This document shows positions 1-64,000 of a stretch of 64,000 nucleotides of DNA, piece by piece. The notes under the pieces were generated by a model that saw only the letters and a program-made list of their open reading frames with translations, made no database searches and was not told the origin of the DNA. The position numbers were made by a program, and so were the translations under genes. Location of the stretch: positions 3,100,001 through 3,164,000 of the forward strand of contig NC_073396.1 in the NCBI RefSeq assembly GCF_028641065.1. The letters run 5' to 3'. Every line of letters begins with the position of its first letter. Positions within the stretch are counted from its first letter, which is position 1. This DNA is from Leucoraja erinacea. Lineage: Eukaryota.

Positions 1-920
1 TCCCACTAGTGGAAACATCCTCCCCACATCTGATCATCCACTGATTGTGGATGGTCAGCCATGATCCCTTTGAATGGTGGTGCTGGCTCGAAGGGCCGAA
101 TGGCCTACTCCTGCACCTATTGTCTAACTGAATGAGGGGATTACCCAGACTTGCTGCTCCACAATCCACGCCTATGATAGGAATATTGCTTTGGTTGTGA
201 AGGTCGGTGACTTCAGGAGTAGAGCCCAAAGATTTGGACTAACTCAGTGGCTCGGAGGTCATGGATAGGTGACGTTTCGGGTTGGGACCACTCTTCAGAC
301 TCCGAATCAGAAGTTCAGACTCAGAGTGACAGTATTTATCTCAAATGTGGAATCTCAGATAACTATGAAGTTTGATCTCCATCTAGACTGCTTTCTCACA
401 TCATAGGAAATTGGATGCTAATTGAAGCAAATATTTCTCTAGGTTTTCTTTGACTATGAACATTAATTGCCTCGTCTGCCATTGTAAATCATCTTACCAG
501 CAGATTCATTACAGATGCATAAAGGTTGGAGGAAATAATGAATCATTAACATTAGTGCCAGTGGGTGGTTTAGGGTTCAGTTTAGTGGTGTCATCTTCAA
601 ACTTGCAGATGGAGTTAGAGCTGAACTTGACCCCACAGTCGTGAGTGTAGAGGGAGTATATTAATCCTTGGGATAAAAATATTCAATGGGTATTTTTGCC
701 CACACACTAACAATTACATTTTATTTTAATTTATTCTGATCAGATACTTTTATATTAGTTTAGTTTAGAGATACAGCATGGAAACAGATCCTTCAGCCCA
801 CGGAGTTTACGCCGACCATCGATCACCAGTTCGTACTAGTTCTATGTTATCTCACTTTCTCATCCACTCCCTACACACTAGGGGCAATATACAGAGGGGC
901 AATTTACAGAGGGGCAATTT

Positions 921-1624
921 GCTCCCTTATACATCAAAGGAGACAAGGTGGAGAGAGTCAACGACTTTAAGTTCCTGGGAATAAACATCTCCCAGGACCT
1001 CAAATGGCAAATGAACACCATCACTCTCGTGAAGATGTCTCATCAGCGGCTGTATTTCCTGAGGTCTCTACGGAGAGCTAACGTCTCACAGCCGCTGCTG
1101 CTGTCCTTCTATCGATGCGCCGTGGAAAGTATCCTCACCTATGGAATCCTGGTGTGGTTTGCCAGCTGTACTGTGGCTGAGAGGAGGGCGCTGCAGGGAA
1201 TTATAAAAACTGCGCAGCGCATTACAAACGCTAACCTGCCCTCCTTGGATGACATATACAAGGCCCGATGCTTGCGCAGGGCCATAAATATCAAGAAGGA
1301 CACATCCCACCCTGCCAACCACCTTTTTACTCTGCTACCCTCCGGGAGGCGATTCAGGTCTCTCTGCAGGCTCGCACTGGTAGACTAAAAAATAGTTTCT
1401 ACCATTGTGCGATAAAAGAGCTTAACTCCAATAGTGAATACTGGGAAGCAAGAAGTAACTTAGAGAAATACCGCTAAATTATTTTAAACTCTTTTAAATA
1501 TGTATTTATATTTTACTATTAACTGTACATATGTGCATTGGTGTTGTGTTGTATTAACGGAGGAGAAGTAAATGGAATTTCGTTGCTCAGTTTTGTGCAA
1601 TGACAATAAACATACTCTATTCTA
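921..1624 (+). mobile_element. Rex1/Babar-type LINE, 3' fragment (RT C-terminal region)
   Basis: ORF 948-1388 has FKFLGI..DLKW, QRLYFLRSL, FYRCAVESILTYGILVWF and SHPANHLFTLLPSGRRFRSL, typical of Rex1/Babar ORF ends. The 3' end reads tgacaataaa followed by a short repeat. Confidence 0.85.
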
Positions 1625-1882
1625 AATGAGAAAATCATTTTTCACACAGATAGTGGTGAATCTGTGGAATTCTCGGCTACAGAAGTTAGTTGAGGCCAGT
1701 TCATTGGCTATATTTTAGAGGGAGTTAGATGTGGCCCTTGTGGCTAAAGGGATCAGGGGATATGGAGAGAAGTCAGGTATGGGATACTGAGTTGGATGAT
1801 CAGCCATGATCATATTGAATGGCGGTGCAGGCTCGAAGGGCCAAATGGCCTACTCCTGCACCTATTTTCTATGTTTCTATGT
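1625..1882 (+). mobile_element. CR1 LINE 3' end
   Basis: RVVNLWNS-type coding tail plus the 3' UTR shared with the long copy at 10671-11922, ending in (TTCTATGT)n. Confidence 0.85.
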
Positions 1883-2957
1883 AACCTACAACCTTGCACG
1901 TCTTTGGGATGTGGGAGGAAACCAGGGCAGCAAGAGGTCACCATGCGGTCACAGGGAAAGCATGCAAACTCCACACAGACAGCACCCGAGGTCAGGATCG
2001 AACCTGGGTCTCTGGCGCTGCGAGGCAGCAACTCTACCCGCTGTGCTACTGTGCTCTCTGATCAACGATCAATATTTACATTAACTCTTCTGCCTAAATG
2101 AAAATTCATTCTTTGTGTGTCCAATTTATATGCTAGCATCAGATATATTTCACCAGTAACGAAAAAGCCGATGAAGCCATAAATGATGAAGGGCATAAAA
2201 AAAAGTCAGAATGTTTCTGTCAGCAGAAATTATAATTAAACAGATAGGACATCAAAAGACACAAGGTGTACCATGACTGCAAGGCAGAGAGCAAAGTCAG
2301 CAGCTTCATCTCAAACATCCACAACATCATCATATAATCATTGAGATTAGAAATGCTGTTAGGAACCTGCATGATACGTGCATTTATATAGACATTCATG
2401 ACAGGAGTGGCAGCTGGACACACAAACCAGGATGATTGGTGTCCCAAAACACTCCAATCTGGTTTCTCAAGACAGGTGGATGTTTTTAATGGCGATTTTT
2501 TTTTCAGTTACTGTAAATTTACCTGGTGCCACATCATGAGCAGTGTGTATGATAAACAACATTAGGAGACACGGATTTTGAATTGCCCTTTAACCGAACA
2601 CTGACATTTACGAGAAGCGTAAGAACAAGGAACTGCAGGTAACTCAGCAGGTCAGGCAGCATTTCTAGAGAAGGTGACGCTTCGGTATAGGTGAGCTTTG
2701 GGTAGGACCCTTCTCCAGTCTGAAGAAGGTGCAGACACAAAATGGTGTATCTGTTCTGGCATTAGAGGGGAAGGTTGCCCTGTAGAACTCATTGCAGTAT
2801 CTTAAAATAAAATATATTGAGAGGACTAATATGCAGCTAGTATGCCATCCTATATCAGATTAATTTCTCACCCAATCTGGGTTCACATTTAAGTCAAGGC
2901 TATTAACTTCTTTGCTTCAAAAATAAGGTAACAGCAGGTAATGCAGCATCTCTTTTT

Positions 2958-4415
2958 TTAGTTTAGTTTACAGATACAGGCCCTTCGGCCCACCGGGTCC
3001 GCGCCAACCAGCAATCTGAGCGCATTAACACTATCCTGCCCCCACTAGGGACAATCTTTACATTTACCAAACCAATTAACCTATAAACCTGTACGACTTT
3101 AGAGTGTGGGAGGAAACCGAAGATCTCGGAGAAAGTCCACGCAGGTCACGAGCCCAAGGCCGTCTTAACACGTGGGCACGCTGGGCAGTTGCCCGGGGCC
3201 CACCACGAGCCTAGGGGACCCATGCTGATCTATGTATGTTGTGACATGCTGTCAATAAATAAATACTGAATTGCAAGAACGGATTCATCAACTGAATGAG
3301 TTTGCCATCCATGTGCCTTGTGCTGGACACCGCCTAAACTTAACATAGAAACATAGAAAATAGGCGTAGGAGAAGGCCATTCGGCCATTCGAGCCAGCAC
3401 CGCCATTCATTGTGATCATGGCTGATCGTCCCCAACTTGGTGGGTGTAAAAGTGGCAGAGTGTTGTCTACAGACTCTAAAATCCTTTGACTTGGCTCAGT
3501 GTCCGTATTCGTTTTTCTCTGATTCTACACATCGATGGAATGTTCCGGCATCATCTTTAGGAAATAAATGTTGTGGCCAAGCGTCTCAGTCTGACACGAG
3601 ATGGCCGTCACATTTTGATGCCGTTCGTGCTCTGTACGGGGGTTTGGAGAAAATTAAACATGCACTGGATTCTGTATCAGCTGACACTGAACAGGAAGTG
3701 AACACAAGGGGAGAGGCAGGAGGACTGAGCGAAAAAACGGAGAACCTGGAACGATCTTCCTCACAATTCTTTGGAATGACATCCTTGAAAGAGTGAACTA
3801 AACAAGCAAGGTACAGCAGTCAAGAGGATGTGAACATACTTGTTGCCATGAATCTTCTTGAGTCTCTGAAAACCTACCTTCAGGAAATTAGAGACAAATT
3901 TAGTGAATACGAATTGAAAGCCGGGAGTAGGTGTCCAGATTCAGATTATAGCGATGTGAAGAAACGGGAACGAAAGCTAAGTGTGCGTCTTACTAGATAT
4001 GACGGATCAGAAGAGGAGGATCAAAATAATTTCGGGCAACTTGAAATCTAATCTCATTAGTTTCCTAACGTTTAAATTGCACTCAGTGTTCACGTGTATG
4101 ATGGTGACTAACTGTGCAGGACAACGTTCATTTTCAAGACTGAAACTTATAGAAAATCAGCTTGGCAGCACAATGGGGCAGCAGCGTTTGAACTGGCTTT
4201 AATTTTATCGACCATTTACATTTTTATTCCAGCGAGTGGTTGTGTAGGTAGGGGCCCCAGTGCACTGCTTTGCCCAGGGGCCTATTATGCTGATAAGACG
4301 GCCCTGCACGAGGCGAACGTGCAAACTCCGTACAGACAGCACCCGTAGTCAGGATCGAACCCGGGTCTCTGGCGCTGCATTTGCTGTCAGGCGGCAACTC
4401 TACCGCTGTGCCACC
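2958..4415 (-). mobile_element. HE1-type SINE interrupted by a hAT transposon
   Basis: SINE 3' part at 2958-3154 and 5' part at 4307-4415 are collinear across the hAT insertion. Confidence 0.75.
3155..4306 (+). mobile_element. Internally deleted, degenerate hAT DNA transposon (Tip100-like termini)
   Basis: TIRs CAAGGCCGTCTTA and TAAGACGGCCCTG. 8-bp TSD cacgagcc (3147-3154) / cacgaggc (4307-4314). Frameshifted transposase pieces: FFSDSTHRW, SDTRW and the hATC-like motif VTNCAGQRSFSRLKLIENQLGSTMGQQRLNWL. Contains a CR1 3' stub at about 3342-3436. Confidence 0.85.
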
Positions 4416-5380
4416 GTGACCGTTCTCTCTGGAGAACATGGACAGGAGACTTCAGGTTGAGACCCCCTTCTTTAAGCATCATTAGCAGCTCGTTCCACAT
4501 ACCCAGCACTCTCTGAGTGGAAACGTTGCCCCTCAGTTTCCTATTCAGACCGAAGATCGAAACATCGCCTCTCCACCTTCTCCAGAGATGCTACCTGACC
4601 CGGAGAAACTCCAGCATTTTGTGTTTTTTTAATACTGACATTTTCAGATTCCATATATTAATATTTACAACTTTTATCACAATGAGCAAATCAATCTCGT
4701 TGCAAAATTGATACAACCGACAGTGCGCAATTAAATTTGCCAACTTGAATTCAGCATCAGGTGAAAAAAATATTTATTTTGCATCAGATGGACAGACCGA
4801 CCCAGTGTGGCAATGGACCATTACGTCCGCACCTTCACACTAGATCCTAGCAACACAGAACTAAAGTGGCAGCAGATTGCAAAGATAAACATTTTAGGCT
4901 ACTCGAAGATCTGATAACAGGGATCCTGTATTTATTTTCCTTTGTGAACAAGTTTGACCAATTAGTTCTGTTGACATCATAGAACGAGGCAAAGAAGAGA
5001 AATCCATTCCAACCGCCGCACCCATACCAACTCTTCCAAAGAACAGCCCTACGGCACTCACCCCTCTGTTCAAGGGACTGAACATATTTATCTTGCAATG
5101 TTTATCCTACTCCCCTTTAAAACTGATCGCTCACTCTGCTCTCTTTGAAACAATTCATCCCAGACCACAAAACACTGACATAACACAGCTAAAGGAATTG
5201 CGGGATATAGGGAGAAAGCAGGAACGGGGTACTGATTTTGGATGATCAACCATGATCATATTGAATGACCTACTCCTGTGCCTATTTTCCTATGTTTCTA
5301 GTAGGTGAATCAAGGACCACAGGACACAGGTTTAAGGTGAAGGGGAAAAGATTTAATAGGAATCTGAGGGGTAAGATAGT

Positions 5381-5598
5381 CCAAACCCGTCCTATCCATG
5401 CACCTATCTAACTGTTTCTTAAACTTTGGGATAGTCCCAGCCTCAACTACCTCCTCTGGTAGCTTGTTCCTTACACCCGCATTTTCACACAAAGGGTGGT
5501 GGGTGTATGGAACAAGCTACCAGAGGAGGTAGTTGAGGCTGGGACTATCCCAAAGTTTAAGAAACAGTTAGATAGGTGCATGGATAGGACAGGTTTGG
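5381..5598. repeat. 98-bp inverted duplication with a 22-nt spacer inside a CR1-like fragment
   Basis: 5381-5478 is the reverse complement of 5501-5598 with about 2 mismatches. Confidence 0.9.
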
Positions 5599-6235
5599 TG
5601 GGATTTGGACCAAAGGTGGGCAGGTGGGACAATGTGGCCAGTGTGGACAAGTTGGGCCGAAGGGCTTGTCATACAGCATTGAAACAGGCCCTTTGGCCCA
5701 ACTCGTCCATGCCGACCAAGATGACCTATCTAAGCTTTGCCCGCGTTTGGCCCATATCCGACTAATCCTTGTACATGTCCAAATGTCTTTTAAATGTTAT
5801 ATTACCTGCCTCAACTCCCTCCTCAGCCAGCTCCTTACCAAAAGTAAAACACAAAGTGCCAAAATGGGATCGACATAGGCCGAAGCATTACCTCTTCAAA
5901 TAGACACAGAGAAAAGAGCAGGGACTTGAACACGGCCAAGCTGAGAACTATCAAAAAACCTTAAAACCTATCAAAAAGAGTCACAGGGATGCATGGTTGA
6001 TGGATCGTGTAAGAGGGAACTGCTGATGCTGGTTTACACTGAAGATAGACATAAAATGCTCAAGAAAAGGAATAGGTCAAGATTCTGGTCGAGGCCTTTC
6101 TTCAGCAGTCTGAAGAAGGGTCTCGACCCGAAATATCACCCATTCCTTTTTTCCATAGTTGCTGCCTGACCCGCTGAGTTACTCCAGCACTTTGTGTCTA
6201 TATTTGGTTCATGGATAGGAAAGATTTGGAGTTCC

Positions 6236-6612
6236 TACTTACAAAATTGTTAAGGGGTTGGACAGGCTAGATGCAGGAAGATTGTTCCCGATGTTGGGGA
6301 AGTCCAGGACAAGGGATCACAACTTAAGGATAAGGGGGAAATCCTGTAAAACCGAGATGAGAAGAACTTTTTCACACAGAGAGTGGTGAATCTCTGGAAC
6401 TCTCTGCCACAGAGGGTAGTTGAGGCCAGTTCATTGGCTATATTTAAGAGGGAGTTAGATGTGGCCCTTGTGGCTAAGGGGATCAGGGGGTATGGAGAGA
6501 AGGCAGGTACGGGATACGGAGTTGGATGATCAGCCATGATCATATTGAATGGCGGTGCAGGCTCGAAGGGCCGAATGGCCTACTCCTGCACCTAATTTCT
6601 ATGTTTCTATGT
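6236..6612 (+). mobile_element. CR1 LINE 3' fragment
   Basis: KGLDRLDAGRLFPMLGKSRTR coding tail plus CR1 3' UTR with TTCTATGT tail. Confidence 0.85.
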
Positions 6613-6619
6613 TTTCCTA

Positions 6620-6950
6620 CACAGGAAGGAACTACAGATGCTGGTTTAAACCAAAGAGAGACACACAAAAGGTTGGAGTAACTCAGCAGGACATCAGCAT
6701 CTCTGGAGAGAAGGAAAGGGTGACGTTTCGGGTCGAGACCCTTCTTCAGACTAAAAGTCACGGGAAAGGGAAACGAGAGATATAGACGATGATGTAGAGA
6801 GATAAAGAACAATGAATGAAAGATATGCAAAAAATGTAACAATGATAAAGGAAACAGGCCATTGATAGCCGTTTGTTGGGTGAAAACAAGAAGCCGGTGT
6901 GACTTGGATGGGAGAGGGATAGAGAGAGAAGGAATGCTAGGGTTACTGAC
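6620..6950 (-). mobile_element. Penelope-like element 3' end with minimal hammerhead core
   Basis: Reverse complement of 6721-6752 reads agt CTGAAGA agggtc tc gaccc GAAA cgtca. The same module directly follows a GIY-YIG ORF end at 44237-44670. Confidence 0.7.
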
Positions 6951-7069
6951 GTGTATGAACTTTGTGGAGATAAATACAACCAACGCACACACGTCAAACC
7001 TTAATTAGTCATTAGTTTCAACCAGGTGGGCTCTGGTCCTGTTAATAACGAGTTAGGTGCTGGACAAGT

Positions 7070-7930
7070 TCAAAGTCAAGTTTATTGTCATAAGCACAAG
7101 TGCGCTGAGCTAGTTACCAGGAAAACCTTGCTTGCTGCAGACAGCTAGACACAAACACACAAAAACAAATCACACGTCAATTATACAAAATATACTTCAA
7201 ATTCTAAAAGATTATACAAAAAAAAGACATCAAGTTTAAAAATATTCTTAGAAAATAAAGCAAATCCATGGCAGTGCAAGAGATGAGACGGTGTTCTGTT
7301 GTCAAGTTACAACTGGGTTTGTGCAGATTGGTGCAAGAACAGGATCATTGTCAGAAAGTAGCTGATTCTGAAGCTGGTGTTGTGGGACTTCAGGTTTCTG
7401 TACCTCCTGCCCGACAGTAGCAGTGAGAGGACGGTTCGGTCCAGATGGAGGGGATCTTTGATGGTAGATGCCTCCTCCTTGAGCCAGTGTCTGGTGCAGA
7501 TGCTTTCGATGGTGTGGAGGGCTGTGCCCATGATGGAGTGGGCTGAGTGCACCACTCTCTGCAGCCTTGTGCGTTGAAGTTGCCGCACTAGGCCATGTTG
7601 CAAACGATGCAGAGCATCTGTAGACGTTTATTAGAGTATTCAACAATAAATGGTTCCATTTGTAACTAACCTCTTTAAACTTTTAAGAAAGTTAGGCGCT
7701 AAAGTTTCTTCATCATGATTACATCGATATGCTTGGCCCAGGTCAGCCGGGATGTTAACACCAAGGAGCCTGAAGCTGCTAACTCTGTCCTCCATTCACC
7801 CACCAATGAAAACTGCCATTTGGTTTCCTAACATCACTTTTTGAAGTTAACAATTAGTTCCTTCGTTTTATTGACATTGAGGAGAGATTCTTGAGGCAAC
7901 GCTCACTATCTCTCTCCGGTACGCTCACTC
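7070..7930 (-). mobile_element. Degenerate Rex1/Babar-type LINE fragment
   Basis: ORF 7307-7603 (RLQRVVHSAHSIMG..LHTIESI..KDPLH..LLLSGRRYRNLK) matches the same region as 948-1388. The tail has ttgaac-type repeats. Confidence 0.7.
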
Positions 7931-10670
7931 ATTGCTTCCAATGATAGACGTTGAGAGAGGCTGGAGTTTGGTGTTGTGCCATTTGATTACTTGGAAGAAG
8001 CCTGGCGATCACGGCTTTCAGGCTCCTGTACCGTCTTCCCAAAGGCAATAGCGAGACGCGAGGGGGTCCTTGATGGTGCTGGACACCCTTTCGAGGCTGC
8101 GCCTCCTATAGATCCCTTCAACGGTCAGTTGTCCACCACTCTCTGCAGCCTCCTTCGTACCTGGGCATTCGAGTTATCGAACCAAGGCCATGATGCAACC
8201 GGTCAACAAGCTAATCAAGTCAAGTCAATTCAAATATATTCGTTACGTACACATATGAGATGTGCAGTAAAATGAAAAGTGGCAATGCTCGCGAATTGTG
8301 CAAAAAAAACAAACAAACTACAAACAGACTATAATCATCAGCCGGACCGAGAGAGTGGCAGGAAAGGAAATCCTGTAAACTCGATCAGAAATCCACAGCA
8401 ACTTGTTACTAAAGGCACAAGCAGTTTGTGTAACACACTGGTTTACTGAATCAAAGCAAGCAACGTTGATGAGTTGTACCTTTGGCACCATCTTCTGGCA
8501 AACTGAAGAAAATGTCAAAAAGCAACCATGCCGGAACGAGAAACCAACAAGCTATCCAAGTGTAGACACAAAATGCTGGAGTAACTCAATGGGTGAAGCA
8601 TGACTCTCACCCGCTGAGTTACTCCAGCATTTTGTGTCTACCTTCGATTTTACCAGCATCTGCAGTTCTTCCATGCACAAGCTGTTCCACCATTCACTGC
8701 ACCTCAGTACATACGACCATAAACTAAACTCAAAACTCTCTAAAATCATGGCTGATCTATCTTATCCTCTCAACCCCATTCTCCTGAATTCTCCCCATAA
8801 CTTTTGATGCTCTTATTAATCAAGAACATATTAATCTCCACTTTAAAAATACCCAATGAGTTGGCCTCCTAAGTGGTCTGTGGCAATGAATTTCGCAGAT
8901 TCACCACCCTCTGGCTAAAAAAAAAAAAAACAAACTCCTCCTCATCTCCTTTCTAAAGGTAAATCCTTTCATTCTGAGGCCTTGTGCCCTCTGGTTTTAG
9001 ACTCTCCCACTAGTGGAAACCTCCTCCCCACATCCACTCTATCCAGGTGTAATCACATGCAGACACACTGAGGTGCAGGGACAATGAAGGTCTTGTTTGT
9101 AGCAGCATCACAATCACAGACTTAGCCAAACACACAGAGAACTTAAATTACACATAAGCTCTACAAGAAAATGAAAGGAAAGATGATGGTGCAAGAAAAA
9201 GTCTGTGTAAAACAAAAACCATTAGCGCAAGGCACGACCTCCGGCTCTACGACCACGTTTTAACCCGGATGCTCTCACCGTATCCCTTCATTATCACCTC
9301 TTCCACAGCCAACAATGGACCATTGTGGGCTCCAACTTTCCTGGGTGATTGGGTGCCGGCTCTGATTTGTTCTGTACCTTTTCATACTTCTAGTTTCCCC
9401 TCTCTCTTGACTCTCAGTCTGAAGAAGGGTCTCGACCCAAAACGTCATCTATTCTTTTCTCCAGAAATTCTGCCTGACCCATATAGAACCTGGCTCGGAC
9501 AAAACTCTCATTATTAATAACCCATTATCTGTTATTTGCACTTTATCAGTTTATTTATTCATGTGTGTATATATTTATATTATGGTATATGGACACACTT
9601 ATCTGTCTTGTAGTAAATGCCTACTATGTTCTGTGTGCTAAAGGAAAGCAAGAATTTCATTGTCCTATACAGGGACACATGACAATAAACACACTTGAAC
9701 TTGAACTTGAGTTATTCCAGCATTTTGTGTCTATCTTCCGTGCAAACCAGAATCTGCAGTTCCCTCCCACACATTTCAACAACCTGATAGATGTAGGAAA
9801 GAAGCTGTTCTCGGGCCTGATGATGTGCGACTTCAGGCTTCTATACCAGATGGTAGATGATAGATGCTGCCTTATTGAGACAGCGTCTCATGTGGAAGCT
9901 TTCAGAGGGCCATGCCCGTGGCGGATCTGGCCGACGTGATATTTTCGATTTACGATGGGTTTATCATAATGTAACCACATCGTAGGGCGAGGAGCAGCTG
10001 TATAGTCTTTCCGCTGACTGGTTAGTACGCAACAAAAAGCCTTTCGCTGTACCTCGGTACACGCGACAATAAACTGAAATATAATTTTTTAACAGCTTTG
10101 AAGCTAAAGGATACAAGATGGCGAATATAGTCACAAAATGTTGGAGTAACTCAGTGGGACAGGCAGCTTCTCTGGAGAGAAGGAATGAGTGACGTTTCGG
10201 GTTGAGCAGGTACAAGTTGACACCGGAAATGTGTCGATTCTTGTGTACTGCCTCAGCGATATCTATTCTTCTTACACACTCTTGTACTTAAGTAAGATTT
10301 TACGTGTGTACAGAAAGATTTTTCCTGAATTGTATGCAATTCATTGTATGAATTTCACTGTACCATGTGGCAGTCTGAAGAAGGGTCTCGACCTGAAACG
10401 TCACCCATTCATTCCCTCCAGAGATGCTGCTTGTGCTGCTGAGTTTCTTCCAGCATTTTGTGCCTCTCTCTTAGGCGACACAAATGGCTGGTTCCATCTC
10501 ACCCAGGGTCAGGCAGAACACTGCAGGGTGGAAGGAAGAAGAGTCCCGACCCGAAACATAAGCTGTCTGTTCTCTCCACAGATGCTGCCTGACCCACTGA
10601 GTTCCTCCAGTACTTTGTGTTTTGCTCACACTCACAGTTCCTGTCCCTAAGACACATAAAGTGCTGGAGT

Positions 10671-11922
10671 AACATAGAAACATAGAAATTAGGTGTAGGA
10701 GTAGGCCATTCGGCCCTTCGAGCCTGCACCGCCATTCAATATGATCATGGCTGATCATCCAACTCAGTATCCCGTAACTGCCTTCTCTCCATACCCCCTG
10801 ATCCCCTTAGCCACAAGGGCCACATCTAACTCCCTCTTAAATATAGCCAATGAACTGGCCTCAACTACCCTCTGTGGCAGAGAGTTCCAGAGATTCACCA
10901 CTCTCTGCGTGGAAAAAAAAGTTCTTCTCATCTCGGTTTTAAAGGATTTCCCCTTTATCCTTAAGCTGTGACCCCTTGTCCTGGACTTCCCTAACATCGG
11001 GAACAATCTTCCTGCATCTAGCCTGTCCAACCCCTTAAGAATTTTGTAAGTTTCTATAAGATCCCCTCTCAATCTTCTAAATTCTAGAGAGTATAAACCA
11101 AGTCTATCCAGTCTTTCTTCATAAGACAGTCCTGACATCCCAGGAATCAGTCTGGTGAACCGTCTCTGCACTCCCTCTATGGCAATAATGTCCTTCCTCA
11201 GATTTGGAGACCAAAACTGTACGCAATACTCCAGGTGTGGTCTCACCAAGACCCTGTACAACTGCAGTAGAACCTCTCTGCTCCTATACTCAAATCCTTT
11301 TGCAATGAAAGCTAACATACCATTCGCTTTCTTTACTGCCTGCTGCACCTGCATGCCTACCTTCAATGACTGGTGTACCATGACACCCAGGTCTCGCTGC
11401 ATCTCCCCCTTTCCCAATCGGCCACCATTTAGATAATAGTCTGCTTTCCTGTTTTTGCCACCAAAATGAATAACCTCACATTTATCCACATTATACTGCA
11501 TCTGCCAAACATTTGCCCACTCACCCAGCCTATCCAAGTCACCCTGCAGTCTCCTAGCATCCTCCTCACAGCTAACACTGCCCCCCAGCTTAGTGTCATC
11601 CGCAAACTTGGAAATATTGCCTTCAATTCCCTCATCCAGATCATTAATATATATTGTAAATAGCTGGGGTCCCAGTACTGAGCCTTGGGGTACCCCACTA
11701 GTCACTGCCTGCCATTGTGAAAAGGACCCGTTTACTCCTACTCTTTGCTTCCTGTTTGCCAGCCAGTTCTCTATCCACATCAATACTGAACCCCCAATGC
11801 CTTGTGCTTTAAGTTTGTATACTAATTTCTTATGTGGAACCTTGTCGAAAGCCTTCTGGAAGTCCAGATACACCACATCCACTGGTTCTCCCCTATCCAC
11901 GCTACTAGTTACATCCTCGAAA
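10671..11922 (-). mobile_element. 5'-truncated CR1 LINE with uninterrupted reverse-transcriptase C-terminal frame
   Basis: ORF 10764-11951 has VDVVYLDFQKAFDKV, GVPQGSVLGP, KFADDTKL, ERDLGV-like, VRPHLEYCVQFWSP and RVVNLWNSLP. The 3' UTR ends in (TTCTATGT)n. It is inserted into a Penelope-derived repeat. Confidence 0.95.
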
Positions 11923-12822
11923 ACATCCTGGAATAGCGGGTCAGGCAGCATCTCTGGAGAAAATGGATGGGTGATGTTTCAGGTTGAGGCCGGTCTTCTG
12001 AAGAGGGGTCTCTTTCCTCTAGAGATGCTGCCTGACCCGCTGAGTTATTCCAGGACTTTGTGTATCTTTGTCATAAACAAGCATCTACAGTTCTTTGTTT
12101 CTATGTACATATTGATCCTGTCCCTGTGTACACTACACTCTGCCATAGACTTTGCTGCAAGTTTCAAAACTCGGTGAGTGAATGCTTACAATGATCACTT
12201 CCGAGTCAATAAAGTTTTAAATTTCAGATTAATCTGAACACGAAACGGGAATGAGACAGATTACACAAACTCCCCAGGTATACAGAAGCCCTGCACAGAA
12301 CATGTTCTCCAGAGATGTTGCCTGGCCCGCTCCATTACTCCGGCACTTTGCCTCTTTTCTTTTCACAGAATCCCCGACGTTACAGAACACTTTAAAGACC
12401 CTTTGTGAAGTACGAAATAAATGCTCGCTCTTTAGCTTCCAGAGCTCCGTGAAATAAACAGCACGTGTTTCTATTAATGGTAAATGCAAGCCAGATAGCT
12501 GATCAGCAGCGATTCTGTTTAGTTTCTTGTCACTTGCCTGTGATCTTGTCCTTTTCTTTCTCTTCTGCCGGGTCGTATCAGGCTTCTCAGGTGCTGGCTG
12601 CGGGTCGTCAGTGGACAGTTTCACCTTGCGGGTTGCAAGTTTACTTTTCTTCTCTTTGGTCATCTTGTGGAATAACGAATGGATACGACTGGTGTTTGTT
12701 TGAAAGTTTCTTTTAAGTAAACCAGCCCGAGAGAGAGAGAGATATATAGTCAGTTAATTAGTTAGTTATTGACTGTACACAGAAGTTAAAGGGCTGCATC
12801 TGATGTTTGGACTACTTGTTAC

Positions 12823-12856
12823 CAAAGATCCTATAGCTCGCTAGACAGGATCTTTG
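12823..12856. mobile_element. 34-bp TIR-only remnant (probable excision footprint) with perfect 8-bp TSD
   Basis: cttgttac (12815-12822) | caaagatcctatagc-tcgctagacaggatctttg | cttgttac (12857-12864). Its ends match the TIRs of the element at 13986-14447. Confidence 0.85.
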
Positions 12857-13668
12857 CTTGTTACTGCAGCAAGCTGCCTCTCCACGTGGGACACATGAGT
12901 CCACCAGCCCAGCCTCCTTGCCCCGACCTGATCCGCAGGCAAACTTTCATTGGGTCGCCTCCCTGCCTGTCCGTCCCCGGACCTTTGGCTACAAGTTTAC
13001 GGCACCACGTTGGGTTGGAGTCTGGAGTCAGGAGGCAAGGAGTGTGGAATTATGCGAGGGCCAATATATAAATATTGGGATGTGCAGGAAGAGACTGCAG
13101 ATGCTGGTTGAAAGCAAAAATGCTGGAGAATGTGAGATTAGGGAAGGGATCTTCACTGAGTGTGGGATTTGTTTAAGAAGGAACTGCAGATGTTGGAAAA
13201 TCTAAAGTGCTGGAGAAACTCAGCGGGTGCAGCAGCATCTATGGAGCGAAGGAAATAGGCAACGTTTCAGAAAGTTCAGTCTGAAGAAGGGTTTCGGGAC
13301 GAAACGTCGCCTATTTCCTTCGCTCCATAGATGCTGCTGCACCCGCTGAGTTTCTCCAGCACTTTTGTCCACCTGAGTGCGGGATTGTGGAAGGTTTGGA
13401 AGGGAATTTCACAGCGTGTGTGTGTGATTATGGAAGGGAATAGACTCGATGGGCCGAATGGCCTAATACTTACTCCTAGAATTTGTGAATGTGGGATTAT
13501 GGAAGGCGGGTTTCACTGAGTGAAGGTTATGACAAACACTAAGGGAGTATCTTTGGTTTTATGGAAGATATTTGCAATGGAGGTGAAGGGAGAGAGTTGA
13601 TGTACCTTGGCTGCCAGCAACACATCCGGTCCGGTAGGGCGCCGGTCACATGCCATGGGGGGGGACTC

Positions 13669-13985
13669 GGCGCTGCCCCCGTCACGTGGTGATGCTGGCG
13701 GTCACGGCGCTGCCCCCGTCACGTGGTGCGGGCGGCGTTCACCAAAGATCTTATAGCGTTCATGGTACCCCTGTCACGTGGTGGTGCTGGAAGTCACGGC
13801 GCTACCCCCGTCACGTGGTGGTGCTGGAAGTCACGGCGCTGCCCCCGTCACGTGGTGCTACTGGCGGTCACGGCCAAAGATCCTATAGCAGAGCTCCGCG
13901 GCGTTCACGGCGCTACCCCCGTCACGTGGTGGTGCTGGTAGTCACGGCGCTGCCCCCGTCACGTGGTGGTGCTGCTGGCAGTCAC
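13669..13985. repeat. 37-bp GC-rich minisatellite with GTCACGTGG in each unit
   Basis: GTCACGTGG at 13681, 13718, 13773, 13810, 13847, 13921 and 13958 (spacings 37, 55, 37, 37, 74, 37). The array resumes at 14448 after the MITE. Confidence 0.9.
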
Positions 13986-14447
13986 CAAAGATCTTATAGC
14001 GAAGCAAGATAGGCTGCTCCTGCTGAATGCAATGGACTGACGTGTAGCACGCTATGGAGGGGGGTCATGGGCATTTTCCACGCCCATTTTAGCAACCTGA
14101 TCCTCCCGACCCGACTCGCAATGTAATCTTATAGCAGAGTTATAGGATCTTAGGTGTAATTTTGTTAGTTCTCACCTCTGTTAATTCTTGTCACGAATAA
14201 AATTTGACTCGGGTAATAGTGTTCTTTCTAATGTTTTTAACATGTTTTCTTTTTAAATGGTTCATAGGCTGTGTTTGAGCAGATTTTGTGCAAACCGGAA
14301 CATAGCCGGCCCGACTGGACTCGCAGGGTAATCAACGTTGCGGGGAAGTTTTCGTGTGTGACATAGGGTTAGATTCTTAATTATGTTAGTTCATAATTCT
14401 CTTAATTCTTGGTAAAGAAAAAAGTTTTCTTCGCTCTAAGATCTTTG
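13986..14447. mobile_element. 462-bp non-autonomous DNA transposon (MITE), P or hAT superfamily
   Basis: 18-bp TIRs caaagatcttatagcgaa / ttcgctctaagatctttg (1 mismatch). Perfect 8-bp TSD gcagtcac (13978-13985, 14448-14455). AT-rich interior inside a CpG island. Confidence 0.85.
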
Positions 14448-14480
14448 GCAGTCACGGCGCTGCCCCCATCACGTGGTGGC

Positions 14481-14675
14481 GGCGGCGTTGGTTCACGGCA
14501 CCCCACGTCACGTGGCGCCTTACTTCCGGCGGCGTTGGTTCACGGCACCCCACGTCACGTGGCGCCTTACTTCCGGCGGCGTTGGTTCACGGCACCCCAC
14601 GTCACGTGGCGCCTTACTTCCGGCGGCGTTGGTTCACGGCACCCCACGTCACGTGGCGCCTTACTTCCGGCGGCG
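14481..14675. repeat. Four perfect 47-bp tandem repeats with E-box and ETS motifs (SMCR8 proximal promoter)
   Basis: Unit ggcggcgttggttcacggcaccccacgtcacgtggcgccttacttcc at 14481, 14528, 14575 and 14622. Each has GTCACGTGG, and ACTTCCGG spans each junction. Confidence 0.95.
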
Positions 14676-14711
14676 GGGGTCAGTCAGCTGGAGGGAGGGA
14701 GACAAGACAAG

Positions 14712-14816
14712 ATGGCGGCTGGCGAGGAGCAGCCAGTGTCGCCGAGCTGTTGCTGCCCGCCTTCCCCGGGCGGCGGCGACCACGACCACGACCACGGTGA
14801 GGACGAGCCGCGATGA
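14712..14816 (+). promoter_or_regulatory. Upstream ORF (34 aa) whose stop overlaps the SMCR8 start; YY1-type motif AAGATGGCGGC at its start
   Basis: aagATGg strong Kozak context at 14712. The frame ends CGA-TGA (14814-14816), overlapping the ATG at 14813-14815. The TSS is unknown. Confidence 0.55.
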
Positions 14817-17202
14817 TCACCGCCCCCGACGTAGTGGCCCTGGCCCGCCAGGAGGACGGGGAAGGGGAGAGGGGGGAGGAGGAAGAGCGGCCGGCGCCTC
14901 CCTTCCACTTCCAGCCCCACAACCCCTGGGCCGGGGCCGCCGCCGCCACCGCCACTTTGCTGAAGGATTTCATTCTCATTTCCGAGTTTTCCGAGCAGGT
15001 AGGCCCTCAGCCGTTGCTAACCATCCCGGACCATGCCCGCGGCGACTTTGACCTCAACTATTTCTCTCTCAGGATCATGTCTGTGGATTACCAGGCCTCG
15101 TTCGTGGGCCACCCTCCCGGCACCAGCTACCCCAAGCTCAACTTCGTGGAGGACTCCAAGGTGGTGCTCGGCGACTCCAAGGAAGGAGCCTTCGCCTACG
15201 TCCACCACCTGACCCTCTACGACCTGGAAGCCAGGGGCTTCGTCCGCCCTTTCTGCGTCGCCTACATCTCCACGGATGAGAACAAGATCATGCAGCAGTT
15301 CCAGGAGCTCTCGGATGACTTCTCCAGAGCCTCCGAGTGCCTGAAGACCGGCAACAGAAAAGCGTTTGCCAACGAGCTGGAAAAGAAACTTCAGGACCTG
15401 GAGTATACCCGGAATGTGCTGCACAATGAAACAGAAATCCAGAAAAAGTCAAACGATAAAGGATATTACTCTTCGGTTGCGATAGAGAAGGCGAATGAAC
15501 TCGCCAATGTGGAGAAATGTATAATCGAGCATCAAGATCTCCTGATGCAGATCAGAAATTATTCATACAAAAAAACGAGGGATGCCAGCTATTTTACACA
15601 CGAGCCAGATAATGGTACGGAACATTCTGAGTCTGGGTTGGAGGAAATGCAAAATAGGGGCGAGTCGTCTGAAAAAAATAGTTTATCCGATGGAAGATCT
15701 TACATACCTAAATTTACAAAAACTAAATCTGCAAAATGCTTTGAAAAGAAACTGAAAACCCTGGAAGAACTTTGTGACAGCTACTTTTTTAATCAAACCT
15801 TAGAACAACTTAGGCAGGTGGAGAAATTCTTCAGGGGGGATGTATGCTATCTCCTTACCAGTCAAATTGAAAAGGTGCTCCTGCAACAACAACGGACAAC
15901 TTATTTTCTCTTTGAAGACTCGCTACTCTTCACTGATGAAGAACAAGCTGAAAAAGAACAGCACTGTGAAAAACCCCTACCTTGTTTTAATCTTATCAAT
16001 GCTAAAGTTTTGGACCACCCTTGTCTATCAACTGAAGCGGCAAGCTGTGATTCGTACAAGTCTTGCGTGGAGTCTGTATCCATTAAACTGGATCCTCAAA
16101 TTAGCGTAGACAGTTATTGTGGGTCTATGTCTGATTCCGTTCCATTCAAAAGTCTCTTTGGAACTTCGGACTATCTTGAATTGGAAGGGAAAGAGAAAGG
16201 AAGTATTAGTAGTGGTGAAAGCATTGAGGTCCTGCGTACAGAAAAATCCTCCTCGACCCCAATATCATCCAAATCTGACAACCAGACAGACACGCAGCGC
16301 CAGCATCTGCACGTTGTGCAGCGGAAGTTTGTTGGTACTAGGAGGGCGAACAGCGAGGACAGCATTGAGGTACTAAGTACCACTGAATCACTGATACCCG
16401 AAGACCTGAAAGCCGCCTATCCAAATGCAATCCATGAAGAAGAAGCACCTTTAGAAAATGAAACAATTGGGCTGAGCACAGATCTTGTGGAGCCTGATGC
16501 AAATCTAAACCATACTAATGGGTTTAGCAACACAAATTTTGAAACTGGAACCATTAATTTCTCTGCGTTATCTGAGCCCGTTGACCCTTCTTGTTGTATT
16601 GGGAAAGAGAGCCCACATTTTAATAAGTCTGTACCTACATTTGTAACCGAAGAGTACAGGGATGGGGTTGTCAATGTTCCACCACAGCGCAGCAAAACCA
16701 TCAGTCACCTATTCCACAGTGATTACCCACTGCAAGAAGGGGGAGGTGGATCGGATAATGCTGCAGATCAAGTATTCTCTCCCTGTGAAAAGGAATACAG
16801 TGATCTACCCGGTGCTGAAGAAATGGCTCGGCTTCCAGTGGATGAGTATTTGGACAACATGAGCTACATAAGTGCATCTTTATATTCTGATCGGACTCCA
16901 TCTCCAGCCCTCCCAACCAGTCCGTCAAAGAGGCTCTCTGAAAGACGCAAGAAGCATTCGGGGAAGAATTCTCTGTGGTTTATACGGCAATATTCTTTTG
17001 CACAGCAGGCAATATTTTCACTGCTGTCTGGGCGGACCCTTGTGGTGGTTGGTGAGCACGAAGGGAAAGTCAAGAAGCTTGTCAATGCCTTGTCAATATT
17101 TGTCCCCAGTCATGGCAGAGGTGCAGATTCTGTGAAGCAATGGGTAACGCTTCCTTTGCACGTGGATGACTTGCAGACTTGGAAACTCATTGGACTTCAG
17201 AG
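14813..17202 (+). CDS. SMCR8: SMCR8 (C9orf72-complex subunit, DENN/longin family), coding exon 1
   Basis: MITAPDVVA..DFILISEFSEQVGPQPLLTIP..FDLNYFSLRIMSVDYQASFVGHPPG..DLEARGFVRPF matches recalled vertebrate SMCR8. Donor AG|gtgggt after LIGLQR (phase 2). Confidence 0.97.
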
Positions 17203-17350
17203 GTGGGTGGTAAATATAAAGTATAACATGGTTATATCTCAGGAGCCGTTTACTTTGTAATGAATACAGGCCTGGCGATGTCAGCGCAATAAGACGGGCT
17301 TATTAATAGATCTAGCCGTGTGGTTTACAGCTATTTCATAATTGGAAAAT

Positions 17351-17633
17351 TGGGTGACACAGTGGTAGTCTTGCTGCCTCACAGTGGCAGAGACCCAGGT
17401 TTGATCCTGACCTCGGGTGCTGTCTGTACGGAGTTTGCACATTCCCCCTGTGACCGTGTGGGTTTCCTCTGGGTGCTCCTGTTTCCTCCCACATTCCAAG
17501 GACCTGCAGGTTTGAAGCTTCTGTAATTTGGCCCTAATGTGTGGGATAGAACTAGTGAAGGGATGAACAAGGTCAGCGTGGACTCAGTTGGCCAAAGGGC
17601 CTGTTTTCACATTGAATCTCTGAACTAAACTAA
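17351..17633 (+). mobile_element. HE1-type SINE in the SMCR8 intron
   Basis: tRNA-like head, central gtgggtttcctctgggtgctcc segment and (aacta)n tail. Confidence 0.75.
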
Positions 17634-18504
17634 ATAAATTCATAATGGGTTAAATCATAAATGGACACCTTCAAATTTCATGCTGTTTGTATAATTCTAC
17701 AGACTAAACACATTAAAATCAGTTATTTTGGGTACGTTAGATGATATTTTAGTCAGGGTGCAGTAAGTCTGCATGATGAAACTCATACCAAGAGCATGTA
17801 GTTCCCATTTTGTTTCCCTATGTGCTTGCTGTCAAAGCTCCAACTTTGGACAGTTTCATATTGAAATAAAGTCTGGTGATAGTGATGTAATTTCCTTACC
17901 AAAATAATTTGGGATAAAATCTGAAGCTATTGTACTAGGTAGAGTGATACAGCGTGGAAACAGGCCCTTCGGCCTGACTTGCCCACACTGCCAACATGTC
18001 CCATCTACACTAGTCCCACCTGCCTGCGTTTGGATCACATCCCACCAAACCTGTCCTATCCATGTACCTGTCTTTTTCTTAAACGTAGGAATAGTACCTG
18101 CCTCGTCTACCTCTTCCATACACCCACCACCTATTGTGTGAAAAAGTTACCCCTCAGATTCTGGATAGAAGGAATGGGCGATGTTTTGGGTTGACACCCT
18201 TCTTCAGCTCTGCAGCTTCCTCTGGCAGCTCGTTCCATATACCACCCAACCTCTATCTAGAGAAAGCAGCCCCCCCGGGTCCCTTTGAAATCTTTCCCCT
18301 TTCACCCTAAATCTGTGACTTTGAAATGTTTTAATTGTCCAACCTGCAATTTTTGTCCATTATTATACTTCTAGCTCACTGACTCGAAGGGCCAAATGGC
18401 CTCCTCCTGCACCTATTTTCCTATGATTCTTTTGGTCTGTTGATGCTATACTATGGTAACTCCTGTCAAAGATAGGAGCTTTATAACTTTAAAGCTTTAA
18501 AATA

Positions 18505-19122
18505 CAGGTCGACCACCGATTTTCCAACCCCCCTTGGTTCCAGAGCCTTGCCCTTTTGCCAGACCAACATGGTCACGTAATAATAATTCTTCAATGTGTC
18601 TCTGACTTGCTAATTATACCCCTCCCTTGTCTCTAAAGCTCCTTGAACTGCTAGAAACTTAAATAAAACAAATACGAAATGTAAATTAAATTCACAGCAA
18701 AACTTGCATTTGTTGTCTGGGTGCCAGTTAACGGGTTGCCCTCGGAAGTCCCAGTGAGGGTTGGATCAGCGGCTGCCTGCAGGGTCGAGGCATCGCTTTC
18801 CCGGCAAGCTCACACCCACGGAGAGCAGAAACTTGAGCCGCAGAATAGCGAGCCCAGGTGAGGTTCGGCCGCATCACCTGGCCTTGGCGCCACATTTTGT
18901 GGGGGAGGGGGCTTCCGTACGTCGATGCCACCGAGTCAGTCGGTGGTGCCATTGGCGAATAAGTCCCGCCGCGGATGTCCCAGTGAGGTTGCGATCGACC
19001 CCCTTTCCCAGCCTAGGAGCCACATTTTCGGGAGGTACTTCCAGGGAACTCTCGTGATTTTGCCTGGATTAAAGAAGGTTCTGGACCATCAGCTGGCAAA
19101 AAAAAATTGGGTGGTGTACCTG
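18505..19122. mobile_element. Tc1/mariner (Tigger/pogo-like) non-autonomous element
   Basis: TA | CAGGTCGACCACCGATTTT ... AAAATTGGGTGGTGTACCTG | TA: imperfect TIRs with a TA TSD. Confidence 0.7.
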
Positions 19123-19187
19123 TATATGGTTATTATCTTCCAAATTTTTAAATAAATAGGACTGAATTTGAAACCCACAGGAATTAT

Positions 19188-19912
19188 TTAATCATAATAA
19201 TGATAATTACTTTATTAACCAAGTATATTTTGCAACATACGAGGAATTTGATTTGCCATTCAGTCATACCAATAAAAAGCAACAAGACACACAAAATACA
19301 TTTTAACATAAACATCCACCACAGTGACTCCTCCACATTCCTCACTGTGATGGAAGGCGAAAAAAAGTTCAATCTCTTCCCTTCTTTGTCTCTTCCGGTC
19401 GGGGGTCTCGAGCCTTCTGTGGACGGGACTATCTTGGCTCTCGTAACCGGTGGTCGGACCCTCCGCCTCGGGGAGATCACAGCTCTCCTGCGCCGGGCGA
19501 TCAGACCCCAGGTTAGGGCTAGTCGAACCTCTTGCGTGTTTGGAGGTTCCCGACATCAGTCTCTACGCAAGACTGCGAGCTCCTCGATGGTGAAATCCGC
19601 AGGCCGCCGTTGGAGCGTCAATCCCAGGCAAGGAATCGGCTCCGACGGTAAGTCCACGTCCCCGCGGTGGGGCTCAAAGTCAATCTCATGCAAGCGCTCC
19701 AGCTCCATGATGTTAGGCCGCAGATACAATCTGGAAAACAATCACATCTCCGGCAAAGTAAGAGATTGAAAAAAAGTTTCCCCTGAAACCCTCCCCCACC
19801 CTCACATAGAACAAACCAGAGAAGATTAACACAAACTTTTAAAAACACACTAAAAATAACAAAACGAACGAAAAGACACAGACCGTCGGCGAGTCTGCCA
19901 TTGCCACCCCGT
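19188..19912 (-). mobile_element. Non-autonomous retroposon with a LINE-type 3' end and (ATT)n tail
   Basis: The minus strand ends ...ttggttaataaagta plus (att)n. Flanked by the direct repeat ggaattat (19180-19187, 19913-19920). Confidence 0.5.
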
Positions 19913-20019
19913 GGAATTATGTGACATTTCTTACCTCAAAATGGAAGCAGGCTCAATTTGAATAACCGGAATGCGAATTTTGAAGAAGGGTTCCATCCTG
20001 AAATGTCACATCACCTTTC

Positions 20020-20438
20020 GGCTTGTACACGCTAGAATTCAGAAGATTGAGGGGGGATCTTATAGAAACTTACAAAATTCTTAAGGGGTTGGACAGGCTA
20101 GGTGCAGGAAGATTATTCCCGATTTTGGGGAAGTCCAGAACTAGGGGTCACAGTTTAAGGATAAGAGGGAAGTCTTTTAGGACCGAGATGAGAAAATCAT
20201 TTTTTACACCGAGAGTGGTGAATCTGTGGAATTCTCTGCCACAGAAGGTAGTTGAGGCCAGTTCATTGGCTATGTTTAAGAGAGAGTTAGATGTGGCCCT
20301 TGTGGTTAAAGGGATCAGGGGGTATGGAGAGAAGGCAGGGATGGGATACTGAGTTGGATGATCAGCCATGATCATATCGAATGGCGGTGCAGGCTCGAAG
20401 GGCCGAATGGCCTACTCTTGCACCTATTTTCTATGTTT
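20020..20438 (+). mobile_element. CR1 LINE 3' fragment
   Basis: ORF 20023-20352 is nearly identical to the C-terminus of the 10764-11951 ORF, followed by the same 3' UTR. Confidence 0.9.
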
Positions 20439-20587
20439 CCATGTTCTCCAGAGATACTGCCTGACCCGCTGAGTAACTCCAGCACTTTCTGTCCATTTTG
20501 GAATGTTGACATCTGGATTACCACTGAAAGGATGTCCACATTGCAGACACAGAATTTGTAACGGCTTTGTTTCTTTCACTTTTCTAG

Positions 20588-21041
20588 AATAGCTTCTCCT
20601 CTGGGCACCAGTATGCTGCACTCGCTGAATCGCTATAGACGCTATGTCACCATTCTGGACTGCGACAACAAAACGCTGCATTGCCCGCAGTATAAAGGAC
20701 AGCTGATTACCCGAATGGCCGACCATAGGACTCAGATAAAGAGGGGCAGCACTTACTACATGCACGTTCACAGTATGCTGACCCAGCTCAGTTCCCAAGC
20801 TTTCCTCTACACCTTCTGCCATCACCTGCATCTTCCCATCGACGAGAGGGAGAGCGAAGATTCAGTCACCTGTCGCAGAGTAAACTTTTTAAAGCATCAT
20901 CTGGGGCTGGTGAATGATGACAGCAAAATAGTGCAATACTTTGCAGAACTGATCAAGATGCACTACCTGCACGAACCTCCAAAGGGCTTGAATCCGCTTC
21001 TGCGGTTTCACTACGACCCTAGTGTGGTGTTTAAGATCTAA
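20588..21041 (+). CDS. SMCR8: SMCR8 coding exon 2 (total 947 aa)
   Basis: Acceptor ttctttcacttttctag|A. IASPLGTSMLHSLNRY..ADHRTQIKRGSTYY..FLYTFCHHLHLP..LRFHYDPSVVFKI* is in frame with exon 1. Confidence 0.97.
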
Positions 21042-21270
21042 TGCTGCAACTCTCTCCGATTCAAAGCTGAATTTTTATCACGCACTTCGGTCAGAGAAAA
21101 GCATGACCTCCTTCCATTTGTTTCTCCCTGCGATGTTGTACCATCACCCGTGTTGTACAAAAGGGGCAGCAGTCTGGCTGTGTCAAGTCATGGACATGTG
21201 AGCATTTTTTAACTTGCAGATCAATGAGTCAAACTATGGCAAGAGTGAATCAAGAATTTACAGATCTAGC

Positions 21271-21590
21271 AGGGCAGCACAGTGTGCAGCTGTGGAGTTG
21301 CTGACTTACAGCAGCAGCAATAGAGTTGCTGCCTTGCAGCGCCAGAGACCCGGGTTTGATCAGAGTACGGGTGCTGACTGTACGGAGTTTGTACATTCTC
21401 CCTGTGGCCACGTGGGTTTTCTATGGGTGCTCCCACACTACAAAGATGTGCAGATAATTGCAGGATAATTGGCTGGTAAAATTGTAAATTGTCCTTTATG
21501 TGTAGGAGAATGCTTCTGCATGGGGGTGATCGCTTGTCGGCGTGGACTCGGTGGGCCGAAGGGTCTGTTTCTGCGTTGTATCGCTAAATC
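21271..21590 (+). mobile_element. HE1-type SINE in the SMCR8 3' UTR
   Basis: cagcgccagagacccgggtttgatc head through gggccgaagggtctgtttc tail. Confidence 0.75.
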
Positions 21591-23513
21591 TTAAGCGCAC
21601 TGAATTACCTCCAGTTCAGTATACAGGATCATATTTCTAAATGATCTAACGCGTTGGGTAGGGTGAGAAATGATCTGAGGACAAAGCACGAAGGAATGGG
21701 ATATACCCAAGTGCATGGTTAAGGCGAGTTTTTTGGTATCTTGTTCCATTTCCTGCTATCCTAGACGGGATGGTGTTTGACGTGGACTGCGTGCTGGTAA
21801 GAACTAAACCAAATCAAGGTGAACTAAGAGGCTCAGAAACATCACCCGGTGATCTATCGTGTGTTACACCTCCATGTTGCTGAACTAATACCCAGTGCGC
21901 GTCTGCATTTTGGCTAATTTCTGGGTGATAGGTTGCGTTGCGACAATATTGTTATGAACCAGATTATCTGTAGTTGTAAAAGTTGTGAATAGATCCAAAG
22001 TGGATCTTGTCCAGAAAGTAAATTCAGCTTTTTAATATGTCCAATCGCTGGTGAAGGATTAGAATGATACGGCTGCGTACATTGTAGTGTTATAGCAAGG
22101 TTTTCTTCATATTTGACATTGTTAATGTTTAACGGAGAAAATCCACGTTACGAATGGTCGGCTACTTGCATGCTGTCAGGGTGGCCCCAAGTTCCATACG
22201 GGTTTCCCATTGCCGGCAGTGGGAAGCCTAGTTTACAAAGATAACTATTTCCGTAGGTGTGCGTGGGGATTAACGGAGAGGAGGGGATGGGGGAGAGCTA
22301 GCATGAAACACATCTGTGTATGTCTGCACCGGCTTTAATTGTTGCATTTGTATCAGGGTGTTGCAATTCCCCCTTGATGTTCCACCAGCGTTTCCACAAA
22401 GCTCAAGGGGAAATGAAACTTCAAGTCTTGCAGAAATTTGGATTTTAAAAGGGAAAACAAAAATAGCTTCTGACTGGTGATTGTTCATGGCTTGCTGTAA
22501 TTGGGGGAAGAAATGGCGCGGTCTACATTGCCACACGACAAATTCTACATTTTGCCAATTGCAGCGAAGATGGGAATTAGAAAGTTGGTTTTGCCGTAAG
22601 AACTAAGGAAGGGAATTAAAAAGAATCATTCTGATTACATTTGCAAATCTTCAGGCTATATATACAATTTGAGCCCCCTGCACTTCCACTTGTGTCTTGA
22701 TCAGGAACATTGTGTCGAAGCAAATACTCAGCAAGCAGATAGAATATTAATCTGCCTCTCTTCCTTACTCATGCTGGAGATGTGACCTGGTCTAATTATT
22801 AACACCGCCCGTAGGCTAGTTGAGACGCCAAGTTAAAGCAATGTCTGCTTACACGGATGTAACGGCCGAGAGAAGTTAGTAGTCCGTGTTTCGTAAACTT
22901 TCGTGGATTATTTTAGAACGCTGAGTAGTTCTGAGTAATCCGGTCACACATTTCCGAGTCTCTATGGTTGGTGCTCACGAAATAGCATTTTATGCGGTCT
23001 GCACTGTGAAAGCTCACGTGGAAAGATCTCCACTGTGTTGGCATGATGCAGACTGTCCTGAAATATCCCCACAAAAAGGCAGCAATTTAACTTGGGCTAT
23101 CACCGCAGGCACAGAGCAGCGTACTGAATTATGTTCTCCAGAACCTGCACGATAGCTCAGACCGCAGTAATCATTAACAGGCTGTGAGGTCTTTCAGTTG
23201 ACTATGTAAATATAACTTCGGCCATCAAAGATTGGACCTTAGGCCAGGTGATGGGATGGATCCAAAGAATATATTTGTTCTGAATGATGGGTAAATTTGA
23301 AACATTTGTTCATAAGCTGATAAGAAATCCAGTGAATGTGTTTTTAGCCAATATGGCATGATCATGGTATAAACTTGCTCAATATATTGGGGAACCCTTT
23401 ATTCGCCCAGCCTGTGTATTCCATTAGTAATAACTGCTCATTTAAAGATAAATTTAATTCCGGCTGGAAGGTTTTCTATTTATTTTTTCAAAAAGAACAT
23501 TTTGTTCAGATGT

Positions 23514-23782
23514 TTAAGAAAGAACTGCGGATGCTGGAAAAATCGACAAAAATGCTGGAGCAACTCAACGGGTGAGGCAGCATCAATGGAGTGAAGGAAT
23601 AGGTGACGTTTCGGGTCGAGACCCTTCTGGAAACTCAGCGGGTGAGGCAGCATCTATGGAGCGAAGGAATAGGTGACGTTTCGGGCCGAGACCCGGAAGG
23701 GTCTCGACCCGAAACGTCACCTATTCCTTCGCTCCATAGATGTTGCCTCACCCGCTGAGTTTCTCCAGCATTTTTGTCTACC
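23514..23782. mobile_element. Palindromic Penelope-derived insertion with 14-bp TSD
   Basis: TSD ttttgttcagatgt (23500-23513, 23783-23796). 65-bp inverted arms 23630-23694 and 23699-23763 around a GGAA loop. Confidence 0.8.
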
Positions 23783-26337
23783 TTTTGTTCAGATGTATAA
23801 TGTGAAAATTTGTTTGCACTAATTTCATGTATTCTCCTTGCCCTTTTCCCACCCAGCTGAGAACAGTTGACACTAGCCACTGTGCAATCTGTGCATGTTT
23901 GCAACTACGAGTGGGGATGAAGCCAAATGCTAAGAGTTACATTCATACAAAGTGTTTCTTTTGCACATTTCCCACCAAGGTGAGGCCGGGGGATTGTTCT
24001 CGAGTTTTTGTCCCCTTTCCATGACCTGCTGAGTTCCACCATTCTCTGGCTGTGGCCTTAGACAATAGACAAGAGGTGCAGGAGTAGGCCATTCGGCCCT
24101 TCGAGCCAGCACCGCCATTCAATGTGATCATGGCTGATCATCCCCAATCAGTACCCCGTTCCTGCCTTCTCCCCGTTCCGGCCTTGTCAGGAGAGGGCTT
24201 GTTGCTGGGACAAACCTTTCCAGATTCGCCAATGAAATATCGGGTATCATGCACAGTAAGGTTGGGATATTTGGGATGAAATGAGCCATTGATTGACGTA
24301 GAGAGTCAATGCTTCAATCCAGGGTGAAGTGACCCACAAAACTCCGATATATTTTGAACACTCCTTTGAGACCTGTTAGCCCAATAGCTCTAACACCCTT
24401 TGGCACTGATTAATTTGAAAGCCTGAAGAACAATATTGCACATTGCCGATGTGGTCACAGTTCATTGTCTAACCATGTAGAACCTGCCAGCGTGTCCCAA
24501 ACAACAGGTGAAGTTATGGGTGCAAAACATGAATTTCTAGCCCCTACCAGATTGATTTTGATTCATTGATGTCATTTAATTTCTTGTATAATGTGACCCA
24601 TTGTCAGTCTGTCTTGAGAGGTGATCTTGGGTTTAAAAACAAGGAATTCCCCACCTTCCCTGTCAGCTCGGAGATGTCTGCATGTCACGTACAGATGTAA
24701 CTGCATGCAGAAGCATGTTATTTTCATATTGGCGCAGTGTATTTTAAACCTTGCCTCAAGGTGTCCATACGTGTGACTGAAAACACTTTACAAGTAGGCT
24801 TAGAGAGCCTGTAACTATATGAAGTGATGGTGTGCATGGAAAATCACCCTCAAATATGAATATATGTTCCAGGGATAGAATTTAACAATGTGGTTTCTAA
24901 ATTCTTTAAAAATGCACAACGAACAATGAATAATGTTGCTTGTTCAGAACTGTAATCACTGGTGAAATGAAGTTAACAAATCCTACTGCCACACGGCATC
25001 GCCCAACACCGTGACATGGGGTGGTGGTGGGGGGGGGGGGGGGGGGGGGTTGAATCAGCAGACCAAGATGGCTGGAAACCAGGGACTGCAGAGGCTGGTT
25101 AACATAAAAAGACACAAAATGTTGGAGTAACTCAGCAGGTCAGGCACCATCTCTGGAGAACATAAATAGGTAGCGCATTGGGTCAGGACCCTTCATTGGA
25201 CCGATTGTAGGGTGGGGTGAGGGGGTAGAGAAAGCTGGAAGAAGGGTCACGGTCCGAAATATCACCTATCTATGTTCTCCAGAGATGCTACATGACCCGC
25301 TGAGTTACTCCTGCACTCTGTGCCTTTTTTGTGGTGAAACAACTAACACTTTAAGTTCACAACACAAAGCCTGCTGTTGGGTTTATAATGTAAAGAAGGA
25401 TTGTTGGGATTTTGTAATGTATTAGAATTTGGTTATCACTGCAATTGATATTTTTAATACACGTTTTGATTCAGTCCCTTTTTTTTGTTGCACAGATAAG
25501 AGTCTAGCTTTTTGCCACTGGGCACCATATCCCTTAACATAAAGCATGCCCTCTTTGTCGATGTTCAACCAGATGGCAGCCTGACCTTTCAACTATTCCT
25601 CTTCAGTCCCTGCTTTCTAATCATGACGTGATCATTACAGCTTATTTAGCAGATTTCTGTGAAATCAAAACTCTCGTGCTTGTGGAGAAATCATTAATAT
25701 AAAGCAAATACTTTCTGCCAATGTCCTGATCAGGTGCAAAGGAATCCAGTCTGGTTGGAAAATAAATATGCAGTTCCTTATGTTTCTGCCAATACTTCCA
25801 AACTGATAATGTGTCAGAAGGAACTGCAGATGCTGGTTTAAACCGAAGTTAGACACAAACAGCTGGAGTAACTCAGTGGAACATGACAGAAAGACATTTC
25901 AAAGCTATGTGGGTTTTTTTAGATTAGAGGGCATGCATTATTACATCGATAGCTAAAATAACCACCCAGTGTCAAATACAAGAGTAAGATCAAGATGGAA
26001 TATGTTAGGCCCTGAAATATTACCAGTGTTTTAATTTCTGTTGGCAATATTTAAGTTTGCAAGACGTGTTGTTCATGCTACTATAATGTTTATCCAACTC
26101 AATGTGACCATAGTGTGTAAATTCTGACCCTGTTACTCGAAGGATTTTTTTTGAAGTACGTTTCAAAATGCACTTTCTTGCTTTTAATTTTGCACGAGAC
26201 TAAATTTTTTTTTAAATGCCAGATACTATTGTAACGTGTAATTATTGTGTCAATTTTTGTTTTGAAAATATATGTCTATTTAATGATTGTCTTGGAAAAT
26301 GTTGTGCCTTCCACTTGTAATCAAACATTGTGTACTT

Positions 26338-26343
26338 AATAAA
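26338..26343 (+). terminator. Candidate SMCR8 polyadenylation signal
   Basis: AATAAA at the end of an AU-rich stretch, followed by a GT/T-rich tract. It implies a 3' UTR of about 5.3 kb. Not verified. Confidence 0.4.
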
Positions 26344-26870
26344 ACATTTTGCAACTCATTCAAAACTTGAAATGTGTTTAAGTTTTTGTAATTGTCAAGT
26401 CGTTGAAGTTGTCCTTGCCCATATACTTTTTTTTTGTACCTGGAAGTCCAATGCTACTTCAAGTCAAGCGTGTTTTATTGTCATATGTCCCAGATAGAAC
26501 AATGACATTCTTATTTGCTGCAGCACAACAGAATATGTAAACATAGTACACTGTAAACTATCATAAACAAGAGAAAAGTTGAGTGTGTATACACATACTC
26601 ACACATAGAGATCATATACACACATCCACACATAGGTATACAGAAACAACAAACAAACTAGATTGATTATGCATGTCAACCAATCACATATAAGTTAGCA
26701 TCACTAACCCCACCCCACTATAACATTTATATTAACACTTGCTTCCAGCACTGCTCAGTTCGAGCAGCAGTTGGGATGTTCGGACATCTAACCATCCTTT
26801 ATGCTGTTAAAATGTATGTGTTGATTAGAGATGATTTTGGATCACATAGTGTGTTTGGGGTCTGTCTATA

Positions 26871-26930
26871 TGGTGTCAGAAGTGGGATTCGAACCCATGC
26901 CTCCAGTCGGAGACCAGAAATTGAGTCTGG
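26871..26930 (-). pseudogene. Processed, 5'-truncated tRNA-Leu(CAA) retrocopy with CCA tail
   Basis: Minus strand: CCAGA CT CAA TT TCTGG TCTCCGACTGGAGGC ATGGG TTCGAAT CCCAC TTCTGAC A CCA (anticodon arm, long variable arm, T arm, acceptor strand, CCA). Flanking direct repeat ggtctgtcta (26859-26868, 26931-26940). Confidence 0.9.
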
Positions 26931-27957
26931 GGTCTGTCTACACAAACAATAATACTGCATTAATAACAATCGTCTTGCGTATTGCGTGCCTAGCCTAAAG
27001 TTACCGGGCAACTTGTTCTATTTGATCTTATTTGAGTGCGCACGCCAGGTTGATTTCATTCATTGAAACAGGGCGGACCATGTGAAGGTTGCAATCTCCC
27101 TACCCCATTAATAACAATAATAGTATATATAGTTCAGAACTGCTTTGAGGCTGTAGGGAAGAAGCTGGAGCAGCTGTTGTTCCGTCATGTTAGTTTTTTT
27201 ATTTACATACATTTCAGGAACACAATCATATTAAGTATAAAGCCACACTGAGTCTGTACACAAGAATCCCCTCCTCTGGATAAAAGACGTGCAATTTACC
27301 TGATCTATCAAATAAACCAATGAGAGTCTGAATCGGTCAAGCTTGCGGTGGGTTTTTTTAAATGCACCTGCAGTCTTTGTTTTTCTTGGTTGAGATATTC
27401 ACCCAGCTCTTTCAAATGACGTCGGTTGACATGTTACACTAAATCAGGTAAAAAGCAGTTTAAAAAAAAACGTGAACTGCCCTCATTTATCATCTTCAAT
27501 TTGCATTTCTCCAGACAGATAAAGATTTAATTTCAAGCTTTCATTTCTGAAGCAACAAAAGTAATTGTCACCTGGACAAACCCATCAGACGTTCCCTTTG
27601 TCTCACCTACATGGAATAAAAGAAGGGTTTCGACCTGAAACGTCGCCTATTTCCTTCTCTCCATAGATGCTGCCTCACCCGCTGAGTTTCTACAGCATTT
27701 GTGTCTACATATGGAAAAAAAATGCTTGTTTTTGCACTTTTCCAACGTTATCACTTTCCACAGATGCTACTTTATGACAGTTTCTATTTTAGGTTATTTT
27801 TTATTGGGGGGGGGGGTTAATCATTATCCAGGCGTCTGCAATTGTTTCCCCTTAACCAACATGGAATGTCTCACTGAGCAACGATAATATACCATAGTGG
27901 TCAGGTGTCCTTGCCTTGGACATTGTGCTGTGATTTGGAGACAATGGGCCGCGCCTT

Positions 27958-28533
27958 GCATTATGGAAGCTGTAGTCCCCTGCCCGGTGCCGCCAATGCC
28001 ACCCACTGTACATCAGACTACATTCCCCATGAGGCTTTGAAATAAAGTTGAAACACCAGTCGAGGTACCTGCGTCTCGGGCGTTGCATTCTGGGAATTGT
28101 AGTCCCCATTATCGGTGCCGCCCAGGTTATCTACCGGTAATTGGACTACATCGCCCATCAGGCTGTGCGACGGTGACGCACGCGTTGCATTGTGGGAAGT
28201 GCTGCCTCTGCCGAACACCGTGCACCGGATTGACCATCAGACTGTGCGCCGATGACGCTGGCGTTGCATGGTGGGAGTTGTAGGCCCAATGTGAGCAGCC
28301 ACTTATCGCGTGACTACATCGTCCATCAGGCCGTGCGGCGGCGCCAGTGACGCAGGTGTTGCAGTGACGCAGTGACGCAGCCGCCAACGCCGCTGACCGA
28401 GGTGGAGACTGCATCGCCCATGAGGCCTTGCGGAGGCGCCAAGGACGCTGGCGGTGCATTGTGGGAGGTGTAGTCCACCGCCCGTAGCCAGCAGCGCCCT
28501 CCACCGGGCAAGAGACTACATCTCCCATGAGGC
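27958..28533. promoter_or_regulatory. Cluster of about 10 ZNF143/THAP11-type (ACTACAnnTCCCAnnATGC-like) motifs in the TMEM11 CpG-island promoter
   Basis: Minus-strand sites at 27958, 28085 (ACTACAATTCCCAGAATGC), 28187, 28266 and 28456. More degenerate plus-strand sites at 28017, 28145, 28313, 28408 and 28515. Confidence 0.75.
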
Positions 28534-28630
28534 AGCGCGGCGGCGCCCGGCCCAGGAGGGGGGGGGGGGGGGGTTGGGGGGGGAGGGGGACGAGCGGAGA
28601 GAAAAATTCCTGCCCTGGATGCCCGGCAAG

Positions 28631-28677
28631 ATGGCGGCTTGTGGTCGGAGGCGCGGAGTGGCGGGGATGAGGGAAAG
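28631..28677 (+). CDS. TMEM11: TMEM11 coding exon 1
   Basis: aagATGG start, MAACGRRRGVAGMRER (human recalled as MAAWGRRR...ARER). Donor AG|gtcagt, phase 2. Confidence 0.9.
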
Positions 28678-31600
28678 GTCAGTGGGAGAGGCGGTCATTG
28701 TACATCGGACGGGTAGACGGAACTCGTCCATTCACCACCACCGCTGCTGCTGCCGCCGGGCCCCATCCTCCACCTGCCCCGGGCCCATCCCCGCTTAAAC
28801 CGACACCGCGGCCTCCGTCCCCCAGCCCAGCGGCCAGGCCCCACGACCCCCACCCCGCAGCCCCGCTCCCCTTATACCGCCACTCCCAGCCCCGCTCCCC
28901 CGGCCCTGGCGCCCCCCCCCTCTGGCTCCAACCCCCCGGCTCCAGCCCAAGGTGGCCTCCACCACCCACAGCCGCGGGGTTTAATATTGACCAGGCGCTA
29001 ACTAAATGCAGGGTCGGTGGGCGAGGGCAGCGTCCCCCACCCACACCAACCCCAGGGGGTGAAGGTGAAGGGGGACAGGGCGTTATACAGTCAAACCCCT
29101 CATTCACCCCCTGTCAACACAACCCACCGTGCTCACAGCCAAAAGCCGTTGTTCTTTATTTAAACTTTATTTCATTACGAAAATATAAGCGAGGAATGCT
29201 ACAGGAACAGTGTAAGTGTACGATACAGGAGTAGAATTGGGCCGCTCGGCCCGTCGAGGCCACTCCGCCATTCAATCATGGCTGATTTCTGATTCCTAGT
29301 CCCATTCTCCTGCCTTCTCCCCATAACCCTTGACACCCGTTCTAATCAAGAATCTCTGCCTTAAAATTAACCACTGACTTGGCCTCCACAACCCACAATG
29401 AGTTCCGCAGATTCACCACCCGAAAGAAGTTCCTCTTCACCTCCTTTCTAAAAGAGTGCCCTTTAATTCTGTGGCAATGACCTCTAGTCCCAGACTCTTC
29501 CACCAGTGGAAACATCCACTCTATGTCCTGTGTATCCACTCAATGCCTTTCATTTTCCGGTAAGTTTCAATGAGGCGTCTCCCCCCCCCCCCCCTTAACC
29601 TTCTAAACTCCAGTGAGTACAGGCCCAGTGCTGTCAAAAGCTCATCGTATGCTTACCCCCCACCCCCCTCCATTCCTGGAATCATTCTTGTAAATGTCCT
29701 CTGGACCCACTCCAGAGCCAGCACATCCTTCCTCAGATATGCCCCCCCCCCCCTTACTATGTCTTCAGTAAATCAGCATATGCTGTTCCTTGTTCCTACT
29801 TATTTTTATTGCTGTCTGGATGAGGGAGTGTAAGGAGAGACCCAAAATGTTTGCAGTAACAGTGGGTCAGGCAGCATCTGTGGTGAAAAGGAAAGGTGAC
29901 ATTTTGGGTCGAGACCATTCTTCGGTCAGAAGTGGTTGGACAAACTTGGATTGTTTTCTCTGGAGGTTAAGGGGACATCTGGTCGAAGTATATAAAATAA
30001 TGAGAGGCATAGATAGGGTAGACAGTCAGAACTTTATCCCAGGGTGGAAATGTCACCCTAGACTAGACTAGAGGGCATAGCTTTCAGGTGAGAGGGGCAA
30101 AGTTTAAAGAAGATGTGCAGGGCAAGTTTTTTACGCTGTGGTTGGTGAGTGCCTGGAACATGCTGCCCAGGGTTGTGGTGGTGGATATAAACGTAGTAGT
30201 GTTTAAGAACCATTTTGACAGGCACGTGGATATGCTGGGAATGGAAGGATATGGGTGACGCACAGGCAGAAGAGATTCCTTTAATTTGGCACCATGATCA
30301 GCATGGACATTGTGGGCCGAAGGGCCTATTCCTGTGCTTTATTCTATTTTCTTAATTCTGGATGTTAAATTTCTCTTGGTGGCCACTGATCAATGCACTG
30401 AATTTACCATTCTGCACCACCTCAAGGTTTTGGGTAGGTCTCAATATTTTTCTCCCTAACCCTTATTTTTTTTAAGGGTCTGCTCACGTTTGATATAACA
30501 ATTAGCTTTTTCCTTCGTTGTCTGGTAATAATTAAAGTTAATCCAAAAAAAAATAAGCAACAGTTTTTGCAAATGCTTTACCTTTTTTTCTGTTTTTAAA
30601 CGGCAGTTGGATTATAAATTTCCATCTACGGAATACGGAAGACTAATTTTATTTCCGTTTGATTCTTCTTGAAGGCCTCGGCTATCGCTACATATCCCAT
30701 CACTTGAGTGCTGTGTATATTTGTATGTTAAAAGGTTGGTGTGTAGGTAAACCTATCAATAAGACAAAAATAGGCCCAACATCAAATACTTACTATACTG
30801 AACAGAACGGTCTATTTATAGGTAGATAGAAAAGCTGGAGAAACTCAGCATTTATGGAGCGAAGGAAATAGGCAACGTTTCGGGTCGAAACCCTTCTCGA
30901 GACTGATGACATGGTCTATTTCTTCAGACATGGTCTATTTATACTCTGGATGCATAAACAATGGATAAAATTATATCTTATTTGTATTGATTGTTAGGTC
31001 AACGGTATTTGCAAAAAAATATTTTGTGTTCACTTCAGCTTAATCCATTGAAGACAGTGAAAGCAGTAAAGTTACTTAGAAATAACGATTCTGAAGAAGG
31101 GTCTCGACCCAAAACGTCTCCTATTTCCTTCGCTCCATAGATGCTGCCTCATCCGCTGAGTTTCTCCAGCATTTTTGTCTACCTTTGCAATAACGATTGG
31201 TATGAGGCATGTGAATGTGGACAGAATTAGCACAACTAGTTGGTGCTAAAGTGGGATGAATCCCCAACAAAAGTAAAACACGCACGCATCAGATGTTAAT
31301 GTTACCCACTCTTTAAAAAGTAATGTGGTGTCAGGCAGTTCATTGCATCGCTTAAGAATAGACAAGAAGGTGTTTCCGATCTCTGGCATTTTTATTGCCT
31401 GTCCATTTTTAATACATGTATATCTGAAAATAAACTGCGGGGAAAAGTTTACAAGTTTTTGATCATAAAAGTCAACTCATAAAATCTGCAGCTTTGTTGA
31501 TACAGTTGAGAAGAATCAAATTTAAGTAAGTTAAATTTTCCACGTTCCATGGATGGAAATTTATAATCCAACTGTCCTTTCATGACAGAAAGGAAAAAGT

Positions 31601-32136
31601 CTTTGCACAGCACTGTTACTAAAAAATATCGGAAGAAGGGTCTCGATCCAAAACGTCGACTCTTCCTTCGCTCCATAGATGCTGCCTCACCCTGAGTTTC
31701 TCCAGCATTTTTATCTACCTTCAAAACATCTGAATGTACCTTGCAGTTAATGTGCTGCTACATTTATGTGATTTATATTTGGGATTATTATTTTCTTTAA
31801 TGTGTTCCAGTCATGATTTAGGTTTAGGACATCCCAAAGTAGTTCACATTCTGCAATACTTTTTGAAATATAATGACTATAGTAAGGAAAAGAACGGGCA
31901 CCTCCACAAGTAATCACGCTATAAAGTACATGAAATTGTTTCTGATCCGTGGCAAATTAGATAGTTCAAATATTTCAACAACACTTCCAATGTGAAAATT
32001 AACATTCTATTATTCCCAATGTTTTTCCTATTTCCCAACGGTATTGGCCGAGGGAGACCAGTGGGAATGTCCGTGCTGTTTGACATCCCGTCACCTAATC
32101 TTGAGCATCCACCTGAGACAGGAGATGGTGTAGTGA

Positions 32137-32246
32137 GTTTCAATTGATTTGAAAGCAATGCTTGCTTAATTTATATACCTGAGCCTATTAATGTTTATGT
32201 GTAGGAATGAACTGCAGACAGACACAAAATGCTGGAGTAACTCAGC
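32137..32246 (-). mobile_element. TSD-flanked copy of 35444-35554 (Penelope 3' end plus its unique flank)
   Basis: 32139-32249 matches 35444-35554 (111 bp, about 2 mismatches). 16-bp direct repeat ggagatggtgtagtga at 32121-32136 and 32247-32262. Confidence 0.85.
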
Positions 32247-32334
32247 GGAGATGGTGTAGTGACAGATTTTTATATCGTTTCAAGGATTAGTCCTTTAGTC
32301 ACTAATTGAAGACCGGGATCAGAAGATAATCGAT

Positions 32335-32790
32335 ACAATAGACAATAGGTGCAGGAGTAGGCCATCCGGCCCTTCGAGCCAGCACTGCCATTCAATGTGA
32401 TCATGGCTGATCATCCCCAATCAGTACCCCGTTCCTGCCTTCTCCCCATATCCCCTGACTCTGCTTTCTTTAAGAGCCCTATCTAGCTCTCTCTTGAAAG
32501 CATCCAGAGAACCGGCCTCCACCGCCCTCTGAGGCAGAGAATTCCACAGACTCACCCCTCTCTGTGAGAAAAAGTGTTTCCTCGTCTCCGTTCTAAATGG
32601 CTTACTCCTTATTCTTAAACAGTGGCCCCTGGTTCTGGACTCCCCCAACATCGGGAACATGTTTCCTGTCTCTATCATGTCCAAGCCCTTAACAATCTTA
32701 TATGTTTCAATGAGATTCAGAGCGTACAAGCCCAGCTGCTCCATTCTCTCAGCATACGACAGTCCCGCCATCCCGGGAATTAACCTTGTT
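32335..32790 (-). mobile_element. CR1 LINE 3' fragment (second subfamily, ctattgt tail)
   Basis: ORF 32421-32813: TRLIPGMAGLSY..LIETYKIVKGLD..SLWNSLPQRAVEAGSL. Similar copies at about 33735-34095, 35953-36348, 56895-57287 and 59735-60095. Confidence 0.85.
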
Positions 32791-35700
32791 ATGCACCCAC
32801 GAGCTCTCCACATTCAAAGCCGTCAAAAGATAAATCTTCCAAACACAGTCTCTTGATTAATGGTTTATTTATAGTAGTAGTAAAACGGTAAGATATTCAT
32901 CCAAACTTCTACTTGTATAAGTACATTTTAATCTTACTCGTGCATGGTCGAAAGCTGTGACCTCTCCCCCATGCTTCTTTAAACTAAACTAACTACTAGG
33001 GAGTCTGCGCAAGTATCCCAGCCGCAAACACGTCTCAGACTACGTACAAATCCCACCCACATAATTACAGGCAGATAAAATTTAAAGGTAACTGGTTATA
33101 GTTATAACATACTGAGTTAAGCTAAATGGCTTCTACAGGTGGTTCATCTGAACAGAAGGCTAATGTTCCCATTGCAAGTCCTGTTCAAATAACGTGCACT
33201 GTCTCATTGGTGTGTATTTCCGAACCATGACATCCAGATCTCACACTGAATATGAAAGAAGGAACTGCAGATGCTGGTTGAATGATTGACCACAAAAAAC
33301 TGGAGTAACTCAGCGGGAACGGCAGCATCTCTGGAGAGAAAGAATGGGTGATGTTTCGGTCCGAAATGTCGGCCATTCCTTCTCTCCAGAGATGTTGCCC
33401 GTCCCGCTGAGTTACTCCAGCTTTTTGTGTCTATTTTCACACTAAATACCTTGGGCCGTAAACATTTGTGGAAAAACTGATGTAATATTTTGAACATTGC
33501 CCTCAAGCTCCAAAGTGTCTAGTGTAGACAGCCTTGCACCATCTTGCGTTCCCGAGCTTTACACCTTTGATGAAGTATCAGGCATTTTATTATATCTGTT
33601 GTCATGAAAGATTCTCAACCTGAAGCACTAATTCTGTCTTCTATCCACAGATATTGCCTCATCTGCTGAGTACTTCCAGCATTTTCTTTTATCAATTCGG
33701 CTGAATTGTTGTGCTTCTTAGATTTGCTTCTTTTAAGAATAAGGGGTAAACCATTTAGAACGGAGACAAGGAAACACTTTTTCTCACAGAGGGCGGAGGA
33801 GGCCGGTTCTCTGGATACTTTCAAGAGAGAGCTAGATAGGGCTCTTTTTTTAACCTTTTTCTCTGGTTTGTATGGAAACTTATTATCTATTTTATGTAAA
33901 GCACTTTGGTGTCAATGCGAGTTGACTTAAAACGTGCTATATAAATAAAACTTACTTACTTACTTAAAGATAGCGGAGTCGGGGGATATGGGAAGAAGGT
34001 AGGAACAAGGTATCGATTGGGGATGATCAGCCCTGATCACATTGAATGGCAGTGATGGCTCAAAGGGCAGAATGGCCTACTCCTGCACCTATTGGGGGGG
34101 AAAGACCCCCAGTAAATTGGCTGGTAAAATATTTGGTTAGTATTCACTATTTCCTAAACTGTAATATTTCCAGGCAAGTCTGCTTTATCTCTATATAGAT
34201 AGTTAAAGATGTGTATATATAGAACTTTATCTATAATGTTAGTCTTTAAAGTCTAACGTTATAGATAAAGTTGTATACATCTTGGCTTCTCCAGTTCAAG
34301 TGACAATGATGTGTTAGTTGTTATTTCCTTTGCACAAACTTGCAACCACTCGACTCTGTTTATAGTTAGCGTCCTGATCAATGGAATGGAATCTTGGCTC
34401 ACAAGCCCCTTGCTTTACCCTCTCCCCGCCTTATGGCTGCATTGTCACCACTCATTCGCCTGTGTTCCAGACCCATTTACACTTCCGTCACTACACCTTC
34501 AATGTTAATAATTAACACCATGAGTTATTTCTTTTAGAGATGATTTGGTAAACATTTTTTTTCCAGCTGGGAACTCCTAAGGTCATAGATAGACACAAAA
34601 TGCAGGGGAAACTCTGCGGGACAGGCAGCATCTCTGGAGAGAAGGAGTGGGTGACGTTCGGGTCAAGATCCTCCTTCAGACTCCAGCATTTTGCGTCTAC
34701 ATTCGAATTAAACCAGCATCTGCAGTTCTTTCCGACACATCCTAAGGCCATGTACTGTTAACTTGTCGTTCACGTTTATCAGCTTAAAACTGGCAAACAG
34801 CCAGTTTGTCAAGTGTTTTGGCATTGATATGATAGTGTTCTGCTTATCAGCATATTAGTCCTTTACATACATTTATGCATCAGTTATGCTTCATATCCAC
34901 ATGCCAGCAGTACTGCAGTCTCTAGGACATGCAATTTCCTGAAAAATGCAAGACAACATGTTGGCTTCATATGTTCCAAAGAATGACGAAGGGTCTTGAC
35001 CTGAAACGTCACCCATTCCTTCTATCCAGAGATGGTTCCTGTCCAGCATTTGTGTCTATCTAAAGCAGCATCTGCAGCTCTTTCCTACACATAAAAACAA
35101 ATACTCAGATTTAAGCAAGCTTTGCTTTCAAATGAGTTGAATATATTATATCAGATGAATTCAAACTGTGTAGGTTTTTGTGTCTATCTTCAGTGTAAAC
35201 CAGCATCTGCAGTTCCTTCCTATACATTTTCTAATTCTATCTAGTTTTTTTACTGTTCCAGTCTGTTTCTATGCATTGATGTTAAGCAAATAATTTTATG
35301 GCAACTATTCTTGCTGATAGTTAATCAGTAAAAAAAAAAGTCTCTTCACCTGGTGTTTGAAGTACTTTGTGTGAACTTGTGAACACAGACTTGAAATCTT
35401 AAGTACTGTACCACAACAGTTTGAATGCATGTGATATAATATATTCAATTGATTTGAAAGCAATGCTTGCTTAATTTATATACCTGAGCCTATTAATGTT
35501 TACGTGTAGGAATGAACTGCAGATAGACACAAAATGCTGGAGTAACTCAGCGGAACAGGCAGCATCTCTGGTGAGAAGGAATGGGTGACGTTTCGGGTCG
35601 AGACCCTTTTTCAGAATATTAGTTTTTATTATTGATTGTCGAACTTCTGTACACTTTAAGTCCAAATACATTCTTGCCCTTATTAAAAGGGCATATGCAC

Positions 35701-38196
35701 TAAGTCTGTTCAGGGCATGACATTACCTGGTTTAACATCTTCTAGCCAATTAGTCTCTCCAGTGGAAGCCATGATATACATAATCTTAGCAATGCCCTCC
35801 CTAATGTGCATAACATGCCTTGAATTCTATGTGCATATTTCCCATCTCTGTTAGATGTGCCATTGAAATGTCGTAGGTGTATGTTGATGGAAAGTGTTAT
35901 TCTTGCTTTGTGACCAAATGTTTCAGTCTTGCCAATGCCAAGTTTGGGATTGACAATAGACAATAGGTGCAGGAGTAGGCCCTTCGGCCCTTCGAGCCAG
36001 CACCGCCATTCAATGTGATCATGGCTGATCATCCCCAATCAGTACCCCGTTCCTGCCTTCTCCCCATATCCCCTGACTCCGCTATTTTTAAGAGCCCTAT
36101 CTAGCTCTCTCTTGAAAGTATCCAGAGAACCGGCCTCCACCGTCCTCTGAGGCAGAGAATTCCACAGACTCACCACTCTCTTTGTGAAAAGTGTTTCCTC
36201 ATCTCCGTTCTAAATGGACTCTCCCAACATCGGGAGCATGTTTCCTGCCTCTAGTGTGTCCAAGCCCTTAACAATCTTATATGTTTCAATGAGATCCCCT
36301 CACATCCTTCTAAATTCCAGAGTATACAAGCCCAGCCACTCCATTCTCTTGGAAGAGTTATGATTTCTGTTTTATTTACGGAGTATTTGCAGTTTGATAA
36401 ATAACAATGTGGGTATTTAGTACTTTCATTTCTAAATGTGCACTCCATTCACCTACTCTGCTTCTTGAACTCTTTCTTCATGAATAAACCTTACCCTTCG
36501 TGGTGTCACAACCAGAGGCATGGAGGGGTTTGTAGGACTTGGAGGGAATAGTTTCAGTTTTTCTAGAAGTCGGGGGAGGTTCTGGGTTATATGACTGCCT
36601 GATAACCAAATACTCATGGAGTCTAGTGTCATTAGAAGCATTTATCTTGAATCCCATTTAATATTTTCTTTACTCACTCACTCACTACTTGCACCTTGCA
36701 CCATTCTCTCGCTCTTTCACCTTTTTGTATTAAATTCACAGTAGCTCAAGCTCAAGCTCACCAGCTCCTCCACATTGTGTAAGTGTTTCTATAAGGCAGC
36801 AAGGACGTGGTTAGTAAATTCAGAAGGTGAAGTGTCAGATGTAGTTACAGAAATCAAATGGTATTTTGAAGTTAGACACAAAACGCTGGAGCATCTCAGT
36901 GGGACAGGCAGCATCTCTGGAGAGAAGGAATGGGTGACATTTTGGGTATTTTAATGTGTTTCAATTTGATCATTGAATTGAAAGTTGATTGAAGGGACAG
37001 AATTGTGTATCAGTGTTTTAATTGTCTAATTCCGGACCAGTATTCCATCTTGTGATGATTCTGTGGTAGACTCTTTATGGATCTCAGATGGAATCGTCTG
37101 ATCAACAGGTCACCATTTTATTGCAGAGTTAACTAGCGGCACAAGACAAGCGGGATAAGTGTGCCATAAAAAGTTTCACCATTACGGTTATGTACTGGCA
37201 ATTGTGTGATCTGGGCACTTAATCCTCTGCAGAAAGGCATGCTTTCTGGAAGTCATTAGTGTATTAATGACATTCTAAACTGTCTATAGTCAGTGAAGCT
37301 CCTTAATGTGTGAGTAGAAATGAGAATTGGAAAGTAGAATTCTTCTACAGCTGTTTGTGGGACCATGTTGTAATTTAACTGATGTGTTTCAGAAATGAGA
37401 GCATTTGGTACTGTTCCTGAAGCACATCAGTTCAATTATAACACAGTCCCACAGCAGTAGAGCATTGGCCAGATCTTATTTCTCATTGATTTGAATTGTT
37501 TTACCTCAAGCTAAAAGAAACTAAACACAAGGTGTGAGGTGAACTGATATAACCACAATGAATCCATCCTACCTTGGTCCGTCTGAAAGGTTAGGTTTAT
37601 TATAGTTACGTATATCGAGCAACAGTGAAAAGCTTTGTTTTGCATGCTATCCAAACAGATCTGTTGTACCATCCTTAAATACAATCGTCAAACTCGTACA
37701 GTAGATGGAACAAAGGGAATGATGCAGAGTGCCAAATATAGTTCTCAGCATTGTAGCGCATCAGTTCTATAGACTATATCCATTGTCCACTGTGGGGTAG
37801 AGGTGAATCGGGACAGTAGCCTATCTTAGCCGTTCAGAAGCCTGATGACAAAGGGGAAGAAGCTGTTCCTGAATCTGGTGGTACGCGCTTTCAAACTTCT
37901 GTACTATCACAGGAGTGAGGAGGAGAAGGAATGAGCAGGTCTTTGATGATGGATAGACATGTGATTGGTATGTAGTTCATTGTCTCTACAAGTTTTTGAT
38001 TATGTTGGCTGCTTTTGCGAGCCAGCCTAAAGTGTAGAGTACATGGTACCAGGTTGGAAGTGAAGATACTATAGCGGATAAATCATTCCGTTTCATTTCA
38101 GTTAAGGGCCTTGAAAGTTGTCGTGGATCCCAGAGTGCCCAACCTCACACGGCTCCCTAACCTGGTTCTGTTGCTTTTCCTTTCTGTGTTCTGCAG

Positions 38197-38713
38197 GGTG
38201 CCACTAAACACTACAGACTGCTACATTGTCCGGGAGATTTACAACGGAGAGAATGCACAGGAGCAGTTTGAGTACGAGCTGGAGCAGGCCCTGGAGACCC
38301 AGTACAAGTATATCATCATCGAGCCGACCCGCATTGGAGACGAGACCGCGCGCTGGATCACAGTGGGGAATTGCTTGCACAAAACGTCCGTCATCGCCGG
38401 CTCTGTCTGCCTGTTAACCCCAATAGCACTGGGTTCAGAATACACCCGCTACGTGGCCCTGCCCATCGGCGCCATCAGCGTGGCCTGCGCAGCGCTCTAC
38501 GGCATCTCTTGGCAATTCGACCCCTGTTGCAAGTACCAAGTGGAATATGACACGTGCAAACTCTCCCGGCTACCCCTGAATACTCTTACCTCATCCACGC
38601 CCGTGGTTCTGGTTAGGAAAGATGATATTTACAGGAAAAGACTCCATAACACAATAGCATTGGCCGCCTTGATGTACTGTGTTAAGAAAATCTGTGAGAT
38701 TTGTGCAGTATGA
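38197..38713 (+). CDS. TMEM11: TMEM11 (mitochondrial transmembrane protein 11) coding exon 2; total 187 aa
   Basis: Acceptor ttctgcag|G. DCYIVREIYNGENAQEQFEYELEQALE..IEPTRIGDETARWITVGNCLHKT..YGISWQFDPCCKYQVEYD..RKRLHNTIALAAL. Confidence 0.97.
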
Positions 38714-41700
38714 TTGGGACAAGTTGCATACTGTTACCTATGACGTTGTTGTCAGTGGAGACCACAGGAGCAAGGTCTCCAGTAGAGTTTCACAAGTATC
38801 TCCCCACGTGTACTGAAACCTCCAGTCCACGTGATAGTTCTTGCCCACCCCATCGATTTTGATCCTCTGTAACAAAAAAAAACCCAGTATATACTTGACA
38901 TTTGTATAAGAAATCCAATTTATGCAGAACTACTGATGTATTTCAGGTGATGAGCAGGTTGCTGATCTTCTCGATTACTTTCATACTCCACACATTTCCA
39001 AAACAAAAGTAGACATTATCTAGCTAGCATGAAGTATTTGGAGTTGTTTTGCGTCACAGAATTCCCAGACGGATCCTAATTTGCCAGTTCCGAGTCGAAT
39101 GTTCATATTTAAATCCTTTTAGTTGTGGCTTTTTACCACTTGTGTTTCAGGAACTTTACTGGGATTGTAGAGTATGATCTTCACTTATCATCCCTTGGCT
39201 GTAGCACTAGGTGGTTAATCTGACCTGGCTACAGTTTAATTTGGTGAAGGAAAGGCAAGCAGGTTTGCACGTAATTGTCACCGGAAACTGCAATCGAAGG
39301 GGCATTGTGACAACTTGCAAATCCGCAGTGACTGGGCTGCTGTGAATTTACCTGTCGTTTGCCTTTCTAAATAAACGAGTCATTGCCATACAATCAGCTG
39401 TGTGTGTGTGTAGCGAAAATAGGTCGTCAGGAAACCCCGAAACATTTGTAAATGGGATCTTCATTTTGCCATGTTCATTCTGTATTTTTTTTTTTTTGGG
39501 AGATGATGATCCTTGCTTTCTTTCCAAATAAAATTCCGTGTAGCAGCCGCTGTTCCCAGTCTCCGGTAGAGATGGCATTAGAGTCTGATATAACAATCCA
39601 TATTTGGCATGACGTGTTGTTTCAGTTCCAAATTGTAACCAAGGAAGGTTTTGAAGTTGAAAGTTTGTGTGTAGTGCACATCACCTTTACTAGTTCTCCT
39701 GCATACAAGTTGTGTTGTAATGGACAGACTTCTTTTTGTTAAATATGGCAATAAAAGGGAACATTTTGGATACAATTACAATTTTGCCAAAATTCCTAAT
39801 TTTCGACGCTTGAGCTATTTCCAGCCTGACTCATTGGTCAGTATTTACTGCATGTTTTGAGTATTTTTATTTTCAATCCTCGTGGTATTATCACGTGGGG
39901 GAAGCAACATAGAATTATTAAAGATACAATTGGGAGGATTACAGAGGTCTCTGAGTGGTTTCAGGATGTACTAATGCTTTAGGGTTACAATGCAACTAAA
40001 ACAAATTCACACTTATTTTCCTTGGCTTGCATTGTGGACAAGTTGCGGTGGTGAATTTTGTGTGTGTTGGGCGGGGCAAAGAGTTTGTTTGTGAACCCTA
40101 CACACTTCAGGCATAAAGATGTTGGGAATGTTATTGCAAATTATATTTTAAGAAAGGGTAAACATTTTTGAAAACTTTCTAGATAACCTGTATATCTTGG
40201 ACATTCTTAGACAATCCAATAAAGACTGAGAATAAATCGTGCTGGAAGTGATGAATGGTGTGTAAGTGACGTGGTTAACATTCTGCTGGAGGTGAGGCTT
40301 GTGCTGGATATTGCCGCGCCAAGCTGGCGTGAATCACTAACTTGACCTATTTAGATGCCTGTGAATATATGGAAGATGGTTCCTTTCACCTCTGTGTTGC
40401 AGTGAGCTCACCTCCGCTCAGGAATGCATTGGTCTATGCTAAGCAGGCACTTTCAATGTGTGCTCAGTGTCCTAATGAATTACTCAATTTTCCTAACACT
40501 TGTGTCAAATTCAATGAAGCAGATCATTTTAACATGTCAAGTTTGAAGAGACATGTTTTACAACAGTGGAATGCACCTTCGTGTACCTTTGGAGTTGCCA
40601 CTACAATCACTATTAACCGAGAGAGAGAGAAAGACACACTCAATGGCCACAAACACACACTCACATGTCGCACACACATTCTCCACACACACCCGCGCAG
40701 GTGCCACCCACACACAATCCACACTCACAGCCACGTTCTTCACTGCAATACAAACTAATTTCAGCCAACTAATTTACTGCAGGTTTGATCAAATGACCAC
40801 TCTTCAAACACAAGCTCTGCAAAGTTGGATTCTATGATGTTTTCTTTTATATTTTTCACTTTTACTTTTAATCTCTGTCAGCATGGCGATGCAGTGGTGG
40901 AGTTGTTGCCTTACATCTGCTGGGTTTGATCCTGACTACTGGTGCTGTCTGTATGGAGCGTATATGTTCTCCCCGTGATCTGCATTGATAATTTGTCCCT
41001 GTTGTGTGCAGGATACTGTCCGTGTGCTGTTAGTTGTTGGTCGGCGCCAACTCGGTGGACCGAAGGGTCTGTTTCCGCGTTGTATCTCAACTACAAAACT
41101 AAACTAAACTCTGCCCAGTTCAAAAAAATCTTACTTGTTGCATGTTAAAACGATGCATTCTCTCCAGAGCAAAGAGAAGGAATATGTTCCCATCTCCCTC
41201 CACCTCCCTCTCTATTTGTTTTTGCACTTTCAATTCTTTGTTGCTTTTCACATGCTTAGTCAGGCACAGACAGCAGGATATTAGACATGCGTGAGGAATG
41301 CACATGGTGTTCAGAGGGTGCTAATAGGTCTTTAAGTGTGATCTAATTGTTAGCAGTGTATCCTCAAAAACATAGTGCAGTTATTATGTTGTAAAATTGT
41401 AAAATGTTGTATTTTAATATTGAAATTAGATGTAGAATACTCAAAGTGGTGCAGCGTCAGACACTCGGGTTCAATCCTGAACTTTTCTGAACTAAACAAG
41501 CTACACAACAAAGGGCCACATGCAGCTTGAGAACTACAACCTAACTATCACTGTTTCTGTAGCAATAGACAGGTAATTCCTTTTCAAAGAGACCTTGGCT
41601 TACCCTGTGCAACAGCACTGTCATAACAACCCTGGGACAAGAACATTCAACTCCCTGTTTCCACCATCTCTGCAGCTTCCCAATGACATTTACTCTGTTG

Positions 41701-44236
41701 TATGATTCAAAACAATAATTTACTCTTCCCAGCAACAACAGCTCTTTCTATAAAGCTCGGGGAAATAATTTATGCATTACTTTGAAGATAGGCACAACAT
41801 GCTGGAGTAACTCAGCGAGACAGGCGGCATCTCTGGAGAGAAGGAATGGGTGACGTTTCGGGTCGGGACATTTCTTCTGACTACACATTTATGCTTTGTT
41901 TTAAGGACAATGTCACCATTTTCAGCAACAGCACAAAGTAAAGTGACAGATTAAACAGCTGTATACCATTCATAGTACATTCAGACAACGCTGAAAGTTT
42001 TCAGCAGGTCAGGTTGCATCTGTGGAAAGACAAGCCTTGTAATGTTTTAAGATCTGAAATGCTCGCTCTGTTTTATCTTTCCACAGATGCTGCCTGACCT
42101 GCCGAGTGTTTCCAGCATTGTTTATTTTTAATTTGGGTTTCCAGCAGCTAGAGATCAATTAATTAATTAATTTTCTTCCCAATTAATTATCCATTTCCCC
42201 CCAGCTAACTTGCTCACCCAACCAGTATTATTATAAAGTGTTTAAGAAGGAACTGCAGATACTGGAAAATCGAAGGTAGACAAAAATGCTGGAGAAACTC
42301 AGCAGGTGCAGCAGCATCTATGCAGCGAAGGAAATAGGCAACGTTTCGGGACAAAACACTTCTGGAAATATGCAACGTTTCGGGCCCGAAATCCTTCTGG
42401 AAATAGGCAACGTTCGGCCCGAAACGTTGCCTATTTCCTTTGCTCCATAGATGCTGCTGCACCCGCTGAGTTTCTCCAGCATTTTTGTGCACCCAGTATT
42501 ATTATAACCTCATTCAAGATTAATTTATTCAACTTTTTGTGTTATGTAATAAATAGGAAAGTGTGTAAGCCTCCAGAAGGAATATTGATCAGCTGCCATC
42601 AGAGAATTCTATATTTTACATGTAAGTTTAAGTGTAGGAGTTACATAGTTTATATCTGAGGTATAGGTCAAGGATGCTGTGTATTATCAGCCCTTTCCTG
42701 TTTTAAAACATTGCCCATAAACATTTCCACATACGAGATAATTTTTTTTGGAAACATTTCTATTTGACAATAAAAGTCTGTGTTTTTGACCCAGTTGCTC
42801 ATTCAGTGTCCAGTCTCGACCCGATACGTCACCTATTCCTTTTCTCCAGAGATGCTTCCTGACCCGCTGAGTTACTCCAGCATCTGGTGTTCCCTCCTAC
42901 TTCACCACTTGTTTTTTTTTAGGGTTCTCAGCTGTTTTACAAAATGACATATATGTAAACTATGACAAATTAACTGGGAAAGGAGGAATCAAATGTATTA
43001 ATACAAGCACATGGCATCCCGACTAGCATACTCACTGGTTTTCTAATGTGTCTGTTTTCACAACTGCCCGACTGACTAAGCAGAAACTATCCACAAAGGA
43101 TCTAATCTGACCACATCAGCGTTCACTGAGTAAGCTAAAGCCTTCTTAAAATGCTTGACAATAGACCTTTTGTTCGAGATACTGAAGCCTTTTTTTTTAA
43201 TCATCATTGCTGATACAGGATAGGATTTGTTGTTAAATAAATCCGCTTCTGGTTGTAGAGATGTTTACAAAATAACACATCAAAGCTACGTCCCTTTATC
43301 ACTTAGCCTTGCACTTTAATATTCCAGCATCAGTACTTTGAATACTGTAAAAAGTTTCACTTTCTACACAAAAAGTGTTTTTAATTCTCTCTATTGCCTG
43401 GCAATGGGATTGCAGAGAATGGCGTGACAAATTTGTAACTAGTGATTTTGAATGGTTCAGAGAAATCTGTGCAATCTTAACTTATTGTATAATTGAGATC
43501 CAGCATGGAAACAGGCTCTTCGGCCCAGAGTCCAAACTGACCAGCGATCACCCATTCACGGCAGTTCCGTTATCCCACTTCTCACACATCTATTCCCCAC
43601 ACACTAGGGGCAATTAACAGAGGCCAATTAACCTAAAAAACACAGCACCTGGAGGAAACCCACACAGTCACAGGGAGAAGTTATACAAGTGTAGATTTCT
43701 GTAAGTATTGGCCAGTTCTTCCAATGATACAACCACATATGTGCATCAATTTAGCGATAAATTCCAGGATCAGTAACAGTTAAATCCAGAAAAAGTGCAG
43801 GTTAAATCCTTGCGTGTGTGTTGTCTACATCTGTAGTTGGAGCCAGTGCTAAACTTTACTTGGACTCTCTTTCATGCAACTTTTTCTTTCTGCAATTCTG
43901 ACACATTAGAACCCATTAAGTGCTTAATACATTGTAATTCAATTCCTTCCACCATAATTATACATTTGAATGCATAAGTTAATTTGTGTTCAGTGATAAA
44001 GGAATTTTATACAAATGCCTGATTATTAATGTAATTTTATTGTAAAATTGCCCAGATCAACCTTTAGCTAATCTACTTTACAGCAATCTTAACTCAAATC
44101 AGTCAGCTGGAACATTAACTCTTTCTTTACCTTCCTCATTCCTATTGCATATTCTACATTACATCCATTGTGTTCAGTTCTGGGCACCATGCTATAGGAA
44201 ACATGTCAAGCTGGAAAGGGTACACAGAAGATTTAG

Positions 44237-44670
44237 GTGTAAGAAGGAACTGTAGGTGCTGGAAAATCGAAGGTAGACAAAAATGCTGGAGAAACTCAGT
44301 AGGTGAGGCAGCATCTATAGAGCAAAGGAAATCGGTGACGTTTCGGGTCGAGACCCTTCTTCAGACTAATGGGGGGGGGGTGGGAAGAAAGGAAGAGGCG
44401 GAGACAGTGGGCTGTGGGAGAGTTAGGGAGGGGAAAGAAGGAGAAAGCAGGAACTTCCTAAAATTGGAGAAGTCAATGTTCATACCGCTGGGGTGTGAAC
44501 TACACAAGCGAACTATGAGGTGCTGCTCCTACAATTTACGGTGGGCCTCACTCTGGCCATGGAGGCCCAGGTCAGAAAGGTCGGATTCGGAATGGGAGGG
44601 GGAGTTGAAGTGCTGAGCCACTGGGAGATCAGGTTGGTTATTGCGAACCGAGCGGAGGTGTTGGGAGAGA
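44237..44670 (-). mobile_element. Penelope-like element 3' end: GIY-YIG endonuclease C-terminus plus hammerhead-bearing terminal repeat
   Basis: Minus-strand translation of about 44670-44450 gives QHLRSVRNNQPDLPVAQHFNSPSHSESDL..RKL*EQHLIVRL..PSGMNIDF. It is followed by CTGAAGA-agggtctcgaccc-GAAACGTC at 44334-44367. A second piece lies at about 60268-60780 (+). Confidence 0.85.
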
Positions 44671-46833
44671 AGATTTAGAAGGATGTTGCCAGGACTGAGC
44701 ATTAGGGAGAGGTTGAGTAGGCTGGGACTCTATTCCTTGGAGCGCAGGAGGATGAGGGGTGATCTTATAGAGGTATATAAAACCAGGAGAGGAATAGATC
44801 GGGTAGATGCACAGTCTCTTGCCCAGAGTAGGTTAATTGAAGACCAGAGGACATGGGTTTAAGGTGAAGGAGAAAAGATTTAATAGGAATCTGAGTGGTG
44901 AATCTCTGGAACTCTCTGCCACAGAGGGTAGTTGAGGCCAGTTCATTGGCTATATTTAAGAGGGAGTTAGATGTGGCCCTTGTGGCTAAGGGAATCAGGG
45001 GTATGGGAGAAGGCAGGCTACTGAGTTGGAGGATCAGGTGAGTTGATGGCTGGCAGGCTCGAAGGGCCGAATGGCCTAACATTTAATTTCTAGTTTCTAC
45101 AGGGGTAACTTTTTACACAGAGTGGTAGGTGGGTTATGGACCAAATGCAGTTGCAGGCTGGGAACTATGTAGATGAAACATGTTGGCCAGGTGCATGGGG
45201 ACAGGCTAGTGGGTTACTGACAATGCAGGCAGGTGGGAACTAGTGTAGATGGGACATGTTGGCCGGTGTGGGCAAGTTGGGCCTAAGGGTCTGTTTCCAT
45301 GCTGTATCACTCTGTAACTCTTATGTGATTCTGTGAGCAGGAAATTAAAATGTACATGTTGGCCCTCTTCCACTAGGATATAACTGATTAAACAGCAATT
45401 CTTGTTGAAATGAATTCTTCCAAAGTTAAACTCAAAAAGCTGGAGTATCTCAGCGGGTCGGACAACATCTCTGGAGAAAAGTAATGGGTGACGTTTCGGG
45501 TCGAAACCCTTCGTCAGTCTGAAGAAGCAGCCTGACACAAAATGTTCATTACGCTACGATAGAATTTTATTTATCCCAGGAGGGAAATTGGTCTTTTGTG
45601 TCTATCTTCGGATTAAACCGGTTTCTTCAGTTCCTTCCCACACGGATTCTTCCAACGTTGATATTCTTGGTGAATAAACTTGAAAACCCCTTAAGGGACA
45701 AATTGAGGAAAAACTGCTCACTATTGTAAGTACTTTCTCCACAGCCCCTTTTCCTTTGCTGAACCAGGCTACGCCTTTACAGAAACATGGAACTACAGAT
45801 GCTGGTTTACATAAAGGGACATAAAGTGCTGGAGTAACTCAGCGGGTCAAGAGGCATCTCTCATGGATAGGTAATGTTTGAGCTTAGGATCCTTCATCAG
45901 TCTGAAGAAGTGTCCCAACACGAAATGTCACCTATCCACGTTCTCCAGAGATGTTGCCTGACCTGCCGAGTTACTCCAGCACTGTGCCCTTGCGAGTTTA
46001 CAGATTCCACTTCATTTTAATGTATTTTATAACCAACTTTTATTCTTTCATGTACAGTCACACACATACACTTAGCACAAAATAACCAGAGCGACAGGTC
46101 TTTCCTTTCTGTCAAAAATCAAACTTTTATCCGTCATTTTTATTTGCTGTCACAGAAATAATTTGTAAACAGTACACTTAAATATTTTCAGGTGCGTTTA
46201 CTCCGTAACCAGGGTATTGTTTCACTTAGGATGATGCTATAAATAATGGCAATCACAAATCAGATGAAAGTCTCTGGAGCGGTTTGGCCCAGGGCCCGAC
46301 TCACTCAAACTGGGTTTATGTTTCACCTAGAACAAAGTTGAACACCTGAGCACACACGTCTGGCTTTCCACTGACGCAGCAGTTACAGGCGGTGAAATCA
46401 ATGTCATGTCTATCATGATCCATATTTTAGCAACACAGGCACCTCACGTTTTACACGTTTGATTTGTGCATTTTTTTTTTAATTAGCACGCTGGTTCCTT
46501 TCAAACTAAGCTTGATTATTGTGCTGGTATTATAAAAATAACGCGTTCAAATTCACTGCTGACAGCGTTGTGATGCATATGTTTCATTCACCTGTCTTTC
46601 AGTTATGCACTGATTTTCAAACTGGATTCTGTCAAAACAAATTGTTTTTTTTTAATTTGAACATTCAATTCTACCTAATTGACCCTGGTTTCAGTGAAAC
46701 CTGCAAACCCTGGCCCAGGAGTCTGAAAACCCAACACAGTAGACACGCACGGGGTGATAACTGGACCCAGGTAAGCACCGTATAGCATTTTGACCGACTG
46801 CAGGAGTGCTTGTGAGGGAGGCCCAAGGTGGGA

Positions 46834-47039
46834 TTAATGAGCCTTCATCTTGCGCTCCTTTTTAGCTCTTGCTGCCATGACGGGGAAGAAGAGACTTGGA
46901 ACCAGGGTGCGTAAGTAGACGGCCAGCGTGGGCTTGAACCCTGCCATCAGGACTTCCTTCTTCTTCCTGCACACCGCCGCCAGAACGGCCTCAGCAACAA
47001 CACGAGGCTCGTATCCCTCGGCCGTACTCTTGTCCATTA
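46834..47039 (-). CDS. DHRS7B: DHRS7B last coding exon
   Basis: Acceptor ttcccaactag|. [42 protein letters not shown]. Confidence 0.95.
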
Positions 47040-48199
47040 CTAGTTGGGAAGAGAAGAGCAAGAATCAATCTGTTGTGCTTGCTCAGTGGCAGACACAGCT
47101 TGCTGGCTGGTATCAAAGAACCTTGGTGTCAACTTGCAATTCAGACTGGAGTAGGAAAAGGAGACATTTAACAACAGGTCGATACAAGGTTGTAAGGAAT
47201 AGGAGCAGAAATAGGCCATTTGGCCCATCAAGTCTACTCTACCATTCAGTCATGGCTGATCTATCTCTCTCTCCTAACCCCATTCTCCTGCCTTCTCCCC
47301 ATAACCTCTGACAGATACCTCAAAGTGGCGCATGGGTACAGTTGCTGCCTTGCAGGCACTTGCAGCGCCAGAGACCCGGGTTCGATCCTGACTACGGGTG
47401 CTGCCTGTACGCCATTTGTACGTTCTACCCCATGGGTTTTCTCTGAGATCTTTGGTTTCCTCCCACACTCCAAAGACGTACAGGTATGTAAATTGGTTTG
47501 GTATAATTGTGTGTAACTTAGTGTAAATATACAGTGATCGCTGGTCGGTGCAGACCCGGTGGGCCGAAGGGCCTGTTTCCACGCTGTATCTCTAAACTAA
47601 ACCTGCAAGGTCTCTGTGTGTGTGTGTGTTTTGAAAAACAGAGTGCAAAAGGCAGGAATGTAGATATTTTGGAGGATTAAAGTTAATGTGAGAGGGAGAG
47701 CTAGAGGCCATGAATACCACAATGAGAATTTTTAAATCGCTATGTGGCAGGTGTGGGACAGATTTGTTTCCTTATATCCCCTTAAATGCCGCCACCACCT
47801 GGCAGTGTGTTCCAGGCACCCACCACCCCACCCCCATATAAAATAAAACTTGCCCCACACATCCCCTTTAAACCTTAAAGCTCTGTCCGCCAGCATACTA
47901 GAATGCCCGCTAGTATTTGACCTTTCATCTTGTCCACCCTATCTATGTCTCTCAATTGGCTATTATTCTATCAGCTCTCCCCACACCCTCTGGTCAATCC
48001 AAGTCTGCCCAACCTCTCCCTGAAGCTAATACCCACTAACCCAGTCAGCATTGTGGTAAACCTCCTCTGCATCCACCTCGTCCCTGTAATGGGACGACCA
48101 GAACTGCACACAATGCTCCAAATGCGGCCCCATTAAAGTTATTGGTAAATGGGCAAAGCTCAGAGTTTGTTCGAGAGTTCAGAGTGATTGAAAACGTAC

Positions 48200-48352
48200 C
48201 GCCGTACTTGGATCCATCGCCTGTGACTGCATTTAGAGAAAGGTTGGTGTGGATATATCCTGGGCTGATTATGGACACCAGAATTTGGTACTGCTCCAGC
48301 TCTGCACGCAGACAGTCAAAGAAGGCTTGGGTGGCGTGTTTGGATGCTGCAT
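48200..48352 (-). CDS. DHRS7B: DHRS7B exon with catalytic YxxxK
   Basis: 153 nt, ag/gt flanks. [45 protein letters not shown]. Confidence 0.97.
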
Positions 48353-48382
48353 CTGCAATGACAATACCATTTGGAACATTTT

Positions 48383-49000
48383 AATTCTTCCACATGGAAG
48401 CTATGGCCAAGAAAGCCCACCAAGCCTCTGCTACCTGAGAAGGCTCAGCATGTCCCCAACAACCCTCACCAACTTTTGCACACAGATACACCATAGAAAG
48501 CATTTTATCGGATGCATCACTGGATGCTGTTTGGGAACAGCTTCAGCCAAGACCACAAGAAATTGGAGAGAGTTGTAGATGTAGCCCAGACTGTCACACA
48601 AACTAACCTCCCTTCCATTAACTCCATCTACACATTATGCTGCTTCGGCAAGGCCAGCAGCATAACCAAAGATGAGTCTCACCCTATTTTCCCCTCTCCC
48701 ATCAGGCAAGAGGTACAGAAGTTTGAAAATGCTCACCTCCAGACTCGGGGACAGTTTCTTCCCAGCTTTTATCAAACAGCGAAACCGTCCGCTCGGCTGT
48801 AGATTGCGGCCTTGACCTACCTTTAACCTCTCTTTAATCGGAGTTTATCTTGCACTAAATGTTATACCATTATCCTTTATCTGTACACTGTGGACGGTTT
48901 GCTTGTAATCACATATAGTCTTTTTGTTGATTGGATAGTACGCACCATAAAACTTTTCACTGGACCTTGGTACATGTGACAATAATTAACAAAACTAAAC
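48383..49000 (+). mobile_element. Degenerate Rex1/Babar-type LINE 3' fragment in a DHRS7B intron
   Basis: KKLERVVDVAQTVTQTNLPSINSIY..KASSITKDESHP. Related copy at about 61150-61580. Confidence 0.75.
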
Positions 49001-49647
49001 TTCACTCAATTTTGGAGATAAAGCATTTTAAATGAACATTACCTCAAATGATAGAAACAAGGAACTGCAAATGCGCAAAAGGACACAGAGTGCTGGAGTC
49101 ACTCAGCAGGTCTGGCAGCATCTCTGGAGAACGTGGAGAGGTGATTTTTCGGGTCAGGACCTTTCCTCAGACTGACTGAAGAAATTTGCCTGAAGAAGAG
49201 TCTGGACCATAACGTCACCTATCCATGTTCTCCAGAGATGCTGCCTGACCTGAAGAGGTATTTCTGCACATTGTGTCCTTAACACAAATGATCGCAATAT
49301 AGCTTCTCTTGCTCAAAAAGTCAACAAAAAAAAAATGTTGTTTCATTGTGGCCAATTCACTGGATGTTTTCAAGAGAGATTTAGCTCTTGGGGCTAACGG
49401 AATCGAGGGCTATGGGGGAAAAGCAGAAATGGAGAACAGATTTTGGATTTAAGAAGGAACTGCAGATGCTGGAAAATCGAAGGTAGAGAAAAGTGCTGGA
49501 GAAACTCAGCATCAGCATCTATGGAGCGAAGGAAATAGGCAACGTTCCTCAGAGGGACAGGCAGCATCTCTGAAGAAGGGTTTCGGGCCGAAACGTTGCC
49601 CATTTCCTTTTAAGAGATAGAGGATGGAAACAGGCCCTTTGACTCAA

Positions 49648-49956
49648 CGGTCTGTCCCACTTGCGTGATTTTTTTCGGTGACTGCCAGCACCCGTCGTAG
49701 TTACAGCAAAATGTTCAACATGTTGAGAATCCAGCAGGCAACCAGAAAATGGTACAACTCTACTGCAGCCTACCAGGAAGAAGGCAATTCTGGATTTTCT
49801 GGAAGGGCCAATGTCACCTGTATGGCCGTGAGTAGTCGCCCAAAGAGTCGCTCCTTTTTCTGGTCGCCGCTGGATTGTCAACATGTTGAACATTTTCGCC
49901 GACCTGCTGTGACCATGGCCGGTTGCCGAAAAAAATCACATAAGTGGGACAGGCCC
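49648..49956. mobile_element. About 310-bp palindromic MITE (Kolobok- or Harbinger-like)
   Basis: Termini cggtctgtcccacttgcgtgatttttttcgg / ccgaaaaaaatcacataagtgggacaggccc. Internal inverted blocks aaaatgttcaacatgttg / caacatgttgaacatttt. Flanks tcaa / ttat (possibly a degenerate TTAA). Confidence 0.7.
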
Positions 49957-50006
49957 TTATAGGCCACACAGTAATGCACAGGTGCTGACTCCATCACCAT
50001 ACTTAC

Positions 50007-50099
50007 ATGCTGATCGAAACGGGATTGCTATTTTCCCTTGGACACTGCTGATCGCCACAATGTGCCCCTTTCCTCTCTGTATCATGGAGGGCAGGATGG
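50007..50099 (-). CDS. DHRS7B: DHRS7B exon with catalytic Ser region
   Basis: 93 nt, cag|...|gtaagt. [31 protein letters not shown]. Confidence 0.95.
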
Positions 50100-50869
50100 C
50101 TGCAATGTGAAGCAACAAGGGTCAGTCTCTCACCATAGTGTACTGTCTATGCCAGCCAGTTCCAAGGCAGCCACGATGAACAGCCAATTCATTACAACTC
50201 ATACAACACAACACTTGTCCACGCCGATCAAGTTGCTAGTCTCATTTACTCGTGTCTGGCCCATATTCATCTCAACCTTTCCTGTCTATGTACCTGGCCA
50301 AGTGGCTTTTAAATGTTGTTATTGTACTTGCCTCAATGACAGCTTGTTCCATATACGTACCACCCTCTGAATGAAACATTTGCTCCTCAGGTTAATATTA
50401 AATCTTCCCCTCTCACTTTAAACCTCTGTCCTCTGGTTCTTGATTCTTCTACCATGGGTAAAGGACTGTGTGCATTCACCCTATCTCTTCCCCTCATGAT
50501 TGTACACACCTCTATAAGATCACCCCTCATCCTCCTGCGCTCCAAGGAATAAAGTCCTAGCCCTGCCCATCCACTCCCTGTAGCTTAGGCCCAACAAGTC
50601 CTAGCTTGCTTAGCTTAGCCCTAGCTTACTCCAGCTTGCTTAGATGGGGCATGTTGGTCGGCATGGTCAAGTTGGGCCAAATGGCCTGTTTCCATGCTGT
50701 ATGACTCGATGATTAAGTTCTTGCTCTTTCTGAAAAACAGAATGTTGGCAATATGCAGTAGGCCCGACCCGAAATGTTGTCTGTCCATTCCCTCTGTGGA
50801 AGTTGCCTGACCCGCTGAGTTCCTTCAGCTCTTTGTGTTTCCCTCCCAGAACAAGCAGGAAAACACTAC

Positions 50870-51080
50870 CTTTTGTTAAAGCAACTGGCCCAAAGTAGTT
50901 GACATTCATCACGTCTTTATCGACGCTCACAGCAGTTTCCAGAATGTTGCCACGGTAACTGATGCCGGCGTTGTTGATGAGCACATCCACGTGGCCATAG
51001 CAGTTGAGAATCTCTTCCGCACTGATGCTCACTGTGTCCACATCCGTCAGATCAAAGGTGACCACCTGAGGCGTGTACGT
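50870..51080 (-). CDS. DHRS7B: DHRS7B exon with NNAG motif
   Basis: 211 nt. [39 protein letters not shown]. Confidence 0.95.
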
Positions 51081-52132
51081 CTGTGAACAAGCGATAATGG
51101 GAGAATTAAACTGTGCTAAAGGCCTTCATTTACAATCCACGTAACTAGATACTTTCCAATCACTATGAGGGTGGACAGGTCCTCTTATAAACCACCTACA
51201 GTTCCTGGTGGTGACTATCAATAGTGCCACTTGTGAATCGAGTTACTTAGCACTTGGCGTCTGTTCAGCACAGACATTGTGGGCTGAAGGGCCTGTTCCT
51301 GTGCTGTTCTGTTCTACGTTCGTACTTTAGATTCCTTCATGTGCTTTAGTTTTCCTTCAAAAACCTTTCTCTGGGTGAAGGGATCTTTTGACTGACAAAG
51401 GGCTCCGAACCAAAAAGTCACCTGTTCCTTTTCTCCAAGTGATGCTGCCTGACCCGTTGAGTTACTCCAGCATTTTTGGACTATCTTCGATATAAACCAG
51501 CATCTGCAGTTCCTTCCTACACATTTCTTAGATTCCTTAATGGGTTTACCAATAAACACATTATAGCTGATTGAATTGATTGAATGGTACAGCATTGAAC
51601 CACATCCTTCGGCCCACCGAGTCCACGCCGACCATCGATCACCCGTTCACACTAGTTCTATGTTATCCCACTTTCTCATCTAACTCTACTGAACGTTTTT
51701 CCTTCCATTATTTATTATGTAAAAGAATATGTGTGTTATGATTGTGGTTATAATTTGTTTGGTTGTTTTGTTGTTTGTCTTTTGCACAAAAGTCTGCGAG
51801 CATTGCCACTTTCATTTCACTGCACATCTCATATGTTTATGTGACAAATAAACTTGACTTGACTTGACTCCCTACACACTAGGGGCAATTTACAAAGGGC
51901 CAATTAATTTACAAACCCGCACATCTTTGGCATTTGGGGGGAAACCGGAGCACCCAGAGGAAACCCACGCGGTCAACAGGGGTAACATGTACCCGAGGTC
52001 AGGATTGAACCCAGGTCTCTGGCGCTGTGAGGCAGCAGCTCTACCCGCTGCGCCACTGTTACCGCCCTCACATTTCAGGCTCAGATTTTGGACTAAACGC
52101 GCACCGCTACTCGTGCCCGGCCCCTCTCCTAC

Positions 52133-52248
52133 CTTTCTCTTGCCCTTTACCGATCCCGCCAGCTCCCTCGTGAGTTCGTCCAGTTTCTGCTTGTCCCGGC
52201 CACATAAGACCAGCTTTGCACCGACTGCGTGGAAGACTCTCGCACAAT
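52133..52248 (-). CDS. DHRS7B: DHRS7B internal exon
   Basis: 116 nt. DCARVFHAVGAKLVLCGRDKQKLDELTRELAGSVKGKRK, donor gtagga. Confidence 0.93.
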
Positions 52249-52859
52249 CTGGTGGCAAAAAGCATAGATCAGCGGTTTCAGATGCAACTGCAACAATATC
52301 TGCCTTTAGACAGCAAAATATGCTCGAGGCACCTACCGCAAGTGAATCACCACCATTCAGTCCATTGGCACGAAAGAGCATGGGTACATTTGTCCCCCAC
52401 AGAGACTACAGAGCATCTTACACGAGAATAGTTGAAGATGAGGAAAGGTTTCCAGAAAGAACTCCAGACTATAAATCATTGACAGTCAATGATGGTAAAA
52501 TTAAAAGTGAAGATAGAGACATACAGCATGGAAACAGGCCCTTCGGACCAACTTGCCAAGCCAACCAAAATACCCAATGTAAACTCAGACTTCAGACTTG
52601 ACTCAGTCTGAAGAAGGATCTCGACCCAAAACATCACCCATTCTTTCTATCCAGAGATGCTGCCTGTCCCGCTGAGTTACACCAGCATTTTGTGTCTATC
52701 TTCGGTTTAAACCAACATCTGCAGTTCCTTCGAACACTGCCCGATCTAAACTAGTCCCACCTGCCCGTGTTTGGCCCATATCCCTCTAAACCTTTCCTAA
52801 TCATGTACTGGTCCATATAGTGGCAGAGATTTAACAGAGGTGTACAATAAAGGGTAAAA

Positions 52860-53700
52860 TGGCTGAAGCTTTTTCCATTTGTTTAAGAAAGAACGCGAGG
52901 ATAATCCAGATAATTATTGGGTGGTGAAGCTACTTTGGGGTAGGATTTAGCAAGAGAATGGGTCAATGAGGAACATTCAGCATGGCTTTGTACATGGCAG
53001 GTTGTGTCTTACTAACTGCGCATGCTGTAGGGGTGATGAATGTGATTGATGAGGGTAGGGTGGTGAATGTTGTCTGCGTGGATTTTAGTATGACATTTGA
53101 TAAAGTCCCTCATGGTTGACTGACCCACAAGATTAAGATGCACGGGATTAACAGTGACTTAGTCTTACAGATTCAGGAATGGCCGACTGATAGACGACAG
53201 AAGGTTGCAGTGGGAAGTTGTTATTCAGGCTAGAGATCTGGAACCAGTGGGATGCCACTGGGTTCTGTGCTGGGACCTCTGTTGTTTGTGATATATGTAC
53301 GACAACTTGGAGATGAGTTGTTTAGAAAGTGTGCAGACCACAGAGAAATGAGTGCAGTTGCGGACAGAGAGGACGGCTGTCTAAGGATAGAACGAGATGT
53401 AGATCAGCTTCGGAAATGGGTGGAGAAATGGCAGATGGAGTTTAATCTGAGCAAGTGTGAGGTGTTGCACTTTGGGAGGTCAAATACAAGGGGAAAGTAT
53501 ACCGCTAATGACATGACCCTTATTTAACAGCATTGTTGAAGAGAAGGATCTTGGGCTCCAGGCAATGCAGATAACTATAGTAAAGAAAGCATGTGGTACG
53601 CTGGCTTTCATTGGATGGGACATTCGGTATAACAGTCAAGAAATCGCAGGGTTACCCGATTGAAGTTTATAAAATAATGAGGCTTAGATAGGATAAACAG
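52860..53700 (+). mobile_element. Old degenerate CR1 RT fragment
   Basis: FDKVPH-like segment, GSVLGPLLFVIY and WVEKWQMEFNLSKCEVLHFGR, with stops and frameshifts. Confidence 0.8.
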
Positions 53701-54381
53701 AATTTCGTTCCCAGGGTTTATTTCCCAGAAAGGTTGCCCTGTACATCTCATTTAAACATTCACCCTCTGACATAAAACGATGGCCTCTAGTCAAAGTGGT
53801 ACAGTGTGGAAACAGGCCCTTCGGCACAACTTGCCCACACCACCAACATGCCCCTTCTACACTCATCCCACCTGCCTGCATTTGGCCCACATCCCTCTAA
53901 ACCTGTCCTATCCATGGACCTCTAGTATTTGAAATAACTCAGGAACAGCTTCTTCCGCTCTGTTATCAGGCTTCTGAACGGTCCTTAAGCTGGGATGACT
54001 CGCCTCTACCCCATTGCGGACATTGGACTTTGTCTCTGGAACTACAACGCTGAGAACTATATTCTGCACTCTGTATCTTCCCCTTGGCTCTATTTATTGT
54101 ACTTGAGTTTGACTTGATTATATTTATGTATGGCATGATCTAAATCTGAAGAAGGGTCCCAACCCGAAACATTAACTATCCATGTTCTCCATGGACGCTG
54201 CCTGATCCGCTGAGTTACTCCGGCACTTTGGAACTTGACTTTTTTTTGTAAAGCAGTAATCTGCAGATCCTTGTGTCTCTGTGTTATCTCTTTGGTTAGC
54301 ATGCAAAACAAACAGTTCACTGTACCTCGGTGCACGTGACAATAACAAACCTAAACCTAATCAGGCTGTAATGTTTCTTAC

Positions 54382-54557
54382 CTTTGCCCAGGCCAGAGCT
54401 GGCTCCTGTTATCACCACCACGGCATCCTGGACGTAGGATTTTTCCTTCATCCGCTGCAGCAGTCTGTACAAAAGGACAAGCCCGACACTGCCCAGCAGC
54501 AAGGGCAGCAGGTTGGACGACGTCACCTGCACCAGAGTCCCTTTGTACAGCATTCTC
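54382..54557 (-). CDS. DHRS7B: DHRS7B exon with signal anchor and TGxxxGxG Rossmann motif
   Basis: 176 nt, cccag|...|gtaaga. MLYKGTLVQVTSSNLLPLLLGSVGLVLLYRLLQ..AVVVITGASSGLGK. Confidence 0.95.
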
Positions 54558-57500
54558 CTGGGGGCCAGAGAGAAACACAAACATTAGCGAACAAAGCAGG
54601 TCGCTTCCAGTGCCTGCCAACCAACTGTAGCCCAGTTCAAGGGGAAGGTATTCGAGCAGTCATGAAACGCCGGTGTTTGAGATGGGTCTAATGGACTGAA
54701 ACAAACTGTCCTGCTGCTGGAAGAGCATGGTGTGATCTTTACTGTCGACCCCAAGGGCAACCAAGCCTCACCCAAACGCCAGCACCTGCAATCCTACTGT
54801 ACCCGACTCTGGGGCAGTGTACACATTTAGCTCAGCTAATTCCCCACCAGCGAACACGAGCTGAGCGTGGGTGCGTAAAGCCACCATTACATCACCAGGC
54901 AGCAGCTGCAGGTCCTATTTTCAGCATGGGTAACGTCTCATCCAAACTTGGCTTTAATTTCAGCCGCCAGGAGTTCACACAGATGGAGGGGGAGGAGCGG
55001 AGAGAGAAAGCATCACCGCACACTTACATGCTGCAGAAACAATGGAATAACACGGACCAGCATTCACAGCAGCTCGTTCCAGCCACCCAACATCCCGTAC
55101 AAAACAAAACTTGCCCCACATATCACCTATAAACTTCCTACACCCCTATCACCTTAAAGCTATGCCCTCTAGTATTTGACGTTTTCATCCTGAAAAAGAG
55201 GTTCTTATTGTCTACCCTATCTCTGCCTCTCATCATTTTATATAATTCTATCAGGGTCAAGGAAAGAGCGTTCACGTCGATCGCGGGCCAGTTTCCACCC
55301 AATCTTTCCACCACCATGCACAAGGAGCACAAGAAGCAACAAGACAGACAGACATCATTGCATGCAGATGCTGGGAAATGTCTTCAGCTCTGGCTGGACA
55401 GCTTCTAATCTTGTATGTGGACTCGATAAGATATAATTCTATCAGGTCGTCCCTCAACCTCTGGTGTTCCAGAGATAACAATCTAAATCTGCAACATCTC
55501 CCCCTGTAGTTATTACCCTCTACCCCAGGCATTGCCCTGGTTAACCTCCTCCGCACCCTATCACGGACTTCCACATCCTTCCCGCACTGGGGCAGCCAGA
55601 ACTGTACACGATGCTCACAATGTGGAGTCTTACGTGCAGTTCTGGTCACCCCCATGACAGCATCGTGTCTACTTGTCTGTGGAATTCTCTGCCTCAGAAG
55701 GCGGTGGAGGCAGGTTCACTGGATGCTTTCAAGAGAGAGCTAGATAGGGCTCTTAAAGATAGCGGAGTCAGGGGATATGGGGAGAAGGCAGGAACTGGGT
55801 ACTGATTGGGGATGATCAGCCATTGAATGGCGGTGCTGGCTCGAAGGGCCAAATGGCCTACTGCACCTATTGTCTATTGACGCTCAGATTATTTGGTACA
55901 GATTATGTTTGTATAAAATCATGAGAGGAATAGATCGGGTAGATGCACAGAATCTCTTGCCCAGAATAGGTGAATCAAGGGCCAGAGGACATAGGTTCAA
56001 GGTGAAGGGGAAAAAATTTAATAGGAATCTGAGGGGTGACTTTTTCACACAAAGGGTGATGGGTGTATGGAACGAGCTGCCAGAGGTAGTTGAGGCTGTT
56101 TAAGAAACAGTTGGACGGTACATGGATAGGATAGGTTTAGAGGGATATGGGGCAAATGCAGGCAGGTGGGACTAGTGTTGGCAAGTTGGGCTGAAGGACC
56201 TGTTTCCACACTGTATCACTCTATGACTGTATAATTGATCCATTCCACCTTCTCATCTCACCTTAAACATTGGCCTCTGTAATTTGCCTGCTTCCACGTT
56301 CTATCTCTCAACTAAACTAAAAATACGTTGCCATGGACTTGTCTGGATTAAATTCTATCTGCTGCTGCTTTGCCCGACTTTCCAACATATCTATGCCCTT
56401 CTGTCTCATTTCAAAACTTCTGCCCACTCACTCAACATAACTTGTTGCTGCTCTTCCTGTCAGCTTGGTGCTACATGAGGCAGCCTTTCAGTTTAGATTC
56501 AACAAATCCATGGTGAAATCACCCACACATCTGTAGCCTGTGGTCTGGGAACCTTTTACAGCCTTTTCCTTCTGCCTCTAGACTTCCTGTTCAGAGTCCA
56601 GGAGGAAGTGGCCACAGATACGGGGGAGGGAATGAAACAAACGCCCACTGGAGTACGTGGAGGGCCAGGATTGCAGGATTGCCAAACATGTAGAGGAAAG
56701 GTGAAGTGGAGCAGAGGAAGTCGGGCTCAATCCACAATCCTCCAGCAGCAATGAATAATTGTTTGGCTTTTGAACAAACCCAGAAATGCAAAACAGTGAT
56801 TTCATACAGTGCCAGAAGCACCTTGCTTTTCTCACTCCCTCTCTGACGTTATGTACGAGGTATTCAACTAAAGGTCACAGGAGAGTGTAGTTTAGACAAT
56901 AGGTGCAGGAGTAGGCCATTCGGCCCTTTGAGTCAGTACCGCCATTCAAAGTGATCATGGCTGATCATCCACAAACAGTACCCCGTTCCTGCCTTCTCCC
57001 CATATCCCCTAACTCCGCTATTTTTACGAGCCCTATCTAGCTCTCTCTTGAAAGCATCCAGAGAACCGGCCTCCACCTCCCTCTGAGGCAGAGAATTCCA
57101 CAAACTCACAACTCTCTGTGTGAAAAAGTGTTTCCTCTTCTCCGTTCTAAATGGCTTACCCCTTATTCTTAAACCTGTGGCCCCTGGTTCTGGACTCCCC
57201 CAACATCGGGAACATGTTTCCTGCCTCTAGCGTGTCCAAGCCCTTAACAATCTTATATGTTTCAATGAGATCCCCTCTCATCCTTCCACGTTTAGGAGAC
57301 ATGCCCTTCGGCCCACCGAGTCCACGCCGACCTCCGATCACCCGTTCTATATCCTACACACTAGGGGCGGTTTTACAAAGGCCAATTAACCTACAAATCC
57401 ACCGGTCTTTGGGACGTGAGAGGAAACCAGAGTACCCAGAGGAAACACGTGCAGTCACAGGGAGAACGTGCAAACTCCACACTGACAGTACCCAAGGTGA

Positions 57501-60500
57501 GAATCGAACCCCGGTCTCTGGCGCTGTGACGGCAGCAGCTCTACCAACTGTGCTACTGTGCTGCACAAGGAGCAGGTATCATACAGCAGGAAACAGGTCC
57601 TTCGGCCCAGCTTGTCCATGCCGTCAGGACACAGAGTGCTGGAGTAACTCAGCAGGTCAGGCAACATCTCTGCAGAGCATAGACAGGTGACTGTTTAGGA
57701 TCGAGAACTTTCTTCAGACAGATCAAGATGCCACATCTACACTATCCCTCTCAACCCTTCCTGTCCATGTAGCTGTCTCGCCAGATGCTGATAGGAACAG
57801 ACTATTTGGTGCAACTGGTCCATGCCAGTATTTATGCTCCATTAAAGCCTCCCTTTCTTCACCTCACATCATAAAGCACAAATGTTTATTCCTTAGGAAG
57901 ACACAAAAAGCTGGAGTAACTCAGCAGGTCAGACTGGATCTCTGGAGAAAAAGACTAGGTGACGTTTCGGGTCGAGACCCTTCTTCAGACTGAAGTTGGG
58001 CCAAATGCGGGCAAATGGGACTAGTATAGATGAGGCATGAAGAAAGGTCTGCCTGCCCCGCTGAGTTACTCCAGATGTTTTGTGTCTTTTTCAGTTTAAA
58101 GCAGCGTCTGCAGTTCCTTCCTACACAAACTCCTCACCCTGCTTACCTTGACATGCCTCAGTGCCACTCCCTCCACTACTCTGACACATTCTCATTGCTC
58201 TCCACATGAAGAGCTCCAGCTGACCTCACCGGCTGCATTCGAGACAAACAACATTGTTCCCTGGAGCCCTCTCTCAAACCTTCGCTTTCCCAGCAAGAGC
58301 AAGTTCCATTTGCTTGATTTCCCATTCCCCTCATGATTTTATACACCTCTATAAGATCACCCCTCAGCCGCCTGCGCTCCACGGAATAGCCTGGCCAATC
58401 TCTCAGGTGAAGGAGATACAGGTGGTTACATCCGACCATCTGCCAATCAACCCCCCCCCCCCACACACACGTACACACACACACGCCTGTAGCCACATAG
58501 GAACATAGAAATATAGAAACAAAGAAAATTGGTGCAGGAGGAGGCCATTCGAGCCAGCACCGCCATTCATTGTGATCATGGCTGATCGTCCCCTATCAAT
58601 AACCCGTGCCTGCCTTCTCCCCATATCCCTTGATTCCACTAGCCCCTAGAGCTCTATCTAACTCTCTCTTAAATCCATCCAGTGACTTGGCCTCCACTGC
58701 CTTCTGTGGCAGGGAATTCCATAAATTCACAACTCTCTGGGCGAAAATGTTTTTTCTCACCTCAGTCTTAAATGACCTCCCCTTTATTCTAAGACTGTGT
58801 GGCCCCTGGTTCTGGACTCGTCCAACATTGGGTACATTTTTCCTGCATCTAGCCTGTCCAGTCCTTTTATAATTTTATATGTTTCTATAAGATCATTTGA
58901 CAGGAGATTTACACAAAAAGCTGGAGTAACTCGGGTCAGACAGCATCTGTGGAATAAAGGAATAGGTGATGTTTCGGCTCGAGAGCCTTCGTCAGACCAT
59001 TTGACATGCTTTGTCATTCATTCCCCCCCCCCTCCCCCCTTCCAACTTTCTCACTCCCCCCCTTCAACAATCAGTATGAAGGGTCCCAACCGGAAATGTC
59101 AACTACCCACATTCTCCAGAGACGTTGGCTGACCCTCTGAATTACTCCAGAACTGTGTCATTTTTTGTTGCCAACCGGCATCTGCAGTTCCTTGAGTCAT
59201 CACTGTTCAATCCTCTCCAAGGACAGGAGGGTAAAGAAACAAACAAAACTGAACGTAGACAAAAATGCTGGAGAAACTCAGCGGGTGCAGCAACATCTAT
59301 GGAGCGAAGGAAATAGGCAAAGTTTCGTTCCCGAAACGTTGCCTATTTCCCTCGCTCCATAGATGCTGCTGCACCCGCTGAGTTTCTCCAGCATTTCTGT
59401 CTACCTTCGATTTTCCAGCATCTGCAGTTCCTTCTTAAACAAAACTGAACGTAAAACAGCCGCAAAAAACAAACACTCACACAGCGGTTGCAGATAATAA
59501 TCGGGAGGAAGAATGCTTTGGAGTTTCCCTTCCTTCAGTGCCAGCAATTGAACCTTGGACTGTTTAGTCTGAGAGGCTCGGTCGTATCCTGTCATTAACA
59601 GCTGGGCCAGCAGAGGGAGACCAAGCCTTCCCTCCCATGTGGTGGAATGTCCCGGGAAGATGACAATGCTGAGTAATCCCTCATCAACCTGGTGATGTAG
59701 AACAATGGAGGTTGTACAAAGATGACCTCAACACATAAGATTGTTAAGGGTTTGGACACGCTAGAGGCAGGAAACATGTTCCCGATGTTGGGGGAGTCCA
59801 GAACCAGGGGCCACACAGTTTAAGAATAAGGAGCAAGCCATTTAGAACAGAGACGAGGAAACACTTTTTCTCACAGAGTGGTGAGTCTGTGGAATTGTTT
59901 GCCTCAGAGGGCGGTGGAGGCCGGTTCTCTGGATACTTTCAAGAGAGAGCTAGATAGGGTTCTTAAAAATAGCAGAGTCAGGGGATATGGGGAGAAGGCA
60001 GGAACGGGGTACTGATTGGGGATGATCAGCCATGATCACATTGAATGGTGGTGCTGGCTCCAAGGGCCGAATGGCACCAATTGACTATTGGCTATTGACC
60101 CGGCATGGGTCAATAGCCAATAGGGAAGAACACAGGGGGACCTGGCGCGGATACTCTGCTACTTTGTCAGTGCCCTATATGGGCGACTATTTACATACCT
60201 TGGGTACTCAAGCAAAGAATTTCACTGTGACTTGGCTCATGTGACAATACAGTATTCATCCATTCACCATCCCTGTCCTGGGCCTCTGCCGTTGCCCAGA
60301 GTCAGGCCACGGGCAAACTAGAGGAACAGCACCTCACGTTCCACAGCTTACAACCCAATTGTATGAACATTGAGTGTAGGAAGGAACTGCTGATGCTGGT
60401 TTACACCAAAGATAGGCACAAAATGCTACTCAGTCTGAAGAAAGGTCTCGACCCAAAACGCCACCAATTCCTTGTCTAGAGATGCTGCCTGACCCAGTAT

Positions 60501-62454
60501 GAACATTGAATTCTTCAATTGTAGATAACCTACTAAAAAACATACCCCTCTTTCTCCCCCTCTTCTCCCTGTGTGCCTTCCACAATCAACAACCCCCTTC
60601 CCCCCCCACATATATCCCTTCCTCTGGCTTCACATTTCAATCCTTATCTCATGCCTTTTGTCCTTTCATCTCTGACCAGAAATGCCACCCATCCATGTTC
60701 TCCAGAGACGCTGTCTGACCCGCTGAGTTACTCCAACACTTTGTGTCTTTTTTTGTAAACCAGTATCTGCAGTTCCGTGGGGGAAAGAACTACAGATGCT
60801 GGTTTAAATCGAAGAGAGTCACAAAATGCTGGAGTAAGTCAGCGGGACAATCAGCATCTCTGGAGAGAAGGAATGGGTGACGTTTCTGGCCGGGAACCTC
60901 CTTCAGACTGATTGTAGTAGGGAGGTGAAAGCTGGCAGAGAAAGGAGTGGTGAGATAAAGCCAGGCAAGTGACAGGTGGATACAGGTGAGGGGGAAGAGT
61001 GATAGGCAGATGGGTGGACTGTGGCCAGAGATGAAAGACAAAAGGCACGAGTCTGAAGGAGAGTCTCGACCCGACACATCACCCATTCCTTCTCTCCAGG
61101 GATGCTGCTGTCCCTGAGTTACTGCAGCATTTGTGTCTATCTGCAGTTCCGTGTGTCTGCATAACCACTTATACCTCACGCTGCCTCGTCGAGGCCAGCA
61201 GCAGCAGCAGCAAGGACCAGGCGCACCCTGGCCACTCCCTCTTCTCCCCTCTCCCACCAGGCAAAAGGTACAGAAGTGTGAAAATGCCCACCTCCAGATT
61301 CAGGGACAGTTTCTTACCAGCTGTTATCAGGCAACTGAACCATCCTATCACAACCAGAGAGCAGTCCTGAACTACTACCTATCTCTTTGGTGACCCCAGG
61401 ACTATCATTGCTCGGGCTTTGCTGGCTTTACCTTGCACTAAACATAAATCCCTTATCATGTATCTACACACTGTAAATTGAATGGTAGCAATCATGTATT
61501 GTCTTTCTGCCGACTAGTTAGCGTGCAGCAAAAGATTTTCACTGTACCTCGGTACACGTGACAGTAAACTAACTAACTAATGTTCTAACTGTTCACCAGC
61601 TTAGGCCTTCAGAAGGTTTACAGCTGGAAGTCTCTAAAACCTAGCTGTTTACTTGCACAGGAGTATAGATAAATAACCCCACAAGGACTCTGTGTTTACG
61701 GCAGCCACGGTTATTTTTAATACTGGCATTTGGGACAGGGGGTGTTATTTATTGTTGATTTATGACTCCTCCAAGGGCATTAGAAGTCTATTAAACACAT
61801 AGTGTGGGAAGAAGCTGGTAGAGCTGCTGCCTCACAGCATCAGAGACCCAGGTTCGATCCTGACCTCGGGTGCTGTCTGTGTGGAGTTTGCAAGTTCTCA
61901 CTGTGATTATATGGGTTTCCTACTGGTGCTCGAGTTTCTTCCCACACCCCAGTGGCGCAGAGGTAGAGTTGCAGTCTTATTAATATCATGTGATAGGAGT
62001 AGAATTAGGCCATTTGGCCCATCAAATCTACTCCGCCATTCAATCATGGCTGATCAATCTCTCCCTCCTAACCCCATTTTCCTCCCTTCTTCCCATAACC
62101 TCTGACACCTCTTACAGTACCAGAGTTCTAGGTTTGATCCTGACTACGGGTGCTGTCGGTACGGAGTTTGCACGTTTTCCCCGTGACCGTGTGCGTTTTC
62201 TTCAAGATGGAATCAAGGGGGAATGATTTAATAGGAAGCTGAGAGACAATATTTCCACACTGAGGGTGGTGGGTGTATCAAACAATCTGGAGAGGAGGTA
62301 GGAAAGAACTGCAGATGCTGGTTTAAATCGTAGCCACAAAATGCTGGAGTAACTCAGCGGGACAGGCAGCATCCCTGGAGAGAAGGAATGTAGAGGTAGT
62401 TGAGGCAGGGACTGTAACAATAATCAAAGGACACGTAGACAAGTACATGGATAG

Positions 62455-63015
62455 GACATTCTTGCTATTGAGGGAGTGCAGCATAGGTTCACGATGTTAA
62501 TTCCTGGGATGGCGGGACTGTTGTATGTTGAAAGAATGGAGCGGCTGGGCTTGTATACACTGGAGTTTAGAAGGATGAGAGGGCATCTCAGATTCAGATT
62601 CAGATTCAATTTAATTGTCATTGTCAGTGGTGATGCATCTCATTGAAATATATAAGATTGTTAAGGGATTGGACACACTAGAGGCAGGAAATGTGTTCCC
62701 GATGTTGGGGGAGTCCAGAACCAGGGGACACAGTTTAAGAATAAGGGGGTAAGCCATTTAGAACGGAGACGAGGAAACACTTTTTCACACAGAGAGTGGT
62801 GAGTCTGTGGAATTCTCTGCCTCAGAGGGCGGTGGAGGCCGGTTCTCTGGATACTTTCAAGAGAGAGCTAGACAGGGCTCTTAAAGATAGCAGAGTCAGG
62901 GGATATGGAGAGAAGGCAGGAACGGGGTACTGATTGGGGATGATCAGCCATGATCACATTGAATGGCGGTGCTGGTTCGAAGGGCCGAGTGGCCTACTGC
63001 TGCACCTATTGTCTA
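62455..63015 (+). mobile_element. CR1 LINE 3' fragment with a short nested insertion
   Basis: DILAIEGVQ..LIPGMAGL..LWNSLPQRAVEAG coding tail and ctattgt 3' end. (cagatt)n stub at about 62589-62630. Confidence 0.8.
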
Positions 63016-63199
63016 TTGTGTATTGGCGGGTGGGACTAGTAGAGGGGGAGCATGTTGGTCAACATGGGCAAGTTGGGCCGAAGGGCCTGTTTCTCCGCTG
63101 TAAGACTCTACAATGAAATACCAACTTGCAGCAACAACAACATGTCTGTACACACAGTACTGACAAACACAGGGCAATAAATCATCAACAATAGAGGTG

Positions 63200-63475
63200 T
63201 AAAACCACAGGCCGGGGTCTCCCCCCCCCCCCCCCCGCGGCTGCAGGTCCCCCCCCCAAATGTGGACCCTCCATTGTGCCCCCACCCCACGGGGGGGGCC
63301 TGCCCCCCCCCCCCCCCCGCACCCGCACTCACCCGTTCCACATATCCGGTCCCGCGCTCGCATCCGGTCCCGCCCCCCCTGCGTTGACCGACAGCCCGCT
63401 CCGCCAATCAGCAGCGGGGGGACGCGCGGGTCCGGGCTGATCCCGCGGCCTCGCTCTTTGGTTCCGCCCCCGCTC
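63200..63475 (-). promoter_or_regulatory. CpG-rich promoter-like region (probable DHRS7B promoter)
   Basis: High CpG content, CCAAT box (gccaatca at about 63403), GC boxes (tccgcccc at about 63463, cccgcccc at about 63369) and a nearby strong splice donor. Confidence 0.55.
63333..63343 (-). CDS. DHRS7B: Candidate DHRS7B first coding exon (ATG TGG AAC GG)
   Basis: Donor GG|gtgagt in a CpG island. Phase 2 joins in frame to the 54557 acceptor (MWNGRMLYK...). No homology support for such a short peptide. Confidence 0.45.
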
Positions 63476-63520
63476 TTTGTGTGTCCTTCAATGTAGAATT
63501 GGGAATAATAATAATAATAA

Positions 63521-63861
63521 NNNNNNNNNNNNNNNNNNNNNNNNNNNNNNNNNNNNNNNNNNNNNNNNNNNNNNNNNNNNNNNNNNNNNNNNNNNNNNNN
63601 NNNNNNNNNNNNNNNNNNNNNNNNNNNNNNNNNNNNNNNNNNNNNNNNNNNNNNNNNNNNNNNNNNNNNNNNNNNNNNNNNNNNNNNNNNNNNNNNNNNN
63701 NNNNNNNNNNNNNNNNNNNNNNNNNNNNNNNNNNNNNNNNNNNNNNNNNNNNNNNNNNNNNNNNNNNNNNNNNNNNNNNNNNNNNNNNNNNNNNNNNNNN
63801 NNNNNNNNNNNNNNNNNNNNNNNNNNNNNNNNNNNNNNNNNNNNNNNNNNNNNNNNNNNNN
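63521..63861. other. Assembly gap (341 N)
   Basis: Run of N flanked by (AAT)n and (CA)n microsatellites. Confidence 1.
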
Positions 63862-64000
63862 CACATATACACACACACAAAAATAGTATAAAAAGACAAA
63901 ACCAATGCCTATGTGGTTCAATATTCTGCAGGAACAAGATTTTACGTCGTAAATTAATTATAGAATAAAGCTAGCACGTGAAATGAAAGATGCTGTTCCC

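Follow-up and report, generated by a model that had tools for sequence, protein, structure and literature searches.

P elements and THAP9 are already known from vertebrates (excerpts of PMC7776569 and PMC10983969), and excision junctions that retain TIR sequence are already known from flies (excerpts of PMC2895639). In the fly junction tables excerpted from PMC2895639, the arms are 17 nt or shorter, short joins are most often made at the last two bases (AT/TA), and templated insertions are found. In the fly strand-transfer complex, as described in the relevant part of PMC7776569, the transferred strand loops out and doubles back onto the 5' part of the non-transferred strand, and this pairing is required for transposition. 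Judged by titles and the opening lines of abstracts, none of the papers that our literature searches brought up deals with P scars across a vertebrate genome or with a stagger that differs from 17 nt. The family described here may already carry a name in repeat databases.

We examined a window of 64,000 nt from Leucoraja erinacea (the whole stretch of DNA analysed, to which positions refer), in which traces of one TIR lie upstream of SMCR8, and searched the 2.19-Gb genome for the same TIR. We consider it highly probable that the traces come from a P-superfamily cut-and-paste transposon and that four of them, (a) to (d), are likely repair products of its germline excision from the CpG-rich SMCR8 upstream region.

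RESULTS

Traces of one TIR upstream of SMCR8

The first-pass annotation of this DNA had claimed five TIR traces within 1.7 kb, and all five are present where it placed them, with small corrections to their coordinates (Table 1). A 15-mer of the TIR has four exact matches in the window, all inside 12823-14000, and ten matches when up to three mismatches are allowed, compared to a mean of 3.41 in shuffled sequence; none of 100 shuffles reached ten. The full length of the TIR is ~35 bp and not 15, and a perfect 8-bp TSD flanks 13 of the 15 two-ended non-autonomous copies examined. The gene downstream is identified as SMCR8 by the match of its first coding frame to PDB 6LT0_B (E 4.9e-230).

Table 1. 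Features of the SMCR8 upstream region, with positions in the window
Feature	Position	Strand	Remarks
(b) two-ended excision scar, mutated 33-bp class	12823..12856		TSD cttgttac at 12815-12822 and 12857-12864, perfect
37-bp GC-rich minisatellite	13645..13974		one CACGTG per unit; hosts insertions (c), (d) and (a)
(c) one-armed scar	13743..13758	+	TSD gcgttcac at 13735-13742, gcgttcat at 13756-13763; 1 mismatch
(d) damaged two-ended scar	13875..13899	+	TSD gtcacggc at 13867-13874, ttcacggc at 13904-13911; 1 mismatch
(a) 462-bp deletion derivative	13986..14447	-	TSD gcagtcac at 13978-13985 and 14448-14455, perfect
(e) old 33-bp self-insertion scar, 8-bp loss here	14129..14153		TSD atgtaatc / gtgtaatt
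47-bp perfect tandem repeat, 4.2 copies	14480..14675		kin of the 37-bp unit; CpG-island core
SMCR8 first coding exon	14813..17260	+	ATG 14813; 819-aa open frame from 14801; Folliculin PF11704

Trace (a) had been read as a complete 462-bp MITE. The span and the perfect TSD hold, but (a) is not a complete MITE: it is made of 442 bp of the 3' end of the element (relative to the transposase), one extra base and only 19 nt of the other TIR. Over the 442-bp part, identity to the 3' end of L106, a copy that carries the transposase, is 96.9%; the right junction occurs once in the genome at ≤2 mismatches, and the remaining copies align to (a) only over nt 1 to 380-444. A MITE is expected as many near-identical full-length copies with both functional ends, and the unique junction of (a) does not conform to this. 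Thus, (a) is a one-off deletion derivative, without MITE-type amplification. Another element (L002, 999 bp) parallels it, with an arm of 18 nt. The structure of (a) fits aborted gap repair at its own site, and (a) is probably immobile.

Position, perfect TSDs and left arm are as described for (b) when it was called a 34-bp remnant, but the right arm is 20 nt and not 17-19 bp. The 15-nt left arm and the 20-nt right arm overlap by 2 nt (GC), and the scar has since lost 1 nt, gained 2 nt and undergone one substitution. A clean 33-bp form of (b) is found in contigs of two other organisms, where it may be paralogous. Although (b) had been placed inside a CpG-island promoter, it sits beyond the island, ~2 kb upstream of the SMCR8 ATG (GC 0.48-0.49, CpG o/e 0.41-0.57).

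The two smaller traces in the minisatellite also differ in part from their first description. For (c), a left-TIR stub joined through GCG microhomology, the stub, the TSDs and the GCG all stand, but its length is 16 nt of TIR, including a last GCG common to the right TSD, instead of 13 bp; the C>T change in the TSD falls at a CpG. We infer that (c) is an excision product; alternatively, it could be a copy made locally inside the minisatellite, as its 16 nt are the same as the left end of (a). For (d), described as a left-TIR stub of ~20 bp, the 20-nt arm is there (13875-13894), but it is followed by 5 nt of the opposite arm (TCCGC, up to 13899) and so is no plain stub. The first 25 nt match the 38-bp class of scars, and the other 13 nt are swapped for 4 nt of minisatellite-like sequence. 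Thus, (d) is a damaged 38-bp scar, the right part of which was probably lost through exchange within the minisatellite.

Trace (e) is indeed a degraded two-ended remnant within (a), with a TSD one base from that first proposed, but it is not a local event. It is present in 24 of the 29 other best-matching copies, part of which are duplicates of one insertion. Judging from these copies, (e) is fixed in the 3' subterminal region of the family, was made elsewhere and was inherited by (a), which leaves (a) to (d) rather than five independent events at this locus. Copies that lack (e) were considered as clean empty sites and rejected, because their sequences diverge immediately past the left TSD. 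Reads from four public runs aligned to 12700-14900 were dominated by SINE and transposon copies, and no contig built from them spans (a) to (d). Variable TIR positions distinguish (a), (b) and (d) from one another, so at least three donors are likely.

The CpG-island core at 14500-14999 has a GC content of 0.69 and a CpG o/e of 0.96, and the surroundings of (c), (d), (a) and (e) are likewise CpG-rich (o/e 0.84-1.13). Insertions (c), (d) and (a) each break into the 37-bp minisatellite, which resumes on the right side of (a).

Several other features of the region were observed. The related 37- and 47-bp minisatellites, directly upstream of SMCR8, hold 12 CACGTG in total. At 14712-14816, an upstream ATG opens a frame of 34 codons, the stop of which overlaps the SMCR8 ATG; in two other organisms, the contigs have gaps here. 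A public RNA run covers the SMCR8 start hardly at all. Further upstream are a fragment of a LINE-type reverse transcriptase on the minus strand (10764-11978, 404 aa open, PF00078) and SINE-like high-copy repeats (13080-13510), including a 65-bp inverted pair at 13204-13365.

Short TIR-retaining scars occur throughout the genome

The genome search for the 15-mer suggested by the first-pass annotation yielded 4,477 + 4,549 exact occurrences, compared to 1 + 1 for controls. Intact TIR ends number ~3,000. In addition, there are 3,424 two-ended remnants of 20-50 bp, compared to 2 in the control, which bears out the earlier claim of TIR-retaining excision scars with 8-bp TSDs; the lengths of these scars are sharply bounded. 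Samples for detailed analysis were drawn from one contig (C1). Among the first 50 scars, 31 have a perfect 8-bp TSD and 10 more have one mismatch (41/50). Similarly, in an earlier set of 101 remnants, 80 have an 8-bp TSD with at most one mismatch, while the 7-bp and 9-bp windows all have at least three mismatches. The symmetrised TSD consensus is G-T-n4-A-C.

The lengths of the scars form several classes. In the first 50 there are 18 distinct lengths, with peaks at 22 bp (5 scars), 24 bp (4), 26-28 bp (15), 33 bp (6, the class of (b)) and 38 bp (6); a single scar is 34 bp, two exceed 40 bp, and the remaining 48 are ≤40 bp. The peak for the sister subfamily B (see below) is at 34 bp. The single peak near 30-36 bp (2x17) that had been predicted is thus replaced by this set of peaks. 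Remnants of 41-70 bp number only 229; in many of the 50 listed, pieces of an arm are repeated at short length, in the manner of the templated insertions of the fly tables.

Some of the scars counted were inherited within other repeats: 93 sampled scars correspond to 77 distinct insertion points. Extrapolated from one contig, the 20-50-bp pattern would represent, very roughly, 2,500-3,000 independent events. A third TIR variant (386 matches) was considered as an extra data point and set aside, as it proved to be a single inherited scar in all 30 loci examined. Single scars made by self-insertion or by insertion into another repeat (L325-L354; L199, L202-L204, L206), have been amplified with their host up to hundreds-fold, and are usable as subfamily markers.

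Scar arms stop at TIR nt 20 or nt 18

The window traces belong to subfamily A; in its sister, subfamily B, the TIR is 2 nt shorter, the missing nucleotides lying before GAGC. Among short remnants of subfamily A, 1,290 arm ends agree with the TIR over nt 1-20 and only 23 also over nt 21-22, compared to 2,962 intact ends that continue with AAGAT. The 23 longer arms are mostly nested, templated or one-sided gap-repair products, and they include a few genuine one-sided extensions (32-34 nt). The limit in subfamily B is GAGC at nt 18, which 518 arm ends reach and 3 pass; the 24 B loci examined represent 18 distinct sites, 14 of which have a TSD with at most one mismatch. Thus, in both subfamilies the arms stop immediately before the internal AAGAT. 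Arms of 19-20 nt make up 27 of the 100 in the first 50 scars, blunt 20|20 joins were found in 3 of 39 scored scars, and blunt 18|18 joins in 3 places among 100 matches listed. The expectation of arms of 15-17 nt with a limit of 17 nt, as in Drosophila, does not hold here.

In the excerpted fly tables, no arm is longer than the 17-nt tail; on the same reasoning, excision here probably leaves tails of 20 nt in subfamily A and 18 nt in subfamily B. The cliff coincides with a self-complementary GC, to which repair may trim a tail that is 1-2 nt longer.

We asked what might place the inner nick with a scan for fold-back pairing, devised after the cliff had been seen. In the five TIRs scanned in the genome, the sole 5-of-5 pairing is in register -3 and begins right after the cliff, at nt 21 in A and at nt 19 in B. 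For the fly TIR, taken from the primer printed in PMC2136230, register -3 is again the best one at the known nick (score 3.5), but three other positions score 4.0 and outscore the nick, so fold-back alone fails to predict the fly nick. We judge the chances evenly divided that the inner nick is placed by sequence rather than by a 17-nt ruler.

A different account, which we regard as tentative although quite possible, accepts the scars as true P excision products but has the nick set by distance, either because the A and B transposases measure their own 20 and 18 nt or because a longer tail is trimmed by 1-2 nt to the GC pair. In its favour, the A and B transposases are only ~68-75% identical, and GC-overlap joins dominate, with T after nt 20 in 35 of 49 arms. 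The blunt joins, however, finish exactly at C, and A comes after nt 20 in just 4 of the 49 arms, where the partner arm can supply it. Scars of 36 bp that combine an arm of 20 nt with one of 18 nt also exist, which argues against a measured distance, though several are inherited copies of one event.

A transposase-free origin of the scars is very improbable, whether the TIR stem was crossed at short repeats by replication slippage or recombination, as in the near-precise excision of bacterial transposons, or gap repair was aborted at random. In favour of such an origin, most joins have a 2-4 nt overlap, and there are the few one-sided extensions of 32-34 nt. Yet the ~35-bp stem offers further palindromes, GC and GGCC, at nt 26-31 (GGCC being present in 16 of the 73 intact ends), and none of the 23 long-arm places is joined there. 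The one-sided products, moreover, still keep a short arm of ≤20 nt (19 in (a), 18 in L002). The cliffs at nt 20 and nt 18 largely rule out both processes.

We find it just as hard to credit that the short units are a mobile micro-MITE inserting as elements of 22-40 bp. Two TIR ends with their own 8-bp TSDs at many sites would be expected of such an element, but 18 lengths among 50 scars, varied junctions and templated insertions would not. These units lack TIR nt 21-35 and any subterminal sequence, and identical repeats of one unit have common flanks and so are carried inside larger repeats.

The family encodes a THAP and P transposase

A search of the genome for the P-transposase RNase H domain gave 40 matches, several of them a few kb from the best matches to (a). 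These frames carry Pfam domains PF21787, PF21788, PF21789 and PF12017 together with THAP (PF05485, E 5e-9), so that the P-type RNase H, GTP-binding insertion and HTH domains are all found, and most long copies have a THAP exon upstream of the transposase. The sole PDB match of the transposase frames is the fly P transposase (6P5A; E 3e-29 and 1.3e-42). In a frame of 773 residues (L115), D230, D303 and E531 are identical, as are seven of the eight GTP-contact residues, with K400 replaced by R (residue list from the part of PMC7776569 that gives it). Named homologues are few among the best 120 matches; they are mollusc P transposases at 35-40%.

Long copies that encode THAP and P transposase between 8-bp TSDs, which the first-pass annotation had suggested seeking, are present. 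Two elements are complete, with both TIRs, THAP, transposase and a perfect 8-bp TSD (on contigs C1 and C956), and both belong to subfamily B. An A-type element (L318) has two TIRs, a TSD with one mismatch, a THAP exon and the C-terminal 30 codons of the transposase. We found no A-type element that is complete, with the whole transposase between both ends, and no 5' TIR within 10-20 kb of the transposase copies of this type. One of eight stretches examined matched the transposase; L317, a 5.9-kb pair of A-type TIRs, did not. The two-ended non-autonomous copies are 0.9-1.7 kb.

Assignment to hAT, whose elements also make 8-bp TSDs with T at position 2 and A at position 7 so that TSD length and base bias cannot separate the two superfamilies, has next to no probability and was rejected, because every coding copy tied to these TIRs encodes THAP and P transposase and carries P domains only (Pfam). 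The earlier choice of P over hAT is thereby upheld.

Six subfamily-B copies (L115-L120, on contigs C956, C1296, C154, C1087, C1188 and C1305) have open transposase frames of 772-773 residues. The three that were compared are ~99% identical or more and share internal scars but differ in their flanks, which suggests that they moved not long ago. In its 5' subterminal region, the family has CAAGATGGCGG in 3-4 tandem copies (L018 element nt 1390-1480; L110:5660-5725), which is like TIR nt 20-28; these repeats are candidate THAP binding sites. The motif resembles the YY1 site, and it is also seen at 14708-14718 of the window, ahead of SMCR8.

Scars favour CpG-island-like DNA and cluster locally

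We compared the flanks of scars with 60 control sites 50 kb away from scars. The median number of CpG per 100 bp within 250 bp is 4.0 for scar flanks and 1.5 for controls, and a CpG island lies within 0.4 kb of 35 of 93 scars but none of the 60 controls. Merging shared insertion points leaves 23 of 77 distinct sites with an island (still versus 0/60), so that the enrichment foreseen for CpG islands is found, in terms of island composition only. An unbiased set gave 17 of 48 (two of its 50 were dropped as second scars in one locus), and at non-repeat sites the figures are 13 of 43 scars compared to 0 of 28 controls. The signal weakens by ~0.8 kb. More than half of the scars (50/93) lie in repeats; CpG-rich is therefore not always promoter. 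A second TIR is found within 1.5 kb of 25 of 65 sampled scars, compared to 1 of 60 controls.

Thus, the family favours CpG-island-like DNA and clusters locally. Since clustering is usual, the SMCR8 locus is no special hot spot, as had been supposed, although four events in 1.6 kb are at the high end, the sampled scars having at most three other TIR matches. The SMCR8 cluster is ordinary for its transposon family, one among many, and the main interest lies in the genome-wide read-out.

DISCUSSION

We propose a model in which insertion, with a stagger of 8 bp, would take place at G-T-n4-A-C-like targets where the DNA is open and CpG-rich; the transposase would frequently place the element close to a previous copy or within one. 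On excision, the transferred strand would be cut at the tip and the other strand nicked inside the TIR, between GAGC and AAGAT, so that an identical 3' tail of 20 nt (or 18 nt) would be kept on each flank. End joining that pairs the tails at their terminal GC would give scars of 38 bp in subfamily A and 34 bp in subfamily B. Pairing of GC with an inner GC would give 33 and 28 bp, pairing of AG/CT 24-27 bp and pairing at TATA 22 bp, while blunt ligation of the tails would give 40 bp. The addition of short templated tail repeats, like those of polymerase-theta repair in flies, would account for lengths of 41-60 bp. Less often, one tail would copy part of a sister element before joining the unextended tail, giving one-sided derivatives such as (a), with its 442+1+19 structure. 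The inner nick is probably set by sequence, in that the first 5 nt beyond it would re-pair with nt -3 to -7 of the transferred strand.

The scars stop 2 nt apart at the same motif in two sister subfamilies, which points to a simple rule that is testable with oligonucleotides. In its general form, the rule would put the P inner nick at the 5' border of an internal copy of the TIR tip, which must re-pair with transferred-strand nt -3 to -7, and would make the '17-nt' stagger one setting of a variable loop, with 18 and 20 as the settings here; we hold this to be no better or worse than an even prospect. If it is true, the fossil scars in a genome are enough to locate directly where any P family is cut. 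The scars also show that P elements once moved abundantly in the germline of a vertebrate, favouring CpG-rich DNA and leaving repair products like those of the fly; repeat annotation can probably miss traces this short.

These elements can be compared with other P elements as described in excerpts of the articles cited. Like zebrafish Pdre (PMC10983969), they are vertebrate P-superfamily elements with 8-bp TSDs and internally deleted copies, but the TIRs of Pdre2 are 13 bp and its related sequences number at least 50, compared to TIRs of ~35 bp and ~3,000 intact ends here, and zebrafish THAP9 excision produces larger flanking deletions (PMC10983969). The P-MITEs of Anopheles gambiae (PMC1562414) and BuT5 (PMC3698922) are non-autonomous P derivatives with 8-bp TSDs and a gap-repair origin, and our two-ended copies of 0.9-1.7 kb are of the same kind. 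In contrast to both, (a) is unique, has one truncated end and is no amplified MITE. The word 'footprint' is absent from the main text of PMC1562414 and PMC3698922.

There is also a close likeness to the P element of Drosophila melanogaster, which shares the THAP, HTH and RNase H domains with a GTP-binding insertion, the D/D/E residues, the 8-bp TSD and a TIR of 31-35 bp (PMC7776569, in part). Its excision likewise leaves TIR tails on the flanks that are joined by terminal microhomology, bluntly or with templated inserts, and yields one-sided deletion derivatives (PMC2895639, in part); it too is described as preferring promoter-like DNA and nearby sites. The two differ in TIR sequence, which is unrelated, and in arm length, 17 nt in the fly but 20 or 18 nt here. 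The Drosophila junctions were recovered from crosses, whereas here thousands of scars are fixed in a vertebrate genome.

Follow-up and report, generated by a model that had tools for sequence, protein, structure and literature searches.

A tandem E-box array interrupted by a putative P-like element upstream of SMCR8 in a skate

For TYMS, the number of 28-bp units in a variable number tandem repeat (VNTR) of the 5′ UTR is held to set the number of USF E-boxes (PMC4184792). The CLEAR element is given as GTCACGTGAC (PMC11864625), and the best site for MITF is reported to be TCACGTGA, with peak height dropping as sites depart from it; MITF also takes a 5′ T and/or a 3′ A, and double sites are bound more than additively (PMC7427332). 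The sequence GTCACGTG is described under most USF2 peaks, TFE3 and MITF sharing the motif and TFEB competing (PMC11436898). Among transposons, P transposase is reported to cut 17 bp inside the inverted repeat, to generate 8-bp target duplications and to prefer promoters (PMC7776569), while Galileo and 1360, of the same superfamily, are described with duplications of 7 bp rather than 8 (PMC3698922, PMC4168063); in hAT transposition, the element is released whole and the cut flanks end in hairpins (PMC5499845). Promoters assembled from repeats and P elements that seek out promoters are both familiar; at the skate locus described here, within a 64-kb window (the whole stretch of DNA that was analysed), a repeat-built promoter and a putative P-like element are stacked together in one vertebrate.

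The SMCR8 gene and the architecture of the E-box array

The gene downstream of the array is SMCR8, as the first-pass annotation had named it: the product matches the human chain in PDB 6lt0 over residues 1-796 with an E value of 7.7e-229. The first coding exon lies at 14813..17202 on the plus strand and the second exon ends at 21041. In its variable part, the protein is nearest, among named relatives, to that of Rhinoraja longicauda (85%), followed by Pristis (77%) and sharks (63-71%), which makes the host a skate. A 947-aa product on a 3,291-bp contig of a near-identical skate (P0001) starts at the SMCR8 ATG and joins both exons, suggesting a spliced transcript in the same or a very close species. 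The gene order over 14813-52400 is SMCR8 (+), TMEM11 (+), and a short-chain dehydrogenase (-), the last presumably DHRS7B. On the other side (1-13600), no host gene, including a divergent partner, was detected in the 89 of 154 frames that were searched, which gave only two retroelement-type Pfam matches in a scan that short exons would escape. Human SMCR8 is arranged head to head with TOP3A, and such an arrangement is not evident in the window within the reach of the same scan.

A CpG-rich island extends over 13250..15500, with observed/expected ratios of 0.78-1.13 versus 0.51 for the window. Over the array and the element inserted in it, the ratio is 0.89-1.33 versus 0.45-0.55 around them, and this retention of CpG is as would be expected for an unmethylated promoter. 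Between the array and the gene, AAGATGGCGG (14709..14718, plus strand), which we take to be a YY1-like motif, contains an ATG that opens an upstream frame; AAGATGGCGG occurs just once more in the window, over the start of TMEM11. The upstream frame (14712-14816, 34 codons) has a strong context and a TGA that overlaps the SMCR8 ATG (ATGA), and it is relevant only if transcription begins upstream of 14712.

TCACGTG occurs 12 times in about 1 kb (13682, 13719, 13774, 13811, 13848, 13922, 13959, 14469, 14508, 14555, 14602, and 14649), as the first-pass annotation had counted, with the sites spanning 13682-14655; shuffles of 13669-14675 contained 0.21 on average and at most 4 (500 shuffles). Across the whole window, 19 occurrences compare with 4.45 expected and with a maximum of 11 among 100 shuffles. 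These nulls indicate that the sites are copies, and selection is not implied by them. The previously noted grouping into seven distal sites, one at 14469, and four in 47-bp repeats agrees with the site list; the distal seven are 854-1131 bp from the SMCR8 ATG and the proximal five are 164-344 bp before it.

The distal array (13664..13985, plus strand) comprises seven 37-bp units, each carrying GTCACGTGGT, and is interrupted by two element relics. The earlier description of a 37-bp array thus holds for the seven E-box units, while the repeat itself is imperfect, with 74% matches and E-box spacings of 37, 55, 37, 37, 74, and 37. Four identical 47-mers follow at 14480..14675 (plus strand; 4.2 copies, 100% identical), each containing TTCACGGC, CCACGTCA (TGACGTGG on the minus strand), GTCACGTGGC, and ACTTCCGG, and each with the reported ACGTCA overlapping the E-box in addition to the ETS-type ACTTCCGG. 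From the end of the last one to the ATG (14813) there are 138 bp, close to the approximately 140 bp first given. All four occurrences of ACTTCCGG in the window are inside the 47-mers, and tandem expansion multiplied E-boxes throughout and ETS sites in the last four units, in accord with the first-pass annotation. The minus-strand TGACGTGG of each 47-mer (14503-14651; four versus 0.04 expected locally), which we assume to be of the UPRE/XBP1-CREB3 type, is absent from the 37-mers.

An eighth 37-type unit (ATCACGTGGT) at 14448..14491 on the plus strand bridges the 37-mers and 47-mers, which had been taken for two separate minisatellites and are instead built from one unit, in one array split by a transposon. 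In the unit alignment, the 47-mer differs from the 37-mer by a C-to-A change that creates CCACGTCA, by a 2-bp deletion, and by an approximately 8-bp ETS-bearing difference. Once the element and one copy of its target duplication are subtracted, the E-box spacings run 37, 55, 37, 37, 74, 37, 40, 39, 47, 47, 47. A decayed 13th unit precedes the others (13627..13663, plus strand), its E-box reading GTCACATG at 13645-13652. The tandem unit TCACGGC...CCCCGTCACGTGG is therefore present in about 13 head-to-tail copies near a gene start, the arrangement expected of a promoter VNTR. Before unit 6, the sequence at 13888-13911 is similar to that end of the 47-mer in which the ETS site lies, so that the ETS-bearing form may be the ancestral one. 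Repeat lengths of 37 and 47 bp correspond to about 3.5 and 4.5 helical turns, which would place adjacent E-boxes on opposite faces, maybe by chance.

The perfect identity of the 47-mers bounds their divergence below about 2%, which accords with the recent expansion proposed at first and dates it no more tightly. It would also be the mark of an assembly artefact, a reading that is very improbable: elsewhere in the array the units have diverged and are nested with target duplications, which shows tandem copying at this locus to be real, and the 47-mer block is only 196 bp long.

Special secondary structure in the units was considered and rejected, since they fold no better than shuffles (z of -0.53 and +1.30). 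No Rfam match to an RNA gene was found in the array; a hairpin at 13109-13355 accounts for all six sub-threshold matches. At 13204-13365, arms of 65 bp that are 98% complementary represent two opposed copies of a common repeat, with sub-threshold matches to microRNA families.

Element insertions and relics in the array

The 510-bp gap between the distal and proximal E-box groups is a transposon insertion. The inserted element (13986..14447) is a 462-bp non-coding sequence of MITE type, putatively P-like, with terminal inverted repeats (TIRs) matching at 18/19 bp, a start of CAAAGATC, a terminus sequence of CAAAGATCYTATAGCG, and a perfect 8-bp target duplication, GCAGTCAC, at 13978-13985 and 14448-14455. 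It has a GC content of 41% and is the only full copy in the 64 kb. Four relics of its ends were recognized. A 13-bp relic of the left end (13743..13755, plus strand) lies between GCGTTCAC and GCGTTCAT, a 7/8 duplication, and lengthens the E-box spacing from 37 to 55. A one-ended relic at 13875..13903 (plus strand), with about 19 bp of element end flanked by GTCACGGC and TTCACGGC, replaces the E-box of one unit; these two relics, which derive from one and the same end of the element, account for the spacings of 55 and 74. A palindromic end-like relic is nested in the 462-bp element itself (14125..14153), and a two-ended relic of 34 bp with a perfect 8-bp duplication, CTTGTTAC, is located upstream at 12823..12856.

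The sequences at 12823, 13743, and 13986 each have a different matched duplication (8/8, 7/8, and 8/8), indicating separate insertions, while the 13875 relic and the 13986 end occupy matching positions in a duplicated block of 111 bp, so that the relic perhaps reflects no independent insertion. As can be shown from the sequence, two or more insertions of the element into the array hit the corresponding TCAC^GGC site and one more lies 0.85 kb upstream, and the copy that remains pushed seven E-boxes 470 bp farther from the gene. All six terminus matches in the window (at most two mismatches) fall within 12823-14447, and none was found elsewhere in the 64 kb at this threshold, the TMEM11 island included; the probability that three uniformly placed events would fall within 1163 bp is about 1e-3, a post hoc figure.

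The concentration of three relics or insertions inside 320 bp of the array raises the alternative that the transposon drove its growth, with breaks left by P-like excision being repaired by copying of neighbouring units and the modules thereby multiplied. The 111-bp block ends exactly at the element end in both copies, the 47-mers begin 33 bp from the right end of the element, and P donor breaks are reported to be mended by recombination or end joining (PMC7776569), all of which would fit. However, the insertions interrupt units, so that several units came first; element ends are absent from the TMEM11 array; and the 13875 relic and the 13986 end differ at several bases. Growth by this route is accordingly regarded as decidedly unlikely.

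With respect to class, the TIRs and the duplications (8/8, 8/8, and 7/8) are as found in the P superfamily, and the 8-bp target duplication is equally that of a hAT MITE. Since the P cut is staggered by 17 nt, up to 17 nt per end would be expected to stay at the donor, and 17 + 17 gives 34 bp, the length of the 12823 relic, a size to which internal deletion also gives similar products. A literature search for P scars that retain the element ends found no relevant paper, so that the 17-bp offset of the cut is the basis on which such scars are deduced.

When metagenome contigs were searched for the 16-bp element terminus, at least 119 loci were returned. Among the matches listed, two-ended relics, 30-51 bp long and in many cases (37-51 bp) longer than 34 bp, lie between 16 distinct pairs of flanks. 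These flanks agree over 7 bp at an identity of 0.68, compared with 0.31 when pairs are mismatched and 0.22-0.25 when other lengths are taken; one pair is a perfect 7-mer and six agree at 6/7, some being versions of one site. Of the 122 oriented matches among those listed, 96 have no partner end and many are inside microbial genes, and these were set aside as chance. Palindromic non-skate relics with near 7-bp duplications include L003, L005, L007, L010, L022, L034, L035, L038, and L042, with further such loci at L062, L096, L103, L111, L113, L114, L115, L116, and L118; L037 contains a 296-bp copy carrying both element ends. No homology to the element interior was found among the at least 119 loci, which share only the terminus with the window and thus point to another host. 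A terminus common to the skate and another host could reflect either an old family or horizontal transfer.

Judged from its ends alone, the element is probably P-superfamily-like, given the 34-bp relic, the 7-bp duplications of the metagenome loci, and the whole-element release of hAT transposons. A hAT-family MITE, with relics that are internal deletions and not excision scars, is possible but rather doubtful. It would fit the duplication length of 8 bp and target sites like those of Hermes (GTGNNCAC) and hobo (GTTTAAAC) (PMC2577343), and also that no transposase was seen in the 89 of 154 frames searched upstream of SMCR8; against it, end-only scars are not a normal product of an element that is freed whole (PMC5499845), and among the metagenome matches listed the terminus occurs with 7-bp duplications. 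A literature search for a skate hAT element or MITE, or for a skate P element or THAP9, found no paper in the collection searched.

Candidate factors, constraint, and the neighbouring TMEM11 promoter

None of the 12 sites reads GTCACGTGAC or TCACGTGA, and the 3′ A is absent from all of them, so that the E-boxes are not full CLEAR elements. As CLEAR-like sites, the term used for them at first, the four in the 47-mers stand up best, matching the 10-mer at 9/10, while seven match at 8/10 and one at 7/10. The 5′ T is present in all 12, and 11 of the 12 carry the USF2-type E-box GTCACGTG. Because USF2 and MiT/TFE proteins bind one motif and compete for it, sequence cannot separate them, and the assignments of USF, ETS/GABP, and YY1 to this promoter are putative, made by motif likeness. 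Five of the 12, candidate proximal-promoter sites of this autophagy/lysosome gene, lie 164-344 bp before the SMCR8 ATG.

The first-pass annotation had proposed that the array may be a copy-number-tunable and possibly polymorphic TFEB/USF response element; in its strongest form, a TFEB/TFE3 (CLEAR) element selected to couple SMCR8 to lysosomal signalling, this is unlikely. In its favor are the 9/10 matches to GTCACGTGAC, the consistent 5′ T, the tolerance of MITF for such flanks together with its super-additive binding of double sites (PMC7427332), the reported action of SMCR8 in autophagy and lysosome control, and the finding in human that a repeat's chance of influencing expression is doubled when it lies within 100 bp of a start site (PMC8024321). 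On the other hand, full sites number zero of 12, and MITF peaks are reported to shrink away from TCACGTGA (PMC7427332); Smcr8 is not named in the text or in five supplements of PMC11436898; and expression-associated repeats make up 6.1% of the 2672 human genic repeats tested in PMC8024321. The TMEM11 promoter, moreover, is similar in building style. Nothing shows the SMCR8 array to be a dedicated TFEB switch.

TMEM11, identified by its Pfam family and non-lysosomal by that family, has an island in which a repeated module (27958-28533) carries 10 sites resembling ACTACANNTCCCA, with five to each strand; at most 1 was found in 200 shuffles, the pattern being fitted partly to the TMEM11 sequence. 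The ACTACANNTCCCA-type motif is described as the THAP11/ZNF143 SBS2 site (PMC3627581). TGACG-type sites lie between the SBS2-like ones, and a YY1-like motif is located at 28628. Both CpG promoters in the 64 kb are therefore motif arrays, two promoters being no survey. The construction of the TMEM11 promoter in like manner from another motif argues against an adaptation specific to SMCR8, and its island without element ends means that promoter targeting is seen at one of two promoters.

Constraint on the E-boxes was assessed in units 1-8, where the nine E-box columns contain one derived state versus 14 in the other 28 columns (p = 0.089), a comparison that is biased because the units were located partly by their E-box. 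A p value of 0.038, obtained by adding the decayed unit, was discarded because the alignment was gapped through the decayed site. The older units thus give a weak hint of E-box column constraint. The non-significance of this test is consistent with neutral growth, in which only the last unit, with its E-box, ETS, and YY1-like sites, would matter and the rest would have arisen by slippage, the CpG island tolerating them; the array did withstand the 462-bp insertion, the replacement of one E-box by a relic, and the decay of another. Yet all eight retained older units keep the E-box CpG, with three C-to-T type changes at other CpG columns, and E-box and ETS sites, which the amplified unit combines, occur together in one of 3000 single-unit shuffles, the motifs having been chosen post hoc. 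Neutral growth is a possibility of some weight, though on balance it is not favored.

The reading to which slightly more than half of the confidence is assigned is that the SMCR8 locus is a constitutive CpG-island promoter in which a module of E-box, ETS, and YY1-like sites was amplified in tandem. The sequence shows one unit copied head to tail about 13 times and a non-autonomous cut-and-paste element inserted among the copies, one copy of the element staying and the others reduced to end-only scars; the fourfold copying of an ETS-bearing variant unit beside SMCR8 would have come later. The P-like element may have encountered a promoter that was open, unmethylated, and rich in matching target sites. 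The proximal part, with five E-boxes, four ETS sites, and one YY1-like site, would drive broad constitutive expression through USF-type and GABP/ETS factors, and TFEB/TFE3 may share the E-boxes as sub-optimal sites. Factor occupancy is probably raised or buffered by the extra units, which would act as modest amplifiers or be carried along as passengers and are not expected to form a purpose-built nutrient switch.

A far broader conjecture is that skate housekeeping promoters are widely tandem arrays of modules that a promoter-seeking P-like family, whose ends recur in a distant animal, repeatedly enters and leaves, break repair altering E-box and ETS number and spacing and thereby strength or TFEB responsiveness. 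This is a highly speculative extension; if the TMEM11 array does reflect a genome-wide habit in skates, it would be the larger result.

Comparison with described systems

From the stacked promoter one can read how an array of motifs grows and is re-spaced, and the series of one to four identical E-box + ETS units is a natural one for copy-number effects and for competition between USF and TFEB. In common with the described CLEAR and USF2 systems, skate SMCR8 has the GTCACGTG core in several copies in the promoter of an autophagy/lysosome gene (PMC11864625, PMC11436898, PMC7427332); its sites differ from CLEAR in that the 3′ A is absent throughout and the best match is 9/10. As in TYMS, tandem units near the gene start multiply USF-type E-boxes. 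In contrast, TYMS has two to three units, a shown polymorphism, and a reported effect on expression (PMC4184792), whereas the skate array is known from one sequence and has 12-13 units of two lengths, ETS sites in four of them, and a transposon inside. Human eVNTRs likewise include promoter-proximal minisatellites possibly carrying factor sites, but they are defined by length variation together with a link to expression (PMC8024321), while the skate array is a single sequence.

With Drosophila P, Galileo, 1360, BuT5, and zebrafish Pdre, the skate element has in common CA...TG ends and short inverted repeats (PMC7776569, PMC3698922, PMC4168063, PMC10983969). Duplications of 7 or 8 bp and insertion into promoters are likewise reported for non-autonomous elements of the P superfamily; the terminus, however, is unlike that of Pdre2 (CATACCTGTCAAC), and the host is a skate. 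The closest parallel for repeated entry of one family into one proximal promoter is provided by the P hot spots in Drosophila heat-shock promoters (PMC1592238). Those hot spots consist of insertions segregating across populations, whereas the skate locus holds several old events stacked in the tandem motif array of one vertebrate allele.

Follow-up and report, generated by a model that had tools for sequence, protein, structure and literature searches.

Plus-strand synthesis in retroviruses normally stops 18 nt into the primer tRNA, at m1A58, and minor stops of the reverse transcriptase (RT) have been noted at positions 55, 54 and 37; read-through prevents normal transfer, and the long read-through products are described as unable to complete synthesis or to integrate, or as inactive templates (in the relevant passages of PMC8599865 and PMC13191261). 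Delayed second-strand transfer has been described for defective HIV-1 proviruses, of which 44 sequences carry a copy of 7-54 nt of tRNA(Lys3); position 58 is changed in 5 of the 44, and the authors read this change as mutation (in the passages of PMC12657518 that treat these sequences). The mechanism itself is therefore already known. The modified bases m1A, m1G, m3C and m2,2G give RT stops and mismatches (according to sections of PMC8062790, PMC4787781 and PMC7969016), and for the human tRNAs Leu-CAG and Ser m3C47d is documented (in the part of PMC7969016 on this modification). LTR-mediated retrocopies of mRNAs arise by microsimilarity template switching, according to an account whose main text has no match for “tRNA” or “PBS” (PMC5131818).

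Here we analyse a locus in a 64,000-nt stretch of the Leucoraja erinacea genome (the window; NC_073396.1, positions 3,100,001 to 3,164,000), which is very probably a Gypsy LTR-retrotransposon insertion that arose from failed second strand transfer during reverse transcription. The locus resembles the HIV-1 proviruses, as the passages cited above portray them, in its order of LTR, PBS, copy of the primer tRNA and jump to a downstream part of the element. Whereas the HIV-1 case in those passages is somatic and rare, the skate case is germline and fixed, concerns Gypsy and tRNA-Leu(CAA), and makes up about half of the surviving PBS junctions on contig C1; the skate copies also differ from the HIV-1 set in that A58 is changed in 43% of them and two further positions are scarred. 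As in the retroviral strong-stop reaction outlined in the sources above, modified bases of the primer tRNA appear to set the stops; the stops in the skate copies fall at 47d and G37, against m1A58, 55, 54 and 37 in those retroviral accounts, and the products are instead rescued and inserted with target-site duplications (TSDs). Compared with the tRNA-sequencing signatures given in those reports, the skate signal comes from insertions in the genome, the work of an endogenous Gypsy RT, and points to 47d in Leu-CAA. Like the mRNA retrocopies as there described, the skate copies hold host RNA sequence within an LTR element that is discontinuous and has brief stretches of common sequence where its parts join; unlike the case of those captured mRNAs, in the skate it is the primer itself that supplies the host RNA.

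Tailless tRNA retropseudogenes mobilised by LINE-1 are also tRNA-derived, lack poly(A) and show apparent direct repeats, and they are free-standing, with a long TSD and no LTR. The window copy shares with them the tRNA origin, the lack of a tail and the apparent repeats, but it differs in being bound to an LTR and in its 5-bp TSD. A search of largely open-access literature turned up no account of Gypsy copies in a germline that bear modification scars. The mechanism was known beforehand; what appears new here is its germline, high-frequency Gypsy form and the modification record at three positions.

Structure of the locus and its LTR family

The whole unit reads CAAAC, LTR, tRNA copy, last 15 nt of the LTR, CAAAC, and is made up of the following features:

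26654..26658, plus strand: left TSD CAAAC, from the sequence; it terminates a short CAAA-type repeat
26659..26870, plus strand: Gypsy LTR of 212 bp, from family comparison; its 5' end is two letters short and it ends in TA, not CA
26871..26888, plus strand: PBS-length segment of 18 nt, complementary to positions 76-59 of tRNA-Leu(CAA) including the CCA, from exact junctions genome-wide
26889..26930, minus strand: over-extension of 42 nt, corresponding to positions 58-27 of the spliced tRNA, from alignment to parent genes
26920..26920, minus strand: tRNA position 37, T for G, likely a misincorporation opposite m1G37; 14 of 14 parents have G
26928..26942, plus strand: last 15 nt of the LTR repeated (U5 end, CA intact), from family comparison and a second locus (L095)
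26943..26947, plus strand: right TSD CAAAC, from the sequence

The insertion between the TSDs measures 284 bp and has no coding part. Alignment identifies minus-strand 26871-26930 as a 60-nt copy of tRNA-Leu(CAA), positions 27-76, with a CCA end and no intron, just as the initial annotation had described it; the T at position 37 (window 26920), where the parent genes have G, holds as well. The copy reads correctly at A58 (26889) and C47d (26906) and carries one CpG-type change, at 26898. The initial annotation had further taken a 10-15-bp direct repeat for the target-site duplication of an insertion made by a retroelement RT, with CR1, Rex1 and Penelope named for a comparison of TSD lengths. 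A 15-nt repeat with one mismatch does exist (26856-26870 and 26928-26942), but because the 212 bp upstream of the tRNA copy belong to an LTR family, this repeat is an LTR end and its second copy: the left copy is the 3' end of the 212-bp LTR, the right copy is a second LTR end, and the target-site duplication is CAAAC. A LINE-type route with a 10-15-bp TSD is contradicted by the LTR-linked class to which the locus belongs and by the 5-bp TSD.

In 4 of the 19 other family members compared, the terminal 15 nt match the repeat at 26928-26942 exactly; the first three nucleotides of this repeat, TGG, overlap tRNA positions 29-27 as microhomology. At another locus of the window's LTR family (L095), the sequence re-enters the LTR at the same −15 position. 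The TA at the LTR end was at one point considered as untemplated bases, and this idea was dropped after the LTR had been identified. The TSD of the window is less secure than the TSDs of the class, because the left CAAAC sits in a low-complexity CAAA run and the initial TG of the LTR is missing.

Members of the window's LTR family are 214 bp long with TG...CA ends and, among the 40 matches scored, are 87-100% alike. All 19 other members compared start with TG and 18 end in ACA; nine are solo LTRs with 5-bp TSDs, six follow a PPT and four precede an 18-nt Leu-CAA PBS, one locus (L040) having been moved by hand out of the script's solo class. A two-LTR copy of the family (L229) encodes RT, RNase H and integrase, and a copy of another family with the same PBS (L223) matches PF13650 (weakly), PF00078, PF17917/PF17919, PF17921 and PF00665 in order, which gives the pol order protease-RT-RNaseH-integrase. 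By domain families and their order, the window's LTR family is assigned to Ty3/Gypsy.

Neither ARAGORN nor Rfam calls a tRNA in the window fragment, and the three open frames near the insertion have no Pfam match. The locus is a dead relic with no sign of function, and its value is that of one record in a genome-wide set. Contigs of four public DNA runs were compared over the left flank and the LTR (26150-26850): those of three other organisms span 26150-26490 and show 7-9 differences there, the LTR start is unbridged, and 26630-26653 is without cover. This comparison revealed no empty site. A very high-copy short repeat (26460-26560; summed contig depth in millions) lies 100 bp upstream of the LTR. 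On the other side, about 1.1 kb from the insertion, is a GC-rich island (28000-29250; 57% over 28001-30000), possibly a promoter or first exon.

Over-extended primer sites across the genome

The genome contains 846 exact junctions of ACA with the 18-nt PBS and 279 exact 27-nt over-extended sites (159 with T opposite A58 and 120 with another letter), while the reversed-pattern control for over-extended sites gave none. A 60-mer search returned 302 candidates, of which 40 were scored; among the 30 loci fetched, most CCA-ended copies are then followed by TGT, the reverse complement of the LTR end. On contig C1, where all 79 exact LTR-PBS junctions were examined, 40 are over-extended (13 and 9 fitting the two 27-nt patterns, and 18 of the other 57 extending to at least 33 nt); since a solo LTR no longer has its PBS, this share describes surviving junctions and not insertion events.

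We assembled an unbiased set of 128 copies from 98 of the first 100 listed sites with T opposite A58 and the first 30 sites with another letter; BLAST-ranked loci entered the stop statistics only if they also belonged to those first 100 or first 30. An LTR-type ACA end stands directly before the tRNA copy in 120 of the 128, which identifies the tRNA as the Gypsy primer. The earlier proposal that an RT had copied a mature tRNA is thus retained as regards the mature, spliced, CCA-bearing template and abandoned as regards a free-standing retrocopy. Among the 128 copies, 87 different LTR ends and 127 different downstream junctions occur. Set against 16 reference copies, 101 run on into the element body or LTR, roughly one in four of these in inverted orientation, and the downstream pieces of the remaining 27 have no match to the 16 reference elements.

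A second LTR end lies 6 nt to 6 kb past the tRNA piece in 52 of the 159 over-extended loci whose DNA was fetched; the other 107 have none in the DNA fetched, most of them with only 1.5 kb of flank. A 5-bp TSD with at most one mismatch surrounds 33 of the 44 testable units (shuffled mean 1.0, maximum 6) and is absent from 11, eight further units of the 52 being outside the test. Re-entry at most 33 nt from the LTR end, as in the window, occurs in 9 of the 52 units. A narrow pattern for other primer tRNAs (TACA, CCA complement and T-arm, with Leu-type stems excluded) gave 3 matches, against 6 in the reversed control, so that within its limits it offers no sign of primers other than tRNA-Leu.

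Metagenome contigs contain 22 stretches in which an LTR-type end is joined to at least 35 nt of tRNA copy, which represent roughly a dozen different junctions. The LTR ends are other ones, ends near 35 and 49 are seen, and short LTR re-entries occur; one of these junctions (two rows) has A opposite A58, and one passes 37. The phenomenon is therefore not confined to the L. erinacea genome. Among the C1 loci with no or short extension (L175-L230), many stop at the 18-nt PBS and are then followed by sequence that differs within one LTR family; in many the second LTR is reached within 0.5-4.4 kb, and in L229 the PBS leads straight to the RT domain. Deletions starting at the PBS end seem to be common even without read-through.

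Template and position-specific changes in the primer copies

A 21-nt search for the 5' half of the tRNA found 15 places, namely 14 intron-bearing tRNA-Leu(CAA) genes and one spliced copy. G37 is present in all 14 genes, CCA is encoded by none of the 12 whose 3' end was printed, and C stands at 47d in all 16 intron-flanked gene halves; the predicted combination of G37 and an intron in the parent genes was thus borne out. Searches with spliced-loop patterns, which gave 4 and 8 matches, found no intronless or T37 parent gene, and all 8 matches of the second pattern are LTR-linked CCA copies. As the parents carry an intron and G37 and lack CCA, the template of the window copy is a mature, spliced, CCA-bearing tRNA. 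Nine of the intron-bearing Leu-CAA genes are clustered (L245-L253; G000 C12, 6.29-6.33 Mb), six of them with A for G57 in the T-loop, and near this cluster lies an intronless, decayed Leu-like copy without CCA (L027). The spliced copy found by the 21-nt search (L255) is LTR-linked and has T37; extending beyond G26 as far as about position 18, it is the longest copy observed.

A58 is changed in 120 of the 279 over-extended sites, as compared with 112 single changes (391 − 159 − 120) over the other 26 positions, an excess of about 28-fold; a hand count of the cDNA letter among 100 listed sites gave A 68, G 17 and C 15, so that the change is mostly a transversion. C47d (sequential numbering of the variable arm) is changed in 46 of the 63 copies that pass it, versus 23 of 930 (2.5%) at fixed columns; on the cDNA strand the 46 changed letters are 35 A, 6 C and 5 T, and the neighbouring positions are nearly invariant. 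The same position is associated with stops: 28 of 109 copies end at or just before C47d, versus 19 ends across the previous 8 positions (p 2e-10). Further along the primer, stops gather at G37: of the 37 copies that reach length 46, 31 end at lengths 46-49, that is, at most three bases from position 38.

Eleven independent copies clearly pass position 37, where they read T in four, C in two and G in five, so that 6 of the 11 are changed; without the window copy, 5 of 10 are changed (p 2e-6 against 2.5%). This small sample leaves out seven loci with at most three matching letters beyond 37 (L023, L004, L110, L028, L018, L069 and L174), takes the pair L024/L025 once, and includes L020, which needs a 1-nt shift. 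The T37 of the window copy very likely reflects RT misreading of a modified G37, as the initial annotation had proposed in invoking m1G37.

The stop that it had placed at m2,2G26 is weakly supported: 9 of the 11 copies past 37 end at 27-32, but only 2 end exactly at 27, both with junction homology, and in the 2 that run past G26 this base is unchanged. Such a pattern fits a barrier at G26 followed by trimming, without proving it. The expected excess of changes at 37 and 58 in CCA-ended copies is thus borne out, and the expected ends at 27 have weak support. The scars at A58 and C47d, the two strongest, had escaped notice because the window copy reads correctly there.

Within one LTR family of 23 copies, scar letters and end points vary freely, and they are therefore not inherited. 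The changes at the three positions and the stops likely record modifications of the primer, m1A58, m1G37 and a predicted m3C47d, whose names we infer from position and RT signature.

Proposed strand transfer and alternative explanations

According to the mechanism we propose, plus-strand DNA primed at the PPT would copy the LTR and then overrun the usual m1A58 stop into the attached primer tRNA-Leu(CAA). In the case of the window copy, A58 and C47d would have been read correctly, an A would have been put opposite the modified G37, and synthesis would have reached position 27. The resulting long tail would be unable to complete normal PBS transfer, so that its 3' TGG may instead have paired with CCA in minus-strand U5, 15 nt from the U5 end, either on a very short minus-strand product or by slipping back on its own template; such pairing would rebuild the CA end, which integrase could then use. 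For the class as a whole, over-extended plus strands would pair by short homology with incomplete minus-strand DNA, the partner being as short as a few U5 bases or as long as nearly the complete element, and linear DNA with usable ends would be integrated. If the TGG microhomology was used for pairing, then the cDNA had reached position 27, and the modification stop and the CCA microhomology, which had been put forward as alternatives, become compatible. What is observed is the anatomy of the locus, its Gypsy family, a spliced template with CCA, the class across the genome and the changes and stops at specific positions; the strand-transfer route with its rebuilding of the right end is one that we infer, this step being illegible in the final sequence. 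The inverted downstream pieces are unexplained by a simple transfer model.

LINE-mediated copies of small RNAs are known, and both the 15-nt direct repeat and the 3-nt microhomology at the 5' side of the window copy resemble products of TPRT; a non-LTR (LINE-type) RT might accordingly have inserted a copy of a free mature tRNA into a solo LTR already in place, with a 13-15-bp duplication of the target. Such an event is highly improbable, as it would require landing exactly at the 3' end of an LTR, in the orientation and register of a PBS, with just the tRNA that fits the PBS of that family. Moreover, 120 of 128 copies sit at LTR ends, most run into the element body and not into a repeated target, and the repeat that flanks the window copy is an LTR end, where a host-sequence TSD independent of the LTR would be needed. 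Just as little credence can be given to inheritance of the over-extended segment within a non-autonomous element or a long-PBS family, with the letter differences being old variants or later mutations. Two pairs of loci (L102/L103 and L024/L025) do share junctions, and CpG decay is visible in the tRNA copies; however, the 128 copies have 127 different junctions, both the end points and the letters at 58 and 47d vary inside one LTR family, and the changes are limited to three columns against a background of 2.5%, many of them being transversions.

Two further proposals concern parts of the read-through account. In a variant within our best explanation, and not an alternative to it, the read-through origin is kept, but the right end would have another source: either a complete element with the tail on its 3' LTR was afterwards reduced to a solo LTR, or a longer 3' piece was lost by deletion once integrated. 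We consider this unlikely, though less so than the other proposals weighed here: solo LTRs are common in the family (9 of 19) and the final sequence would look identical, but the 3' pieces range without a break from 6 nt to 6 kb and TSDs lie round the whole unit, a pattern for which one mechanism suffices, and the re-entry at −15 recurs in L095. Somewhat more doubtful still is the idea that variation and stop at C47d result not from m3C but from lost tRNA isodecoders or a variable-arm hairpin. Human m3C47d is reported for Leu-CAG and Ser and not for Leu-CAA (in the part of PMC7969016 cited above), and C47d lies in a hairpin loop, where RT can pause; against this, every gene half has C, all three other letters occur (35, 6 and 5), and structure alone leaves misincorporation at one base unexplained.

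Returning to failed strand transfer after primer read-through, we lean, on balance, towards regarding the skate copies as a natural and dateable experiment on tRNA modification, in which frequent primer overrun by Gypsy RT and rescue by microhomology have left hundreds of fixed insertions that report germline m1A58, m1G37 and a previously unreported m3C47d of Leu-CAA; failed plus-strand transfer would then rank among the main origins of the Gypsy copies that survive in this lineage, and other animals would carry the same signature. From these insertions the tightness of the m1A58 stop for the RT of an LTR retrotransposon can be judged in vivo and in the germline, and they indicate that long read-through products can be rescued and integrated. 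They would also make tRNA modifications and their history inferable from assemblies alone, with m3C47d in tRNA-Leu(CAA) as a testable prediction, and account for a class of apparent CCA-ended “tRNA pseudogenes” and for Gypsy copies deleted from the PBS onward.

Some junctions have a more complex structure. At one locus (L239, the same as L002) the pol segment reached by the jump is inverted and itself shows a long homology, of about 13 nt, with tRNA positions 39-27. At six others (L197, L068, L074, L091, L147 and L167) the junction contains parts of the tRNA copy in repeated or inverted form, or else an additional PBS, which suggests several template jumps in succession.
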